Assembly (NCBI GenBank): GCA_002490995.1
Contig: DKVC01000195.1
Coordinates: 1 to 60,232 of the forward strand
Length of the DNA: 60,232 nt
Direction: 5' to 3'
From: Lachnospiraceae bacterium UBA7188
Lineage (GTDB): Bacteria > Bacillota > Clostridia > Lachnospirales > Lachnospiraceae
The position numbers and the translations under genes were made by a program. The stretch's first letter is position 1. Each line of letters begins with the position of its first letter. Positions 1-60,232 of this stretch are shown piece after piece. Below the pieces are notes generated by a model that made no database searches, was not told the origin of the DNA, and saw nothing but the letters and a program-made list of their open reading frames with translations.

Positions 1-1
1 G

Positions 2-154
2 AGCGGCATCAACTGGTGCCAGGTACCCGTTACCATTGTGGAGATGGGCTATATGACCAATCCGGAAGAGGACACCCTGATGGCAACCGAGGACTATCAG
101 GAGAAAATCGCGGACGGGATAGCCAACGGCATCGATCAGTTCTGTGGCAGATAG
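2..154 (+). CDS. N-acetylmuramoyl-L-alanine amidase (Amidase_3), 3' end only (runs off window edge)
   Basis: Manual translation of frame 2 gives [50 protein letters not shown]; the P-x-x-x-V-E-x-G-Y-x-T-N-x-x-E motif is typical of the Amidase_3 C-terminus. Confidence 0.8.
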
Positions 155-259
155 GATGTTAGATGGCAGTTTCTATGGACCGGCCAGGACTGGGCGACAG
201 GGCAGCCGGGGATAACAGCGCGCAATGTGGGGGATGCGCGGCAGGCAAGGAGTGACACT

Positions 260-2128
260 ATGTTCAATTTTGAAGAAGAATTAAAGAAGCTTCCTAAAAA
301 TCCGGGCGTCTATATCATGCGGGATGACAAAGATGTCATTTTGTATGTGGGCAAGGCAATTAATCTCCATAACCGTGTGCGCTCATACTTCCGCGAAAAT
401 ATCGGCAGAGGCCCCATGATCGACAAGATGGTGTCGCTGATTGCGCGCTTTGAATATATTGTCACGGATTCCGAGCTGGAAGCCCTTGTTCTGGAAAACA
501 ACCTGATCAAGGAGCATTCTCCGAAGTACAATACCCTTCTGAAGGACGATAAAACCTATCCCTATATCAAAGTGACGGTGGGCGAAGACTATCCCCGGAT
601 TCTCTTTTCACGGGTCATGAAAAAGGATAAATCAAAATATTTCGGGCCATATACCAGCGCGGCGGCAGTGAAGGATACCATTGAGTTACTAAACAAACTC
701 TATCAGCTGCGGACCTGTAACCGCAGCCTGCCCAGGGATATCGGACTGGAACGTCCCTGCCTGAACTATCATATCAAACAGTGCAACGCGCCCTGCCAGG
801 GATATATCAGCAGGGAGCAGTACCGGGAACAGGTCTCCCAGGCGCTGGAATTCCTGAACGGCAATTATAATCTGATTCTGAATGATCTGGAATCGAAGAT
901 GAAGGCGGCGGCGGAAACCTTGGATTTCGAAGCTGCCGCAGGCTACCGGGATCTCTACAACAGTGTCAAACAGGTGTCCCAGAAGCAGAAGATTACGGAC
1001 AGCGTGGGAGAAGACAAGGATATCATCGCCATGTACCAGGATGAGAGGGAGGCGGTGGTACAGGTGTTTTTCGTCCGGGACGGCAAGCTCATCGGCAGGG
1101 AGCATTATTATATGACAAATGTGTCATCCGGAAACAGGGCGGAAATCCTGGAGAATTTCGTGAAGCAGTTTTACGCCGGTACCCCCTTTATCCCCAGGGA
1201 ATTGATGCTTCAGTACGAAATCGGGGACAGGGAGCTGATCGAAAAGTGGCTCACCGGGCGCAAGGGAGGACGGGTGTACATACGGGTGCCCAAGATGGGC
1301 TCCAAGGAGAAGCTGGTGGAGCTGGCGGCACAGAATGCAAAGCATATCCTGGAGCAGGACAGGGAGAGGCTGAAGCGGGAGGAAGGCCGTACCATAGGTG
1401 CGGTGAAGGAGATTGCGACGCTTCTGGGAATGGATCATATCGAGAGGATGGAAGCCTTCGATATCTCCAATATCAACGGGTTCGAAAATGTAGGCTCCAT
1501 GATTGTATTTGAAAAGGGAAAACCCAAGCCCAGCGATTACCGGAAATTCCGCATCAGGACCGTATCCGGGCCTGACGATTACGCCTGCATGAAGGAGGTA
1601 TTGACCAGACGGTTCCGCCACGGGCTGGAGGAAGGGCGGGAGCTGGAAGAGAAGGAACTGGACAGGGCATACGGCAGTTTTACCAGATTCCCGGACCTGC
1701 TGATGATGGACGGAGGCCGGGGGCAGGTCAATATCGCCCTTTCCGTGCTGGAGGAGCTGAAGATTGCCATTCCGGTCTGCGGCATGGTGAAGGATGACAA
1801 CCACCGGACCAGAGGGCTGTATTTCAACAATGTGGAGCTGCCCATCGACACTCATTCCGAAGGGTTTAAGCTGATTACCAGGGTGCAGGACGAAGCCCAT
1901 CGCTTTGCCATCGAATACCATCGCTCCCTGCGCAGCAAGGCTCAGGTGAAATCCGTCCTGGATGAAATACCGGGTGTGGGGCCTGCGAGAAGGAAGGCGC
2001 TGATGCGGCATTTTAAATCCATCGAGGAGATTAAGGCAGCCGGGGTGGAGGAGCTTGCGGCTTTGCCGGAAATCAACCGCCGGGCTGCGGAAGAAATTTA
2101 CAGCTTTTTCCGTAAGGATTCTAACTGA
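260..2128 (+). CDS. uvrC: Excinuclease ABC subunit C
   Basis: GIY-YIG N-terminus (PGVYIM...[14 protein letters not shown]), RNase H-like EAFDISN and DGGRGQ, C-terminal HhH (IPGVG); ATG 260 after AAGGAG. Confidence 0.97.
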
Positions 2129-2156
2129 AGCACGCAAAATAGTTGTGGGATTACGC

Positions 2157-2185
2157 TTCACAACAGGCTTTAATTATGATACAAT
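2157..2185 (+). promoter_or_regulatory. Putative sigma-A promoter of hprK
   Basis: TTCACA (2157-2162), 17 bp spacer, TGnTACAAT extended -10 (2177-2185). Confidence 0.6.
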
Positions 2186-2236
2186 ATGGATGCTGAGGCT
2201 TATGAGTATAAGACAAAAACAGGAGAAAACCCGGAT

Positions 2237-3184
2237 ATGGAAAGTGTCAGACTGACCCGATTAATCGAAAAAATGAAACTGGAGAACCTAACGCCTGAAA
2301 TCGATGTGAAGGATATCCGCATTACACAGCCGGATGTGAACCGGCCGGCATTGCAGCTGACGGGATACTTTGAGCATTTCGATTCCACACGTCTGGAGAT
2401 CATAGGCTTTGTGGAGTATTCTTATATGGAAAGCATGCCGGATGAGCGGAAGCTGGAAATATACGATGAATTTATGAGCTATGATGTACCGGCAGTGGTA
2501 TTCTGCCGGGAGCTTAAGCCGGATCCGATTTTTCTGAAGGAAGCCATTGCGCACAGGATTCCCGTGCTTATGACCAAAAAGTCTACTTCCGCTTTCATGG
2601 CCGAGGTAATTCGCTGGCTGAATGTAAAGCTTGCTCCCTGCATTTCCGTCCATGGTGTGCTGGTGGATGTCTACGGCGAGGGGTTGCTGATTACCGGGGA
2701 AAGCGGTATCGGAAAGTCCGAAGCGGCGCTTGAACTGGTGCGCCGGGGTCATCGTCTGGTTACGGATGATGTGGTGGAAATCAGAAAGGTCAGTGATGAC
2801 ACTCTTGTCGGTTCTGCGCCGGACATGCTGAAACATCTGATTGAGCTGCGGGGAATCGGCGTGGTGGATGTGAAGGCACTCTTCGGCGCTTCCGCCGTTA
2901 TGGACACGCAGAATATTGATCTTGTTATCCGCCTGGAGGACTGGGACAGAGATAAGGAATATGACAGATTGGGTCTGGAGGAGAATTATACGGAATATAT
3001 GGGCAATAAAGTGGTCTGCTACAATATTCCCATCCGTCCGGGCAGAAATGTAGCCGTGATCTGTGAGTCTGCGGCCGTAAACCACCGTCAGAAGAAAATG
3101 GGCTATAATGCTGCGCAGGAGCTCTATTCCAGGGTACAGAATTCCTTTGCCAGAAAGCGGGAAGATGAGCCGGACCCGTTTTGA
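2237..3184 (+). CDS. hprK: HPr(Ser) kinase/phosphorylase
   Basis: HGVLVDVYGEGLLITGESGIGKSE (Walker A), GHRLVTDD, IELRGIG, PIRPGRN signature; ATG 2237 after AGGAG. Confidence 0.97.
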   Translation: MESVRLTRLIEKMKLENLTPEIDVKDIRITQPDVNRPALQLTGYFEHFDSTRLEIIGFVEYSYMESMPDERKLEIYDEFMSYDVPAVVFCRELKPDPIFLKEAIAHRIPVLMTKKSTSAFMAEVIRWLNVKLAPCISVHGVLVDVYGEGLLITGESGIGKSEAALELVRRGHRLVTDDVVEIRKVSDDTLVGSAPDMLKHLIELRGIGVVDVKALFGASAVMDTQNIDLVIRLEDWDRDKEYDRLGLEENYTEYMGNKVVCYNIPIRPGRNVAVICESAAVNHRQKKMGYNAAQELYSRVQNSFARKREDEPDPF

Positions 3185-3260
3185 TTTATTGTTATATTTC
3201 AGTATGAAACGAACAACACAGCTGTGAGGTAAGCTGTTATAGAGAGGATGGATAAAAGAT

Positions 3261-4199
3261 ATGAGTAAGTATGCATTTGGAGTTGACATCGGGGGAACTA
3301 CTGTTAAGATGGGGCTTTTCGACGGAGAAGGCAATGTGCTGGACAAATGGGAGATTCCCACGGTGAAGGATAATAGCGGCGCTTCTATTCTTCCGGATGT
3401 GGCGGAGAGCATCCTGGCGAAGCTGAAAGAGAAAGAAATCCGGGAAGAAGAGCTGATGGGTGTAGGTGTAGGTGTGCCGGGACCCATGAATGAGGAAGGC
3501 ACGATTCTCGGCGGGGCAGTGAACCTTGGGTGGGGTTCTTTTAACATACCCGAGGCGCTTGGAGCATATATTAAGGTACCGGTAAAAGCTGTGAACGATG
3601 CCAATGCTGCCGCTTTCGGCGAGATGTGGCAGGGGGGCGGCAAAGGATACGACAGCCTGGTGGCGGTAACGCTGGGCACCGGCGTGGGCGGGGGCATTAT
3701 TGTCAGGGGAAAGCTTCTGGTAGGTGCCTTCGGCGCAGGCGGGGAAATCGGGCATGTCCACATTGAGGATGCGGAGACAGAAAGCTGCAATTGCGGAAAT
3801 AAGGGATGTCTGGAACAATATACTTCCGCAACAGGCATTGCCCGTCTGGCGAGGCGATATCTGGAGACGCATGATACCCCCACGGTTTTAAGGGGAGAAT
3901 ATATCTCTGCCAAGACCGTGTTTGACGCGGTGAAGGCAGGAGATGAGGTGGCGAAGGAGATTGCCGGCCAGTTCGGGGATTATCTGGGGAAAGGGCTGGC
4001 CATGGTGGCTTCAGTGGTAAATCCGGAGATCTTCGTCATAGGCGGAGGCGTATCCAGGGCCGGGGAGGTTCTCCTTTCTTACATAGAGCCATATTTCAGA
4101 AAATATTCCTTCGGGAAATGTAAGGAGACAAAGTTTGCTCTGGCAAAGCTTGGCAATGATGCAGGTATTTATGGAGCGGCAGCGCTGGTTTTGCTGTGA
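3261..4199 (+). CDS. glcK: ROK-family glucokinase
   Basis: GVDIGGT, NDANAAAFGE, TLGTGVGGG, GEIGH, CNCGNKGCLE zinc motif. Confidence 0.9.
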   Translation: MSKYAFGVDIGGTTVKMGLFDGEGNVLDKWEIPTVKDNSGASILPDVAESILAKLKEKEIREEELMGVGVGVPGPMNEEGTILGGAVNLGWGSFNIPEALGAYIKVPVKAVNDANAAAFGEMWQGGGKGYDSLVAVTLGTGVGGGIIVRGKLLVGAFGAGGEIGHVHIEDAETESCNCGNKGCLEQYTSATGIARLARRYLETHDTPTVLRGEYISAKTVFDAVKAGDEVAKEIAGQFGDYLGKGLAMVASVVNPEIFVIGGGVSRAGEVLLSYIEPYFRKYSFGKCKETKFALAKLGNDAGIYGAAALVLL

Positions 4200-4226
4200 G
4201 ACAGTAAGGAAAAAGGAAGTAATCAG

Positions 4227-5138
4227 ATGGTCGGCAGAGCAGTAATTGAGGCATTACAAAAGTTTGTACCGCGTGAGAACATTCATCTGCAGGAACCGAT
4301 GGCGGCTCATACTACATTTCGGATAGGAGGGCCTGCCGATTGCTTTTTGGAGTTGGAAAATGAAGAACAGTTGAAAAAAGTGCGGCGATACCTGGAGTTG
4401 ACGGGAGTGTCGTTTTTTGTATTGGGAAATGGAAGCAATCTGCTTGTAAATGACTCCGGATACAGAGGAATTATTCTGCAGATTGGTTCTAAAATGAATT
4501 CTGTTTCAGTACAGGGGAATGATATGATTGCGAAGGCGGGAGCCACGCTGGCACAGGTGGCACGCGCTGCCATGGAGCACGGGCTGACAGGACTGGAATT
4601 TGCTTCCGGCATTCCTGGCACCGTAGGCGGCGGCGTGGTTATGAATGCCGGAGCCTATGGCGGAGAGATGAGCCAGGTGGTGACGCAGGTAAATGTAGTA
4701 AGCAGGGAAGGCGAGCTGCTGGAGCTGGATAACGGGACTATGGAATTCGGGTACCGTACCAGTGTAATCAGGAAGAGTCCTTTTATTGTGACAGAAGTTA
4801 CTTTCCGCCTGAAGCCGGGTGACAGAAGTGTCATAAAAGAGAAAATGGAAGAGCTGGCAGCGCGGCGGAGGGAGAAGCAGCCGCTGGAGTATCCCAGTGC
4901 GGGGAGTACATTTAAGCGTCCCGAGGGGAATTTTGCAGGCAAGCTTATTATGGAAGCCGGGCTGAAGGGGTTCAGGATTGGCGGAGCGGAAGTGTCAGAA
5001 AAGCATTGTGGTTTTGTAGTCAATATGGGAAATGCAACGGCGAAGGATGTGCGGGAAGTGATTGCGGAGATACAGGCCCGGGTTAAGGCACGGTTTCGGG
5101 TAGAGCTGGAGCCGGAGATTGTGTTTCTGGGCTGGTAA
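4227..5138 (+). CDS. murB: UDP-N-acetylenolpyruvoylglucosamine reductase
   Basis: HTTFRIGGPA, LGNGSNLL, GIPGTVGG, MNAGAYG, PSAGSTFKRP, LEPEI motifs. Confidence 0.96.
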   Translation: MVGRAVIEALQKFVPRENIHLQEPMAAHTTFRIGGPADCFLELENEEQLKKVRRYLELTGVSFFVLGNGSNLLVNDSGYRGIILQIGSKMNSVSVQGNDMIAKAGATLAQVARAAMEHGLTGLEFASGIPGTVGGGVVMNAGAYGGEMSQVVTQVNVVSREGELLELDNGTMEFGYRTSVIRKSPFIVTEVTFRLKPGDRSVIKEKMEELAARRREKQPLEYPSAGSTFKRPEGNFAGKLIMEAGLKGFRIGGAEVSEKHCGFVVNMGNATAKDVREVIAEIQARVKARFRVELEPEIVFLGW

Positions 5139-5205
5139 CGGAATTTGGCAGTGCTGTTCACAATGGCATCCACGGCGCAGGCGACATGACGGGAAGTGAG
5201 AAAAC

Positions 5206-6072
5206 ATGAGATTCGTAGTAGTGACGGGAATGAGCGGCGGCGGAAAGAGCACCGCTCTGAAAATGTTGGAGGATGCCGGATTTTACTGTGTGGACAACCT
5301 TCCGGTTTCCCTGATTGAAAAATTTGCGGAGCTGGTTTCCATGCCGGGCAGCGAGGTCGGCAAGGTGGCACTGGGGCTTGACGTGCGCTCCGGCCAGTCC
5401 TTTGAGGAAGTGGCAGGAATCCTGGAAAAGCTGAAAAAAGCAGGCTATAACCTGGAGATCCTCTTCATGGATGCGGAGGATAATGTTCTCATCAAGCGCT
5501 ATAAAGAAACCAGGAGAATCCATCCCCTGGCTGTGGACGGAAGGGTGGAGGATGGCGTCAGGGCAGAGCGGCGGGTGCTTGAAAAAATCAGGCATGACGC
5601 GGACTATGTAATGGATACTTCCCTGCTGTTGACCAGAGAATTAAAAGAAGAGCTTGACCGCATTTTTGTAGAGAATGCAGAGTACAACAGCCTGATGGTG
5701 ACAGTAATGTCATTTGGATTTAAGCATGGAATACCCTCAGATGCCGACATGGTGATGGACGTCCGCTTTTTGCCTAATCCTTTTTATGTGGATGAGTTGA
5801 AATATAAAACCGGTAATGACAGGGAAGTGCAGGAATATGTAATGGGTTTTCCGGAAGCAGAAGAGTTCATGACGAAAATGTCAGATTTGCTTCAGTTTCT
5901 GATACCCAATTATGTCAAGGAGGGAAAGTACCGTCTTGTGATTGCTATCGGCTGTACCGGGGGAAAGCACAGGAGTGTTACCCTTGCCAATGCGCTCTAT
6001 CAGCGGATGAAGGACAGGGGAAAATATGGAATCAAGCTTTATCACAGGGACGTAAAGCAAGAAGGAAAGTAA
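5206..6072 (+). CDS. rapZ: RapZ/YvcJ-family P-loop nucleotide-binding protein
   Basis: TGMSGGGKS, YCVDNLP, ETRRIHPL, SFGFKHG, DVRFLPNP, GCTGGKHRSV. Confidence 0.95.
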   Translation: MRFVVVTGMSGGGKSTALKMLEDAGFYCVDNLPVSLIEKFAELVSMPGSEVGKVALGLDVRSGQSFEEVAGILEKLKKAGYNLEILFMDAEDNVLIKRYKETRRIHPLAVDGRVEDGVRAERRVLEKIRHDADYVMDTSLLLTRELKEELDRIFVENAEYNSLMVTVMSFGFKHGIPSDADMVMDVRFLPNPFYVDELKYKTGNDREVQEYVMGFPEAEEFMTKMSDLLQFLIPNYVKEGKYRLVIAIGCTGGKHRSVTLANALYQRMKDRGKYGIKLYHRDVKQEGK

Positions 6073-6179
6073 AAACGGAAAGTAACAATGGCGCTATCCG
6101 GCCTGCATGGAATGCTGTGATGAGTGTCCGGACGCAACGGAAGGCAGGTGGCGTTCAAAGATCCGGATGAGGAGGGCAT

Positions 6180-7046
6180 ATGTCATTCTCAAGTGAAGTA
6201 AAGGGAGAGCTGGCCAGGCGGATAAGTCCCGCAAGACATTGCCAGATTGCCGAACTGGCAGCAATTATGAATCTGTGCGGCCAGTACGGAAGAGATGAAA
6301 ACGGCGGTTTTACCATCGGATTTCAGACAGAAAATGAAGCTGTCGCCAGAAAAGGCTTTACATTATTGAAAAAAACATATAATATAGATACGGACATTGC
6401 ATTGAAGGAAGAGGACATTCAGGGACTGCTGCGCAAGGTAGGAGATCTGGACAGTCCTGTGAGTCCGCTTTTGATCAAAAATGCCTGCTGTCAGAGGGCT
6501 TTTCTGCGGGGGGCATTTCTGAGCACAGGTTCAATGAGCGATCCGGCAAAGGGATACCATTTGGAATTTGACTGTACCAATGAGGAGAAAGCCGTGCAGC
6601 TGCGGGAATTGATCAGAGGCTTCGATATCGAGGCCAGAATTATCCGCCGGAAAAAGTATCATGTGGTATATCTGAAGGAGGGAGCTGCAATTGTAGATTT
6701 GCTGAATGTATGCGAAGCCCCCGTATCACTGATGAACATGGAAAATCTGCGCATAATAAAGGAAATGAGGAATTCTGTCAATCGGCGGGTAAACTGTGAG
6801 ACAGCAAATATCGCCAAGACTGTATATGCCTCATCCAGGCAGGTGGAGGACATCGAATATATCAGGAAGTATTACGGTTTCCGGAATCTGCCGGATACGC
6901 TGCGGGAGATGGCTGAAATACGTTTGGAATATCCGGATGCACCATTGAAGGAGCTGGGAGAGCATTTTAGTCCTGTTCTTGGGAAATCCGGAGTAAACCA
7001 TAGATTACGCAAGCTGAGCGAGCTTGCGGAAAAAATAAGATTATAA
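6180..7046 (+). CDS. whiA: DNA-binding protein WhiA
   Basis: MSFSSEVKGEL start, AFLRGAFL, NRRVNCETANIAKT, KSGVNHRLRKL. Confidence 0.95.
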   Translation: MSFSSEVKGELARRISPARHCQIAELAAIMNLCGQYGRDENGGFTIGFQTENEAVARKGFTLLKKTYNIDTDIALKEEDIQGLLRKVGDLDSPVSPLLIKNACCQRAFLRGAFLSTGSMSDPAKGYHLEFDCTNEEKAVQLRELIRGFDIEARIIRRKKYHVVYLKEGAAIVDLLNVCEAPVSLMNMENLRIIKEMRNSVNRRVNCETANIAKTVYASSRQVEDIEYIRKYYGFRNLPDTLREMAEIRLEYPDAPLKELGEHFSPVLGKSGVNHRLRKLSELAEKIRL

Positions 7047-7082
7047 AGGTCAGAAAAGAACGGAAGGTAAGGAGGAAAGAAA

Positions 7083-7343
7083 ATGAAAAAGACAAGTATC
7101 AGCATCAGCCTGGAAGATGAACAGATGGCCAGGCACATCGCGTTGCTGGTTCAGAAAGCCAGCAAATACGAAAGTGCTGTTTATATCCAGTCCGGCGGAA
7201 AGAAAGTGAATGCCAAGAGCATCATGGGAATGATGACTTTGGGAATGGACATCAGTGAAGATCTGGAAATTTCAGCAGATGGCTCGGATGAGGATGCAGC
7301 AATCGAAGGAGTTATAACTTTTCTGAAGGGACTTGAAGAGTAA
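7083..7343 (+). CDS. HPr-family protein, Crh-like (His15 replaced by Met, Ser46 retained)
   Basis: Aligns residue-for-residue with HPr; VNAKSIMG places Ser at 46; the position-15 region reads QMARH instead of GLHARP; same position as crh downstream of yvcJ/whiA in Bacillus. Confidence 0.88.
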   Translation: MKKTSISISLEDEQMARHIALLVQKASKYESAVYIQSGGKKVNAKSIMGMMTLGMDISEDLEISADGSDEDAAIEGVITFLKGLEE

Positions 7344-7351
7344 CGAGGACT

Positions 7352-8266
7352 ATGGATAAGAAACTGCTTTTTGTGTACAATCCCAAAGCCGGAAAGGCTC
7401 TCATTAAAAACAGGCTTGCAGATATTCTGGATATTTTTGCAAGGGCCGGTTATGAGACCACTGTAGCTCCTACGCAGAAGCACGGGGATGCCACAGAAGT
7501 GGTAAGCCGGCGCAGCGATGTATATGAGCTTGTGGTGTGCAGCGGCGGGGACGGTACGTTGGATGAGGTAGTGACAGGGATGATCCGGAGCGGTTTCAAC
7601 ACTCCCATCGGTTATATACCTGCAGGCAGCACAAATGATTTTGGGGGAAGTCTTTCCTTGCCGAAAAATATGCTGCATGCGGCGGAAGTGGTTGTGGAAG
7701 GAAAGAATTTTCCCTGTGATATAGGTTCTTTTGCCCATGATGGAGAGAAGGATGTATTTGTCTACATTGCGGCTTTCGGACTTTTTACGGATGTGTCTTA
7801 TGAGACGGCGCAGGACATCAAAAATGTGCTGGGCCATATGGCGTATCTGCTGGAGGGAATGAAGCGCCTGTCATCCATCCGCTCTTACCATGTGAAGGCA
7901 GGCTGGGAAGACAATGAAGTGGAAGATGATTTTATTTTCGGGATGGTTACAAACTCTACTTCAGTGGGCGGTTTTAAGAAAATTACCGGTAAAAATGTGA
8001 AGATGGATGACGGCGTATTCGAAGTGACGCTGATCAAGAATCCGAAAAATCCGGTGGAATTGAATAATATTATGATGTCCCTGCTGAACCGGGATATGGA
8101 TACCAGTGCAATGTACTCTTTCCGCACAGCGGAGCTTACATTGGAATTTGAGGGAGAGGCAGCGTGGACATTGGATGGCGAATACGGCGGCAGCCATACA
8201 AAAGTGGTAATCACAAATGTATGCAGAGGAATTGACATCAGAGTAAAAAACCCGCCTTCCAGATAA
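7352..8266 (+). CDS. YegS/BmrU-family (diacylglycerol kinase-like) lipid kinase
   Basis: VYNPKAGK, CSGGDGTLDEV, IPAGSTNDF, WTLDGE. Confidence 0.92.
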   Translation: MDKKLLFVYNPKAGKALIKNRLADILDIFARAGYETTVAPTQKHGDATEVVSRRSDVYELVVCSGGDGTLDEVVTGMIRSGFNTPIGYIPAGSTNDFGGSLSLPKNMLHAAEVVVEGKNFPCDIGSFAHDGEKDVFVYIAAFGLFTDVSYETAQDIKNVLGHMAYLLEGMKRLSSIRSYHVKAGWEDNEVEDDFIFGMVTNSTSVGGFKKITGKNVKMDDGVFEVTLIKNPKNPVELNNIMMSLLNRDMDTSAMYSFRTAELTLEFEGEAAWTLDGEYGGSHTKVVITNVCRGIDIRVKNPPSR

Positions 8267-8535
8267 ATAGCTGCGTGCTCACCCGTTATACATTTTGTCC
8301 TGCGGATGTAGTCGGATGTGAGCATAAATAATGAAAACAGGTATGAAAGAAGACAGCAGCGAGATTTCATACATCCGAATGAATGTCCGCTTCCGCGGGC
8401 AGGAGTGATAAAAACGATAAAAAGCGGTAGCATGCCGTTTCGCGGGAATTGCCGGAAAATAGCTCTGTAATTTGCAGACACTTCCTTACGGCGGCAGGAT
8501 ACCGCTGAAATATAAAAAATGGAGGTATCAATATC

Positions 8536-9399
8536 ATGCTAGTTTCAGCAACAGAAATGCTTAAGAAAGCAAAGGCAGGCCACTATGCGGTAGGCCAGTT
8601 CAACATCAACAACCTGGAGTGGACAAAATCCATCCTGCTGACTGCCAAGGAGTGCAAATCCCCTGTCATCCTGGGTGTATCCGAGGGCGCAGGCAAGTAC
8701 ATGGGCGGTTATCATGCAGTAGTGGGCATGGTGAACGGCCTGCTGAAGGATCTGGACATCGATGTGCCCGTAGCGCTGCATCTGGATCACGGTTCCTATG
8801 AGCACTGCTACAAATGTATCGAAGCCGGATTTTCATCCGTTATGTTCGACGGTTCCCACTATCCCATCGATGAGAATGTGGCGAAGACTACTGAGCTGGT
8901 TGCGGCAGCACACGGCAAGGGAATTTCCATTGAGGCTGAGGTTGGTTCCATCGGAGGAGAGGAAGACGGCGTTGTAGGCATGGGCGAGTGCGCAGACCCC
9001 AAGGAGTGCAAGGCCATTGCAGACCTGGGCGTTGACTTCCTGGCGGCAGGTATCGGCAATATTCACGGCAAATATCCTGCGAACTGGAAAGGACTGAGTT
9101 TTGAGACACTGGATGCCGTACAGCAGCTCACAGGGGACATGCCTCTGGTGCTTCACGGCGGCACAGGCATTCCCGCCGACATGATCAAGAAAGCAATCAG
9201 CCTCGGCGTAGCTAAGATCAACGTAAATACCGAGTGCCAGCTTGCATTTGCCGCTGCTACCCGTAAGTACGTGGAAGAGGGCAAGGATCTCCAGGGCAAG
9301 GGATTTGATCCCCGCAAGCTCTTAGCTCCCGGCGCTCAGGCCATCAAGGATACCGTGAAGGAGAAGATGGAGCTGTTCGGTTCTGTAGGCAAGGCCTGA
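8536..9399 (+). CDS. fba: Class II fructose-1,6-bisphosphate aldolase
   Basis: ALHLDHG, VMFDGSH, GNIHG, LVLHGGTG, KINVNTE. Confidence 0.97.
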   Translation: MLVSATEMLKKAKAGHYAVGQFNINNLEWTKSILLTAKECKSPVILGVSEGAGKYMGGYHAVVGMVNGLLKDLDIDVPVALHLDHGSYEHCYKCIEAGFSSVMFDGSHYPIDENVAKTTELVAAAHGKGISIEAEVGSIGGEEDGVVGMGECADPKECKAIADLGVDFLAAGIGNIHGKYPANWKGLSFETLDAVQQLTGDMPLVLHGGTGIPADMIKKAISLGVAKINVNTECQLAFAAATRKYVEEGKDLQGKGFDPRKLLAPGAQAIKDTVKEKMELFGSVGKA

Positions 9400-9435
9400 G
9401 ACGCAGGTTTCTGTGCCGGACAGGCTGTGGCACAG

Positions 9436-9511
9436 TTCATATTTTGTTAACAGATCATTCAAGCAATATTTGAATTCTTATCATTGTTTAGACATTTCTT
9501 GTGGGTATACT
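9436..9511 (+). promoter_or_regulatory. Promoter of candidate sRNA copy 1 with upstream 11-bp-periodic boxes
   Basis: TATACT at 9506-9511; the upstream 70 bp align without gaps to the promoter of copy 2 (first 17 bp TTCATATTTTGTTAACA identical). Confidence 0.6.
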
Positions 9512-9517
9512 ATATTC

Positions 9518-9623
9518 ATAAGCAACAGATAAAGAACAGACATGATAAGCAGGCCACAGTTACTGAATAACTTTTTCATAATTATAGCCAGGGAACCCCG
9601 GGTTCCCTGGCATCCTCCTTTTT
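9518..9623 (+). ncRNA. Candidate csRNA-like small RNA, copy 1 (5' end approximate)
   Basis: Follows a -10 box; contains GCCACAGTTACTG, AATAACTTTTTCATAAT, an 11-bp hairpin GCCAGGGAACC/GGTTCCCTGGC, then ATCCTCCTTTTT; paralog on the opposite strand at 9969-10075. Confidence 0.62.
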
Positions 9624-9968
9624 ATGGGGATTTCGGACGAAATATCCGGGGATATGTCGGAGGGCATAATTCATACTGCGCACTGGTTCCATTTGCAGTA
9701 TGATATTCGTATTTTGGACAGGACGCCGCCAGCTAACCGGGCTCTTTCTGGATCAGGGCAGAGAGAAGCGCAGACTATGCCAGGGGTGTTTTTTTGTATT
9801 CGGAAATCGCACGGAAGCGGTATTTTGTGGCGGGAAAAAAATCGCTGTCTGCTTACGGTGTTGGGGCTGAATCGGTTTCAGGGGACGGAGTGAAACTGAC
9901 GATATGCATGGAAGAGATTACTGGTAATTGTAAATGCAATCACTGGTATATGAACACAGGAGCCTCTG

Positions 9969-10075
9969 AAAAGGGAGGATGCCAGGAAACTTACGTCCCC
10001 TGGCATTATTATGAAAAAGTTATTTAGTAAACAGTAACTATGGCTGGCACTCTTGTGTGTTTCTGTTCTGTTGAT
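9969..10075 (-). ncRNA. Candidate csRNA-like small RNA, copy 2 (5' end approximate)
   Basis: Minus strand reads GCCATAGTTACTG...AATAACTTTTTCATAAT-A-ATGCCAGGGGAC-GTAA-GTTTCCTGGCAT-CCTCCCTTTT; the GNRA loop and G-U pairs work only in this orientation. Confidence 0.62.
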
Positions 10076-10081
10076 AGTTAT

Positions 10082-10157
10082 AGTATAGGGGAAAGAAATG
10101 TATAAACAATGAGGATTAATTTAAAAATAGTTGAATGAATTGTTAACAAAATATGAA
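10082..10157 (-). promoter_or_regulatory. Promoter of candidate sRNA copy 2
   Basis: TATACT (complement of 10082-10087), with the same 70-bp distance to the identical TTCATATTTTGTTAACA block as in copy 1. Confidence 0.6.
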
Positions 10158-10247
10158 TATCAATCGTTATTGAACTTTGTCAGCCGGAGAACAAGCGGCA
10201 CGCAGGATATCCCGGCAGGAATACAGAAAATATGGAGGTGGCAAGCG

Positions 10248-11912
10248 ATGAATATCATTATCAGGAAAGAAACACCTGCAGATTACCGCATTGTGGAGGA
10301 ACTGACGCGGGAGGCTTTTTGGGGAAGCATGGATCATCCCACCTGCGACGGAGAGCATCTGCTGGTACATAAATTGAGAGCTCTTCCTTCTTTTGTGCCG
10401 GAGCTTGATTTTGTTGCAGAAGCAGACGGAAAAATTGCAGGTCATATCATCTACAGCCTGGCAAAAGTAGTCACGCCGGAGGGCCGGGAAATAGAAGTCC
10501 TAAATTTCGGCCCCCTCAGTGTTCATCCGGACTATAAAAGGATGGGCGTGGGTTCGGCTTTGATGCGCCGCTCCATTGCCGAGGCAGCAGGACTGGGATA
10601 CCGCGCAATCATCATCTACGGGCATCCCGATTATTACCCGAGATTCGGATTCCGGAGAGCAGGCCGGTATGGTATCGTATCCTCCGGCGGAGGCAGCTGG
10701 GACGCGCTGATGGCATTGGAGCTGTACGACGGCGCTTTAGACGGTATTACAGGCCGGTTTATCGAAGACGAAGTCTATGAGGTTGACCCGAAGGAAATGG
10801 CTGAATTTGAAAAAGGGTTTCCCGGCAAAGAACCGGTTCAGCTTCCGCCCGCCACACTGCTGACGGATCAGCTTCCTGAACAGGTAAAACAGTCATTTGC
10901 GCAGCACGGGATCAGGTTTGTATCCCAGCAGCAGCGCTTCAGCGGTGCAGAGCTTCTTAACTGGGACGGCATGGATGAGCAGCTGCTGGTGAAAATCAAC
11001 GGGATATTGTCACAGCTGGGGCAGCCCTGCAAGCTGCTGCCTTCATCCTATATTCTGCAGCTTGCTGAGCTGGGCGTGCGCAATCCGGTTTGCTCGCTGA
11101 TTCGCTCAAAAGCCGGAATCTCTTTGTACCGCGTGGAATCGGAAGGAAGAAAGCTTATTCTGAAGGTTTTTGAGAAAAAGGAAGATGCGCGGGAGATTGA
11201 CAACTACCTGATATTGTCAAAGCTGGAAATACCGACTTTGCCGCTGCTGGGTTACACAAAAAACGCAATATTATTGCCTGATGTAGAAGCAGGCGGTGAA
11301 TACAGGCTTGGCAGAGAAAGTGACCTGAGCGACCCGCAGGCGGCAGGAGCCATTGCCGGATGGTACAAAATGCTTCACAGGAAAGGCAGCGCTTATCTTT
11401 CAGGCAGGGAGGCTCCGATGTATGATGAAGCCGATATGCTTACTGAAGAAAACATGAGGGTAACAGCTGAAAAGACCGGTACTGCGGATCATGTGATATG
11501 GCAGGTGATCGCAGACAACTATGACGATATCCGCAGCCGGATAGATGCTCTGCCCCGGACGCTTGTATACAATGATTTTTACTGGACGAATCTGATTGTA
11601 TCAAAGACCGGTGAAAGCGCGTTCATGTTCGATTACAACTTGCTGGGCAAAGGCATCGCTTATGGTGATATCCGCAATGTAACAGGCTCGCTTTCCCGTG
11701 AGGCGGCGGAAGCATTCATGCAGGAATACGGCGACGATATCGATGAGGAACAGAAGAAAGCGGATGCCTTTATTGCACCTCTTGTTACACTGATTAGTGC
11801 CTGCAGGGAGGAGACTTTCCCCTCATGGGCAAAAACCTCGCTCGAAGAGTTGAAAAACGGCGATGTATTAAAACATCTGAAAAAATGGCTTGGTGTGGAG
11901 GTGGCTGGATGA
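10248..11912 (+). CDS. GNAT acetyltransferase fused to an APH/choline-kinase-like phosphotransferase
   Basis: N-terminal YhbS-like GNAT (IRKET..D, FGPLSVHPDYKRMGVGSALM, GHPDYYPRFGF); C-terminal kinase-like domain (LVYNDFYWTN, MFDYN); ATG 10248 after GGAGG. Confidence 0.75.
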   Translation: MNIIIRKETPADYRIVEELTREAFWGSMDHPTCDGEHLLVHKLRALPSFVPELDFVAEADGKIAGHIIYSLAKVVTPEGREIEVLNFGPLSVHPDYKRMGVGSALMRRSIAEAAGLGYRAIIIYGHPDYYPRFGFRRAGRYGIVSSGGGSWDALMALELYDGALDGITGRFIEDEVYEVDPKEMAEFEKGFPGKEPVQLPPATLLTDQLPEQVKQSFAQHGIRFVSQQQRFSGAELLNWDGMDEQLLVKINGILSQLGQPCKLLPSSYILQLAELGVRNPVCSLIRSKAGISLYRVESEGRKLILKVFEKKEDAREIDNYLILSKLEIPTLPLLGYTKNAILLPDVEAGGEYRLGRESDLSDPQAAGAIAGWYKMLHRKGSAYLSGREAPMYDEADMLTEENMRVTAEKTGTADHVIWQVIADNYDDIRSRIDALPRTLVYNDFYWTNLIVSKTGESAFMFDYNLLGKGIAYGDIRNVTGSLSREAAEAFMQEYGDDIDEEQKKADAFIAPLVTLISACREETFPSWAKTSLEELKNGDVLKHLKKWLGVEVAG

Positions 11913-12380
11913 TGATAACTTTTCACAAATAGATTCTTTGCTGTTTCCGATGCCATATAAGCGGGGCGTAGCCAATGTAATTGTATAACAAGGGGCTGTC
12001 GGGAAATACCATATTGGGACCATCTTAGCCCCTGACGGAAATATTCCCACAAAAATCAGTGTTTCGCAAACATTGTATTTTCTGTGGGAATGTTTTTTCT
12101 TTCTATTTTTCTTTTTCTCCATATTAAAGGGCAACACAAATAAGCCTCTGGCTTATGCAGGGCGCCTTTAAGACCACCAGCCATAGCCGTGGTATGAGCG
12201 ATTTGGTAAATTCTGGCGGTCTTAAGGAAATGTCTTAAAATAATTTGTACAGGTTTATGGAACGTTTTACATCTTTTATCCTGCCTTAGGAAAAATGCAT
12301 AGTACAAATTATTTCGCGACAGTTCCTAAGTATAAAAGTTTTGCCAATTTTGTGCCAGATATAGTTGAAAATGGCACACT

Positions 12381-12716
12381 CTATTTTCTGAATGATACTT
12401 CCATATATTCTTCAGATTTCCTCAGATTCTCCATGTTATCATATATCAGTATATCTATCCGGTTCGGTATATTCTGGCTTCTGATTATTACATACAGCCT
12501 TATGGCATTTAACGTCCACCTATCCATGAATCTGTCCCTTGGCACTATGGCTCTTATGTACACAGTCTGCCAGTCCAAGCTGTCAGCTGCTGAGTCAAAA
12601 TATTGCGCTATCAGCACATCGCTCATTAACTGTTTGTATCTGTAGCATCCGACGGCGGTTGCTAAGAATATTATCAGGCAAATTACAATTGCTGTCTTTT
12701 CAATTCGTTTTTTCAT
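12381..12716 (-). CDS. Small protein with N-terminal membrane anchor, unknown function
   Basis: 111-aa ORF with MKKR followed by a hydrophobic stretch; AAAGGAG RBS upstream. Confidence 0.65.
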   Translation of the reverse strand: MKKRIEKTAIVICLIIFLATAVGCYRYKQLMSDVLIAQYFDSAADSLDWQTVYIRAIVPRDRFMDRWTLNAIRLYVIIRSQNIPNRIDILIYDNMENLRKSEEYMEVSFRK

Positions 12717-12786
12717 TTAGACTCCTTTTTCCAATATTCATTATTGCAACTATGGTTATTGCATAGGCGCCAAGTAAATTTTTAGG

Positions 12787-12858
12787 TTGTGTGGTATACC
12801 ACACAATTTTGCGTCACATCATCTATATAATCAAACTAAATGTGTGACATACCACACA
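12787..12858. promoter_or_regulatory. Paired palindromic operators flanking a TATAAT box
   Basis: Perfect 20-bp palindrome TTGTGTGGTATACCACACAA (12787-12806), near-copy TGTGTGACATACCACACA (12841-12858), TATAAT at 12826-12831. Confidence 0.65.
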
Positions 12859-12879
12859 CTTGGTAGATGGAGGATATAT

Positions 12880-13116
12880 ATGAGCCAGAAGATAAAGCAG
12901 GATTATTGTATAGGCATAAATCTTCGGCGGCTACGGAACCAGGCTGGCCTCACCCAGGAGCAGGTAGCTGCCAGGTTACAGGTGGCAGGGATTGACATGA
13001 CAAGGGATTTCTATGCCCACATCGAAACAGGCGACTATAATATCCGTGTGAGCGAACTGGCTGCACTCAGAAAGATATTCCAGTGTTCCTATGATGAGAT
13101 TTTCCGAGGTTTCTGA
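12880..13116 (+). CDS. XRE-family HTH transcriptional regulator
   Basis: IGINLRRLRNQAGLTQEQVAARL...YAHIETG; ATG after GGAGG. Confidence 0.88.
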   Translation: MSQKIKQDYCIGINLRRLRNQAGLTQEQVAARLQVAGIDMTRDFYAHIETGDYNIRVSELAALRKIFQCSYDEIFRGF

Positions 13117-13280
13117 CAGAGCAGCCCCGGGAGATGACAGTAGTCTTTCGTATCACTTTCATCATTTCTATATGCATTCCTCATTTTTCATCTCCGATTT
13201 TGGAAACTATAATTCATCTTCATTATATGAGCATAATATAAGATAGTCAAGAGTCTGGGAAAGGAAAAATATCACAGATA

Positions 13281-13502
13281 ATGATAAGATTTGAGAAGCT
13301 GTTCAGGACGTTAAAGGAGAACGGTATCAGCCAGTACAGCCTTTATAATACTCATGGAATCAGCCGGGCGCAGATTCAGCGGCTAAAGGAGAACCAGTCA
13401 GTCACAACCCACACATTGGATATGATTCTGAATATTCTGGGTGAAGGCTTCACCCTTGATGATATTGCGGAATTTGTTCCTGACATAAAAGAAGATGAAT
13501 GA
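13281..13502 (+). CDS. Cro/C1-type HTH protein
   Basis: 73 aa, MIRFEKLFRTLKENGISQYSL...VTTHTLD..DDIAEFVPD pattern. Confidence 0.82.
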   Translation: MIRFEKLFRTLKENGISQYSLYNTHGISRAQIQRLKENQSVTTHTLDMILNILGEGFTLDDIAEFVPDIKEDE

Positions 13503-13577
13503 ATCAGCGCGCTTTCCTGGATGTATATAGTAGCGTCCACACATATGAATCTGTCTCCTGTATTTATTGCAAGGTTA

Positions 13578-13618
13578 TTGGGAACTGCCCAGGCACTTCC
13601 TTGGGAACTGCCCAGGCA
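13578..13618. repeat. Direct tandem duplication of TTGGGAACTGCCCAGGCA (23-bp period)
   Basis: Two identical 18-mers starting at 13578 and 13601. Confidence 0.8.
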
Positions 13619-13866
13619 TTTTCTTAGTATCACCTGTATTATATGGATGAAACCACAAATATATTTATGAAACAGGAGTTTTCAAGTCTATTTTCGCTTT
13701 CTGAAAGTTTTTTATAATTCATCCCCCGCGATTCCATGGATTTAATAATTGGGCACATGGATTCCCCTGGCTTTGATAAAGCATATTCGACCCTTGGCAG
13801 GGGAGACGTTGGACAGCCCCTTTTTGGCAGTAAGCATTGGACGAAGCGTCCAGGAACTTGTATTGC

Positions 13867-14391
13867 TTAAAGCTTTTCAGGTTCCGGATATTCCACCCCG
13901 AAAGTTTCCACAGTGACACTCTCCATCACCTGATTTTCATAAGGCCTGTCGGAATAGCTGTCAGTAGAAGTCTCGGCGATGCGGTTTACCACATCCATTC
14001 CTTCGATTACTTTGCCGAAGGCCGCATACTGCCCATCCAGATGAGGAGCGGCCTTGTGCATGATGAAAAACTGTGAGCCCGCGGAATCAGGGTGCATGGA
14101 CCTTGCCATGGACAACACGCCTGCTGTATGCTTTAGGTCATTGGGCACACCGTTCTGGCTGAACTCTCCCTTGATGCTGTAGCCGGGGTTGCCCATACCC
14201 GTGCCTTCGGGACAGCCGCCCTGGATCATAAAGCCCCTGATAACCCTGTGAAAAATCAGCCCATCATAGAATTTTTTGTTGATGAGGCTGATGAAGTTGT
14301 TCACGGAGATGGGGGCGATTTCGGGATACAGTTCAAGCTTGATCGTATCTCCGTTCTGCATGGTAATGGTGACAATCGGATTTTTTTCCAT
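13867..14391 (-). CDS. Cyclophilin-type peptidyl-prolyl cis-trans isomerase
   Basis: FYDGLIFHRVIRGFMIQGGCP, LSMAR, SAGSQFFI, HLDGQYAAFG. Confidence 0.95.
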   Translation of the reverse strand: MEKNPIVTITMQNGDTIKLELYPEIAPISVNNFISLINKKFYDGLIFHRVIRGFMIQGGCPEGTGMGNPGYSIKGEFSQNGVPNDLKHTAGVLSMARSMHPDSAGSQFFIMHKAAPHLDGQYAAFGKVIEGMDVVNRIAETSTDSYSDRPYENQVMESVTVETFGVEYPEPEKL

Positions 14392-14421
14392 AATAAATGT
14401 CCTTTCTGATGAGATTCGTGA

Positions 14422-14573
14422 TATAATATGACCATATTTGCGGCAGGAAACAGCCGTATGGCCATCCTGCCATGAGCGTTGCTGTGCTCATTTGGTATAA
14501 CATGACCATATTCCCGGCAGGAAACGGCCGTATGGCCATCCTGCCATGAGCGTTGCTGTGCTCATGGTATAAT
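14422..14573. repeat. Two tandem copies of a ~73-bp REP-like palindromic element
   Basis: Unit TATAAYATGACCATA..GGCAGGAAAC.GCCGTATGGCCATCCTGCCATGAGCGTTGCTGTGCTCAT..GG starts at 14422 and 14496; third copy at 25725. Confidence 0.85.
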
Positions 14574-14624
14574 CAATGATTATAGCGTAAAAACGTCATA
14601 TCGTAAAGAGGAAAGTGAGCGAAG

Positions 14625-15386
14625 TTGATATATTTAAAAGAGAGGTATTTAAAAGAGATAAAGGTAAAAACAGACGGGCAGGAAGGCGTTTTATATGTGA
14701 CAGATGACGCGGAAACTGCGGAAACGCTGCGCAGCCAGGGGGAAGCAGTGCTGGTTTACCTCCATACGGGAAATACAGAGCAGGATTTCTCGAATTTTTT
14801 GTTCGCGGTGGAGGATCCGGAAGGGCTGGAGCCGGAATATGTGGAACGGGTCTACCGCCGCCTGAAAGGGCTTCCCTGGCATATCCTGGAGACCCCCAGG
14901 TGCCTCATCCGCGAGACAACACCGGGGGATGTGGAGGATTTCTACCGCATTTACAGCCATCCCGACATAACGAAATATATGGAAGGCCTGTACCCGGAAG
15001 TGGAGCAGGAGAAACAGTATGTCCGGGAGTATATTGAAAAGGTTTATACTTTTTACGGCTTCGGTGTCTGGACCGTGGTGGAAAAGGAAAGCGGTTCTGT
15101 CATAGGGCGGGCCGGATTCTCTTACCGGGAAGGCTTCGAAGACCCGGAACTGGGCTTTATCATCGGCGTTCCCTGGCAGAGGAAGGGATATGCCAGGGAA
15201 GTATGCCGCGCCGTCCTTTCCTATGGGGCTGCGGCACTGGAATTTACGAAGGTGCAGGCGCTGGTGGAGACGGAAAATACAGCATCCCTGAAGCTGTGCG
15301 GGCAGCTGGGATTTTACCGGGATTCTGCAGTGCGCCTGAATGGGAAAGAATATTATCTGTTATACAGAACAAAAAGCAGCAGATGA
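14625..15386 (+). CDS. RimJ/RimL-type GNAT acetyltransferase with N-terminal extension
   Basis: ILETPRCLIRE, ELGFIIGVPWQRKGYA, ENTASLKLCGQLGF. Confidence 0.85.
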   Translation: MIYLKERYLKEIKVKTDGQEGVLYVTDDAETAETLRSQGEAVLVYLHTGNTEQDFSNFLFAVEDPEGLEPEYVERVYRRLKGLPWHILETPRCLIRETTPGDVEDFYRIYSHPDITKYMEGLYPEVEQEKQYVREYIEKVYTFYGFGVWTVVEKESGSVIGRAGFSYREGFEDPELGFIIGVPWQRKGYAREVCRAVLSYGAAALEFTKVQALVETENTASLKLCGQLGFYRDSAVRLNGKEYYLLYRTKSSR

Positions 15387-15459
15387 ATCATTCTCAATTA
15401 CTATTTGCGCCAATAGACAAAACTTTTGCTATTGGCGCATCAATATCCGAAATTTCCGT

Positions 15460-16332
15460 TTATTCCCCGCCATAGAAAATCTGCGCAATGGGCGAATCCG
15501 GGGAAAGGATAACCGTCTTCCGGTTTCCCTTCATGGAAGCCTTCAGCGCGTCCAGGCTTCTGACAAAGGAGTAGAATTCCTGCTTGGAAGGGTCGTTGTA
15601 AGCCTCGGAAAGGATTCTCATGTACTCGGCTTCGCCTTCCGCGATCTGGATGGCGGCTTCCTTCTCTGCTTCGGAGAGAAGGACGGTTACTTCCTTGTCC
15701 GTGGTATTTCGGATGATCTGTGCCTCGGAGCTGCCTTCTGCGGTATAGGTGGCGGCAATATTGTCGCGCTCGGAAATCATACGCTCATATACGGCGGCCT
15801 TATTGTCCCCGGGCAGGTCAAGCTTTTTGGTCTCAAAGGACAGCAGGGTGATGCCGTACTGATCCAGGGAAGTGCCGATGTTGGCAATAATGGACGAGGA
15901 CAACTGTCCGTTGCGCCCTGAAATCACATCGTCCTGGGAGGTGCTGCTGATGATATTTTTAGTAGAGTTATATACAATGGCATCCAGCCTCCCCTCCGCG
16001 TTGGTGATGGAGGAATTCAGGGTCTGGGCGAATTTCAGGGGATCTGTAATCCGCCACAGGATGTAACTGTCACAGATCATGGTCTTCTTGTCGCTGGTGA
16101 TGACATCGGAGGCAGGCAGATCGTAGAGCAGTACCTGCTTGGGCAGTTTATCCACGCTCTGGATAAAGGGAATCTTGAAACTGATGCCGGCATCCGCCAC
16201 CACATGGTCGATTTTTCCGAACTGGCGGATCAGGCTGTATTCGTTTTCCTGGGTGACTACCAGGCTGGATGCGCCGATAATGAGGGCGGCGAATACCAGG
16301 ACAATCAGGGCTATTCTTCTGACAGCTTTCAT
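15460..16332 (-). CDS. hflC: FtsH protease modulator HflC (SPFH)
   Basis: N-terminal TM, FKIPFI, VITSDKK, YERMISER, FYSFVRSL. Confidence 0.9.
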   Translation of the reverse strand: MKAVRRIALIVLVFAALIIGASSLVVTQENEYSLIRQFGKIDHVVADAGISFKIPFIQSVDKLPKQVLLYDLPASDVITSDKKTMICDSYILWRITDPLKFAQTLNSSITNAEGRLDAIVYNSTKNIISSTSQDDVISGRNGQLSSSIIANIGTSLDQYGITLLSFETKKLDLPGDNKAAVYERMISERDNIAATYTAEGSSEAQIIRNTTDKEVTVLLSEAEKEAAIQIAEGEAEYMRILSEAYNDPSKQEFYSFVRSLDALKASMKGNRKTVILSPDSPIAQIFYGGE

Positions 16333-16710
16333 AGTTAACCTCCTCTTATTTTTACAGGGGTGCAGATATTTTCCGGAGAATTTATCTGTCCGCTTTCTAC
16401 AGTTTTTATTTCCCGCAGACTGCTGCGGGGGGCTCCCTGTTCTCTGTGCAGGGACTTCTTTATGCGAAAAGATTTTGTCGCATTACAGCTGTGGCGTTTT
16501 CCGCAGGATTAAAGGTCTGTGATTACAAGTTCTCAAGACCACTGGAATTTACTAATCTGTCTGCGGCGGGCAATATATGGCTGGCGGTCTTTCGATGGTG
16601 GTTACTGCCAGTTTCAACGGCGTGCAGCATACATCAGTTATGTCAGCTCACCGGGAGCCGTTGTATCGGGACACTTCGGCGATGCGCACTCAAGTGTGCG
16701 GCGAATCGTT

Positions 16711-17823
16711 TTATTCCTGGGGCTGAGTGCTGTCTGCCGCCGAGGGACCGATGCCTGAGGCATTGTTTGTGGTACCCGTATTTGTGCCTACATTTGTGCC
16801 TGTATTTGTATCTGTGGTTGTGCCGGCATTGTCCGCATCGCTTCCGGTGAAGGATTCAATGGGATAAATCGTCTGCATGTTGCCGCTGGGGCTTTCAATG
16901 ATGACCTTCAGGTCGGGCAGCACATCTTCCATTGTCTCGTAGAACATCCGCTGTTTTGTGATGACAGGATTTTTAATATATTCCGCATACATGGAGTTAA
17001 AACGCGCTACCTGGGCGGTTGCTTCGTTGACGCGCTCGGTTTTCTGGGCTTCGGCGTCCTTGATGATGCCGTCAGCCCGGGCCTGGGCGGAGGGAAGCTG
17101 CTCGTTGCGGTATTTGTTGGCATTATTCAGGGCCGTTTCCTTGCCCTGTTTTGCCGTCTCCACTGCCTTGAAGGCTTCCATGACCTGCTGGGTGGGCGGC
17201 TCGGAGTCCTGGATGGTGATATTGACCAGCTGGATTCCAATATTCTGTTCCTCCAGGCGCTTCAGAATCATTTCGCGGATAGATGCCTGGATTTCGTTTT
17301 TGCCGGTGGTCAGCACATCGTCCACAGGATAGCTGCCGATGACGGTGCGGATACAGCTCTGACTGATGTTTTTCAGGATTTCCAGAGGATCCCTGGAAGC
17401 GAAAACAGCTTTTACAGGATCGCTGTAGCGGTATTCCACATAGAAATCCACGTCGATAAAGTTGAAATCCGAGGTGATCATCAGGGATTCATCCTCATTG
17501 ATCTCATTGTCATCCGTGCTGTAGCCGATGGCAAAGCCTTGGATTGTGGTGTTTACCTTTCTCACCTGCTGGATGAAAGGAATCTTGAAGTGAAGTCCCG
17601 GTTCCGTGACCGCCTGCGCCTTGCCCAGGGTGATCAGCACTGCCTGTTCCTGCTCCTTGATTTCGTAAGCGGAATTCAGGCCCAGGAAAACGAGGACGAC
17701 TGCCAGTACTGCAAGGACGGCTATTTTGCCTCCTGCCTTTTTGGGTTTGGGCTGCGCGCCTCCTTCGCCATTGTTTACCGTTTCAAATCCGTTTTTAAAG
17801 TTGCCAAAAGAACCATTTTTCAT
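16711..17823 (-). CDS. hflK: FtsH protease modulator HflK (SPFH) with Thr/Asn/Gly-rich tail
   Basis: PGLHFKIPF, ESLMITSD, PPTQQVMEAF, A..YRNE.LP.A, RMFYETME; upstream of hflC. Confidence 0.9.
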   Translation of the reverse strand: MKNGSFGNFKNGFETVNNGEGGAQPKPKKAGGKIAVLAVLAVVLVFLGLNSAYEIKEQEQAVLITLGKAQAVTEPGLHFKIPFIQQVRKVNTTIQGFAIGYSTDDNEINEDESLMITSDFNFIDVDFYVEYRYSDPVKAVFASRDPLEILKNISQSCIRTVIGSYPVDDVLTTGKNEIQASIREMILKRLEEQNIGIQLVNITIQDSEPPTQQVMEAFKAVETAKQGKETALNNANKYRNEQLPSAQARADGIIKDAEAQKTERVNEATAQVARFNSMYAEYIKNPVITKQRMFYETMEDVLPDLKVIIESPSGNMQTIYPIESFTGSDADNAGTTTDTNTGTNVGTNTGTTNNASGIGPSAADSTQPQE

Positions 17824-18280
17824 ATGCGTTCCTCCTTTGATAAGTTCTGCATTTGCCTGCTTCAGTGCTGTAAATAAGCTTATACTTTTAGTACTGTGAA
17901 TATGATACTTTAATTGTCAGAAAAAAGCAATGAAAATTACCGCACAATAGAATGAGATAACGTGCTTTTATCTGATATCCGGGAGCGCGGTTTCAGGAAG
18001 CGGTAAATGAGATGGTACATTTGGATAGCGGGAGAATGGCCGATTTGTCGCGAACGGGGGATTTTTGTCGCGAATGTAAAGAAAAAAGCAATGGATATGG
18101 AAGGACAATTGCGTTACAATAAAGACAATACCTTACGAAAAAAGACAGATTGTCACGGTAGCCGTTATTCTCCGGCAATTTTTACCCGGAGAGAATGTAT
18201 CCGTCAACAGGATTCCGGGAATATGCACAGTTGGGGTTAACAGGTGGGAGACAGGTAGGTGCGCACAGGGAGGTATCAGG

Positions 18281-19021
18281 ATGAAGATAGCGATCGTGGA
18301 AGATGATAAGCGGGACAGGGATATCCTGACGGCTTTTTTGAGTAAATACGAAGAGGAACATACACAGGAGCTGAGTACTGTCAGTTATCCCTCAGGGGAG
18401 GAATTTCTGTGCATGAGTTCCACGGAGAAGTACAGTCTTATCTTTATGGACATTTACCTGGGAGACGGGATCGACGGCATTGAGACAGCACGCAGGCTGC
18501 GGGAGCGCGGGGAGGAGGGGCTGATTGTATTCCTGACCGGCAGCAGGGAGGATATCTGGCGGGCTGTCCAGCTGCATGACTGTTTTGATTATGTAGATAA
18601 GGAAAGTCTTGGCTATACAAGGGTAGAAAAACTGATGGATGATGTGTGCCAGAAGCTGCGCGTGCAGGTGAAAGCGTTGGAATTTTGGAGCGGAAAACAG
18701 AAGATACGTCTGCCTGTTTCCAGAATTCAGTTTCTGGTATCACATGACAAGCATGTCATTATTACACTGGACAATGGCAGTGAGATGTGTTACCGGGCTA
18801 CCTTTGCCTCTGTCAGCGCTCTGTTGGAAGAAGAGAGCCGTTTTCTGCTCTGCAACAGAGGGATTCTATTGAATATGGATTTTGTCAGAAGGGCACATTC
18901 GGAAACCTTTGAAATGGCAGGCGGATCCTTATTGCCCATTCGGAAAAGAAACCGGGGACAGATCATGCAGGCGTATCATGAATACCAGTTTGAGAAATTG
19001 AATGAGGAGGGGTGGAGGTGA
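18281..19021 (+). CDS. LytTR-family response regulator
   Basis: Receiver (IAIVEDD, IFMDI, IVFLT) plus LytTR domain (FLLCNRGILLNM). Confidence 0.92.
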   Translation: MKIAIVEDDKRDRDILTAFLSKYEEEHTQELSTVSYPSGEEFLCMSSTEKYSLIFMDIYLGDGIDGIETARRLRERGEEGLIVFLTGSREDIWRAVQLHDCFDYVDKESLGYTRVEKLMDDVCQKLRVQVKALEFWSGKQKIRLPVSRIQFLVSHDKHVIITLDNGSEMCYRATFASVSALLEEESRFLLCNRGILLNMDFVRRAHSETFEMAGGSLLPIRKRNRGQIMQAYHEYQFEKLNEEGWR

Positions 19022-20343
19022 GCCAAATAAAGGAAGCTTTGATGTTGACAAGGGAGACACTGATGTTCCTGCCATTGGTGCCGTTTTGCTTTATTCCCGT
19101 ATATTCTGATATAAAAGACAGGCCCGGCCGCCTGTTCGCCAAAGTCATTGCAGCCTGTATCGGTATGGTAACAGTGATGTTTCTGGTATATTTGATATGG
19201 CCGGGGGATACGGGGGGTGTGGTCAATACGGGAATCTGTGTCGCTGGTTTTTTCTGGCTGTATCAAAGGGAAATAGCCCTGGAGCGTTTCCGGCTGTGGT
19301 TTATATTCCTGACGGCCTGCCTGATCGGCAGCTTTTCTTATTTGTTCAATCATCTTGTAGATATTGTCCTGTATCCGGAAGCTACCGTTGAGACGGCGCA
19401 GGGGCTGTATTCCCTCATTTTGCAGATTGTTTTTGAACTGGTGCTGGTTCTTGTTTTGTTTTACCCTGCGAAAAAATATATCGGATGGCTGGTGCACAAT
19501 TTCCCGGAGGAGCGTGTGTGGAGGAGTGTGTGGATATTTCCGGCTGGAGTGAGCATATTTGCGTACTATTTTATTCCCTATGACAACCAAAGGATGTATG
19601 TGGGACGCTTTATGCAGATGTATGCGGTGGTTATCCTGGTATTGCTGGTTATGGTGCTGTTTATTTATGTCCTGTTCTATAAAATAGCCTACAGTGTGAT
19701 TGAAAAGGAGAAGATACTTCTGAAAGCCGGCTATCTGGAAATGGAGGCGGAGCAGTATCACAGGCTGCTGAGCCATGTGCAGGAGACGGGGAGGCTGCGG
19801 CATGATTTCCGGCACCAGATTACCGTAATAGCGGAGATGCTGAAAAACGGAGAGTATGAGGAGCTGGAGAAATATCTGGAAAAATATACTTCCGGCCTCT
19901 CAGGCACAGCCCTGCGTTATTGTACTTCGTCCGCAGTCAACGCCGTGCTGAATCATTATGAGATGCTTTGCAGGGAATCGGGGATACAGGTTCATTTTTC
20001 CATTCACCTGGGGGAACAGGTCACCGTGGAGGATATTGATTTCTGTGTGCTGTTGGGAAACCTGCTGGAAAATGCTGTGGACGAATGCAGGAAGCAGCCG
20101 GAAGAACAGCGCTGGATCCGGCTTAGGGCCGGTCAGACCGGGGAGCACGTGATTGCGCTGCAGATTGAGAATCCATGCAGGAGCCGTTTCAGAAAATATG
20201 AGGGAAGGTATCTTTCCGATAAGCATGAAGGCGACGGTCAGGGGCTGAAGTCTGCGGAGATGATTGCGGAAAAGTATCAGGGGTTTATGGAAGCGGACTG
20301 CAGGGAAGAGGTTTTTACGGTCAGGGTGCTGCTGCAATTTTGA
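19018..20343 (+). CDS. AgrC-like membrane sensor histidine kinase (GHKL)
   Basis: Multi-TM N-terminus, RHDFRHQ H-box, LGNLLENA N-box, G.GL; overlaps the regulator stop. Confidence 0.9.
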   Translation: MSQIKEALMLTRETLMFLPLVPFCFIPVYSDIKDRPGRLFAKVIAACIGMVTVMFLVYLIWPGDTGGVVNTGICVAGFFWLYQREIALERFRLWFIFLTACLIGSFSYLFNHLVDIVLYPEATVETAQGLYSLILQIVFELVLVLVLFYPAKKYIGWLVHNFPEERVWRSVWIFPAGVSIFAYYFIPYDNQRMYVGRFMQMYAVVILVLLVMVLFIYVLFYKIAYSVIEKEKILLKAGYLEMEAEQYHRLLSHVQETGRLRHDFRHQITVIAEMLKNGEYEELEKYLEKYTSGLSGTALRYCTSSAVNAVLNHYEMLCRESGIQVHFSIHLGEQVTVEDIDFCVLLGNLLENAVDECRKQPEEQRWIRLRAGQTGEHVIALQIENPCRSRFRKYEGRYLSDKHEGDGQGLKSAEMIAEKYQGFMEADCREEVFTVRVLLQF

Positions 20344-20732
20344 GAAGTATGTCTGCTTTTCCATCCTGGGAAGAACAGGCACAGGCAGATTCCCTGGTCT
20401 TTCGCAAACTCAGGGCGCGATTTTGGTAAGTGGATATTCAACCTGTCAGCGGTGCTTCTTTTTTGGCTGACAGGTATTTTTACTCTCTGAAACCTGTTAA
20501 CAGCATTTTCTTCACCTTTGCCCAATTCTTTTGCAAAAAGAATTGATTTGCCACTGTTTATGTGATACACTTTTGTTTTAAAAATGGTGCACCAGGAAGA
20601 TATTTTGGCTCCAAACGGGACAAAATGTATTCTGTAAGCAGGAATGTGCAGAACTGAAAATAGTACTCTAATATTCCATGCTGAGAAAGGCATGCGTAAG
20701 AAAGGGTGCGGAACTGGAACAGGAGGAAGGTT

Positions 20733-21431
20733 ATGAAAAAAGTAGTTTTGTATTTATGTGCAGGGATTTTGGTACTTGGTATTACGGCGTGCGGCAAGGC
20801 CGGGGACGAGCCCGGCTCACAGGGGACAGATCAGAGCAGTGAGGTAAGTACTTCTCCCGAAGAAAACGGGAACAGCGGCAGCGGGGCGGACGAAAGCGGG
20901 GCCCAGACTGAAAGTTCCGATGTGTCCGCAGAAGGAGAGCTGTCCGGAGAAGAAGGCTCCGGTGGGCAGGTTGCCGGCGCTGAGGGCTGGAGCCAGGAGA
21001 TGGAAGGATTGAAACAGGCGGTGGTGGAGGCGCTGGGAGCGGATAATTACTGGCCCAATATGCCAATGGATGCCGAGATGGTGGAGACCTTCTACGGAAT
21101 CACGCCTGACATGTATGAGGATTATATGGCGGAATCTCCGATGATCAGCGCCAATGTAGATACTTTGATCATTGTCAAAGCAAAGGAAGACAAGGCGGAT
21201 GCTGTGGAGGAAGCCCTGAATGCCTATCGCGAAGCGAATGTGAATGATACCATGCAGTATCCGCAGAATCTCGGCAAGATTCAGGCCAGCCAGGTGGAGA
21301 GAATTGACAATTATGTCATTTTTGTGCAGTTGGGAGGCTTTGCCGTAGAAGAGGAGAAGGAAGAGGATGTCATCGCAAAGTGCCAGGAAGCCAATAAGCT
21401 GGCGATTGACACGATCAGCGGGAAGCTGTAG
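20733..21431 (+). CDS. Lipoprotein, DUF4358-like
   Basis: MKK signal peptide with lipobox GITAC, acidic linker, C-terminal pattern typical of lipoproteins next to MBOAT genes. Confidence 0.75.
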   Translation: MKKVVLYLCAGILVLGITACGKAGDEPGSQGTDQSSEVSTSPEENGNSGSGADESGAQTESSDVSAEGELSGEEGSGGQVAGAEGWSQEMEGLKQAVVEALGADNYWPNMPMDAEMVETFYGITPDMYEDYMAESPMISANVDTLIIVKAKEDKADAVEEALNAYREANVNDTMQYPQNLGKIQASQVERIDNYVIFVQLGGFAVEEEKEEDVIAKCQEANKLAIDTISGKL

Positions 21432-21460
21432 GAATACCGGAAGGATAGGAGAGAAATTCG

Positions 21461-22873
21461 ATGGTTTTCAGCAGCGTTGTTTTTTTATTCCGTTTTCTGC
21501 CCCTGCTTTTCATAGTGTATTATCTGGTTCCCGGGAGAGGCAAAAATCTGGTTCTCCTTTTGGGGAGCCTGTTTTTCTATGCCTGGGGAGAACCGGTTTA
21601 TGTGCTGCTGATGCTGTTTTCCACGGTGTCAGACTATATTCACGGAAGGCTGCTGGGGCGTATACGTGGAAAGAGGGCGGCGAAGGGGATTCTGGCTTCC
21701 TCGGTGCTGATCAATCTGGCGGTGCTGTGCTTTTTCAAATATGCGGATTTCCTGATACAGACCTTTAATACGGTGACAGGTATGTCAGTTCCGCTTCTGG
21801 CGCTTCCGCTGCCAATCGGGATTTCATTTTATACCTTTCAGACCATGTCCTATACCATTGATGTATACCGGGGGGAGGCGAAGGTGCAGAAGAATCTGCT
21901 GGACTTCGGAGTATATGTGGCCATGTTCCCTCAGCTGATAGCCGGGCCCATTGTGAAATACCGGGATGTGGAAGCCAGGCTTCATAACCGGAAAGCGGAT
22001 GTGGAAAACATCAGCGACGGAATGAAGCGTTTCTGCTTCGGCCTGGCGAAAAAGGTTCTGCTTGCCAACAATATCGGGGAGCTATGGGTGCTGGTTTCGG
22101 AGATGAATCCGGGGGAGATGAGTGCTCTGACCGCGTGGGTGGGCATTTTTGCCTATGCTTTCCAGATTTATTTTGATTTTTCGGGTTATTCCGATATGGC
22201 TATCGGACTGGGGGAAATGCTGGGATTCCGTTTCCCGGAGAATTTCAGGTATCCGTATATCTCGGCATCCGTCACAGAGTTCTGGCGCAGATGGCATATT
22301 TCCCTGGGCAGCTGGTTTCGGGAGTATGTGTATATTCCGCTGGGGGGTAACCGGAAGGGGCGGCTTCGGCAGCTTCTGAATATTCTGATTGTATGGACGC
22401 TGACGGGAATCTGGCACGGGGCGGGGTGGAATTTCCTGCTGTGGGGCTTATGGTTCGCATTTGCACTGGTGCTGGAGAAGCTGTTTTTCGGGAAAATTTT
22501 GTCGTGGCTTCCGAAGGCAGTGGGGATTGTCTATACGATGCTGGTGGTTCTGGTGGGGTGGGTGCTTTTCGCGCTGGAGTCGCCGGGGCGGATTCTGGGG
22601 TATCTGAGAGTCATGGCAGGGATGGGAGGCAGGCTGGCAGATGCGGAGGGCTTTTACCTGGGAAGGCAGTATGGCGTGCTGTTTCTGATTGCTGTGCTTG
22701 CGGCCACGCCTTTGTTTGGGCGGGCGGCGGAGGGACTCCGGAAATCCAGGACAGGACCGGCCATTGCACTGTACCGTTTTGGGGAGAAAGTGATTCCGGC
22801 AGCGCTTTTGCTTTTGGCTATTGCGGGAATTGTGGATGCTTCCTATAATCCGTTTCTTTATTTCCGGTTTTAA
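21461..22873 (+). CDS. MBOAT-family O-acyltransferase (AlgI/PatA-like)
   Basis: MVFSS..FL, PIGISFYTFQ, FPQLIAGPI, DFSGYSDMAIG, FWRRWHISL, GIWHGA, NPFLYFRF. Confidence 0.95.
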   Translation: MVFSSVVFLFRFLPLLFIVYYLVPGRGKNLVLLLGSLFFYAWGEPVYVLLMLFSTVSDYIHGRLLGRIRGKRAAKGILASSVLINLAVLCFFKYADFLIQTFNTVTGMSVPLLALPLPIGISFYTFQTMSYTIDVYRGEAKVQKNLLDFGVYVAMFPQLIAGPIVKYRDVEARLHNRKADVENISDGMKRFCFGLAKKVLLANNIGELWVLVSEMNPGEMSALTAWVGIFAYAFQIYFDFSGYSDMAIGLGEMLGFRFPENFRYPYISASVTEFWRRWHISLGSWFREYVYIPLGGNRKGRLRQLLNILIVWTLTGIWHGAGWNFLLWGLWFAFALVLEKLFFGKILSWLPKAVGIVYTMLVVLVGWVLFALESPGRILGYLRVMAGMGGRLADAEGFYLGRQYGVLFLIAVLAATPLFGRAAEGLRKSRTGPAIALYRFGEKVIPAALLLLAIAGIVDASYNPFLYFRF

Positions 22874-23145
22874 GTACTTTCGGATTTGTGCCCGTGGGCT
22901 TGCTTTCATGCGAGGTGGTGCAGCCAAGCCTGCCCTATAGGCTTTTTGCATGGGGGTTTATAGTGAAAGTTTTCAAATTGGACTCTGCGGCACCGCGAGG
23001 CGTTCCGTGCGCCAAGCTGCCTGCGCCTTGTGTGCATCCCGGTGTGTCAAGGGAAACACATGGTAAGCTCCCAGGCAATTTGGGACACTGTGAACGGTCT
23101 TTGTTGATGGTGAAATGGAAGCAGGGCAGAAGAGGGTATTTTCAT

Positions 23146-24267
23146 ATGGAAGAAAAAAGAAGCGCTTTTTTTACAATTATGCTGCTGTCAGCTATCATAC
23201 TTATCTTTACGGCCGCTGATTTTATCCAGGGAGACCGGACCTTCTCGGAGACGGAGAACAAACTGCTGGCGGACAGGCCGGAATGGTCCTGGGATTCCCT
23301 GATAGAGGGAAAGTATACCCGGGATTACGAGACCTATCTGACGGAACAGTTTGTGGGGCGGGATAAGTGGATTACGGTGAAGACTTATCTGGACCTGGCC
23401 CTGCAGAAGCAGGAAATCAACGGTGTATACCTGGGGGCGGATGGTTACCTGATCGAGCAGCATCTGCCCGGGACATATACCGATGTGGAGGAAACGAAAA
23501 AGCTGCTGCTTCTCGACAAACTGGTGAAAAGGTGGGATGCCACCGTAATGCTGGTGCCTACGGCGGATAATATCCTCACGGACAGGATGCCACTTTGGGC
23601 GCCGTATTATGACCAGGCGGATTTTCTGGAAAAAGCAGCGCTGCAGCTTGGCTCCGAACATTATATTGATGTATATTCGGCGCTGCGCCGGCATGCCGCT
23701 GAAGAGATTTATTACCGTACAGATCACCATTGGACCACTCTGGGAGCCTGGTACGGTTATCTTGCATGGGCGGAAAGCCTGGGCAGGCGGGGAGATTTAT
23801 ACGGTAAAAATGCCATGCAGCCTGTGACGGCGGACTTCCTGGGAACGCTGCAGTCGAAGGTCAATCTGGATGTGCAGGCGGATTCCATTTTCTGGTTCCC
23901 GGAGACCGCAGAGTACCCGGTGACGGTTACTTATGATTTGAAAGACATCCGGAGCAGCTGCTATGAGGAATCTTATCTGAAAACCAAGAACAAATACGGG
24001 TTTTTCCTGGATGACAACCACGCTTTCATAGAGATTGATACGGATTATCATAACGGAAAGACACTGTTTGTGATAAAGGATTCCTATGCCAACTGTTTTG
24101 TGCCCATGCTGATTCCCTATTATGAGAAAATCTATGTGATGGATCTGCGGTATTTTAACGGAAGGCTGTTCCGGTTCATGGAGGGCTACGAGCCGGAGGA
24201 GGGGATGGACGTGCTGGTGCTTTATAACTGTATTCATTTTTTGGAGGATTTTGCTTATCTGGAGTAG
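23146..24267 (+). CDS. DHHW-family (AlgJ/AlgX-like) O-acetyltransferase partner
   Basis: YYRTDHHWT and KDSYAN motifs, N-terminal TM; follows the MBOAT gene. Confidence 0.88.
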   Translation: MEEKRSAFFTIMLLSAIILIFTAADFIQGDRTFSETENKLLADRPEWSWDSLIEGKYTRDYETYLTEQFVGRDKWITVKTYLDLALQKQEINGVYLGADGYLIEQHLPGTYTDVEETKKLLLLDKLVKRWDATVMLVPTADNILTDRMPLWAPYYDQADFLEKAALQLGSEHYIDVYSALRRHAAEEIYYRTDHHWTTLGAWYGYLAWAESLGRRGDLYGKNAMQPVTADFLGTLQSKVNLDVQADSIFWFPETAEYPVTVTYDLKDIRSSCYEESYLKTKNKYGFFLDDNHAFIEIDTDYHNGKTLFVIKDSYANCFVPMLIPYYEKIYVMDLRYFNGRLFRFMEGYEPEEGMDVLVLYNCIHFLEDFAYLE

Positions 24268-24314
24268 GGCGCGTTATGGGGAGCATATTTTTGTGAAATT
24301 CTAATGATGGCATA

Positions 24315-24374
24315 TTGACAAAAAGCAATCATGGGAATATACTAATGATAGAAAAATGAATAAAAGCAATCATG
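24315..24374 (+). promoter_or_regulatory. Consensus-like sigma-A promoter of the TA operon with direct-repeat operator
   Basis: TTGACA (24315-20), 17 bp, TATACT (24338-43); AAAAGCAATCATG repeated at 24321 and 24362. Confidence 0.75.
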
Positions 24375-24395
24375 ATATCTGCGGAGGATACGGCA

Positions 24396-24681
24396 TTGAA
24401 GATAGAAATGAAAGATATAGAGCAGTATCTTTCTGATGTGAGAGAAGCTGTCGAAAACGACAGGTACAGAATTGACCGGAATTCCAGGAGGCAGGATAAT
24501 ATAAGGCTTTTTCTGGATTATGTTATTAATGAAGCGATGGCAAAGGATATTATTCTGAGCCTTACAGCAAAGGATTTTTCAGAAGTTCTGCAGAATGAGC
24601 ACAAGAGATATGAATATGAGCAGCTATATGTGTTTGGCAAGGATGTGAGACCTGTATCCGCTTACATATTGTTTCAGATAA
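24396..24681 (+). pseudogene. MqsR/RelE-like toxin gene with internal deletion and frameshift
   Basis: Reads KDIEQYL...LYVFGKDV and then loses frame; a plausible native end YPLTYCFR* lies in another frame at 24655-24681, just before the antitoxin RBS; the usual LYIK...ISFH part is absent. Confidence 0.65.
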
Positions 24682-24703
24682 CCGCAATACGGAGGTGGTC
24701 ATT

Positions 24704-25729
24704 ATGGCAGAGAAGAATGCTAAAAATTCGGGAAGAAGGGACTTCTGCATTGAATGCAGGAAAGAAACGGAATACCTTTTACAGAGGCGCGATATCGTAA
24801 AAATAATAAGGGATAAGGAATATGATTTCGAAATTACGGTTGCCATATGTGCAGAATGCGGTGAAGAGATGAGTATTCCCGGCTTGATTGATAAGAATGT
24901 GCAGGAGATTGACAGGCAGTACAGAACTGTCGAGGGACTTGTGGCAACTGAGGATATTGAAAAGCTTATGAAGATTTACAAAATCGGAAAGGCACCCTTA
25001 TCTCTTGCGCTTGGCTTCGGCGAAGTTACAGTTCCCAGATATCTGGAGGGGCAGGTCCCTTCCAGGGAGTATTCGGATATTATAAAAGCGGCTTTGGCTT
25101 CTCCGGCATTTATGAAAGCGCGGCTTAAGGAAAACAGGGAAAAGATTACAGATGCGGCGTATAAGAAGGCCATGGCGGCGGCAGACAGCATTGAAAGGCT
25201 GTTTTCCGTATCGAAGAAGATGCTGGGCGCTATCGCTTATGTGTTCGAAAAGCTGGAGGAGGTCACTCCCTTGATGCTGCAAAAATTGCTTTATTTTATC
25301 CAGGGGGTCTATTCTGCATTATATGGAAAACCTGTTTTTGCCGAGGACTGCAGGGCGTGGATTCATGGGCCTGTCTATCCGGAAGTCTATGAACTGTTCA
25401 GGGATTTCAAATATAATCCCATTGATGATGCTCGGTTTGCATTGCTTGGGGAAACTGCCGGGGTGCTTACCGAAGAGGAGAAGAGAGTCATTGAATTTGT
25501 CGCAAATACGTTCGGAATGTATAGTGGGAAGGTTCTGGAGCGGATTACGCATAATGAAGAGCCCTGGAAGAATGCGCGGAAGGGATATGGGGACAGCATC
25601 CCTTCGAGTGAGATTGTGCCGAAAGAAAGTATCATGAAATATTATGTGGCGGTAAACCGGAAGTATGGGATAGACACGGAGGAAGGGCTGCGGATGTATA
25701 TTCATGATATGTTGGATAATAAGGTATAA
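24704..25729 (+). CDS. Antitoxin: MqsA-type Zn ribbon + HTH + Panacea (DUF4065/SocA) domain
   Basis: CIEC...CAEC; HTH (LSLALGFGEVTVPRYLEG); LQKLLYF, AWIHGPVYPEVY, LERITHNEEPW. Confidence 0.85.
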   Translation: MAEKNAKNSGRRDFCIECRKETEYLLQRRDIVKIIRDKEYDFEITVAICAECGEEMSIPGLIDKNVQEIDRQYRTVEGLVATEDIEKLMKIYKIGKAPLSLALGFGEVTVPRYLEGQVPSREYSDIIKAALASPAFMKARLKENREKITDAAYKKAMAAADSIERLFSVSKKMLGAIAYVFEKLEEVTPLMLQKLLYFIQGVYSALYGKPVFAEDCRAWIHGPVYPEVYELFRDFKYNPIDDARFALLGETAGVLTEEEKRVIEFVANTFGMYSGKVLERITHNEEPWKNARKGYGDSIPSSEIVPKESIMKYYVAVNRKYGIDTEEGLRMYIHDMLDNKV

Positions 25730-25795
25730 CATGACCATACTCTTGGCATGAAATGGCCGGATGGCCATCTGCCATGAGCGTTGCTGTGCTCATGG
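25725..25795. repeat. Third copy of the ~73-bp REP-like element
   Basis: TATAACATGACCATA..GGCATGAAATGGCCGGATGGCCATCTGCCATGAGCGTTGCTGTGCTCATGG; its TAA is the antitoxin stop codon. Confidence 0.85.
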
Positions 25796-25827
25796 CACAA
25801 GACAGCATTATATTTAAGGAGATACAA

Positions 25828-26478
25828 ATGAAAGCAGTTGTTTTTGACATGGACGGTGTCCTGTTTGACACGGAGATTGTATGCATGAAGGCATGGATGG
25901 CGGTGGCCGGAAAAAACGGCATGCCGGATATGGAGGAGGTTTTTCCGAAATGCATCGGGCTGAATTCCAATGACAGCAGGCAGATTGTGATGAAAGCATA
26001 CGGGGAAGATTTTGATTACCCACGCTTCAGGCAGGAAGCGTCGGACTGGCTTCAGGCATATATGAAGGAAAACGGTCTGCCTGTTAAGCCGGGAGTGCCG
26101 GAGATTCTGCGGTGGCTGAGGGATGCGGGCTACACGGTGGGGCTGGCTTCCTCCACCAGGAGCTCTTCCGTATTCAGTTATCTGGAGCAGTCGGGTTTTC
26201 AGGATTATTTTCAGACGGTTGTTACCGGGGACATGGTGGAGCATTCAAAGCCGCGCCCGGATATCTATCTGCTGGCATGCAGGGAGCTGGGGGTGGAGCC
26301 GGAACAGGCCTATGCCATTGAGGATTCCCCCAACGGCATCCGCTCCGCCCACGCAGCAGGGATGCGTCCCATTATGGTGCCGGATATGATAGCGCCGGAC
26401 GAAGAGATGTGTAAGCTGAGCTTTCTGATCAGGAAGGATTTATTTGAGGTGCTGGAGTATCTGCAGAGGGAAATATAA
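25828..26478 (+). CDS. HAD-family phosphatase (beta-PGM/CbbY-like)
   Basis: FDMDGVLFDTE, SKPRPDIY, IEDSPNG. Confidence 0.92.
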   Translation: MKAVVFDMDGVLFDTEIVCMKAWMAVAGKNGMPDMEEVFPKCIGLNSNDSRQIVMKAYGEDFDYPRFRQEASDWLQAYMKENGLPVKPGVPEILRWLRDAGYTVGLASSTRSSSVFSYLEQSGFQDYFQTVVTGDMVEHSKPRPDIYLLACRELGVEPEQAYAIEDSPNGIRSAHAAGMRPIMVPDMIAPDEEMCKLSFLIRKDLFEVLEYLQREI

Positions 26479-26491
26479 GGAGAATAGTCAA

Positions 26492-27340
26492 ATGGCGGAT
26501 TTGGGAATTCCCCATAATACAATAGAAGTGATTCAGAAGTACCATTTCAATTTTCAAAAAAAGTACGGGCAGAATTTTCTAATTGATACCAGGGTGCTTA
26601 ACAAAATCATCGCCGCCGCAGAGATTACCGAAGACGACTGTGTACTGGAAATCGGACCCGGCATCGGTACCATGACCCAGTATCTGGCGGAGCGTGCAGG
26701 GGAAGTGGTAGCGGTGGAAATTGACAGAAACCTGATTCCGATTCTGGAAGAGACGCTGTCCGCGTATGAGAATGTGACAATTATCAACCAGGATATTCTG
26801 AAAATGGACGTGAAAGGGCTTGCCGAAGAGCGGGGAAAGCCGCTGAAGGTGGTTGCCAACCTGCCCTATTACATAACCACTCCCATTATCATGGGTTTGT
26901 TTGAAAACCATGTGCCGTTACGGAATGTTACGGTGATGGTGCAGAAGGAAGTGGCGGAGCGGATGCAGGCAGGCCCCGGCAGGAAGGATTACGGCGCTCT
27001 TTCCCTTGCTGTGCAGTATTACGCGAAGCCCGAAATTGTGGCTAATGTGCCGCCGAACTGTTTTATTCCCAGGCCGAATGTGGGCAGTGCCGTTGTCCGC
27101 ATGGAAAGGTATGAAACGCCGCCGGTGCAGGTGGAGGACGAGAGAAAAATGTTTGCCGTTATTCGGGCCGCTTTCAACCAGCGCAGGAAGACGCTTGCCA
27201 ACAGCCTTGCGAATGCGCAGGAACTGGGTATTTCTAGGGAGCGGACAGTGCAGGCGCTGGAGCGGATGGGGCTGCCCGCCACGGTCAGGGGGGAGGCTCT
27301 TTCTCTGGAGCAGTTTGCGGAATTGAGTAATTTGGTATGA
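26492..27340 (+). CDS. rsmA: 16S rRNA adenine dimethyltransferase
   Basis: KKYGQNFL, LEIGPGIG, VANLPYYITTP, F.PRPNV, AFNQRRKTL. Confidence 0.96.
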   Translation: MADLGIPHNTIEVIQKYHFNFQKKYGQNFLIDTRVLNKIIAAAEITEDDCVLEIGPGIGTMTQYLAERAGEVVAVEIDRNLIPILEETLSAYENVTIINQDILKMDVKGLAEERGKPLKVVANLPYYITTPIIMGLFENHVPLRNVTVMVQKEVAERMQAGPGRKDYGALSLAVQYYAKPEIVANVPPNCFIPRPNVGSAVVRMERYETPPVQVEDERKMFAVIRAAFNQRRKTLANSLANAQELGISRERTVQALERMGLPATVRGEALSLEQFAELSNLV

Positions 27341-27401
27341 AATTCCGTATGTCCTGCCATGTATTGGACTTTTTTGGATGAGACGGACAGGGTATTTTGG
27401 A

Positions 27402-28217
27402 TTATGACAGCGACACCCGCTCCCCATTCTGCTTTTTATGCGCTTCCCGGTACTGGCTGGGCGTCATGCCGGTAAGCTTCTTAAACTGGCGCATGAAATG
27501 CAGTTCGCTGTCGTAGCCGCAGAAGAGCGCCAGAGAGGAGACGGACATATCGGAAATGCAGAGATAGAGCTGAGCCTGCTTGATCCGTGCGTCAATCACA
27601 TCCTGAATGCAGGTGGTGCCGAAAAACTGTTTATATAAATGCTGAAAATGGGACGTACTCAGATGGAGCCTTTGGGCTGCAGCCGGGATGTCCCATTTTT
27701 GATAGGGAGAATTCAGGATTTCCAGCCTTAACGCATTCATCGGGTAGTAATACTTGTTGCGTACATTGCTGTCCGGAAGCAGCCGGAGCTGATCCGCAAG
27801 GGAATAGAAAAGGCTGTGCATCAGGGAATTGATGATTTCCCCTTTATAAAAGTGGGTGGACAGCTTTTCCTGCACAACCAGCCTGCAGTAGTCCGTCAGC
27901 GTTCCAAGGTAGGGCAGCGTAAAGGGGCGGTTTACAGGAATTGCAAGTTCCCGGAGCAGGCCTGCATCCTCATCCTGCAGGTCAAAGTGAATCCAGTCAT
28001 CGTTGTAGTGGGGCTCTCTGCAGCCATAGCGGACAGGGCAGCGGATACCATAGAGCATGACGGTATTTGGAGGGAAATCCGTTAATTTTCCGTCAATCTC
28101 AAAAAAGACTTCCGTCTTGACAAGCAGAAGGGTGTAATCCTGGTAGCCTTCCGGATAAGAGCGGTCAAGGGGCATTTTATGCATGGAGTCGTAACCGCAC
28201 ATGTTTACTGTGATCAT
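27402..28217 (-). CDS. AraC-family transcriptional regulator
   Basis: C-terminal double HTH (LSTSHFQHLYK, CGYDSELHFMRQFKKLTGMTPSQYR); divergent from the glycan genes. Confidence 0.93.
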   Translation of the reverse strand: MITVNMCGYDSMHKMPLDRSYPEGYQDYTLLLVKTEVFFEIDGKLTDFPPNTVMLYGIRCPVRYGCREPHYNDDWIHFDLQDEDAGLLRELAIPVNRPFTLPYLGTLTDYCRLVVQEKLSTHFYKGEIINSLMHSLFYSLADQLRLLPDSNVRNKYYYPMNALRLEILNSPYQKWDIPAAAQRLHLSTSHFQHLYKQFFGTTCIQDVIDARIKQAQLYLCISDMSVSSLALFCGYDSELHFMRQFKKLTGMTPSQYREAHKKQNGERVSLS

Positions 28218-28310
28218 ATCGTTCCTTTCTGAAAAGCATAATGAATGAGCGCTGCCGCAAAAGCAGGACAGGGAACGGCATACAATAGAAGCGGTGCTTC
28301 TTTTGTCAGG

Positions 28311-28537
28311 AATGAATGCGTTCACGAGCCCGGCAGAGGGAAAATGTATCATTTATTGCAGAAAAAGTCAGTTAATTACATTTTATGAAATGGCAAATCC
28401 GCTGTCAAGATGCTACAATAAAAATGTTTCAGTGCATTTTACACTCACGGTCAAAAACATTTGCCAACTTACAGGTATACCGAGTGAGCGCTGGTGCAAT
28501 GCGAGGCAAAAGGGCGGCAAATGAATGCGCTCACGAG
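28311..28537. promoter_or_regulatory. Two cre/LacI-type operator-like repeats around the GH43 promoter
   Basis: AATGAATGCGTTCACGAG (28311-28) and AATGAATGCGCTCACGAG (28520-37); TGnTACAAT at 28411-28419. Confidence 0.5.
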
Positions 28538-28582
28538 TACAATATATTTCAGCACATGGAGTTTAAGCAGGAGGACAAAGCC

Positions 28583-30391
28583 ATGATACACAATCCCATT
28601 TTGCGCGGATTTCACCCGGATCCCTCGATTATCCGGGTAGGAGAAGATTACTATATCGCCACATCCACATTCGAGTGGTGGCCGGGCGTGCGGCTTCATC
28701 ATTCCCGTGACCTGGTTCACTGGGAATTGATAGAGTATCCGCTCACCCGGGTATCACAGCTGGATTTGCGGGGAGTAGGGCCCTCCCAGGGGATATGGGC
28801 GCCCTGCCTCACTTATGACAAGGGCGTATTCTACCTGGTTTATACGGTGGTAAAGGCCTTTTACTGTAATATGTATGATACGGAAAATTATCTGGTGACG
28901 GCACAGAACATCCATGGCCCCTGGTCAGAACCCATAGCGCTGAATAATTTCGGGTTCGATCCCTCACTTTTTCACGATGACGACGGTCGCAAGTACATGG
29001 TCAGCATGGTGACGGACCACCGGGTTCCGAAGAAGTATGCAGGCCGCCTGGTGCTTCAGGAATTTGATGCGGAACGGGGCAGGATGACAGGGCCGGTGAA
29101 GGATATCTACCGTGCCGAGACCATTTTCCTGGAGGGACCCCACATTTTCAAGCATGGCGGCTGGTATTATCTGTTCAGCGCGGATACCGGTACGGGGGAG
29201 GCTCATGGGCAGACCATTCAGAGGGCAAAGGACATATGGGGGCCTTATGAGATGTATCGGCCTGCGGATGAAAAGCGCCGGGAAGGGGAGGCTTATTCCA
29301 TTCTGACTTCCCGTCATCATGAGGATATCCTGCTGCAGAAGGCAGGGCATTGCGACCTGGTGGAGACTCCGGAGGGAGAGTGGTATGCGGTGCACCTTTG
29401 CGGCAGAGTGTCCGGGGATTGTAATCCGGAAAATGCGGAACGGTTTCCTGGAGCCAGGAGATACATGCTTGGACGGGAAACCGCTATCCAGAAAATGCGT
29501 TGGACCCAGGACGGCTGGCTGGAATTGGCAGAGGGTGGAAACACGCCGAGGGAGGTGGTGGAACCCCCTGTGCATGAGGAAGGGCAGCCAGGATTGAGCG
29601 GAGAGTTCGCTTCGGAAGACTGTATATTGTATAGAGAGATGCAGGGAGATGTACAGCGGGATGGCATGGAGGGAGCCGGACAGCCTGGTGTCATGCAAAG
29701 AGATAGGCAACAGAATGCCATACAAAATGGCGGTATTCGGGAGAACAGGGGACGGAAAACGGTTCCTGAAAACGGCACCTCCCTCATCAGGGACGATTTT
29801 GATACCCCTGTACTTCATCTGGAATACCAGTCCCTGCGGATTCCCATGGGAGAGCGCTATCTATCCCTGACGCAGCGTCCCGGCTGGCTGAGGATGTATG
29901 GAAGGAGCGGCCTGGCATCCCGGTTTTCCCAGAGTTTGATTGCCAGGAGGGTGACGGAATACCATATGGATGCGGAAACCTGCGTGGATTTTGAGCCGGA
30001 GGTATTCAAGCAGATGGCGGGGCTGATTTTGCTGTATGATACGGATAATTACCTGTATCTTCATCTTTCCCACGACGAGGATGTGGGAAAATGTATTACC
30101 CTGTTGAAGGCGGAAAACAGGAAATACGAGTATCTGACGGACTATATCCCGCTGGAGATCGGCAGGGATGTGGTTCTGAGCCTTTCTCTGAGGGGGACGC
30201 AGGTACAGTTTTCTTACGGATTCCGTGGGGAGGGGCAGCAGGCAATAGGGCCATGTGTCAATGCAGGGTTTCTGTCGGATGAAGCCTGCAGGGAGGGCTG
30301 GTTTACCGGTGCCATGGTGGGAATCTGCTGCCAGGATTTGACAGGGTTCGGAAAGCATGCTGATTTTGACTGGTTTGAGGTGCGGACCTGA
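28583..30391 (+). CDS. GH43 glycoside hydrolase (beta-xylosidase/arabinofuranosidase-like) with C-terminal beta-sandwich
   Basis: NPILRGFHPDPSI, IWAP, GFDPSLFHDDDG, LEGPH, LGRET, FTGAMVG. Confidence 0.92.
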   Translation: MIHNPILRGFHPDPSIIRVGEDYYIATSTFEWWPGVRLHHSRDLVHWELIEYPLTRVSQLDLRGVGPSQGIWAPCLTYDKGVFYLVYTVVKAFYCNMYDTENYLVTAQNIHGPWSEPIALNNFGFDPSLFHDDDGRKYMVSMVTDHRVPKKYAGRLVLQEFDAERGRMTGPVKDIYRAETIFLEGPHIFKHGGWYYLFSADTGTGEAHGQTIQRAKDIWGPYEMYRPADEKRREGEAYSILTSRHHEDILLQKAGHCDLVETPEGEWYAVHLCGRVSGDCNPENAERFPGARRYMLGRETAIQKMRWTQDGWLELAEGGNTPREVVEPPVHEEGQPGLSGEFASEDCILYREMQGDVQRDGMEGAGQPGVMQRDRQQNAIQNGGIRENRGRKTVPENGTSLIRDDFDTPVLHLEYQSLRIPMGERYLSLTQRPGWLRMYGRSGLASRFSQSLIARRVTEYHMDAETCVDFEPEVFKQMAGLILLYDTDNYLYLHLSHDEDVGKCITLLKAENRKYEYLTDYIPLEIGRDVVLSLSLRGTQVQFSYGFRGEGQQAIGPCVNAGFLSDEACREGWFTGAMVGICCQDLTGFGKHADFDWFEVRT

Positions 30392-30491
30392 CGGGTCGGA
30401 TTTCTTTCATGGCGGGAGTGGGGCATAGAGATTTCGGAATCCGTATAGGATAAAGCCTGGAGATTCCGGAAGTATAAGAAAGGAGGCGTTC

Positions 30492-31592
30492 ATGGCGGAA
30501 ATATTTTCCTATCGAAATTTTTTTCGGCAGATGTACCGGAGACAGGGACAGAAATACCGTTTTAGTGCAGAAAATGAAGAGGAATTCCATGCGTGGAAAA
30601 AGGCTTTTCGGGAAGAATTAAATGAAAGGCTGGGCCTGAAACAGTTGGAAGCGATATGGGAAGGTTTCGGGTTGAAGAATCGGTTTTTCCAAAGTATTGG
30701 GCAGGAAGAAGCCGTGCAGGAGGAAGGGTATACGCGCCGGAGATGTGTTATGGAGACCCTGCCGGAGGTGTATATGCCCTTTTACATGCTGTGTCCGGAT
30801 GGCATAAGGGAAGGAGAAAGGCGGCCTGCCGTGATAGCAATCCCGGCGCATGGTGCCAACAAGGAGACAGTGGCAGGGGTGCTGTCCTGTCCTGAGGTCA
30901 TTGAGAAGCTGGAGAAGACGCCCAGGGAATCCTATGGAAAAAGCTTTGTAGAAAAGGGATATGTGGTATTTTGTCCGGATCCGCCGGGATATGGAGAGCG
31001 GGTGGAGGTGCCGTCGAGGGAGGATCTTTCATTCCTGCCCGGCACCCGAAAAAATCCTCTGGGAAGCTCCTGCAAGGATATTGCGCAGACTGCGGAGGCA
31101 CTGGGTTTCAGTATGACGGCATTGGAAATCTGGGATCTGATGAGGCTCGTGGATTTTGCGGCGCAGCAGGAATTTGTCCTTTCGGAGGATATCGGGTGTG
31201 CAGGATTTTCCGGCGGCGGGCAGTACGCCATGTGGCTGGCGGCTCTGGACGACAGGATCAGCAGGGCGGCGGTAAGCGGCTATGTGCACGGTTATTATGA
31301 GAGCATCCTGGACACCCATCTGTGTCCCTGCAATTACGCGCCCGGTCTCTGGCTGCTGGGGGATATCAGCGATATATGCTCCCTGATAGCACCCCGCCCT
31401 CTTTACATAGAAAACGGAGACAGGGATGTGGAAAACGGTCCCAGGGGAATCGAGGGACCGAAAGAGCAGGTGGAGAAAATCCGCAGGGCCTATCGGATAT
31501 TCGGCAAGGAGGATTTGCTGGTTCATTGTATTTTCGAAGGCCCGCATATGTGGTATGGCGGCTGTCTGGAACATATGCCGTGTATTTCTTAA
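30492..31592 (+). CDS. Alpha/beta-hydrolase, putative carbohydrate esterase
   Basis: GFSGGG nucleophile elbow, SLIAPRPL, C-terminal GPH. Confidence 0.8.
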   Translation: MAEIFSYRNFFRQMYRRQGQKYRFSAENEEEFHAWKKAFREELNERLGLKQLEAIWEGFGLKNRFFQSIGQEEAVQEEGYTRRRCVMETLPEVYMPFYMLCPDGIREGERRPAVIAIPAHGANKETVAGVLSCPEVIEKLEKTPRESYGKSFVEKGYVVFCPDPPGYGERVEVPSREDLSFLPGTRKNPLGSSCKDIAQTAEALGFSMTALEIWDLMRLVDFAAQQEFVLSEDIGCAGFSGGGQYAMWLAALDDRISRAAVSGYVHGYYESILDTHLCPCNYAPGLWLLGDISDICSLIAPRPLYIENGDRDVENGPRGIEGPKEQVEKIRRAYRIFGKEDLLVHCIFEGPHMWYGGCLEHMPCIS

Positions 31593-31681
31593 AATGCAGT
31601 AAAAGTGAATTTTGAAAAACTGTATATTAAGTGGTTTGGAGATTTTGAGAGCATATCAATAGGAAACGGAGGAAAGGGAAA

Positions 31682-32830
31682 ATGCAGCGGTATGAAGAAT
31701 GGGCGGATACGATAATCGGGAAAATCAGGAAGAAAATGGAATGGTGCAGCGAGAAAAACAAGGACAGGATTCCCTACAGGACCGACGAGAACGGCAATTA
31801 TGACGACAGATCTGACGTCACCATAAAGTGGCGTCCCGACGACGGCCTGAACTGGTGGACAAACGGTTTCTGGGGCGGCATCCTGTGGCTTTTGTACCAG
31901 GATACGGGGGAGGAACGCTATGCCCGGATTGCCCGGGTTTCGGAGAAGAAGATGGAGCAGTGCTTCCAGGATTTCTACGGGCTGCACCATGATGTGGGAT
32001 TTATGTTCGTACCCACGGCGGTGGCGGACTTTCGGCTGACCGGAAATCCGGATTCCAGAAGGATTGCCATGCATGCGGCAGCGATTCTGGCAGGGCGGTT
32101 TAATCCCGTAGGACGTTTTATCCGGGCATGGAACGATTTGGAGGAGGATACCAGGGGATGGGCTATTATAGACTGCCTGTTCAATCTGTCCCTGCTGTAC
32201 TGGGCCAGCGAGGAGAGCGGAGACCCCAGATTCCGCCAGATTGCCATGATGCATGCGGATACGGTCAGGGAGAATTTCATCCGGCCGGACGGTTCCGTGT
32301 GCCATATCGTAGAATTTGACCCGGAAACCGGCAGAAAAGTGCGCAGCCTTGGCGGACAGGGCTACGGCGAAGGCTCTTCCTGGACCAGGGGACAGGGCTG
32401 GGCGCTGTACGGTTTTACGATTAGTTTTCTGCATACAGGAAAACAGGAATACCTGGAGACGGCGAAAAAGGTTGCCGATTACTGCATGGCGCATGTTCCG
32501 GAGAGCGGTATCATTCCGGTGGATTTCCGCCAGCCGCCCCAGCCTGCATGGGAGGATTCCTGCGGCGCCTGCGTGATTGCGGGAGGCCTGCTGGAGCTGG
32601 CAAAGTGCATGCCGGAAGGTGAGCGGGAAAAATATGAGGATACGGCGGTAAAAATTCTCCGGGTCATAGCGGAAACCCGCGCGGATTTCGGGGAAAACTG
32701 CGATGCCATCGTGCAGAACTGCAGCGCTGCCTACCATACGCCGGAGCACCATTTTACCATGAGTTATGCGGATTATTATTTTATAGAAGCGATTTATAAA
32801 ATTAAGGGCGTGGGGAGGCTTTTATGGTAG
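31682..32830 (+). CDS. GH88 unsaturated glucuronyl hydrolase
   Basis: WWTNGFWGG, HHDVGFMF, IIDC, WTRGQGWALYGF, YADYYFIEA. Confidence 0.92.
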   Translation: MQRYEEWADTIIGKIRKKMEWCSEKNKDRIPYRTDENGNYDDRSDVTIKWRPDDGLNWWTNGFWGGILWLLYQDTGEERYARIARVSEKKMEQCFQDFYGLHHDVGFMFVPTAVADFRLTGNPDSRRIAMHAAAILAGRFNPVGRFIRAWNDLEEDTRGWAIIDCLFNLSLLYWASEESGDPRFRQIAMMHADTVRENFIRPDGSVCHIVEFDPETGRKVRSLGGQGYGEGSSWTRGQGWALYGFTISFLHTGKQEYLETAKKVADYCMAHVPESGIIPVDFRQPPQPAWEDSCGACVIAGGLLELAKCMPEGEREKYEDTAVKILRVIAETRADFGENCDAIVQNCSAAYHTPEHHFTMSYADYYFIEAIYKIKGVGRLLW

Positions 32831-34215
32831 ACGATAATTTGGAAAATCGCAGATACAATGTCAGGCAATATGGCGCAAAGGGGGACGGCGTTACAAAGGA
32901 CACGGAAGCCATTCAGCAGACAATCGACATATGCCACCGCAATGGGGGCGGAACCGTGCTTCTAACCGGCGGAACCTTTCTGTCCGGCGGCTTATACTTG
33001 AAATCTAACGTGATTCTGGAGGTGGATGTCTCGGCGGTATTAAAAGCCAGCGGTGAGATTTCCGATTACGGAGAGGATACCCACCATAACCGGTACCGGA
33101 ATGAGGAAGCCCTGGACAGATGCTTTCTTTTTGCGGAAGATGCCGAAAACACAGGCATCAGGGGAGACGGTAAGATAGATGGCAGCGCGGAGGCCTTTCC
33201 GAATGAAGGCAGCATCTATCGGCCCATGCTGCTGCGTTTTCTGAGGTGCCGTCACATTGTCCTGGAAAACATACGTCTGCACAACGCCGCCGCATGGACC
33301 ACTGCTTTTCTGGACAGCGAGGGTATCCGGATTCAGGGTGTGGATATTCAAAACAGGCAGAAATACAATGGGGACGGCCTGGATTTTGACGGATGCAGCC
33401 ATGTCTTTGTATCGGACTGCCGCATTCTGGGCACGGACGACAATCTATGCCTGCAGTCTTCCTCAAAGGCATATCCGGTGGAAGACATCCATATCGTCAA
33501 CTGCGCGTTTACGTCCCTTTGCGCTGGGATACGCATTGGGCTGAAATCCATCGGCAGCATCAGCAATGTGGTGGTGTCAAACTGCACATTCCATAATGTA
33601 TGGCGGGAAGGCGTGAAAATAGAGTGTACGGAAGGGGGGAATATTTCGGATATCGTCATCCGCGGGCTTGTCATGAAGAATGTGTCCAGGCCGGTGTGGA
33701 TTCTCCTGAATAACCGCTTCGAAACGGAAGATTACGGAAGCTCGATAGAATTGCAGGAGATGCCGTCCATCGGGACAATGCGCAACATCCTGCTGTCCGA
33801 TGTGGTGATAACGGATGAGGAAGAAATGAAGAATACCCACTATCGGTTTCAGAATGATATAATGGGAAGTCCCCGGTTCGGCGGCATGCGGATCGATGCG
33901 CAGGAGCAGCATCCGATTGAAAACCTGATGCTAAAAAACATATTTTATACTGCCATTGGAGGCGTGAAAAGCAGCGAGATTCCGGGTGAGTATCCCGAGG
34001 TGCTGGACAGGCTGGAAAAACCGGAGGGAATTTCTTCGGAAAATTATTATCCGGACTGGAGCCGGGCTGTATTCCTTGACTGCAGAAATGTCAGAAACCT
34101 GGTGGCAGAGGATTTGGTGTTCCATAAAGTATACCCGGACGAACGTGATGATTTTATTATTGAAAAGTGTGCCGTAATGAAGCAGGAGATATACTTAGGA
34201 ATTGTCGGAAAATAA
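32824..34215 (+). CDS. GH28-like pectin-lyase-fold glycoside hydrolase
   Basis: YGAKGDGVTKDTEAIQ, NGDGLD, GTDDNLCL. Confidence 0.82.
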   Translation: MVDDNLENRRYNVRQYGAKGDGVTKDTEAIQQTIDICHRNGGGTVLLTGGTFLSGGLYLKSNVILEVDVSAVLKASGEISDYGEDTHHNRYRNEEALDRCFLFAEDAENTGIRGDGKIDGSAEAFPNEGSIYRPMLLRFLRCRHIVLENIRLHNAAAWTTAFLDSEGIRIQGVDIQNRQKYNGDGLDFDGCSHVFVSDCRILGTDDNLCLQSSSKAYPVEDIHIVNCAFTSLCAGIRIGLKSIGSISNVVVSNCTFHNVWREGVKIECTEGGNISDIVIRGLVMKNVSRPVWILLNNRFETEDYGSSIELQEMPSIGTMRNILLSDVVITDEEEMKNTHYRFQNDIMGSPRFGGMRIDAQEQHPIENLMLKNIFYTAIGGVKSSEIPGEYPEVLDRLEKPEGISSENYYPDWSRAVFLDCRNVRNLVAEDLVFHKVYPDERDDFIIEKCAVMKQEIYLGIVGK

Positions 34216-34285
34216 CCGCAGCAACTGATTCAGGCAAAAAATCGGAAATACAATAAAACTTGCTATGAACTTGCAGCGGTTATTT
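34210..34285. repeat. Imperfect inverted repeat overlapping the GH28 stop codon
   Basis: AAATAACCGC.GCAA ... TTGCAGCGGTTATTT; a related arm AAATAACTGCTGCAAGTT at 52956-52973. Confidence 0.6.
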
Positions 34286-34585
34286 ATCCTGGATTACAGG
34301 GTTCGCGAAGCGGTTCCTGTAATCTGTAGATACTTCCTTATAGCCGGAAGTGCTTGTAAATGTATAGAGAGTGAGCATTTCCGCAGTGCAGAACCATTTA
34401 TAGGAAATGAATGATATCCTTTGCGTGTTACATCCAGGTCCATATCGAATATACAGCAACTATAAAAAGATATAACGCAGATGTTAAATGCGTTTACTAT
34501 AGGCATGGACGACAAATATATGCCCAAGTGCATACGCAGAAGAAAGAGGAATTGCCGTCATACGGAGGCGGCAGAAAGGAAAGCA

Positions 34586-36736
34586 ATGGAATTACAATCA
34601 ATTGCAAACGGTATATGGAAAGGAACCATAGGCGTGCCGGAGACGCATACTCCTGTAACCATGAGAAAATTTCCCATGCGGGAGGAAGCGCTGCAGCTTG
34701 TGGGAGAGGCGAAACTGCCGGAGGCGGCAGAGTGCATTACCTTCCGCAGAAATGCCAGAGGCCTGCAGATCATGCTGCCCATGGACAGCGATGAGGACAT
34801 CTATGGCTTCGGGCTGCAGCTGAGAAGCATGAACCAGGCAGGGAGAAAGAGGCTGCTGCGTGTAAACTCCGACCCAGCGGCAGATACGGGGGAAGGCCAT
34901 GCCCCGGTGCCCTTTTACATATCCACAGCAGGGTACGGCCTGTTTGTGGATACCTTCCGTCATGCGGAGTTTTATATGGGAACCAGCCTGGAGAAGGGGC
35001 GTTCCGCCCATTGCATGGAGGTGAACCAGGCTCATAAGGAATTTTCGGAGTCGGCGCTCTATGCCCTGAAGAAAAATGTGGAAAGGCGCACCGTTATTAT
35101 TGACCTGAAAGCCGTGGAGGGCGTGGATTTCTATGTTTTTGCGGGCAATGTGAAACAGGTAGTGCAGCGGTACAATCTTTTCTCCGGGGGAGGCTGCCTG
35201 CCGCCCATGTGGGGACTGGGGGTGTGGTACCGTTCCTACGGAGGAAGCGACCAGGAGGCGGTACGGAAGACGGCGCGCAGTTTCCGGGAAGAGAAAATGC
35301 CGGTGGATGTGCTGGGACTAGAGCCGGGATGGCATTCCCACAGCTATTCCTGCACCTATCAGTGGTCTTACCTGTTCCCACAGCCGGAGGAGATGACAAA
35401 GGAGCTGGAGGAAGAGGGATATAAGGTCAATCTCTGGGAGCATGTGTTTGTTTATCCTGCGGCGCCTTTTTATCAGGAGCTGATTCCCTTTTCCGGGGAA
35501 TATGAGGTGTGGAACGGGCTTGTGCCGGATTTCGCTACCCGGGAGGCGGAAGACATCTTTGCGGATTACCACAGAGAGGCCTTTGTACGGAAGGGAATTC
35601 AGGGCTTTAAACTGGACGAATGTGACAATTCCGACATGAATCCTTCCAACTGGTCGTTTCCGGATACGGCGGAATTTCCTTCCGGGATGGACGGGGAGCA
35701 GATGCATGCTGCCATCGGCGGGTTGTACCAGAATCTGATTTATGATGTGTACCATGGGGAGAACAGGAGGACATATTCCCAGGTGCGCTCGTCGGGAACC
35801 CTTGCCGCGCCGCTGCCCTTTGTGCTGTATTCCGATTTATATGACCATAAGCAGTTCATCCGTGGTATGGTGACCTCTGGTTTCTCGGGGCTGCTCTGGG
35901 CGCCTGAGGTGAGAAACTGCAGAAACGGCCAGGATTTACTGCGGCGTATGGAGACCATCATGTTCTCTGCCCATGCTATCTATAACTGCTGGCGGATTCC
36001 CAATCCTCCCTGGAAGCAGGTGGATATCGGGAAGAACCTGGCAGGGGAGTTTATGGAGGAGGCAGAATACTACACGGATGTCTGCAGGCGCTATCATGAG
36101 ATCCGGATGTCCCTGCTGCCTTACCTTTACAGCGCTTTTGTGAAGTATTGGAAAGAGGGGATTCCCCCTGTCCGGGCGCTGGCGATGGATTATGAGGATG
36201 AGCTGCAGGCAAGGAATGTGGATGACGAATATATGTTGGGGGACAGCCTGCTGGTGGCTCCTATGATCCTGGAGGACGGCGTATGCAGGAAGGTGTATCT
36301 GCCTGAGGGGAAATGGTATGATTTCTGGGAGGGCGATGTGCTGGTGCAGGATGCCGCAGAAGTGGAGGCCATAGAAGAGAACGTCCGGGAAGGAAAGGTT
36401 TTGGCGGGCAGTGCCGCGAAAGGCAATGAGATAGAAGGCGGAAAAGTTTATCTGATCCGTGCGGATTACGACAGGATTCCGGTGTTTGTCAGGGACGGCT
36501 GTATCCTTCCCCTGGCGGAGCCGGTGCAATATGTGTCAAGGGATACAGTTTTTGCCATCCATCCCAAGGTATACGGCGACGGCCGGGAAGGGTGCGTGCT
36601 GTATGAGGACGACTTTGAAAGCTTTGCCTTCGAGCAGGGCAGGCAGAATCGGGTGTCCCTGACGGCGGATGCGGAGCGACATATCTGTGTGCAGCGTTCC
36701 GGCGGGGAGAAGGAACGATACAGAATCCTGGGATAG
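34586..36736 (+). CDS. GH31 alpha-glycosidase
   Basis: HAPVPFYIS, PPMWGLG, GFKLDECD nucleophile region, LLPYLYS, YMLGDSLLVAP, YLPEGKWYDFW, IPVFVRDG. Confidence 0.9.
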   Translation: MELQSIANGIWKGTIGVPETHTPVTMRKFPMREEALQLVGEAKLPEAAECITFRRNARGLQIMLPMDSDEDIYGFGLQLRSMNQAGRKRLLRVNSDPAADTGEGHAPVPFYISTAGYGLFVDTFRHAEFYMGTSLEKGRSAHCMEVNQAHKEFSESALYALKKNVERRTVIIDLKAVEGVDFYVFAGNVKQVVQRYNLFSGGGCLPPMWGLGVWYRSYGGSDQEAVRKTARSFREEKMPVDVLGLEPGWHSHSYSCTYQWSYLFPQPEEMTKELEEEGYKVNLWEHVFVYPAAPFYQELIPFSGEYEVWNGLVPDFATREAEDIFADYHREAFVRKGIQGFKLDECDNSDMNPSNWSFPDTAEFPSGMDGEQMHAAIGGLYQNLIYDVYHGENRRTYSQVRSSGTLAAPLPFVLYSDLYDHKQFIRGMVTSGFSGLLWAPEVRNCRNGQDLLRRMETIMFSAHAIYNCWRIPNPPWKQVDIGKNLAGEFMEEAEYYTDVCRRYHEIRMSLLPYLYSAFVKYWKEGIPPVRALAMDYEDELQARNVDDEYMLGDSLLVAPMILEDGVCRKVYLPEGKWYDFWEGDVLVQDAAEVEAIEENVREGKVLAGSAAKGNEIEGGKVYLIRADYDRIPVFVRDGCILPLAEPVQYVSRDTVFAIHPKVYGDGREGCVLYEDDFESFAFEQGRQNRVSLTADAERHICVQRSGGEKERYRILG

Positions 36737-36812
36737 CGTCCTGCCACAGTGTGCTTTTTGTGAGGATGTGGCAGGAGAACTCCAGGGGAAAACGTACAGG
36801 AGGAATAAAAAT

Positions 36813-39800
36813 ATGCAGGATAGAACAGCATGCAGGCTGGAGGAACTGGTAAAAGAGGCGAAGTCTATGTTGTCAGGCACGTCCGGATGCCATACGGAGG
36901 CAGATCGCAGAGCGCTGGCAGATATGGTTTCCAGGGCGGAGAAGGCGCTGGCGGGGGAGGGAAATGTCTTTACCAGGAACAGGGAATTTCTGTCCCCCAG
37001 GGAAAACGAGGAGATTTTGTTTGCGTATGACAGATATACCATGGCGCCTACCTTTTTCGAAGAGGGAAAGGTGTACGGGCACTATGGGCTGCGGGAGGCG
37101 GTGGAATGGTTCCGAAGCTAGGACAGGGCGCAGTGGACGGAGGAACGGCTGCGGGACGCAGGGCGGGAGGTACTGGAGAAGGGAAGGAATTGCCTCGCCG
37201 GTGCGAAATACGGGCAGGGTGTGGGAGAATATGATTCCGCGTGCGGACAGCGCCTGAAGGAGCGTCTGCAGGCGCTGGAGGATTCCAGGGCGGAGGAACT
37301 GGCTCAAAACCTTGTAGCCTGCCTGGATGCCCAGGAGAGCTTTCGGTTTTCCCGGAGGTTAGCTTCAGAGGGGGCGCGGAAACCGTTTTTCCTGCTGCCG
37401 GAAGAGAAACTGCAGGAATTGCGGGAGAAGAGGAACAGCGGGAGCCTTGCGGGGCAGCAGTATGAGAAAATCAGGGCAGTTGCCCGGGAGACTTCCCTGG
37501 AGGACAGCAGAATCGCATATGAGCAGAAAGACGGTAAATATACCTATGAAGAGCTGAATAAGCGCTTTTCTATCTGGGGTAGGACAGAGCAGTCCGTAAA
37601 TGCGGTAACCCCGCCCGGAACCTGCGGCGCGAGACTGTCCCTGTGCCTTCCCTGCGAAGAGAATGAAGAACAGGGGTTGGGACATATATGGGTTACGGGT
37701 TTTCGGCTTCTCAGCGCCGATGGGCCGGAAATCCCCATCCCCAATGCATGCTTTGCGGTGCAGGGCGTAGGGGAATGCCCCGCGGTGCAGAGGCGGGAAG
37801 AAGGCTCCGCGGTGCAGGGCCAGGAAGCGGACGGCGCGGCGGAGGGATTTCCGGCCGGATGGCGCATGGAAGTGCAGAAGGGAAGCCCTGTCTGCAGGCA
37901 TGAGGAAACCGGGGCGGGGGAGTCCTGCCTCTATCTGTGCAATCCTACGCCCTCTGACCAGGTGACGGTGACAGCCCGGGAGATCCTGTCCCTGAAGGAA
38001 AACAGCGGCTATACCCTGTTTTTCAGGGCAAAGCAGGACGGGAAGTTTAAGGAGGGCTTCCGCGCCGTATTGGAGTTCCTGGATGAGGACGGCAATGTGA
38101 CCGGCCGTTTTGAACACGTTTATAATCGTAAAAGCGTCATACCGATGGGCCGAAAGTCGCTGAGCATGCAGTGCAATGCCATTGTCTATGCATTGGAGGG
38201 GAATGAGGAATATGCATGGAAGGCAAAATATGACATGCTCGCCTTTCTCAACGATTTCTGCCAGGGAGCGGAGTACTGGATGGTCTGTAATGCCAGGCCC
38301 GAGGGCTGCGATGCTTACGGAGCGGTGCAGGCGGGACGCATCATGTGTTCCGCGGCAAGTACCTATTCCCTGATAAGCCGTTCCGGTGTTTTTACGGAGG
38401 AGGAGAAACAGTTCTTTTATGGGATGGCGGATTATCTGCTGCAGTACTGTCTGGACATGCGTGACAGAATGTCCATGTCCATGGAGAGGGTTCAGCGGGG
38501 ATCCAGCAACTGGCAGACGGATATGTGCATCGGTGTAGCAGCCCTTATGGCAGTGCTGCCTGATTTCCCGAACCGGAAGACGTGGATGTACAACGCCGAG
38601 GCGGTGCTGAAGGCGCAGCTGTCCAAGAACCTGAACCGGGATGGCTCCTGGCCGGAATCAATCCGCTACCATCATGCGGCGCTGGAGCATTTTGCAAGCT
38701 TTGCGGCGTTGTGGAGGCAGGAAACAGGGGAGGACTGGCTGCAGGCCACCAGGCTGAAGGATATGTTTGCCTATACCATACATACCGTAACGCCGCCCTA
38801 TGCATATTTTGATGGACATATCGGCACGCCTCCCTTCGGGGATCACAGGCTGTCCGGGGGAACGGAATTTGGTATCTACGGACTGTATCTGCAGAAAATC
38901 GCCGGACTAGATAAGAAGCTGGCCGATGAAATGTACCAGGTATGGCAGAAGGCCGGATATCCCGTGAAAACCCTTGGGGGAGAAGCGCTTGCCCTGGAAA
39001 ATCTGCTTTATACGGAACCTGAGGCATTTCGGATCAATGCGGAAAACCGTCTGCGTCCGGAGTCCGCCGTGAACTATCCGGATTCCGGGATTTATATATT
39101 CCGCCGCAGGGGTGAGTCGGGAAAAGAGAATTATCTTGCCGTTATGGGATCGGCAAAGCCCATCGGGCACGGCCATCTGGATCAGGGTTCCTTTATCCTG
39201 TATTATCAGAATGTCCCGGTGGTCATGGACAGTGGTGTTGAAGGCTATTTTGACGCCTCCACGCAATGGCATCTGTCTTCTTATTCTCATGCCTGTCTGC
39301 AGTTTGCGGCAACGGAGGAAGAGCAGAAGACCTTGAGGACAGAAAATAGGGTTATCAATCTGAATGCCGGGAACTACAGCTTGGACAGGGGATGGCTGGA
39401 TGTTTCCCGCCGTTCAAAAGTTACTGAGACAGTCATCGGGGATGAGACAGACAGGATCACCCTGGAGATAGAGCATCCTCGCGGAAGGGAGAAAGGCATA
39501 CATTACAGGACGATTTTGTTTGAGAAAGCCTCCGGCGCCGTGACAGTAGAAGACCGCGTAGAAGGCTATGCGGGGAAAATCCTGTTCTCCATGCCCCTTG
39601 CGATGAAGACGGCGCGGGTAGAGGGGCAGCGCGTCTGGGCGGAAGGGTATTATTCTGTCAATGCAGCGGTGGAATTTTTGGCACCGGTACAGAAAATTTA
39701 CCTGGAAAAAGGACGCACGACTCCCATGCTTCCGACAGCAGACGAAGTTCCCATGCTGCTTTACGTAAGGGCGGAGACGGATGCTTCCCAGGGATTCGCG

Positions 39801-39827
39801 GTGCGCATACATCCCTGTGAAGGATAA
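36813..39827 (+). pseudogene. Heparinase II/III-type polysaccharide lyase interrupted by one in-frame TAG (37119-37121)
   Basis: ORFs 36669-37121 and 37221-39827 share one frame and the DNA between them is open; DGSWPESIRYH, PPFGD, GHGHLDQGSF motifs; ATG 36813 after AGGAGG. Confidence 0.8.
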
Positions 39828-40063
39828 TGGTTCTGATTCTATTCTAACACAAGGGCAGGGGAGCTTTTCAATCCGCCTTTTCTTACTGTACAGCGATTTT
39901 ATCCGTTTCATCCTGAAATGGGGTAACTGATTCATGGACTGTATGCCGGATTGTTCCTCAGCATTCCGGAAGGCAGTGTCCCGGCGGGGAGAAGGGATGT
40001 TACGGAATCCCGGGACAGGCATCCTGGGCAGCACAATAGGGAGGCAACTACAATTTTTAACAC

Positions 40064-40102
40064 AGGGACTTTGAAAAGTAACGGTTTTCAGAGTCCTTTT
40101 TT
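40064..40102 (+). terminator. Intrinsic terminator
   Basis: AGGGACTTTGAAAA-loop-TTTTCAGAGTCCT followed by a T run. Confidence 0.65.
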
Positions 40103-40244
40103 ATGCCGTCTTTGAATTTTAAACAGGTACGGCAAATTGTTAAAAAGTCAGATTGTGGGATATGAAGCGTCTCTTATATAATACAGTGGTCATATCTGCC
40201 GAGTGGACGGATAAGGCGGTAGACGGGAAAAATTTTACAGTGGC

Positions 40245-40548
40245 CTTGCAGCTGACGGTATTTTTATTCTCCATTATATGGCATTGGAACGAGACCATGA
40301 TGTCCAATTCTTTCTTCAGCACCGGCAATAAGACCCTGGCAGTTGCGGTGCAGAATGCCAGTGACGAGAATACGGTAGCCGGTATCGTTGCCACCGGGCT
40401 TTATGAAGAGGTGGGAAGGAATCTTCAGGCAAGGCAGGGAACCGCATATGCCGCGATGCTGCTGTTCATCATACCGCCGTTGATACTGTACATTTTCACC
40501 CAGAAATATTTTGTGGAAGGCGTGGAGTCCAGCGGTATCAAGGGTTAG
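40245..40548 (+). pseudogene. C-terminal fragment of a carbohydrate ABC permease (5' limit approximate)
   Basis: IWHWNE...TLAVA...IIPPLILYIFTQKYFVEGVESSGIKG*; the EAA loop and N-terminal half are missing. Confidence 0.8.
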
Positions 40549-40960
40549 TAAAAACGGCTATGCTCCGCTGCGGAGAGCATCGGCGGAGAGGAGTCCGGCG
40601 GGCAGGCAGCCGTAAGTGGGGACTGGCATTATACGAATGTGGATTCCCTGGAGAATCCAAATGTTACCGTCTGCCTTTATTGGGATCCGAATGAATTCGA
40701 ACAGGCTGCCATCAGTGAATTTGAAGCGAAATACGGCGGAAAGGTTACGGTGGAAGTCGTCGGATGGAACAAGGGCGCAAATGCTATTATGACGGCAATG
40801 GCTACAGGGGATATTCCGGATCTGGTATTCACGGAGGGCAATGCGAGATTTCCTCTGGATGCCGCAAACGAGCTGTATCAGCCCATCGATGCTTATCTGG
40901 ATTATGATGTCTGCGACCAGGCTTCGGCAGATGCGTTCCTTTACAGGGGAGGGCATTATG
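40549..40960 (+). pseudogene. Fragment of a sugar ABC solute-binding protein
   Basis: EFEAKYGGKVTVEVVGW...MATGDIPDLVF...YQPIDAYLD; no signal peptide; similarity ends where the lyase ORF begins. Confidence 0.7.
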
Positions 40961-43900
40961 TATATATGGTTTGGCCTTGTGACCGGGGAGCCGGATGTGC
41001 AGGTTACGGTTACAGCAGGCTTTGCGGGTGGGCGAAAGCTGGAGGCGGCGTTTACCCTGGCGGAGCCGGGAGCGCATTCCTGTGACCTTGCCCTTGCGGA
41101 TTTCGATATAGAGAGGGCAAAAACGAATATCTGGCGGGAACTGGTGTGGCTGGAGATCTGCCCGGATGGAGGTAACACCAAAGCCGCATGCGGGAAAGAG
41201 GCAGATGTAGTTTCCGCGGAACTCCTCCGGGGCAGCAGCATTTCCATAGAGACGGATGTACTGGGAAAATCCGGAGATGCAGGCGAAACTGTACGGTATA
41301 GCGTCACGGTGCACAACTGTCTGGGGCATAGCCAGTGGGTGAAAGCATCCCAGGCGGTGGAGGGTTGGGAGTCCATGTATGCGACTGTCGAACCGGAGCG
41401 TTTTCTGCTGGAGCCCTATGGCTGCTGTCGGGTGGAAATTTCGGTACAGGTACATGACTACATGCCTGCAGGTGCCCATGAGAAGACGATCGTACGTTTC
41501 CTGCCCGAGTGCGGTGCAGGCGGCGCGCAGGAGGTGTCCTTCTGGACGCTGCGCAAAATGGAACACCCGTACATCTACCACACAAGGGAAAAATGGGCAG
41601 AGGTTGCGGAGAATATCCGAAAGGAAGAGGTTTTCAAACCGGGATTTGAGAAGCTGCGCCGGGACGCGGACAGCTGGGAGGTGCCGCCCATGGTTCCGTT
41701 CGGGGAGCGGGACTATTGCTGTGATACTTTTCAGGAACATTACATCATGTCCTGTGCCTATATGTATTCCATTACCGGGGAGAAACGGTATGCGGAGAAG
41801 ATTGCAGCGTTTTTTCGGCTGTTCACGGATATGGAGACAGGCTATCCGGTGAGAAAGAAGGGCTGCAGCCAGTCCTATGTGCAGGAGGGGCATTTCTTCC
41901 AGCATCTGGCGCTGGCCTATGACATGATATATGGCGCGGGGGTGCTGTCGGAGGACGAACATCGGAGAATCGAGCTCTGCTTCCGGATCTACATGGAGAT
42001 TCTGGACAGACATATCTGCTGCGGGCATATTTCCAACTGGACTCTGTCGGAATTGACCGGAGCGGTCTACTGCGCCATGGTGCTGCAGGATTTTGAGCGG
42101 ATGGAGCGTTTTCTCTTCGGGCCATGCGGCAGCTTTGAGCAGCTTTCCCACGGCGCTTTTTCCGACGGATGGTGGTATGAATGCTCGGTGGGGTACAATA
42201 TATGGGTATCCTCCATGTTCCTGCATACTGCACATGCATTGCTTCCTTTTGGGATCAATCTGATCCACAATTATTTTCCCATTTCCTACGGAAAGGAAGT
42301 GGACAGCATCAATAAGGGAGAAACGAGGGAAATCCGGCATGGAATGTACAATGAGAAATGGGGCGGTATCCGTAAGAGTTATATCCGCATCAAGGACTTG
42401 TTTGACGCGGTGATTCCTTTTCTGGACGAAAGGGGCGTGCTGTTTGGAATCAATGATTCGGATGAGAAGAAGATAGAGGGCGTGCATTTCGGTTCCACTT
42501 TTGACCTGGCGTATACTTATTATCGGGATCCGGCTTACATTCCGATTATCAGGGGGTTCGATATGGCGGATCCGGTGTTTGGCCATGCTAATTTGCTGAA
42601 AGAGGCGGCAGATACGGAAGCAGGGGCAGATGCAGAGGCGGCAGATACGGAAGCAGGGACAGATGCAGAGGCGGCAGATACGGCGGCATTGGCAAATGCA
42701 GCAGAGAGTGGGAACGCGGCGGAAAAGCATGGAAGCGGGACGAAAAAAGGCCGCAGATTCCCAAATGCCTGCTCCGACAACATCGGCATTGCCATGCTGA
42801 GAAGCCAGACGAAGGACAGGACGCCCGGGGAGCAGATTCAGGCAGTGCTGCGGTACGGCTCCCACGGGTATGCCCACGGGCATTTTGACAGGACGGAACT
42901 GCTGTCTGTCATGCGCTACGGGCGGAGCTTTTACAACCCGGAGCATCTGTGGTGGGGTTACGGGCATTTTATGTATAAGTTTTATGTGCAGAATTCCAAT
43001 ACCAAGAATATGGTAGTGGTGGACGGCAAGATGCAGATTCCGGCGGATGCCTGGAAGGTACTGTTTTACAGCGGGGAAAAGCTGCAGGCTGCCGGGGTGC
43101 GCACGGTCAGCCGGTGGGGATATCCGCCCTTTGGGGGAATGGTTTACAGGGAGGGCGAGAGCCTGGAGGAGCGCTGCGAATACAATGCCAGCGACCTGCC
43201 CTCTTATGACGCGGCGCCCTACGGGGAAATCACGGAAATCACGGAGCCCATTATTCAGACAAGGGTGATGGCGGTGCTTGACGACTACGTTGTAATATTC
43301 GATTCTTTGCAGGGAGAGCGAGAGCATCGCTATGAAAGCCTGATGCAGATTAAGGGGTTCCAATCGCTGAAGCCGGTGCAGGGAATGCCGGGAATGCAGC
43401 CGGAAACCGCCGAAGAGAAACAGGGAATGCCGACGGATGCTGCCGGGGAGCAGTCGGGCGCAGGCACAGGATATCATGGGAAAAAGAGGACAGTAAGCCC
43501 GGACGGCCATACCGGGAAGAAATCGGAAGACCCGCGCTCAGACGAGCAGTTTATCACGGACTGCTTCTGGTATGGAGCGGAGGGAGAGACGGTGGCATCT
43601 TTTGAGACCATATACGGAAAGGGTGAGGATCTCAGGGGAACAAGGAGCAGTTACAATACAGAGGGCAGCCTGCATATGAATGTCTATACCGCGTGGCCGC
43701 TGAAAACCAGGCAGTGCCTGGGGCTGGCGGCAGAAGACCTGGGGCAGAAGTACCCCTACAGCCTGAAAGTATGGGACGGCGAAAACTGCGTGGAAAGCTT
43801 CTCCGCCAATCCCTGGCTGTTGGGTGCGAGAAAGCTTGACATCGCGCTGCAGCCGGACAGCAATCGCCTGAAACTGGAAATCCATCCTAAGCCCCTGTAC

Positions 43901-44467
43901 TCGGAACAGATGTACCCCCATGATTCCGGGCAGTGTCTGTTCCTTGGAAAGGCTTTTGTGGAGCTGGAGGATGGCAGAAAGCTTTCCCTTTCCAAGATGC
44001 CGGCAAAACGAACAAATATTGACGAAGGGAAGGACATCGGAAAGGATTATCAGGGAGGACGGGTTTTGAGCGAGGGAGAAGAATATCCCGACGCCATCCC
44101 CGTCAGTGCCATAGACCACAGCAGATCGGGAGTGCTCGAATATGATCTTACGGATATCAGGGCAGTACGGCTTACGGGAGTTATCGGAGTTGACAATTTT
44201 CCCGGGGATGAAGGCCAGAGAAGGAGAACCTACGGCGTAGCGCAGAGAGCGGCTCACGGCAGATTTATCACCGTGATAGAGCCCCATGAGGGAACCGGAA
44301 AGATTGCGTCCGTGGAAGGAATGTCGGAAAACCAGGTGAGGGTCCGGTATCAGGACGGCAGCTGGCAGGAGATTCTGGCAGAAGATATGGACGGAACGCC
44401 GAAGGTGAGCCTGAGTACCTTTGCGGATGGAATCTGTGTGTATGAAAGTACGGATAAAGTGTGGTAG
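40958..44467 (+). CDS. Alginate-lyase/heparinase II/III-type polysaccharide lyase (start uncertain, possibly N-truncated)
   Basis: ISNW, DGWWYECSVGYN, GINDS, HGYAHGHFDR motifs; long open frame. Confidence 0.78.
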   Translation: MYIWFGLVTGEPDVQVTVTAGFAGGRKLEAAFTLAEPGAHSCDLALADFDIERAKTNIWRELVWLEICPDGGNTKAACGKEADVVSAELLRGSSISIETDVLGKSGDAGETVRYSVTVHNCLGHSQWVKASQAVEGWESMYATVEPERFLLEPYGCCRVEISVQVHDYMPAGAHEKTIVRFLPECGAGGAQEVSFWTLRKMEHPYIYHTREKWAEVAENIRKEEVFKPGFEKLRRDADSWEVPPMVPFGERDYCCDTFQEHYIMSCAYMYSITGEKRYAEKIAAFFRLFTDMETGYPVRKKGCSQSYVQEGHFFQHLALAYDMIYGAGVLSEDEHRRIELCFRIYMEILDRHICCGHISNWTLSELTGAVYCAMVLQDFERMERFLFGPCGSFEQLSHGAFSDGWWYECSVGYNIWVSSMFLHTAHALLPFGINLIHNYFPISYGKEVDSINKGETREIRHGMYNEKWGGIRKSYIRIKDLFDAVIPFLDERGVLFGINDSDEKKIEGVHFGSTFDLAYTYYRDPAYIPIIRGFDMADPVFGHANLLKEAADTEAGADAEAADTEAGTDAEAADTAALANAAESGNAAEKHGSGTKKGRRFPNACSDNIGIAMLRSQTKDRTPGEQIQAVLRYGSHGYAHGHFDRTELLSVMRYGRSFYNPEHLWWGYGHFMYKFYVQNSNTKNMVVVDGKMQIPADAWKVLFYSGEKLQAAGVRTVSRWGYPPFGGMVYREGESLEERCEYNASDLPSYDAAPYGEITEITEPIIQTRVMAVLDDYVVIFDSLQGEREHRYESLMQIKGFQSLKPVQGMPGMQPETAEEKQGMPTDAAGEQSGAGTGYHGKKRTVSPDGHTGKKSEDPRSDEQFITDCFWYGAEGETVASFETIYGKGEDLRGTRSSYNTEGSLHMNVYTAWPLKTRQCLGLAAEDLGQKYPYSLKVWDGENCVESFSANPWLLGARKLDIALQPDSNRLKLEIHPKPLYSEQMYPHDSGQCLFLGKAFVELEDGRKLSLSKMPAKRTNIDEGKDIGKDYQGGRVLSEGEEYPDAIPVSAIDHSRSGVLEYDLTDIRAVRLTGVIGVDNFPGDEGQRRRTYGVAQRAAHGRFITVIEPHEGTGKIASVEGMSENQVRVRYQDGSWQEILAEDMDGTPKVSLSTFADGICVYESTDKVW
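42601..42683 (+). repeat. In-frame 33-bp tandem repeat (2.5 copies, EAADTEAGADA)
   Basis: AGAGGCGGCAGATACGGAAGCAGGG(G/A)CAGATGC at 42601 and 42634, partial copy at 42667. Confidence 0.9.
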
Positions 44468-44634
44468 AACCAATTAGAGCCGGTGGCTTCGGGCGGAAGA
44501 GCAGTGTGTTTGCTGTACGTGACACACTGCTTTTCCTTTGTAAAAGGTTATGTTGGAGAAACCGAAGAAAACTGTGGAAAACTGCATCTTTGGTCTTGAC
44601 TTCCGCGTCCAGAGGTGTTAAGGTAGAAAGACAA

Positions 44635-44943
44635 AATTTCTATCACGGAATGTTCCTGGGCCTTTTAAGGGCAGAGGGAAGCTGGGCCGTAAAATCCAAC
44701 GCCGAGTCCGGAGCCGGCTATTCTGATATTCTTCTTATCATTCCGCCTGAGAAGACCGGCTGTGTCATCGAAGTGAAATACGCGGAGAACGGCGCTTTTG
44801 ACAAAGCGCTGCGTGAGGCGATGGAACAGATTGAGACTCATGAATATACCGGGCTGCTGAGACAGAAAGGCATGGAGACAATCCATAAATATGGCCTGGC
44901 CTGCTACAGGAAAACCTGCCGGGTGGCGTATGAAAAAGAATAG
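44635..44943 (+). pseudogene. C-terminal PD-(D/E)XK nuclease fragment of an AAA-ATPase-like protein
   Basis: NFYHGMFLGLL...SNAESGAGYSDI...VIEVKY...A..QI; the AAA domain is missing. Confidence 0.75.
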
Positions 44944-44976
44944 AAGCTGGGAGTGCTGTGAGAATTTCTTCCTTTT

Positions 44977-45285
44977 TTACCTGCCGGCCCAGCAGATAAC
45001 GATGATAACCGCTTCCGCGGCAAAGCGGATAATATGGTGACGGATATGGACATTCTTCTGCCGGATGCCGTTTAAAAGCGTGCCGGCAGAAATGCATATC
45101 ATTCCGGCAATCAAAATAATAATAAGGTTTTTACTGTAAAACAAATCCAAAAGCAGGTATGCCAAAGCCGACAGACATCCAATGCCTATGACGGCTGAGG
45201 ACATACTTTTTGACTTTTCCCTGCATATGGCATAGAGCATCAATCCTGCATAGAGTATCACCAGAACACTTCCCAATATTTTCAT
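44977..45285 (-). CDS. Small multi-pass membrane protein
   Basis: 102 aa with about four hydrophobic segments; coupled to the upstream HTH gene. Confidence 0.75.
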   Translation of the reverse strand: MKILGSVLVILYAGLMLYAICREKSKSMSSAVIGIGCLSALAYLLLDLFYSKNLIIILIAGMICISAGTLLNGIRQKNVHIRHHIIRFAAEAVIIVICWAGR

Positions 45286-45503
45286 TCCTGTTCTCCTTCC
45301 TTTCTTTTATATTCCAATATATCTCCCGGCTGGCAGTCCAGAACATCGCAGATTGCCTCCAGGGTTGAAAAACGGATGGCGCTGATTTTCCCCGTTTTCA
45401 TTTTGGACAGATTGACATTGGCCACGCCTACTTTTTCGGATAACTCTTTTAAGGACATTTTCCTGTCCGCCATGACCCTGTCCAATCTCATAATGATTGG
45501 CAT
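45282..45503 (-). CDS. YozG-like Cro/C1 HTH regulator
   Basis: MPIIMRLDRVMADRKMSL...IRFSTLEAIC..LDCQPGDILEY. Confidence 0.92.
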   Translation of the reverse strand: MPIIMRLDRVMADRKMSLKELSEKVGVANVNLSKMKTGKISAIRFSTLEAICDVLDCQPGDILEYKRKEGEQE

Positions 45504-45512
45504 ATCCTCACC

Positions 45513-46055
45513 TCACAAAGTTTCATCCGATTCCTGCTGCAGATCACAGCCGTAGCTGAAGATCAGGGAAATGCAGTAAATGATCAGCGCCATTACCAAT
45601 CCCGCAATATTGATTTTCCATGCCGGTTCGCCGATGGTATAATAATCCACCAATGCGTCGGAACAGCTTCCCACCATGCTTAAAACGGCAGCTATGATGG
45701 CAATTATCTTGATGCGGACAGTGTTTCGGCGTGTAAACGGCGTACAGTTCATCCGGATGTCCTTGAAAATGGCATGGACGAAGAAAATTGCAAGGGATAT
45801 CAGTACCGTATCCGCAAGCATAAAGACAAACATAATTATAAGGGAACGGGGCGCAATGCTTATGATAGTCCCGTTATTCGCCGTGACGTCAAAGGCGGCG
45901 ATAAAAGAGGATTTCGTCCCTGCTCCTGAAAACAGTAAAATACCGATTGCGGATAGCGCCAATATCATGACGATATTGGATGCGATAAAAGTAAGTTTGA
46001 GTATGAGGCATATTTTCCTGCTTATGCTGCTGATTTTCTGCTGGCTCGGTTTCAT
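45513..46055 (-). CDS. DUF2975-like membrane protein
   Basis: Four TM segments, PFT..N, IF.YG..LQQESDETL end; the usual partner upstream of YozG-like genes. Confidence 0.85.
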   Translation of the reverse strand: MKPSQQKISSISRKICLILKLTFIASNIVMILALSAIGILLFSGAGTKSSFIAAFDVTANNGTIISIAPRSLIIMFVFMLADTVLISLAIFFVHAIFKDIRMNCTPFTRRNTVRIKIIAIIAAVLSMVGSCSDALVDYYTIGEPAWKINIAGLVMALIIYCISLIFSYGCDLQQESDETL

Positions 46056-46327
46056 TTTGCACCTCCATGTCTTCTTTCTGCTGGCTCGGATCCGAAATTC
46101 TGCGCAGAACAATCCGGAACTTCCACGTTGGGACAATTATAAAGCAAAAATAAATGAAAGTCAATAATAAATTAATGATAAACATTAATTCTTGAACCCA
46201 GTTTTTGAATCCGATTTTGAAACCCAAAACTGACAGATGTATGAAAGGATAACAGAACAAATAAATTCCCGAAAATCTATGTAACGAATCGCTCACATCC
46301 GTCTCCTATATACAGGAGGTGGATATC

Positions 46328-47008
46328 ATGTGTTATCTTCAATTGGAAAATATCTCGAAAATTTATGTATCCGGAAATGAGCCGGTGGCGGCGGTATCCG
46401 ATGTGTCTTTAAGCGTGGAACAGGGAGAGTTCATTGCGGTAACGGGACCGTCCGGCTGCGGCAAGTCAACGCTTCTGCATATGATCGGCGGTCTGAGCCG
46501 GCCTTCGGGCGGCAGCGTCTATGTGGAGGGCGCATCCCTTTACCGGCAGAAAGCAGCGGATCTGGCACTGTACCGGAGGAGGAAAGTGGGGATCGTGTAT
46601 CAGTTTTACAATCTCGTTCCGGAGCTTACCGCAGGGGAAAACCTCATACTGCCTGCTCTGATGGACCGCAGGAGGATCAAAAAAGCATGGGTTGACCGGA
46701 TTCTTGAAATCCTCGGCATGGAAGACAAAAGGGACTGCTATCCGGACCAGCTCTCCGGGGGACAGCAGCAGAAGATTGCCCTGGGACGTGCGCTGGTTAC
46801 CCGGCCGCCCCTTCTGCTGGCGGACGAACCAACGGGGAATCTGGATTCCGCAAAGCGGGATGAGGTGCTGGAGCTTCTGGCGGAATTGAACGCGCGGGAG
46901 GAAATGACCGTCCTTCTGGTCACCCATGACCCCTGTGTTGCCGGAATTGCCAGGCGGAAGATACATATGGCTGACGGAAAAATTGTGAAGGATGAGGAAA
47001 CGCTATGA
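46328..47008 (+). CDS. ABC transporter ATP-binding protein (LolD/MacB-type)
   Basis: GPSGCGKST, LSGGQQQ, LLADEPTGNLD, VTHD. Confidence 0.95.
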   Translation: MCYLQLENISKIYVSGNEPVAAVSDVSLSVEQGEFIAVTGPSGCGKSTLLHMIGGLSRPSGGSVYVEGASLYRQKAADLALYRRRKVGIVYQFYNLVPELTAGENLILPALMDRRRIKKAWVDRILEILGMEDKRDCYPDQLSGGQQQKIALGRALVTRPPLLLADEPTGNLDSAKRDEVLELLAELNAREEMTVLLVTHDPCVAGIARRKIHMADGKIVKDEETL

Positions 47009-49128
47009 GAAAAGTGGATATATGGCTGGTTTTCCGTTTGATTAGGAAACAAAAGCTGCGCACTGTGACCATTTTCTGCGGAATTCTTTTTTCCTGTATT
47101 CTGCTGATAACCTTCTGCAGCTTCGGGTATGATTTCTGGGAACAGGTGCATCAGGGGGCAGGTGAGGAGGCGGAATTCGATTTCACACAGAATGTATTAA
47201 TCCTGCTGATAACGGTTCTTTTGCTGCTGATTCTTTTATGCGCGGCAATCCTGCTCCATAATCTGTTTTCCTTAACTTTTCCCAGGCGTTGGCAGAGCCT
47301 TACGCGCCTGCTTTCCCTTGGAGCGGAGCCCGGCAGCCTGGTGGGCATGGGGGTTGTGGAAACGGTGCTGCTCTATGCCGCTGCCGCCCCGGCAGGAACG
47401 GCTCTCTCCCTGGCGGCGGTTCATTGGGTGGGGACTCAGTGTCACATACCGGCATGGATGACGGCTGTGATTCTGGCAGGGATTTTTCTATTCTCCTGTG
47501 CCTGCAATCTAAGGCCCCTGCTGTCCGTCCTGCGCCAGCCGGAAATACGGTGCATACAGGGCAGAGTTCGCCTACACATGGCTTCCCGAGCTATATCTGA
47601 TATGCCTTCGGAAATACGGTGCATACAGGGCAGGGTTCACCTGCACATGGCTTCTCATGCTATATCCGATATGCCTTCGGAAATACGGTGCATACAGGGC
47701 AGGGTTCACCTGCACATGGCTTCTCGTGTTATATCCGATATGCCTTCGGAAATTAAGCGCACACAGAGCAGGGTTTATCGGCGACGAAAGCAATGCTCCT
47801 TTAACTATATCGGTCAGGAACACAGGGGAAGAATATTCGGAAGGCGGAATAGAAGGAGCGGGGGACAGACGGTAAGAAGCTTTTCCCGTTTTCTGTCCGC
47901 CAGGTACCGCCAGGCCGGCAGGGGACATTATTTCAGAACCACCGTGACCATGCTGGCCGCCATTCTGCTCTATGTTCCGGCCGGCTATCTGATTGACACC
48001 AATATTGCCGTGCAGCGTTCCGGCCTGTATGAGAAATTCGGAATTCGGTACAGCTGCTATCCAAGGGATAAAGCCCGGCTGGAGGATGCGCTGGAGGAAT
48101 ACCGCAGGCTGGCTGCTTACTGTAAAAGGGGCGATTCCATTGGGTATGCCGTCCTCGATACCACAGCCTGCGTACACACGGACGAAATCAGCGGCGAACT
48201 CCGAAGCGAACTGAAGAAGGCCGGGTGGCGTGAGAGCCCGTTTTTGTATGTGGACAGCGTCGTCTTTTTCCTGGAGGACGAAGTGTATGCTGCGTACACG
48301 GAGGAACGAAGCGTTTTGGTCAACCGATATACCAACCGGAGCAGCTGGACGGAGGAGGTGGATCTGCTTTTTGCCGGGACACCGCTGCTGAAGGAGGGAG
48401 CGGACTTGGGCGGGGTGGAGGTTTATACCTCATTTACGGATGATGGGGAGGCGGATCCTGCAGGCGGCATTGTTCCCCGTGCACTGATAGACGAAATTCC
48501 GGAAGGCCTGGATGACACAGGCAGACTGGCGCTGATCATGCCCCTCAGCCGTCTGGAGGAGTTTTGTTCTGCAGGGATTGACTATGACAGGCTTCAGGTG
48601 CAGGGAAGGTTTGCGGACAGCGATGAGGAGCAGTTTAATCGTCTGGAGCGCTGTCTGGGAGAAAATCCGGTGGGCAGGCTTGTCTACACGCGGCAGGTGC
48701 TTCGGGAATGGTATTCCTCAATGGAGGGGATTCACCGTGCCATGAACGCCGTCTGTGCCACGCTTTTTTCCATCGCTGTGCTGAATGTGTTCGGCATGAT
48801 GATTTTTCAGTACATGGAACGAAAAAGGGGGCTGGCAATCCTGTGGTCTCTCGGGCAAAGCCCCGGCGGACTTTTCAGGCTCTTGCTCCTGGAGAGAATG
48901 CACCATTTCCTGACAGCCATGCTGGTGGGCATTCCGTTATCGCTGATTCTGTGCTATTCTATTTACGGAATTTTCCGCAGGGTATGGCAGATCCCTTTTG
49001 CCCTTCCCCTGCGTCAGATTGCCCTGATTGGAGCGGCTGTGCTGATTGTTATGGGACTGACTGCAGCAGTCAACGGATATCTGATAAAACGCCAGGATTT
49101 TCTGGCAAATATAAAGGAGATCACATAG
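47005..49128 (+). CDS. FtsX-like ABC exporter permease with internal repeat insertion
   Basis: Two FtsX-like TM clusters (SLGA; ERKRGLAILWSLG); overlaps the ATPase stop. Confidence 0.8.
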   Translation: MRKVDIWLVFRLIRKQKLRTVTIFCGILFSCILLITFCSFGYDFWEQVHQGAGEEAEFDFTQNVLILLITVLLLLILLCAAILLHNLFSLTFPRRWQSLTRLLSLGAEPGSLVGMGVVETVLLYAAAAPAGTALSLAAVHWVGTQCHIPAWMTAVILAGIFLFSCACNLRPLLSVLRQPEIRCIQGRVRLHMASRAISDMPSEIRCIQGRVHLHMASHAISDMPSEIRCIQGRVHLHMASRVISDMPSEIKRTQSRVYRRRKQCSFNYIGQEHRGRIFGRRNRRSGGQTVRSFSRFLSARYRQAGRGHYFRTTVTMLAAILLYVPAGYLIDTNIAVQRSGLYEKFGIRYSCYPRDKARLEDALEEYRRLAAYCKRGDSIGYAVLDTTACVHTDEISGELRSELKKAGWRESPFLYVDSVVFFLEDEVYAAYTEERSVLVNRYTNRSSWTEEVDLLFAGTPLLKEGADLGGVEVYTSFTDDGEADPAGGIVPRALIDEIPEGLDDTGRLALIMPLSRLEEFCSAGIDYDRLQVQGRFADSDEEQFNRLERCLGENPVGRLVYTRQVLREWYSSMEGIHRAMNAVCATLFSIAVLNVFGMMIFQYMERKRGLAILWSLGQSPGGLFRLLLLERMHHFLTAMLVGIPLSLILCYSIYGIFRRVWQIPFALPLRQIALIGAAVLIVMGLTAAVNGYLIKRQDFLANIKEIT
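47541..47779 (+). repeat. In-frame 69-bp tandem repeat (about 3.5 copies, EIRCIQGRVHLHMASRAISDMPS)
   Basis: Units start at 47541, 47610, 47679 and 47748 (partial). Confidence 0.92.
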
Positions 49129-49146
49129 AGGGGAAGGAGGCATGGG

Positions 49147-49677
49147 GTGGAAACATTTGAACAAATATACGAGTATTATTTCAGGGATGTCTATAAATAT
49201 GTATTTTCTCTGTGCCGCAGCCATGAGGAGGCGGAGGAGGTTACCCAGGAAACCTTTTTCCAGGCTATGAAATCCATGTCCTCCTTCCGCGGGGAATGCA
49301 GGATGTTTGTCTGGCTCTGCCAGATTGCCAGGCATGTCTATTTCGCCCGTCTGCGGAAGGGAAAAAGGCAGTCTGCCCGGGATGTGGAGGAGGTGCTGGA
49401 GGAAGGCTCCATCCGGTCCGGGGGTTCTCTGGAACAGCGGCTTCTGGACGAGGCGGAGGCCATGGAGATTCACCGGTATCTGCACTGTCTGCCTGAGCCC
49501 TACAAAGAGGTATTCATGCTGCGTGTTTTCGGTGAGCTGAGTTTCAAAAAGATAGGACAGATTTTCGGTAAAACGGAGAACTGGGCCAGGGTTACGTATC
49601 ACCGGGGGAAACTTAAAATCATTCAGGAAACGGAAAAATCTAAAACGGAGGGGCATAATGGAAAAAATAACATGTGA
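49147..49677 (+). CDS. ECF RNA polymerase sigma factor
   Basis: AEEVTQETF, WLCQIARH, LPEPYKEVFMLR, LSFKKIG, ENWARVTYHRG. Confidence 0.92.
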   Translation: METFEQIYEYYFRDVYKYVFSLCRSHEEAEEVTQETFFQAMKSMSSFRGECRMFVWLCQIARHVYFARLRKGKRQSARDVEEVLEEGSIRSGGSLEQRLLDEAEAMEIHRYLHCLPEPYKEVFMLRVFGELSFKKIGQIFGKTENWARVTYHRGKLKIIQETEKSKTEGHNGKNNM

Positions 49678-50293
49678 AGTCATCTCGGATCTGCTTCCGC
49701 TGTACTGCGACGGGGTCTGTTCCCAGGACAGCCGCAGACTGGTGCAGGAGCATTTGGAGGACTGTCCCGGCTGCCGTGAGTTGCTGAGGCAGATGAAAGA
49801 GGAATGCCTTCTTCCCGACGGGGAGGAGAGGAAAAAGGAGGCTGCCGTGAAAGAACTGGCGTCCGTGTGGAAAAAGACGGTGAAAAGATATTTTATGCGG
49901 GGGGTGCTGATTACATTGTGTGCCTGTGCCCTTCTGGGCGGCGGCTTCTGGCTGCTGACCCGGCTTTGGCAGGTTATGGTTCCAGCAGAAAAGATGGAAT
50001 TCTCCGTGGAGGCGGTGACGGAACAGTCCGTCGAAATTTCATTGCAGGTGTTGGACGGCAAAAAGGTCTTAAGCCAGTCCCAACGGATTACAGAGGATGG
50101 AAAATATTATATTCTCATGAAACGGGGAGTCATAGCCACTGAGAACGGCGCCGGGGAAAACTGGGAAAGCACGGTGTCCATCTCCCGGACCGGCACCCTG
50201 GAATCGGGGGAGAAGATTCCCATAAGGGAGATTTATTACGGTACGGAGGGTAACTGCATCCTGATCTGGAAGGCGGACGACCAGCAGCACTGA
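49658..50293 (+). CDS. Zinc-binding (zf-HC2) membrane anti-sigma factor
   Basis: CEVISDLLPLY.D...HLEDCPGC and a single TM; overlaps the sigma gene. Confidence 0.9.
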   Translation: MEKITCEVISDLLPLYCDGVCSQDSRRLVQEHLEDCPGCRELLRQMKEECLLPDGEERKKEAAVKELASVWKKTVKRYFMRGVLITLCACALLGGGFWLLTRLWQVMVPAEKMEFSVEAVTEQSVEISLQVLDGKKVLSQSQRITEDGKYYILMKRGVIATENGAGENWESTVSISRTGTLESGEKIPIREIYYGTEGNCILIWKADDQQH

Positions 50294-50365
50294 CAACTCA
50301 GCGGAATACCGCTTTTCTTTTTCCTTTTGCGGGAATTTTGTAGGAATTTCGTTTGAGGATAGAGG

Positions 50366-50394
50366 TTGTGCCGGGATGTATGTGATGATATAAT
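50366..50394 (+). promoter_or_regulatory. Putative sigma-A promoter of the PIN pair
   Basis: TTGTGC, 17 bp, TGnTATAAT. Confidence 0.5.
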
Positions 50395-50464
50395 AGGTTA
50401 TGGAAAGATGTTATTTGTAGTGCATGCTGAGTATACGATAACTATCAGGAGGGATGGATAGTAT

Positions 50465-50707
50465 ATGACATTGGTAAAGGAAAGAGCGATTGAGATGATT
50501 CAGCGTATGCCGGAAGACGATATGTTGTATGTGATTAATATTCTGCAGAACCTGGAGGCAATGACTATTAATAAAGAAAAAGACCGGCTGAGAGCGAGAC
50601 AGGCGCTTATGAATATTCTGAATATGGAGAAAAAATTGCCGGATAATTTTGACATGAAAAAAGAGCTTCAGGAAGCGAGAGAAGAAAAATATGATAATTT
50701 TGGTTGA
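50465..50707 (+). CDS. Putative antitoxin upstream of the PIN gene
   Basis: 80 aa ending KKELQEAREEKY; overlaps the PIN gene start. Confidence 0.65.
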   Translation: MTLVKERAIEMIQRMPEDDMLYVINILQNLEAMTINKEKDRLRARQALMNILNMEKKLPDNFDMKKELQEAREEKYDNFG

Positions 50708-51002
50708 TACAAATATTGATAGCATCCCTAATCTGTTTTATATTTTAAGAAAAGCATACTCCCAGAAAGAGCGGCGGACATTTATAAAAAATCTGTGTGA
50801 TATTTTTCGGATTTCAGACTTAAACGTAGAGAAAATTATAGCGGCTGCCGAAAATGAAGACTTTTCAGATTTTAAGGATTGCCTGCAGGAAGAATGTGCG
50901 GTAGAGGTAATGGCAGACTATATTGTGACAAGGAATCCAGATGATTATAAGGCATCGAGAATCAAGATAATTGAGCCTGGGGAGTTCGTAAAATTACTGT
51001 AG
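50691..51002 (+). pseudogene. PIN-domain (VapC-like) toxin with apparent in-frame internal deletion
   Basis: ILVDTNI jumps directly to SIPNLFYILRK; DFKDCLQ and IVTRNPDDY are present; only 103 aa. Confidence 0.65.
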
Positions 51003-51090
51003 GTGTTTCCAATTTATATTTTTCTGGTGAAAGCGTGGGGATTTGGAAAGTGGCGGGTGGGGAGAGATAGAATCGGGGAGATGAGATATT

Positions 51091-51459
51091 ATGCGGATAC
51101 AAAAAATTCCTTACGATTTTTCGGTGTGCAAAGCGGCAGATTATTCGCTGGTAGATTTGTCTGCGGAATATTGCTTTACCGGCAGGACAGAGGAGGAGAA
51201 TTCTCTGGTGTGCATTACAGGCAACGTGCCGCCTAATGTGACCCATAGAGAGGACGGGTGGAAAGCGTTCCGGGTCGCGGGGACTTTAGATTTTTCCCTG
51301 ATTGGCATCCTGTCGGAAATCTGCAGGATTTTAGCGGAAAACAGAATCAGCGTATTTGTGATTTCGACTTTTGACACGGACTATATCCTGACGAAAAAAG
51401 AGAATTACCAGAGGGCACTTGCTCTTCTGGAGACTGCCGGGTATGAGATTGTGGGTTGA
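51091..51459 (+). CDS. Small ACT-domain protein
   Basis: LDFSLIGILS...ISVFVISTFDTDYIL. Confidence 0.88.
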   Translation: MRIQKIPYDFSVCKAADYSLVDLSAEYCFTGRTEEENSLVCITGNVPPNVTHREDGWKAFRVAGTLDFSLIGILSEICRILAENRISVFVISTFDTDYILTKKENYQRALALLETAGYEIVG

Positions 51460-51605
51460 TGTATTCCGGAATCCGGACGAATGCTGGCATGTCAGCTTTT
51501 GTATGTGGGATACTGTTTGCAGTGATGCTGAAAAGGAGCAGGACTCTATGGAACCCTATCCTGGCTCATTTTTGTTACGATTGGATGCTGGAAGTGTTCT
51601 TATAA
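51459..51605 (+). pseudogene. C-terminal fragment of a CPBP/CAAX (Abi) intramembrane protease
   Basis: Manual translation AFVCGILFAVMLKRSRTLWNPILAHFCYDW matches the family's final LW..I..H motif. Confidence 0.55.
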
Positions 51606-51823
51606 AAAGGTTCCCGGAATCGCTGCCTTTTATTCGATTCCGGGAATTTTGTCTGCTGAATATTTTCGGTTACCCTCTGACAGAAAAGCTGAAATTATAG
51701 GCTGAAATGGCATGACTCTACTGCCATTCTACCCCTGAAATATGGCACTCTCCTGTGATTCGGTTGCGTGATGAGGGGCATGGAGCGAAAATAGGCTTAA
51801 GATTACAACAGGAGGAAAATCAG

Positions 51824-52594
51824 ATGTTCAATATTGACAAACAGGAATTCGGCACATTCGTGGCCATGCTCCGGAAGGAGAAAGGCATCACTCAGAAGGA
51901 GCTGGCAGAGCGGCTTTTCATATCGGATAAGGCGGTGAGCAAATGGGAGACTGCTGCCAGCGTCCCCAGCATTGATTTGCTGATACCGCTGGCAGATCAG
52001 CTGGGGGTTACGGTGACGGAGCTGTTACTGTGCAGGCGCATGGAACAGGACAACGCGTTGAGCGCGACACAGGTGGAGCAGGTGGTGAAAACGGCCATTT
52101 CCTATTCGGACAAACAGCCCCGGACATATCAAAAAAACAGGAAATGGGGGCTTATCTATATCCTCTCCCTGCTGATTTCCTGCCTTGAATTATGGCTTTC
52201 CTACAGAGCCGGGAGCATCACCATCGTACAGAGTGTAGCTATGGGTATGGGCGCGATTTTCGGGATATATTTTTGCTTTCTGGCAAAGGAAAAGCTGCCG
52301 GCTTATTATGACAAAAACCATATCAGCGCTTATACGGACGGAATATTTGAGATGAACCTGACAGGTCTTTCTCTCAACAATAACAACTGGGGAAAAATAT
52401 TGAATGTCGGGCGTATCTACTCTGTGACGATCATGCTGGCGTATCCAATTATCGGCTATATAGAGACTCAGCTTTTCCCGGGAATCCTGCGGGATATGAT
52501 TGATTTGTATTTCGGTTTATTCCTTACTTTGGGTGGATTCTTCATCCCGATTTATATTGTGGGAAATAAGTATAAAGAAAGGGAATGGCGTTAG
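51824..52594 (+). CDS. XRE HTH regulator with C-terminal membrane domain
   Basis: LRKEKGITQKELAERLFISDKAVSKWE plus four TM segments. Confidence 0.88.
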   Translation: MFNIDKQEFGTFVAMLRKEKGITQKELAERLFISDKAVSKWETAASVPSIDLLIPLADQLGVTVTELLLCRRMEQDNALSATQVEQVVKTAISYSDKQPRTYQKNRKWGLIYILSLLISCLELWLSYRAGSITIVQSVAMGMGAIFGIYFCFLAKEKLPAYYDKNHISAYTDGIFEMNLTGLSLNNNNWGKILNVGRIYSVTIMLAYPIIGYIETQLFPGILRDMIDLYFGLFLTLGGFFIPIYIVGNKYKEREWR

Positions 52595-52664
52595 TCAATT
52601 ATGTGTCGGTGCAACCCGAAACTGCCATAAACACGGCATCTTAATACATACTGCGCACCGGTTA

Positions 52665-52943
52665 CTGATCAACGGAGTCCATGCCGCCAATTGCCATGAT
52701 ATCTGTACCCAGGCGGCCAGGAAGGAGTGGGGCTTTGACGGCGTAATCATGACGGACTGGACGACGACTATGGCGGGGGACGGCTGCATGCGCGCCGGAA
52801 ACGATCTGGTGATGCCCGGAAGCGCCTCCGACCATGAAAATATGAAAAAGGAACTGGAGCAGGGAACCCTGACGGAAGAGACGCTCCGGGGATGCATTAC
52901 TAGGCTGATGAGAGTCATTCTGCGTTCCGGCTTATATGGGTAA
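52665..52943 (+). pseudogene. C-terminal fragment of a GH3 beta-glucosidase
   Basis: LINGVHAAN...RKEWGFDGVIMTDW...AGNDLVMPG. Confidence 0.8.
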
Positions 52944-53037
52944 GGAAATGGCCGCAAATAACTGCTGCAAGTTTGTGTGAATCCACAGTAAACCCCCAGA
53001 CCTTTATGCGAGGTGGACGGAAGGAGAGGGGCTTCCC

Positions 53038-54753
53038 ATGAGAAAGGAGCTTCCCATGGAAGTCCATATGGTTCTGATACCTCTTATCCTATTGCTGGGA
53101 ATTGTGATTTTTAAGCAGATGATACCATCTGTCACAAACCTGGTCAATGCATCGGCACAGAACCGCTTGAAGATTGTATTAAGGAACCGGTTCATGAAAA
53201 AGCAGGCCGCGCTTCAATACAGGTACATGGAGGATAATGAGTCCTGCGCATTGATATACCGCGTCTGTGAGGATGTAGAAAATCGTTTTTGGAGTGGCTG
53301 TCGGACGGTCTGTAGTGGAATTGAGCTGGTAGTAAAATGCGCAGCTTTGATGAGCATTGTCATGGGGGTAAGCGTTCTGAGCGGTGTAGCGATTTTAACG
53401 GTGAGCGTACCGCTTTTTTACCTGGCATATAGAACCGGTAAACAGAATTATGTCCTTCAAAAAGATGCAGTGGAGACAAAAAGACGAACCGACTATCTGG
53501 CAGCGATTCTGTCGGACAGAGACCATGCAAAAGAGCGGATAATGTTCGGCTATTCGAAAGAGATAGAGAAGGAATATGACAGGCTCAGCGATTATGCGAA
53601 CGAAAAAGAGGCTGCCATCGAGAAGAAAAGATATGCCAATATGAAAAGCGGATCGCTGACCATGGTTCTGCTGGCGGTGATCATCATGCTGCTGCTTTTG
53701 CCCGCTTTAAGCAGCGGAAAGCTGTCAAACGGATTATATGTAGGCCTTGTGACATCCATTTTAAACCTTGTCTAGGGCATGTCGTGGAATCTGGCGGGAA
53801 TCATGCAGGGAATTGCGGATGTCAATGCGTATCTGCGTGATGTGGAAATATTCCTGGGCATGGAGGAAAAAGTGGATGCCGATGCCAGGCCGTTGAAAAT
53901 CCCGGGATTCCAGGTGGAGACGATTGAATTCAGAAGGGTATCTTTCAGATATCCGGGAGGGGACAGGTATGTGCTGAAGGATTGCTCCTTCATGCTTCAG
54001 GGAAATAAATGCTATGCGGTAGTGGGTAAAAACGGCGCGGGCAAATCCACCCTCACGAAATTGCTGACCGGACTGTATGAGGATTACGAGGGGGAGATTC
54101 TGATCAACGGAAAAGACCTGCGGGAATACCGATATGGAGAATTGAAGTGGATGTTCTCCGTAGTGTTCCAGGATTTTGCACGATACGCGCTGTCCTTCCG
54201 GGAGAATATTCTGGTGGGAAATGTGGGTGGCAATGAGGAGCATTCCCATACGCAGTTTCTGGAACAGATTATAGATAAACTGGAATTGAAATCCTGTGTA
54301 CAGAAACTGCCAGGGGGGTTGGATACTCGGCTGGGAAAACTGGACAGGGACGGCGTGGATCTGTCCGGAGGGCAGTGGCAGAAACTGGCCATTGCAAGGC
54401 TTCTGTACAGCGATGCTCCTGTCAATATCCTCGATGAGCCCACGGCGGCATTGGATCCCAGGGGAGAAGCGAAGGTGTACGAGATGTTCCGGCAGGTCAC
54501 AATGGAGAGAGGGCAATCCACGGAAGGAGTGCACTCCATGAAAGATATGCACACAATGGAAGAGGCGTACTCCATGGAGAAGTTCACGATTCTGATCACC
54601 TACAGATTGGGAGCCGCTCGCATGGCAGATGAGATTCTGGTATTGGATCAGGGAAGAATCATCGAACAGGGTACACACGAAGGTCTGATCCAATCGGAAA
54701 ATGGGCTTTATAAGGAGATGTTCGACAGCCAGAGGTGTTGGTATGAGACATAA
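53038..54753 (+). pseudogene. ABC exporter (TMD-NBD) interrupted by in-frame TAG (53773-53775); H-loop reads Tyr
   Basis: ORFs 53038-53775 and 53779-54753 share one frame; GKNGAGKST, LSGGQWQK, ILDEPTAALD; ITYRL instead of ITHRL. Confidence 0.8.
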
Positions 54754-56512
54754 AAAGAGACATAGAAATTTTGTTGCCAACAATTTAGTGGGACTAAGGC
54801 TTCTGTACAGAATGTTCCCCGGAGGCATCCTTTTCTATTCGGTATTGCAGATGCTCCACGGGGTATCCTGGGTCTTGCAGGTTATGAGTGTACAGTATTT
54901 TTTTGACGGGATTTCGGGAAAAGAAGGCGCAATCCCGCCTCTTGCCATCAAGATATTGCTGTTAGGAGCCGCATATGCTTTTGCGCAGACCATGAATGGG
55001 GTCGCCAACTGTTACGGGCAGATTCTGAACCGAAAAGTCACAAAAGAAACAAAAAAGATTTTATTTCATACGATTGACCGAAAAGAGGCAATCGCTTTTG
55101 AGTACGCAGAAGAACTGGATCAGATGAACAAGGCTGTCCGTGGTTCCGAAGGGGTATTCTGGGTCAGCACCACTATTTTGGATATCCTGTTTTTCTATGT
55201 TTTTTATTTTGCAGTGATGAGCTGGTATCTGTTTTCCCTGGCGCCGCTCCTTGGCATCAGCACAATCATTATTTTCATACCGAATGTGATAGCCAGGCTG
55301 CTTCATATGATATCCTTTGAACATCTGGAAAACGAAGCCGCGCCTGTCCGGAGAAAGACAGATTATTATGCGGACTGCATCGTCGGAAAGGAGTATTATA
55401 AGGAGACCCGCCTGTGGGGATGCGGCAAATACTTCCTTGACAGATACAATAGGATGTTGAAGAAGCTGAATGGGCTGCATTTCCGGATGCAGATACGAAA
55501 GGAGAAAATCAATTTCTGTATTAATGTCCTGACTGTGTCGGCTTATGGCATAATCATTGGGATGCTGGTCTATTATGTCTTGACGGACGCAATTTCCGTA
55601 GGCGCTTTTGCGGCGGTCTTTGCTGCGCTGCGGGAGTTTTATGGGTTCATGGATGAAGTGATATCGGAGCGTCTGGCCATATCCATAGAAAATATGGCAA
55701 CAGTCAGGAACTTTTTTGCGTTTATAGAGGACAACAGGGAAGAGCGTGAACAGATCAATCTGCCCGAAAGATTTGAGATTCGGCTGGATCACGTGTCCTT
55801 CGCCTATCCACAGCCGGAGACAGGGGAACGAAAATATGTGCTTTCGGATATAAATTTAAGGATTCCCTGGGGACAGACGGTCGCTTTGGTAGGGGAAAAC
55901 GGCAGCGGGAAAAGCACGCTGTGTCATATCATTGCGGGACTATATTCCCCTACGGAGGGAACGGTCTCTTACGGAGAAGAGCAGAGAGGGGCCGGACGGA
56001 TCGTAAAGGGGATATCCGCAGTTTTCCAGAAGTTCTGCCGATACAGTATGTCTCTGGGGGAGAATATCAGAATCAGCGACCTGGACGGGGATAAGTCTGA
56101 GGACAGGCTGCGTCAGATCTGTAAAGACGTTGGCGTAGCCCCTGAGTGGGTCGGCGGGATAGACGGCATGCTGGGAAGGGAGTTCGGAGGAACGGAAGTT
56201 TCTGGCGGTCAATGGCAGCGAATCGCCATTGCAAGAGGGATATACCGTAACAACAGCCTTCTGATTCTGGACGAGCCTACGGCTGCCATAGACGCTCTGG
56301 AGGAGAAGTATCTATACGAGGAATTCGGTAAATTGTCGCGTAATTGTACTTCCATCATTGTGACCCACCGGCTGGCTTCCGCCCAGATCGCTGACAGGAT
56401 TCTGGTGATTAAGGATGGGCGTATTTTGCAAGACGGCAGCCACGATGAGTTGATTGCGGTGCAGGGTGAATATAGGGCAATGTATGAACTTCAGAGCCAG
56501 TGGTATCAATAG
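54743..56512 (+). CDS. ABC exporter ATP-binding/permease, partner half
   Basis: TMD plus GENGSGKST, VSGGQWQR, ILDEPTAAID, VTHRL. Confidence 0.9.
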   Translation: MRHKKRHRNFVANNLVGLRLLYRMFPGGILFYSVLQMLHGVSWVLQVMSVQYFFDGISGKEGAIPPLAIKILLLGAAYAFAQTMNGVANCYGQILNRKVTKETKKILFHTIDRKEAIAFEYAEELDQMNKAVRGSEGVFWVSTTILDILFFYVFYFAVMSWYLFSLAPLLGISTIIIFIPNVIARLLHMISFEHLENEAAPVRRKTDYYADCIVGKEYYKETRLWGCGKYFLDRYNRMLKKLNGLHFRMQIRKEKINFCINVLTVSAYGIIIGMLVYYVLTDAISVGAFAAVFAALREFYGFMDEVISERLAISIENMATVRNFFAFIEDNREEREQINLPERFEIRLDHVSFAYPQPETGERKYVLSDINLRIPWGQTVALVGENGSGKSTLCHIIAGLYSPTEGTVSYGEEQRGAGRIVKGISAVFQKFCRYSMSLGENIRISDLDGDKSEDRLRQICKDVGVAPEWVGGIDGMLGREFGGTEVSGGQWQRIAIARGIYRNNSLLILDEPTAAIDALEEKYLYEEFGKLSRNCTSIIVTHRLASAQIADRILVIKDGRILQDGSHDELIAVQGEYRAMYELQSQWYQ

Positions 56513-56689
56513 ACGAACCAAATATTGCATCCCTGCACAGCGTCCGCATCCCGGTGGAGCGTTCTGTGGCGCTGCTGAAGTGGGAGATGGTGGGTGAGAG
56601 GATATGGACTTGAGATTTATCTGCACATTATACGCATTCTTCACAGAAATCACAAAATAACATGCTATGCTTATCCCGGAGGTGGTACC

Positions 56690-57361
56690 ATGGAAAGGAT
56701 TTTGATCGTGGAGGATGATTTCGATATCCAGGAGCTTCTGCAGAACTTTTTACAGGAAGCGTGCTATCAGACCGCCGTGGCAAAGGATGGCGTGGAGGCG
56801 GTGAGCCTGTTCTCAAAGGAGCGGTTCGATTTGATATTGCTGGACATCATGCTGCCCAAAATCGACGGTTTTACGGTCTGTGAGCTGATACGCAGACAAT
56901 CCCAGATTCCCATCATCATGCTGACCGCACTGAGCGGCGAGGAGGAGCAGATACGGGGGCTGGATCTGCAAGTGGACGATTATATCACGAAACCGTTCTC
57001 CATGCCCGTGCTGGTGCGGAAGATAGCGGCTGTCCTGAGGCGTAGCGGCTGCGGACAGGAGGATAGGCACCAGACGCTTGTATACCGGAACCTTGTCCTG
57101 GATCTGGACAGCTATCTGGCCGCGGTGGACGGCAGAGAGTACGAGCTGACCCAGAGGGAGTTCGAGATACTGCGGGAGCTGCTGGCCCACCAGGGACGGG
57201 TGATGACGCGGCAGAATCTGTTGGACAAGCTGTGGCGGTATGACTTTTACGGGGACGAGCGGGTGGTGGATACGCATATCAAAAATCTGCGGAAGAAGCT
57301 GGGGATTGACTTTATCCAGACAATCAGAGGGGTGGGATATAAGATTGAGAGAGAAAATTAA
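56690..57361 (+). CDS. OmpR-family response regulator
   Basis: ILIVEDD, LLDIMLP, DDYITKPF, RVVDTHIKNLRKKL, TIRGVGY. Confidence 0.95.
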   Translation: MERILIVEDDFDIQELLQNFLQEACYQTAVAKDGVEAVSLFSKERFDLILLDIMLPKIDGFTVCELIRRQSQIPIIMLTALSGEEEQIRGLDLQVDDYITKPFSMPVLVRKIAAVLRRSGCGQEDRHQTLVYRNLVLDLDSYLAAVDGREYELTQREFEILRELLAHQGRVMTRQNLLDKLWRYDFYGDERVVDTHIKNLRKKLGIDFIQTIRGVGYKIEREN

Positions 57362-58901
57362 GGGCAGCCTGTTCGCGAAAGTCTTCCTCATTACCCTGGT
57401 AATGCTGTTTGGCCTGTCACTGCTGGTCTTCGGCCTGTTGGCCTGGCTGATGCCCCAGACTTATTCCAATAAACTGAACGCCTTGTTGGACGAACAGACA
57501 TTAAGCTTCCTCTCTGAGCTGGAAAAAGTGTCTTTCGCAGACAGCGGGGGGCTGTTCGACCAGTTTGCCCGGAACATGGAGATCTATTCTATGGAGCTGT
57601 ATGACGAAAACGGTGTCTTCGTTCCGCTGCCCTCCGCACAAGCCTCTGCTGAGTATGGGGAACGGGGGTTGGCAGGATATGGGGAAGTGGGCTATGCCGG
57701 GTATGGAGAAACCAGTCATGCAAGTAATGGGGGAGCAGGTTATGCCAGGTATGGAGAAGCGGGCTATACAGCCGGGTATGGGGAAGTGAGCATTGCGCTA
57801 TCTGCAGAAGACGATTTCGGAGAGGACACGCCTGTCCTATGCAATCAGTATTATTTTTCTTTTGCGGACAGCAAGGAACGCTACATGCTTCTTGTGTATG
57901 GAAAAGCAGGGCAGATTGCGGAACTGCAGCAGGCTTTTCTGCGCGTGTTTCCGCTGCTGGCGGCTGTGATTTTTCTGGTTTCCCTGATGGTCTCGTGGAT
58001 TTATTCCAGGATGATCACAAAACCGGTTTTGGAAATCAGCCGCGTATCGGAGCGGATGTCCGGTCTGGATTTAGAATGGCAGGTGGACGGGCAGCGGACG
58101 GATGAGCTTGGGACGCTGGGAAAAAGCCTGAACAAGTTGTCACAGAATCTGCGGGCGGCGCTGGCGGATCTGAGGAAAGCGAATGCGGAGCTGGAGGCCG
58201 ACATCCGGCGGGAAAAGGCACTGGAGCAGGCCCAGATAGATTTCTTCGCCGCCGCGTCCCATGAGCTGAAGACGCCTATCACGGTCATCAGGGGTCAGCT
58301 GGAGGGCATGCTTCTGGGGATAGGGGCATACAAAGACAGGGAAAAATACCTTCTGCGGTCATTGGGAGTCACCCATACCCTGGAATCCATGGTCTATGAC
58401 CTGCTGACGATTTCAAGATTACAGGCTTCGGATTCCGGTTTCAGGACGGAGAAGATTGACTGTGTTCCTGTAATACGGAAGTATCTGGCCGACACGGAAG
58501 ATCTGATTGCGGGCAAGGACTTGCAGATAGACTGGCATTTCCCGGATTCCGTCCTCGTAGATGCCAACAGAATCCTGATGGAAAAAGTGTTCTCCAATCT
58601 GATTGGGAACGCCGTGAAATACGCTCCCTCGGAAGCGGCAGTCCATATCACCGCCCGGGAGCGGCAGGGCAGATGGCTGTTTTCCATAGAGAACACGGGC
58701 ACGCATATTCCGGAGGAAGCCATTCCGAAGCTGTTCGAAGCGTTTTACCGGGTGGACACATCCCGCAGCCGCCAGACCGGGGGGAGCGGCCTGGGGCTTT
58801 ATATCGTACAGAAAATCCTACAGCAGCATGGCAGCCACTGTGACGTCCGCAACACGGAGGAGGGCGTGGAATTCTTCTTCGAGCTTCCGCAGAGTGTGTA
58901 A
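57345..58901 (+). CDS. HAMP-containing sensor histidine kinase
   Basis: Two TM segments, HAMP, ASHELKTP, NLIGNAVKY, GGSGLGL; TTG start overlapping the regulator (start inferred). Confidence 0.92.
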   Translation: MREKIKGSLFAKVFLITLVMLFGLSLLVFGLLAWLMPQTYSNKLNALLDEQTLSFLSELEKVSFADSGGLFDQFARNMEIYSMELYDENGVFVPLPSAQASAEYGERGLAGYGEVGYAGYGETSHASNGGAGYARYGEAGYTAGYGEVSIALSAEDDFGEDTPVLCNQYYFSFADSKERYMLLVYGKAGQIAELQQAFLRVFPLLAAVIFLVSLMVSWIYSRMITKPVLEISRVSERMSGLDLEWQVDGQRTDELGTLGKSLNKLSQNLRAALADLRKANAELEADIRREKALEQAQIDFFAAASHELKTPITVIRGQLEGMLLGIGAYKDREKYLLRSLGVTHTLESMVYDLLTISRLQASDSGFRTEKIDCVPVIRKYLADTEDLIAGKDLQIDWHFPDSVLVDANRILMEKVFSNLIGNAVKYAPSEAAVHITARERQGRWLFSIENTGTHIPEEAIPKLFEAFYRVDTSRSRQTGGSGLGLYIVQKILQQHGSHCDVRNTEEGVEFFFELPQSV

Positions 58902-59036
58902 ACGGAGCGTATATACAAATTCTTTTTTGCGTCTGCATATACAAAACAGGAAAGGCATGCTATACTGGAATGCGTTACAAACTCCGCTTTGGAAAGGAGG
59001 CGATTGACATGAAAGCATATCAGAAGAATATGAGTC

Positions 59037-59921
59037 GTGATAAATCCGAAAAATATGAGGGGAGCGGTCTATCCTTATCTTTGGCAGGGAAACAGGCGGT
59101 TTCTGCGCCTTTCCCCTGTACCGGAGAAGATGGAAGGCAACCTGAAAGGAGAATTGGAATTCCTGTGCTATCTGCAGAGCAGGAATTATCCCGCCGTAGT
59201 TCCGGTAGCATCCAATTCCGGTGAGCTTGTTGTCACCCTTAATTCCATTTGGGGAAAATATTACGCCAGCGTTTTCAAGGGCGTTGACGGAATTCCCATT
59301 GAAGACACCGACTGCAACGATTTTCTCCTGTTTGCGTATGGAAAGGCGTTGGGGCAGCTCCATGCACTGTCTGCTGAATATGTTCCGGAAAACAGGAAAT
59401 GGACATACCGTGATGTGCTGTCATGGATTGGGAGAGTGCTGGAAGAATACCGTGCCCCGGACAAAATGCTGACAGAGATGGAAAATGTCCGCCGGGCATT
59501 GGATGAGCTGCCGCAGACAGATGATGCTTTCGGGTTGGTTCATTATGATTTTGAACCGGATAATGTGTTTTGGGATGAAGACAGCCAGTGCTGTACCGCC
59601 ATTGATTTTGAGGACGGTATGTACCACTTTTTTCTGGTGGATTTGGAGCAGGCTCTGGATGCGCTGTCAGAAATCGTCCCCCCGGACAGGCAGTCAGCCG
59701 CGGAAAGCGCTTTTCTGCGAGGATACAGAAGTGTAAAGACATTAGAGGCTGATTATGCTGGAAAAATAAAACTGATGCGGCGATTCTGTGACTTGTATTC
59801 TTATGCAAGACTGATTCGCTGTGTTGCTGAGGAGATTTCAGATGAACCGGATTGGATGGCCAGTCTGAGGGAGAGGCTCCATGGGAAAATCAAGCTTTTG
59901 GAAAGCGGCATATCTGGATAA
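59037..59921 (+). CDS. APH/homoserine-kinase-II-like phosphotransferase (5' end probably damaged)
   Basis: GLVHYDFEPDN and IDFED motifs; the strong RBS and ATG at 59009 are in a different frame. Confidence 0.75.
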   Translation: MINPKNMRGAVYPYLWQGNRRFLRLSPVPEKMEGNLKGELEFLCYLQSRNYPAVVPVASNSGELVVTLNSIWGKYYASVFKGVDGIPIEDTDCNDFLLFAYGKALGQLHALSAEYVPENRKWTYRDVLSWIGRVLEEYRAPDKMLTEMENVRRALDELPQTDDAFGLVHYDFEPDNVFWDEDSQCCTAIDFEDGMYHFFLVDLEQALDALSEIVPPDRQSAAESAFLRGYRSVKTLEADYAGKIKLMRRFCDLYSYARLIRCVAEEISDEPDWMASLRERLHGKIKLLESGISG

Positions 59922-60037
59922 GCGCCAGGCTTGAAAGGTGACATACCGCTGAATGTGGTCAGGTTCTCTCTGAACCTGGCATAAATGAAATAGCCAAAGT
60001 TCAGAAAGGACCTCCACTTAAGCGCGCATCCCCTTTC

Positions 60038-60202
60038 TTACCAATACTGCTTTACCGTTTCGCTGGATTCATTTTCAGATAATTGGAATCTCTCCGCAAT
60101 CCGCTTTATCGTCTCTACCAAAGAGATGCCTAAATCTTTATATGTCTCCACTGCACCTTTAATTTCGCTTTCTTCTCGCATCTGTTGGATTGCCGAACAC
60201 AT
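60038..60202 (-). CDS. 54-aa protein resembling the C-terminal part of Rpn-family (PD-(D/E)XK transposase-like) proteins
   Basis: Manual translation MCSAIQQMREESEIKGAVETYKDLGISLVETIKRIAERFQLSENESSETVKQYW*; AGGAG 8 nt upstream of the ATG. Confidence 0.6.
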   Translation of the reverse strand: MCSAIQQMREESEIKGAVETYKDLGISLVETIKRIAERFQLSENESSETVKQYW

Positions 60203-60232
60203 GTTCACATCTCCTAGTATAATAATGATATA

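Follow-up and report, generated by a model that had tools for sequence, protein, structure and literature searches.

In the window, by which we mean the complete 60,232-nt stretch of Lachnospiraceae bacterium UBA7188 DNA that was analyzed, the gap between fba and a GNAT/phosphotransferase ORF (from position 10248 on the plus strand) is occupied by two inverted copies of one unit (Table 1). Over 196 nt, a span that includes a promoter of about 80 nt, the copies agree at 74% of positions (E = 1e-23), and their 17-nt anti-start-codon arm is identical. A third copy is absent from the 4.97-Mb assembly (311 contigs, 88% complete), as judged by blastn/nhmmer and covariance-model searches. An initial annotation of this DNA had listed a TATACT box, two arms, stems, and ATCCTCC followed by a T run, and each of these motifs stands in both copies where it had been placed. 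Judged by sequence and predicted structure, the inverted copies are an uncatalogued Lachnospiraceae sRNA-type gene, and its product is a predicted sRNA.

Table 1. Positions of the two copies of the predicted sRNA gene, their parts, and two neighboring genes in the window.
Feature	Position	Strand	Remarks
fba, class II fructose-bisphosphate aldolase (Pfam F_bP_aldolase)	8536..9399	+	Conserved neighbor
Copy 1, operator	9435..9495	+	Six in-phase hexamer repeats; predicted OmpR/PhoB-type activator site
Copy 1, -10 box TATACT	9506..9511	+	Predicted start ~9518
Copy 1, predicted sRNA	9518..9636	+	Covariance model 69.7 bits
Copy 1, anti-start-codon arm	9566..9582	+	CAT = 9577-9579
Copy 1, central covarying hairpin	9587..9611	+	11 bp, all Watson-Crick
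Copy 1, anti-SD arm ATCCTCC, T run, and small 3' hairpin	9612..9633	+	Weak terminator candidate
Copy 1, predicted 3' end	~9623 or ~9633-9636	+	At the T run or past the small hairpin
Copy 2, predicted 3' end	~9969 or ~9960-9955	-	
Copy 2, predicted sRNA	9955..10075	-	Covariance model 78.9 bits
Copy 2, anti-SD arm, T run, and small 3' hairpin	9963..9980	-	Without U-rich tail
Copy 2, central hairpin	9981..10004	-	10 bp, two G-U pairs, GUAA loop
Copy 2, anti-start-codon arm	10008..10024	-	15 nt from arm to stem base identical to a csRNA core
Copy 2, -10 box TATACT	10082..10087	-	Predicted start ~10075
Copy 2, operator	10098..10158	-	Six in-phase hexamer repeats
ppiB-type cyclophilin	13867..14391	-	Usual upstream neighbor in homologs; here 3.7 kb off

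Copy 2 lies on the ppiB strand and is convergent with fba, which is the ancestral orientation; since this orientation is common among homologs, copy 1 is probably the duplicate. While ppiB and the sRNA unit adjoin in many homologs, about 3.7 kb part them here (10131-13116; GNAT/phosphotransferase fusion, small ORFs, XRE-type regulator), and this stretch looks like a lineage-specific insertion. The region 13867-17823 holds the cyclophilin gene together with hflK/hflC (protein quality control), and rapZ, whiA, and a lipid kinase gene lie on the other side (2186-8266). A segment of about 35 nt in the spacer between the copies (9665-9705) has around eight similar matches elsewhere in the assembly and is a small dispersed repeat. 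Eight public RNA-labelled runs consist throughout of assembled contigs; in some cases these span fba through the promoter, and they are uninformative on transcript ends, strand, and level.

With blastn, 34 of 36 congeners proved to carry the unit, and 24 genomes belonging to different families of the same order yielded nothing but a single weak match of 25 nt. Scanning GTDB genomes for a sequence pattern brought up at least 122 loci (about 670 estimated), of which nhmmer confirmed 100 and 22 were discarded; among the matches listed, nearly all confirmed loci came from Lachnospiraceae (Acetatifactor, Kineothrix, Roseburia, Butyrivibrio, and others). The covariance model, for which 69 of the 138 unique copies were used, matched 76 of 150 Lachnospiraceae genomes at E ≤ 0.01, with one genome taken per genus, and only 4 of 146 genomes outside the family but in the same class, where the matches were weak (E 0.002-0.007) and devoid of the architecture. 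The gene is restricted to Lachnospiraceae, with matches at chance level outside. Most genomes carry a single copy; more than one near-full-length match was found in just 2 of the 34 positive congeners, so that the redundant multi-copy family envisaged in the initial annotation is the exception.

The position of the gene is conserved. Among 107 copies with flanking sequence, 44 lie downstream of a same-strand cyclophilin gene, 22 face fba, and 11 follow fba. According to crude ORF calls, the downstream ORF is on the opposite strand in 58 cases and on the same strand in 46, and is lacking in 3; this varied strand argues for an independent gene. Together with the promoter of its own and the selected structure described below, this agrees with the proposal of a separate, presumably trans-acting sRNA gene. 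Conversely, it is highly improbable, and largely refuted, that the copies represent a cis element, be it a terminator or leader, the end of a mobile element, or an antisense small ORF. Such an interpretation could draw on the inverted-repeat arrangement of the copies around a 330-nt spacer, on the opposite strand, which reads SD, hairpin, and ATG-Lys-Lys-Leu, and on the main hairpin of copy 2, which scores as terminator-like. It is opposed by the conserved promoter and the fixed position beside ppiB/fba, and by the paired copies in relatives, which are arranged either convergently or in tandem, 8-1108 nt apart and with unrelated sequence in between. No plasmid match was found, and one partial match to a phage record was obtained. 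The antisense-ORF, leader, and MITE readings were rejected on account of the fixed synteny, the promoter, and the opposite-strand ORFs, which span 4-41 codons with no frame kept. With two copies, fixed synteny, and variable pair geometry, a mobile-element end, which the initial annotation had named as an alternative, does not fit the locus. Positions 4324-4392 of MT837532.1, an unannotated 6.7-kb 'Bacteriophage sp.' record, match the 3' core and are possibly host DNA.

The predicted RNA has the same layout throughout the family: a variable A-rich 5' part leads into a near-invariant arm ending in CAU-AA, which is followed by a hairpin of 10-11 bp with a variable loop and by an invariant C-rich 3' arm with a U run. 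Since the loci from the pattern scan are biased by the search pattern, we counted arm conservation on the copies found by blastn and by the covariance model. The copies found by blastn carry no such bias, and among them the first arm is present in 32 of 33 and the second in 33 of 33; among 70 divergent members found with the model, TTTTCATA and the C-rich 3' arm are each kept in 68, the related sequences in such counts not being independent of one another. The stem sequence varies among these 70 members while both arms persist. The anti-AUG and anti-SD arms of the initial annotation are therefore conserved in their own right, and not merely the hairpin. Less durable were the 5' motifs CAACAGA and GCCAYAGTTACTG: both occur in the two copies as described, but they are weakly kept family-wide (mostly <0.5 bit, at -45 to -18 of CAT).

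Selection on the structure is evident from covariation. The main helix is 97% paired and shows double-sided changes at 8 of 12 pairs; within the window, G-C and A-U pairs of copy 1 correspond to the two G-U pairs of copy 2, as had been recognized before. The covariation score was 0.317 compared to 0.126, none of 500 shuffles reached the score of the main helix, and slid-register controls gave at most 0.09 compared to 0.32, all of these scores being inflated by relatedness among the sequences. The base of the stem (GCC/GGC) and its length of 10-11 bp are conserved. Measured against shuffled sequences, the proposed strands fold better, with z-scores of -3.5 (copy 1) and -3.2 (copy 2), whereas the opposite ones do not (-1.5 and -1.4). 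In a register chosen from Watson-Crick pairs alone, we counted 34 G-U but only 3 A-C combinations, an excess that favors the sRNA strand; both measures thus agree with the orientation given in the initial annotation. Families of Rfam 15 matched neither the window at gathering score nor positions 9380-10260 at E ≤ 10, and the absence of a known Rfam family that the initial annotation had anticipated was therefore borne out.

The 3' end of the RNA can be placed in two ways. In most homologs, a small CCC/GGG hairpin and a U-rich tail follow the T run, and in 123 of the 138 copies the C-rich arm is able to pair with downstream G's ahead of a U-rich tail. Because this small 3' helix is 76% paired and displays no covariation, the transcript may end either at the U run (~105 nt) or at ~120 nt. 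The length of ~105 nt originally suggested is consequently possible, but so is ~120 nt if the small hairpin is included. In the long form, the CCC of the anti-SD arm is predicted to be paired within the small 3' hairpin (median probability 0.97), so that the anti-SD would be partly masked at ~120 nt.

The similarity between the copies continues about 70 nt upstream of the -10 box as six in-phase 11-bp repeats. These comprise six hexamers with an 11-bp period, the last of which ends 10 nt before TATACT, and 132 of the 138 unique copies keep the same register. Divergent members frequently show a pair of strong repeats, placed directly 10 nt before the -10 box. When a matrix trained on 37 sRNA promoters from other genomes was run over the host genome, the two copies ranked first and second, and the third-ranking site was the promoter of C195:168-1493, which codes for an HtrA-type protease with trypsin and PDZ domains that scores below the curated NCBIfam cut-offs. 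At a threshold of 11 bits, the box was found in 17 of the 30 best-scoring family htrA upstream regions (the host's own included), compared to 8 of 4827 upstream regions of the host genome and 0 of 600 shuffles; the other 13 of the 30 htrA regions scored <11 bits. The hexamers differ between the two groups, sRNA promoters being richer in CAT and htrA promoters richer in CAC. A combined matrix devoid of host sequences retrieved htrA, copy 2, and copy 1, in this order, and then two ORF-less units, C238:4196(-) and C299:28940(+); a four-box matrix found only the two copies in the host genome.

Both ORF-less units resemble sRNA genes. C299:28940-29110 (+) is an sRNA-like unit of about 85 nt with the same box that is present in 52 of 60 congeners, often in tandem, and in all 22 copies inspected the box is accompanied by a hairpin at the 5' end, a C-rich single-stranded stretch that contains CAU, and a strong terminator. 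C238:4196-3900 (-) is of variable length and occurs in 14 of 40 congeners; it has a U-rich/CAU and C-rich 3' part and a terminator, and the box is found in 12 of 15 loci inspected, the host's included. Neither has a significant Rfam match, and we regard them as two more uncatalogued candidate families of boxed, sRNA-like units. The sRNA gene thus likely belongs to an htrA regulon, in which it has at least two candidate siblings. The promoter repeats, the box common to htrA, and the two sibling families had escaped the initial annotation. Weaker boxed promoters precede an ABC ATPase gene in two instances, C227:38167(-) and C63:2264(+), as well as a 616-aa ORF (C310:10353(-)) and a membrane-anchored 362-aa ORF (C274:11960(+)), and these genes are possible regulon members.

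The host has 32 full OmpR-type domains, and no convincing box was seen upstream of any of the 31 OmpR-type genes scored. A weak apparent box before a regulator gene on contig C247 was rejected, the invariant CA positions being absent. As a low-confidence lead, C223:979-4337 encodes an OmpR-type regulator together with its likely histidine kinase, and also a lipoprotein with a start region complementary to the sRNA. Sites of the OmpR family look alike, and the hexamers of the sRNA promoters resemble pho boxes; the RNA might therefore be a genuine anti-TIR sRNA that answers to another signal, such as phosphate starvation (PhoP/PhoB), with the htrA match being a generic OmpR-family site. We consider this distinctly unlikely. 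The sole pstS-like gene and a Na/Pi transporter gene with a PhoU domain lack the box (-21.7 and -13.4), the only two such genes in the 88% complete assembly, and a phosphate regulon is therefore not supported; moreover, htrA is the top non-self match, and the box is conserved family-wide.

To predict targets, we scored duplexes of both arms against 5063 called translation starts of the host. Although pgsA gave the best score (-33.1 kcal/mol), it was rejected as a dedicated target since the complement is lost in most of 29 congeners; ppiB was likewise discarded, its start not being a conserved complement. No single conserved target emerged from the host starts. Lipoproteins, in contrast, made up 21 of the top 100 partners against a background of 4.9% among 2979 ATG starts with an SD, an enrichment of about fourfold. 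The anti-SD arm alone retrieved 8 lipoproteins in the top 100, the anti-AUG arm alone 13, and 14 shuffled arms 5-15. A lipobox accompanies 31 of the 122 ATGAAAAA starts but 116 of the 2857 others; among the top 100 partners, just 11 begin with ATGAAAAA. The gene calls and the lipobox and hydrophobicity rules behind these counts are crude heuristics, and short ORFs are poorly called by them. A search for perfect complements was positive in 74 of 150 family genomes; among 30 such loci that we inspected, 25 have a hydrophobic N-terminus and 12 a lipobox, and they belong to varied protein families. In 5 of 6 complexes inspected by cofolding, the hairpin was kept and both arms were paired. The exported proteins that the initial annotation had expected are thus enriched among the predicted partners, and the sRNA is predicted to block the translation of many of them.

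It is unlikely, in our view, that an sRNA with this same box serves one or a few dedicated targets, e.g., the precursor of a signaling peptide. There is a precedent, as the streptococcal csRNAs repress comC by pairing and act on a few transporters besides, according to the available part of the pertinent report (PMC4507080). The near-invariance of the arm up to the fourth codon position also suggests a fixed partner, and a short ORF might have slipped through the gene calls. However, no small-peptide target stood out, a single one of 728 small ORFs with an SD ranking in the top 60, and both the varied families of the 30 perfect-complement genes and the unconserved complements at pgsA and ppiB speak against a dedicated partner.

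Regulatory systems with related features are known from other bacteria. The CssRS system of Bacillus subtilis has a similar repeated operator octamer. Its regulon (htrA, htrB) is alike in that a two-component system controls htrA under secretion stress, and an sRNA member is not mentioned in the portion of the report at hand (PMC8767453). LhrC1-5 of Listeria, as far as the accessible text describes them (PMC4132741), are controlled by the envelope-stress two-component system LisRK, carry a UCCC anti-SD motif, and block translation of a surface-protein mRNA; they possess three redundant CU-rich sites, whereas the Lachnospiraceae RNA has a bipartite anti-AUG/anti-SD seed and no Rfam match.

The closest resemblance is to the streptococcal csRNAs (Ccn, CiaRH regulon, RF02379). 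In the sections available of PMC3091779, CiaR controls both htrA and the csRNAs, whose promoters share the repeat-N5-repeat-N10-(-10) geometry with those of the Lachnospiraceae family, and a conserved [A/C]UCCUAAA stretch is given as a csRNA feature. A box common to htrA and several sibling RNAs per regulon are further points of likeness. Moreover, 15 nt of copy 2 up to the stem base (anti-start codon) and 7 nt after it (anti-SD) are identical to the core of an RF02379 member, and the Lachnospiraceae seed can accordingly be regarded as a csRNA-type core interrupted by a hairpin; in this respect, the csRNA-like logic proposed in the initial annotation holds. Differences are equally clear. The csRNA hexamer is TTTAAG, while the Lachnospiraceae family uses CAY-type hexamers in up to six repeats; its seed is split by a covarying hairpin of 10-11 bp, it has no conserved 5' stem-loop, and it is usually single-copy at a fixed ppiB/fba locus and found in Lachnospiraceae only. 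A CiaR box TTTAAG with the G kept, 10 nt before the -10 box, occurs in 1 of 132 family promoters, and the [A/C]UCCUAAA nonamer in 0 of 138 copies. RF02379 produced no match at the locus at E ≤ 10; as a positive control, 2 of 3 tested csRNA loci found with a published probe matched it at 91.6 bits. The covariance model of the Lachnospiraceae family gave csRNA loci only 15-21 bits. Since the tests for the CiaR box, the nonamer, and Rfam fail, we do not file the RNA as a csRNA, despite its apparently csRNA-like mode of action.

These comparisons also bear on whether the arms are antisense seeds at all. A structured RNA acting as a decoy for a protein or the ribosome, with the arms as binding sites, would account for the conserved stem base and stem length, and the C-rich arm may be occluded. 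Yet the two stretches that are conserved best are precisely those complementary to an SD and to a start codon followed by lysine codons, and both match the core of the csRNAs, a family shown to act by pairing (PMC4507080, in the part available); we therefore deem a decoy very improbable.

On balance, we consider it probable that the inverted copies are duplicates of a Lachnospiraceae-wide gene for a 105-120-nt sRNA that is co-switched with htrA by an OmpR-type regulator, pairs with the starts of many exported-protein mRNAs, and blocks their translation. Under stress on the envelope or on secretion, an activator would occupy the 11-bp repeats, which would stand in for a -35 element; we infer this signal from the link to htrA and from the likeness to CiaRH, CssRS, and LisRK. 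The start codon and the lysine codons right behind it would then be bound by the U-rich arm with CAU, and the Shine-Dalgarno sequence by the C-rich arm; the hairpin between the arms would remain closed and form a third helix. Signal peptides are marked by lysine-rich starts, and the sRNA would therefore ease the burden on the export pathway, with HtrA removing misfolded proteins at the same time. A further-reaching version, which we put forward tentatively and think rather unlikely, holds that Lachnospiraceae possess a multi-sRNA secretion-stress regulon of htrA and at least three unrelated anti-TIR sRNA families. In it, the RNA described here would recognize exported proteins as a class by the lysine codons in their signal peptides and throttle them wholesale via a hairpin-split seed; the core would share an ancestor with the streptococcal csRNAs, and the module would be ancestral to both Bacilli and Clostridia.

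Among gut commensals, Lachnospiraceae are a dominant group, and we found no characterized regulatory RNA of this kind for them in the literature searched. That literature, which was thin on subscription journals, contained no description of the present family either. Its motifs are absent from the available part of the tables of candidate structured RNAs by Fremin and Bhatt (2021; PMC8040213), and the family may be among the candidates of that study. What emerges is a family-wide predicted sRNA with a defined promoter, a seed, a co-regulated gene, and two sibling candidates. If the preferred explanation is true, envelope-stress two-component systems driving HtrA and anti-TIR sRNAs would extend from Streptococcus and Listeria to Clostridia. 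The likeness to the csRNAs could reflect either homology or convergence on a common target sequence, a question that the family poses clearly. The RNA would also be a naturally occurring case in which a hairpin divides a seed. Divergent subfamilies show the same architecture with other stem sequences and with promoters of two to four repeats, and one family genome contains up to 7 covariance-model matches.
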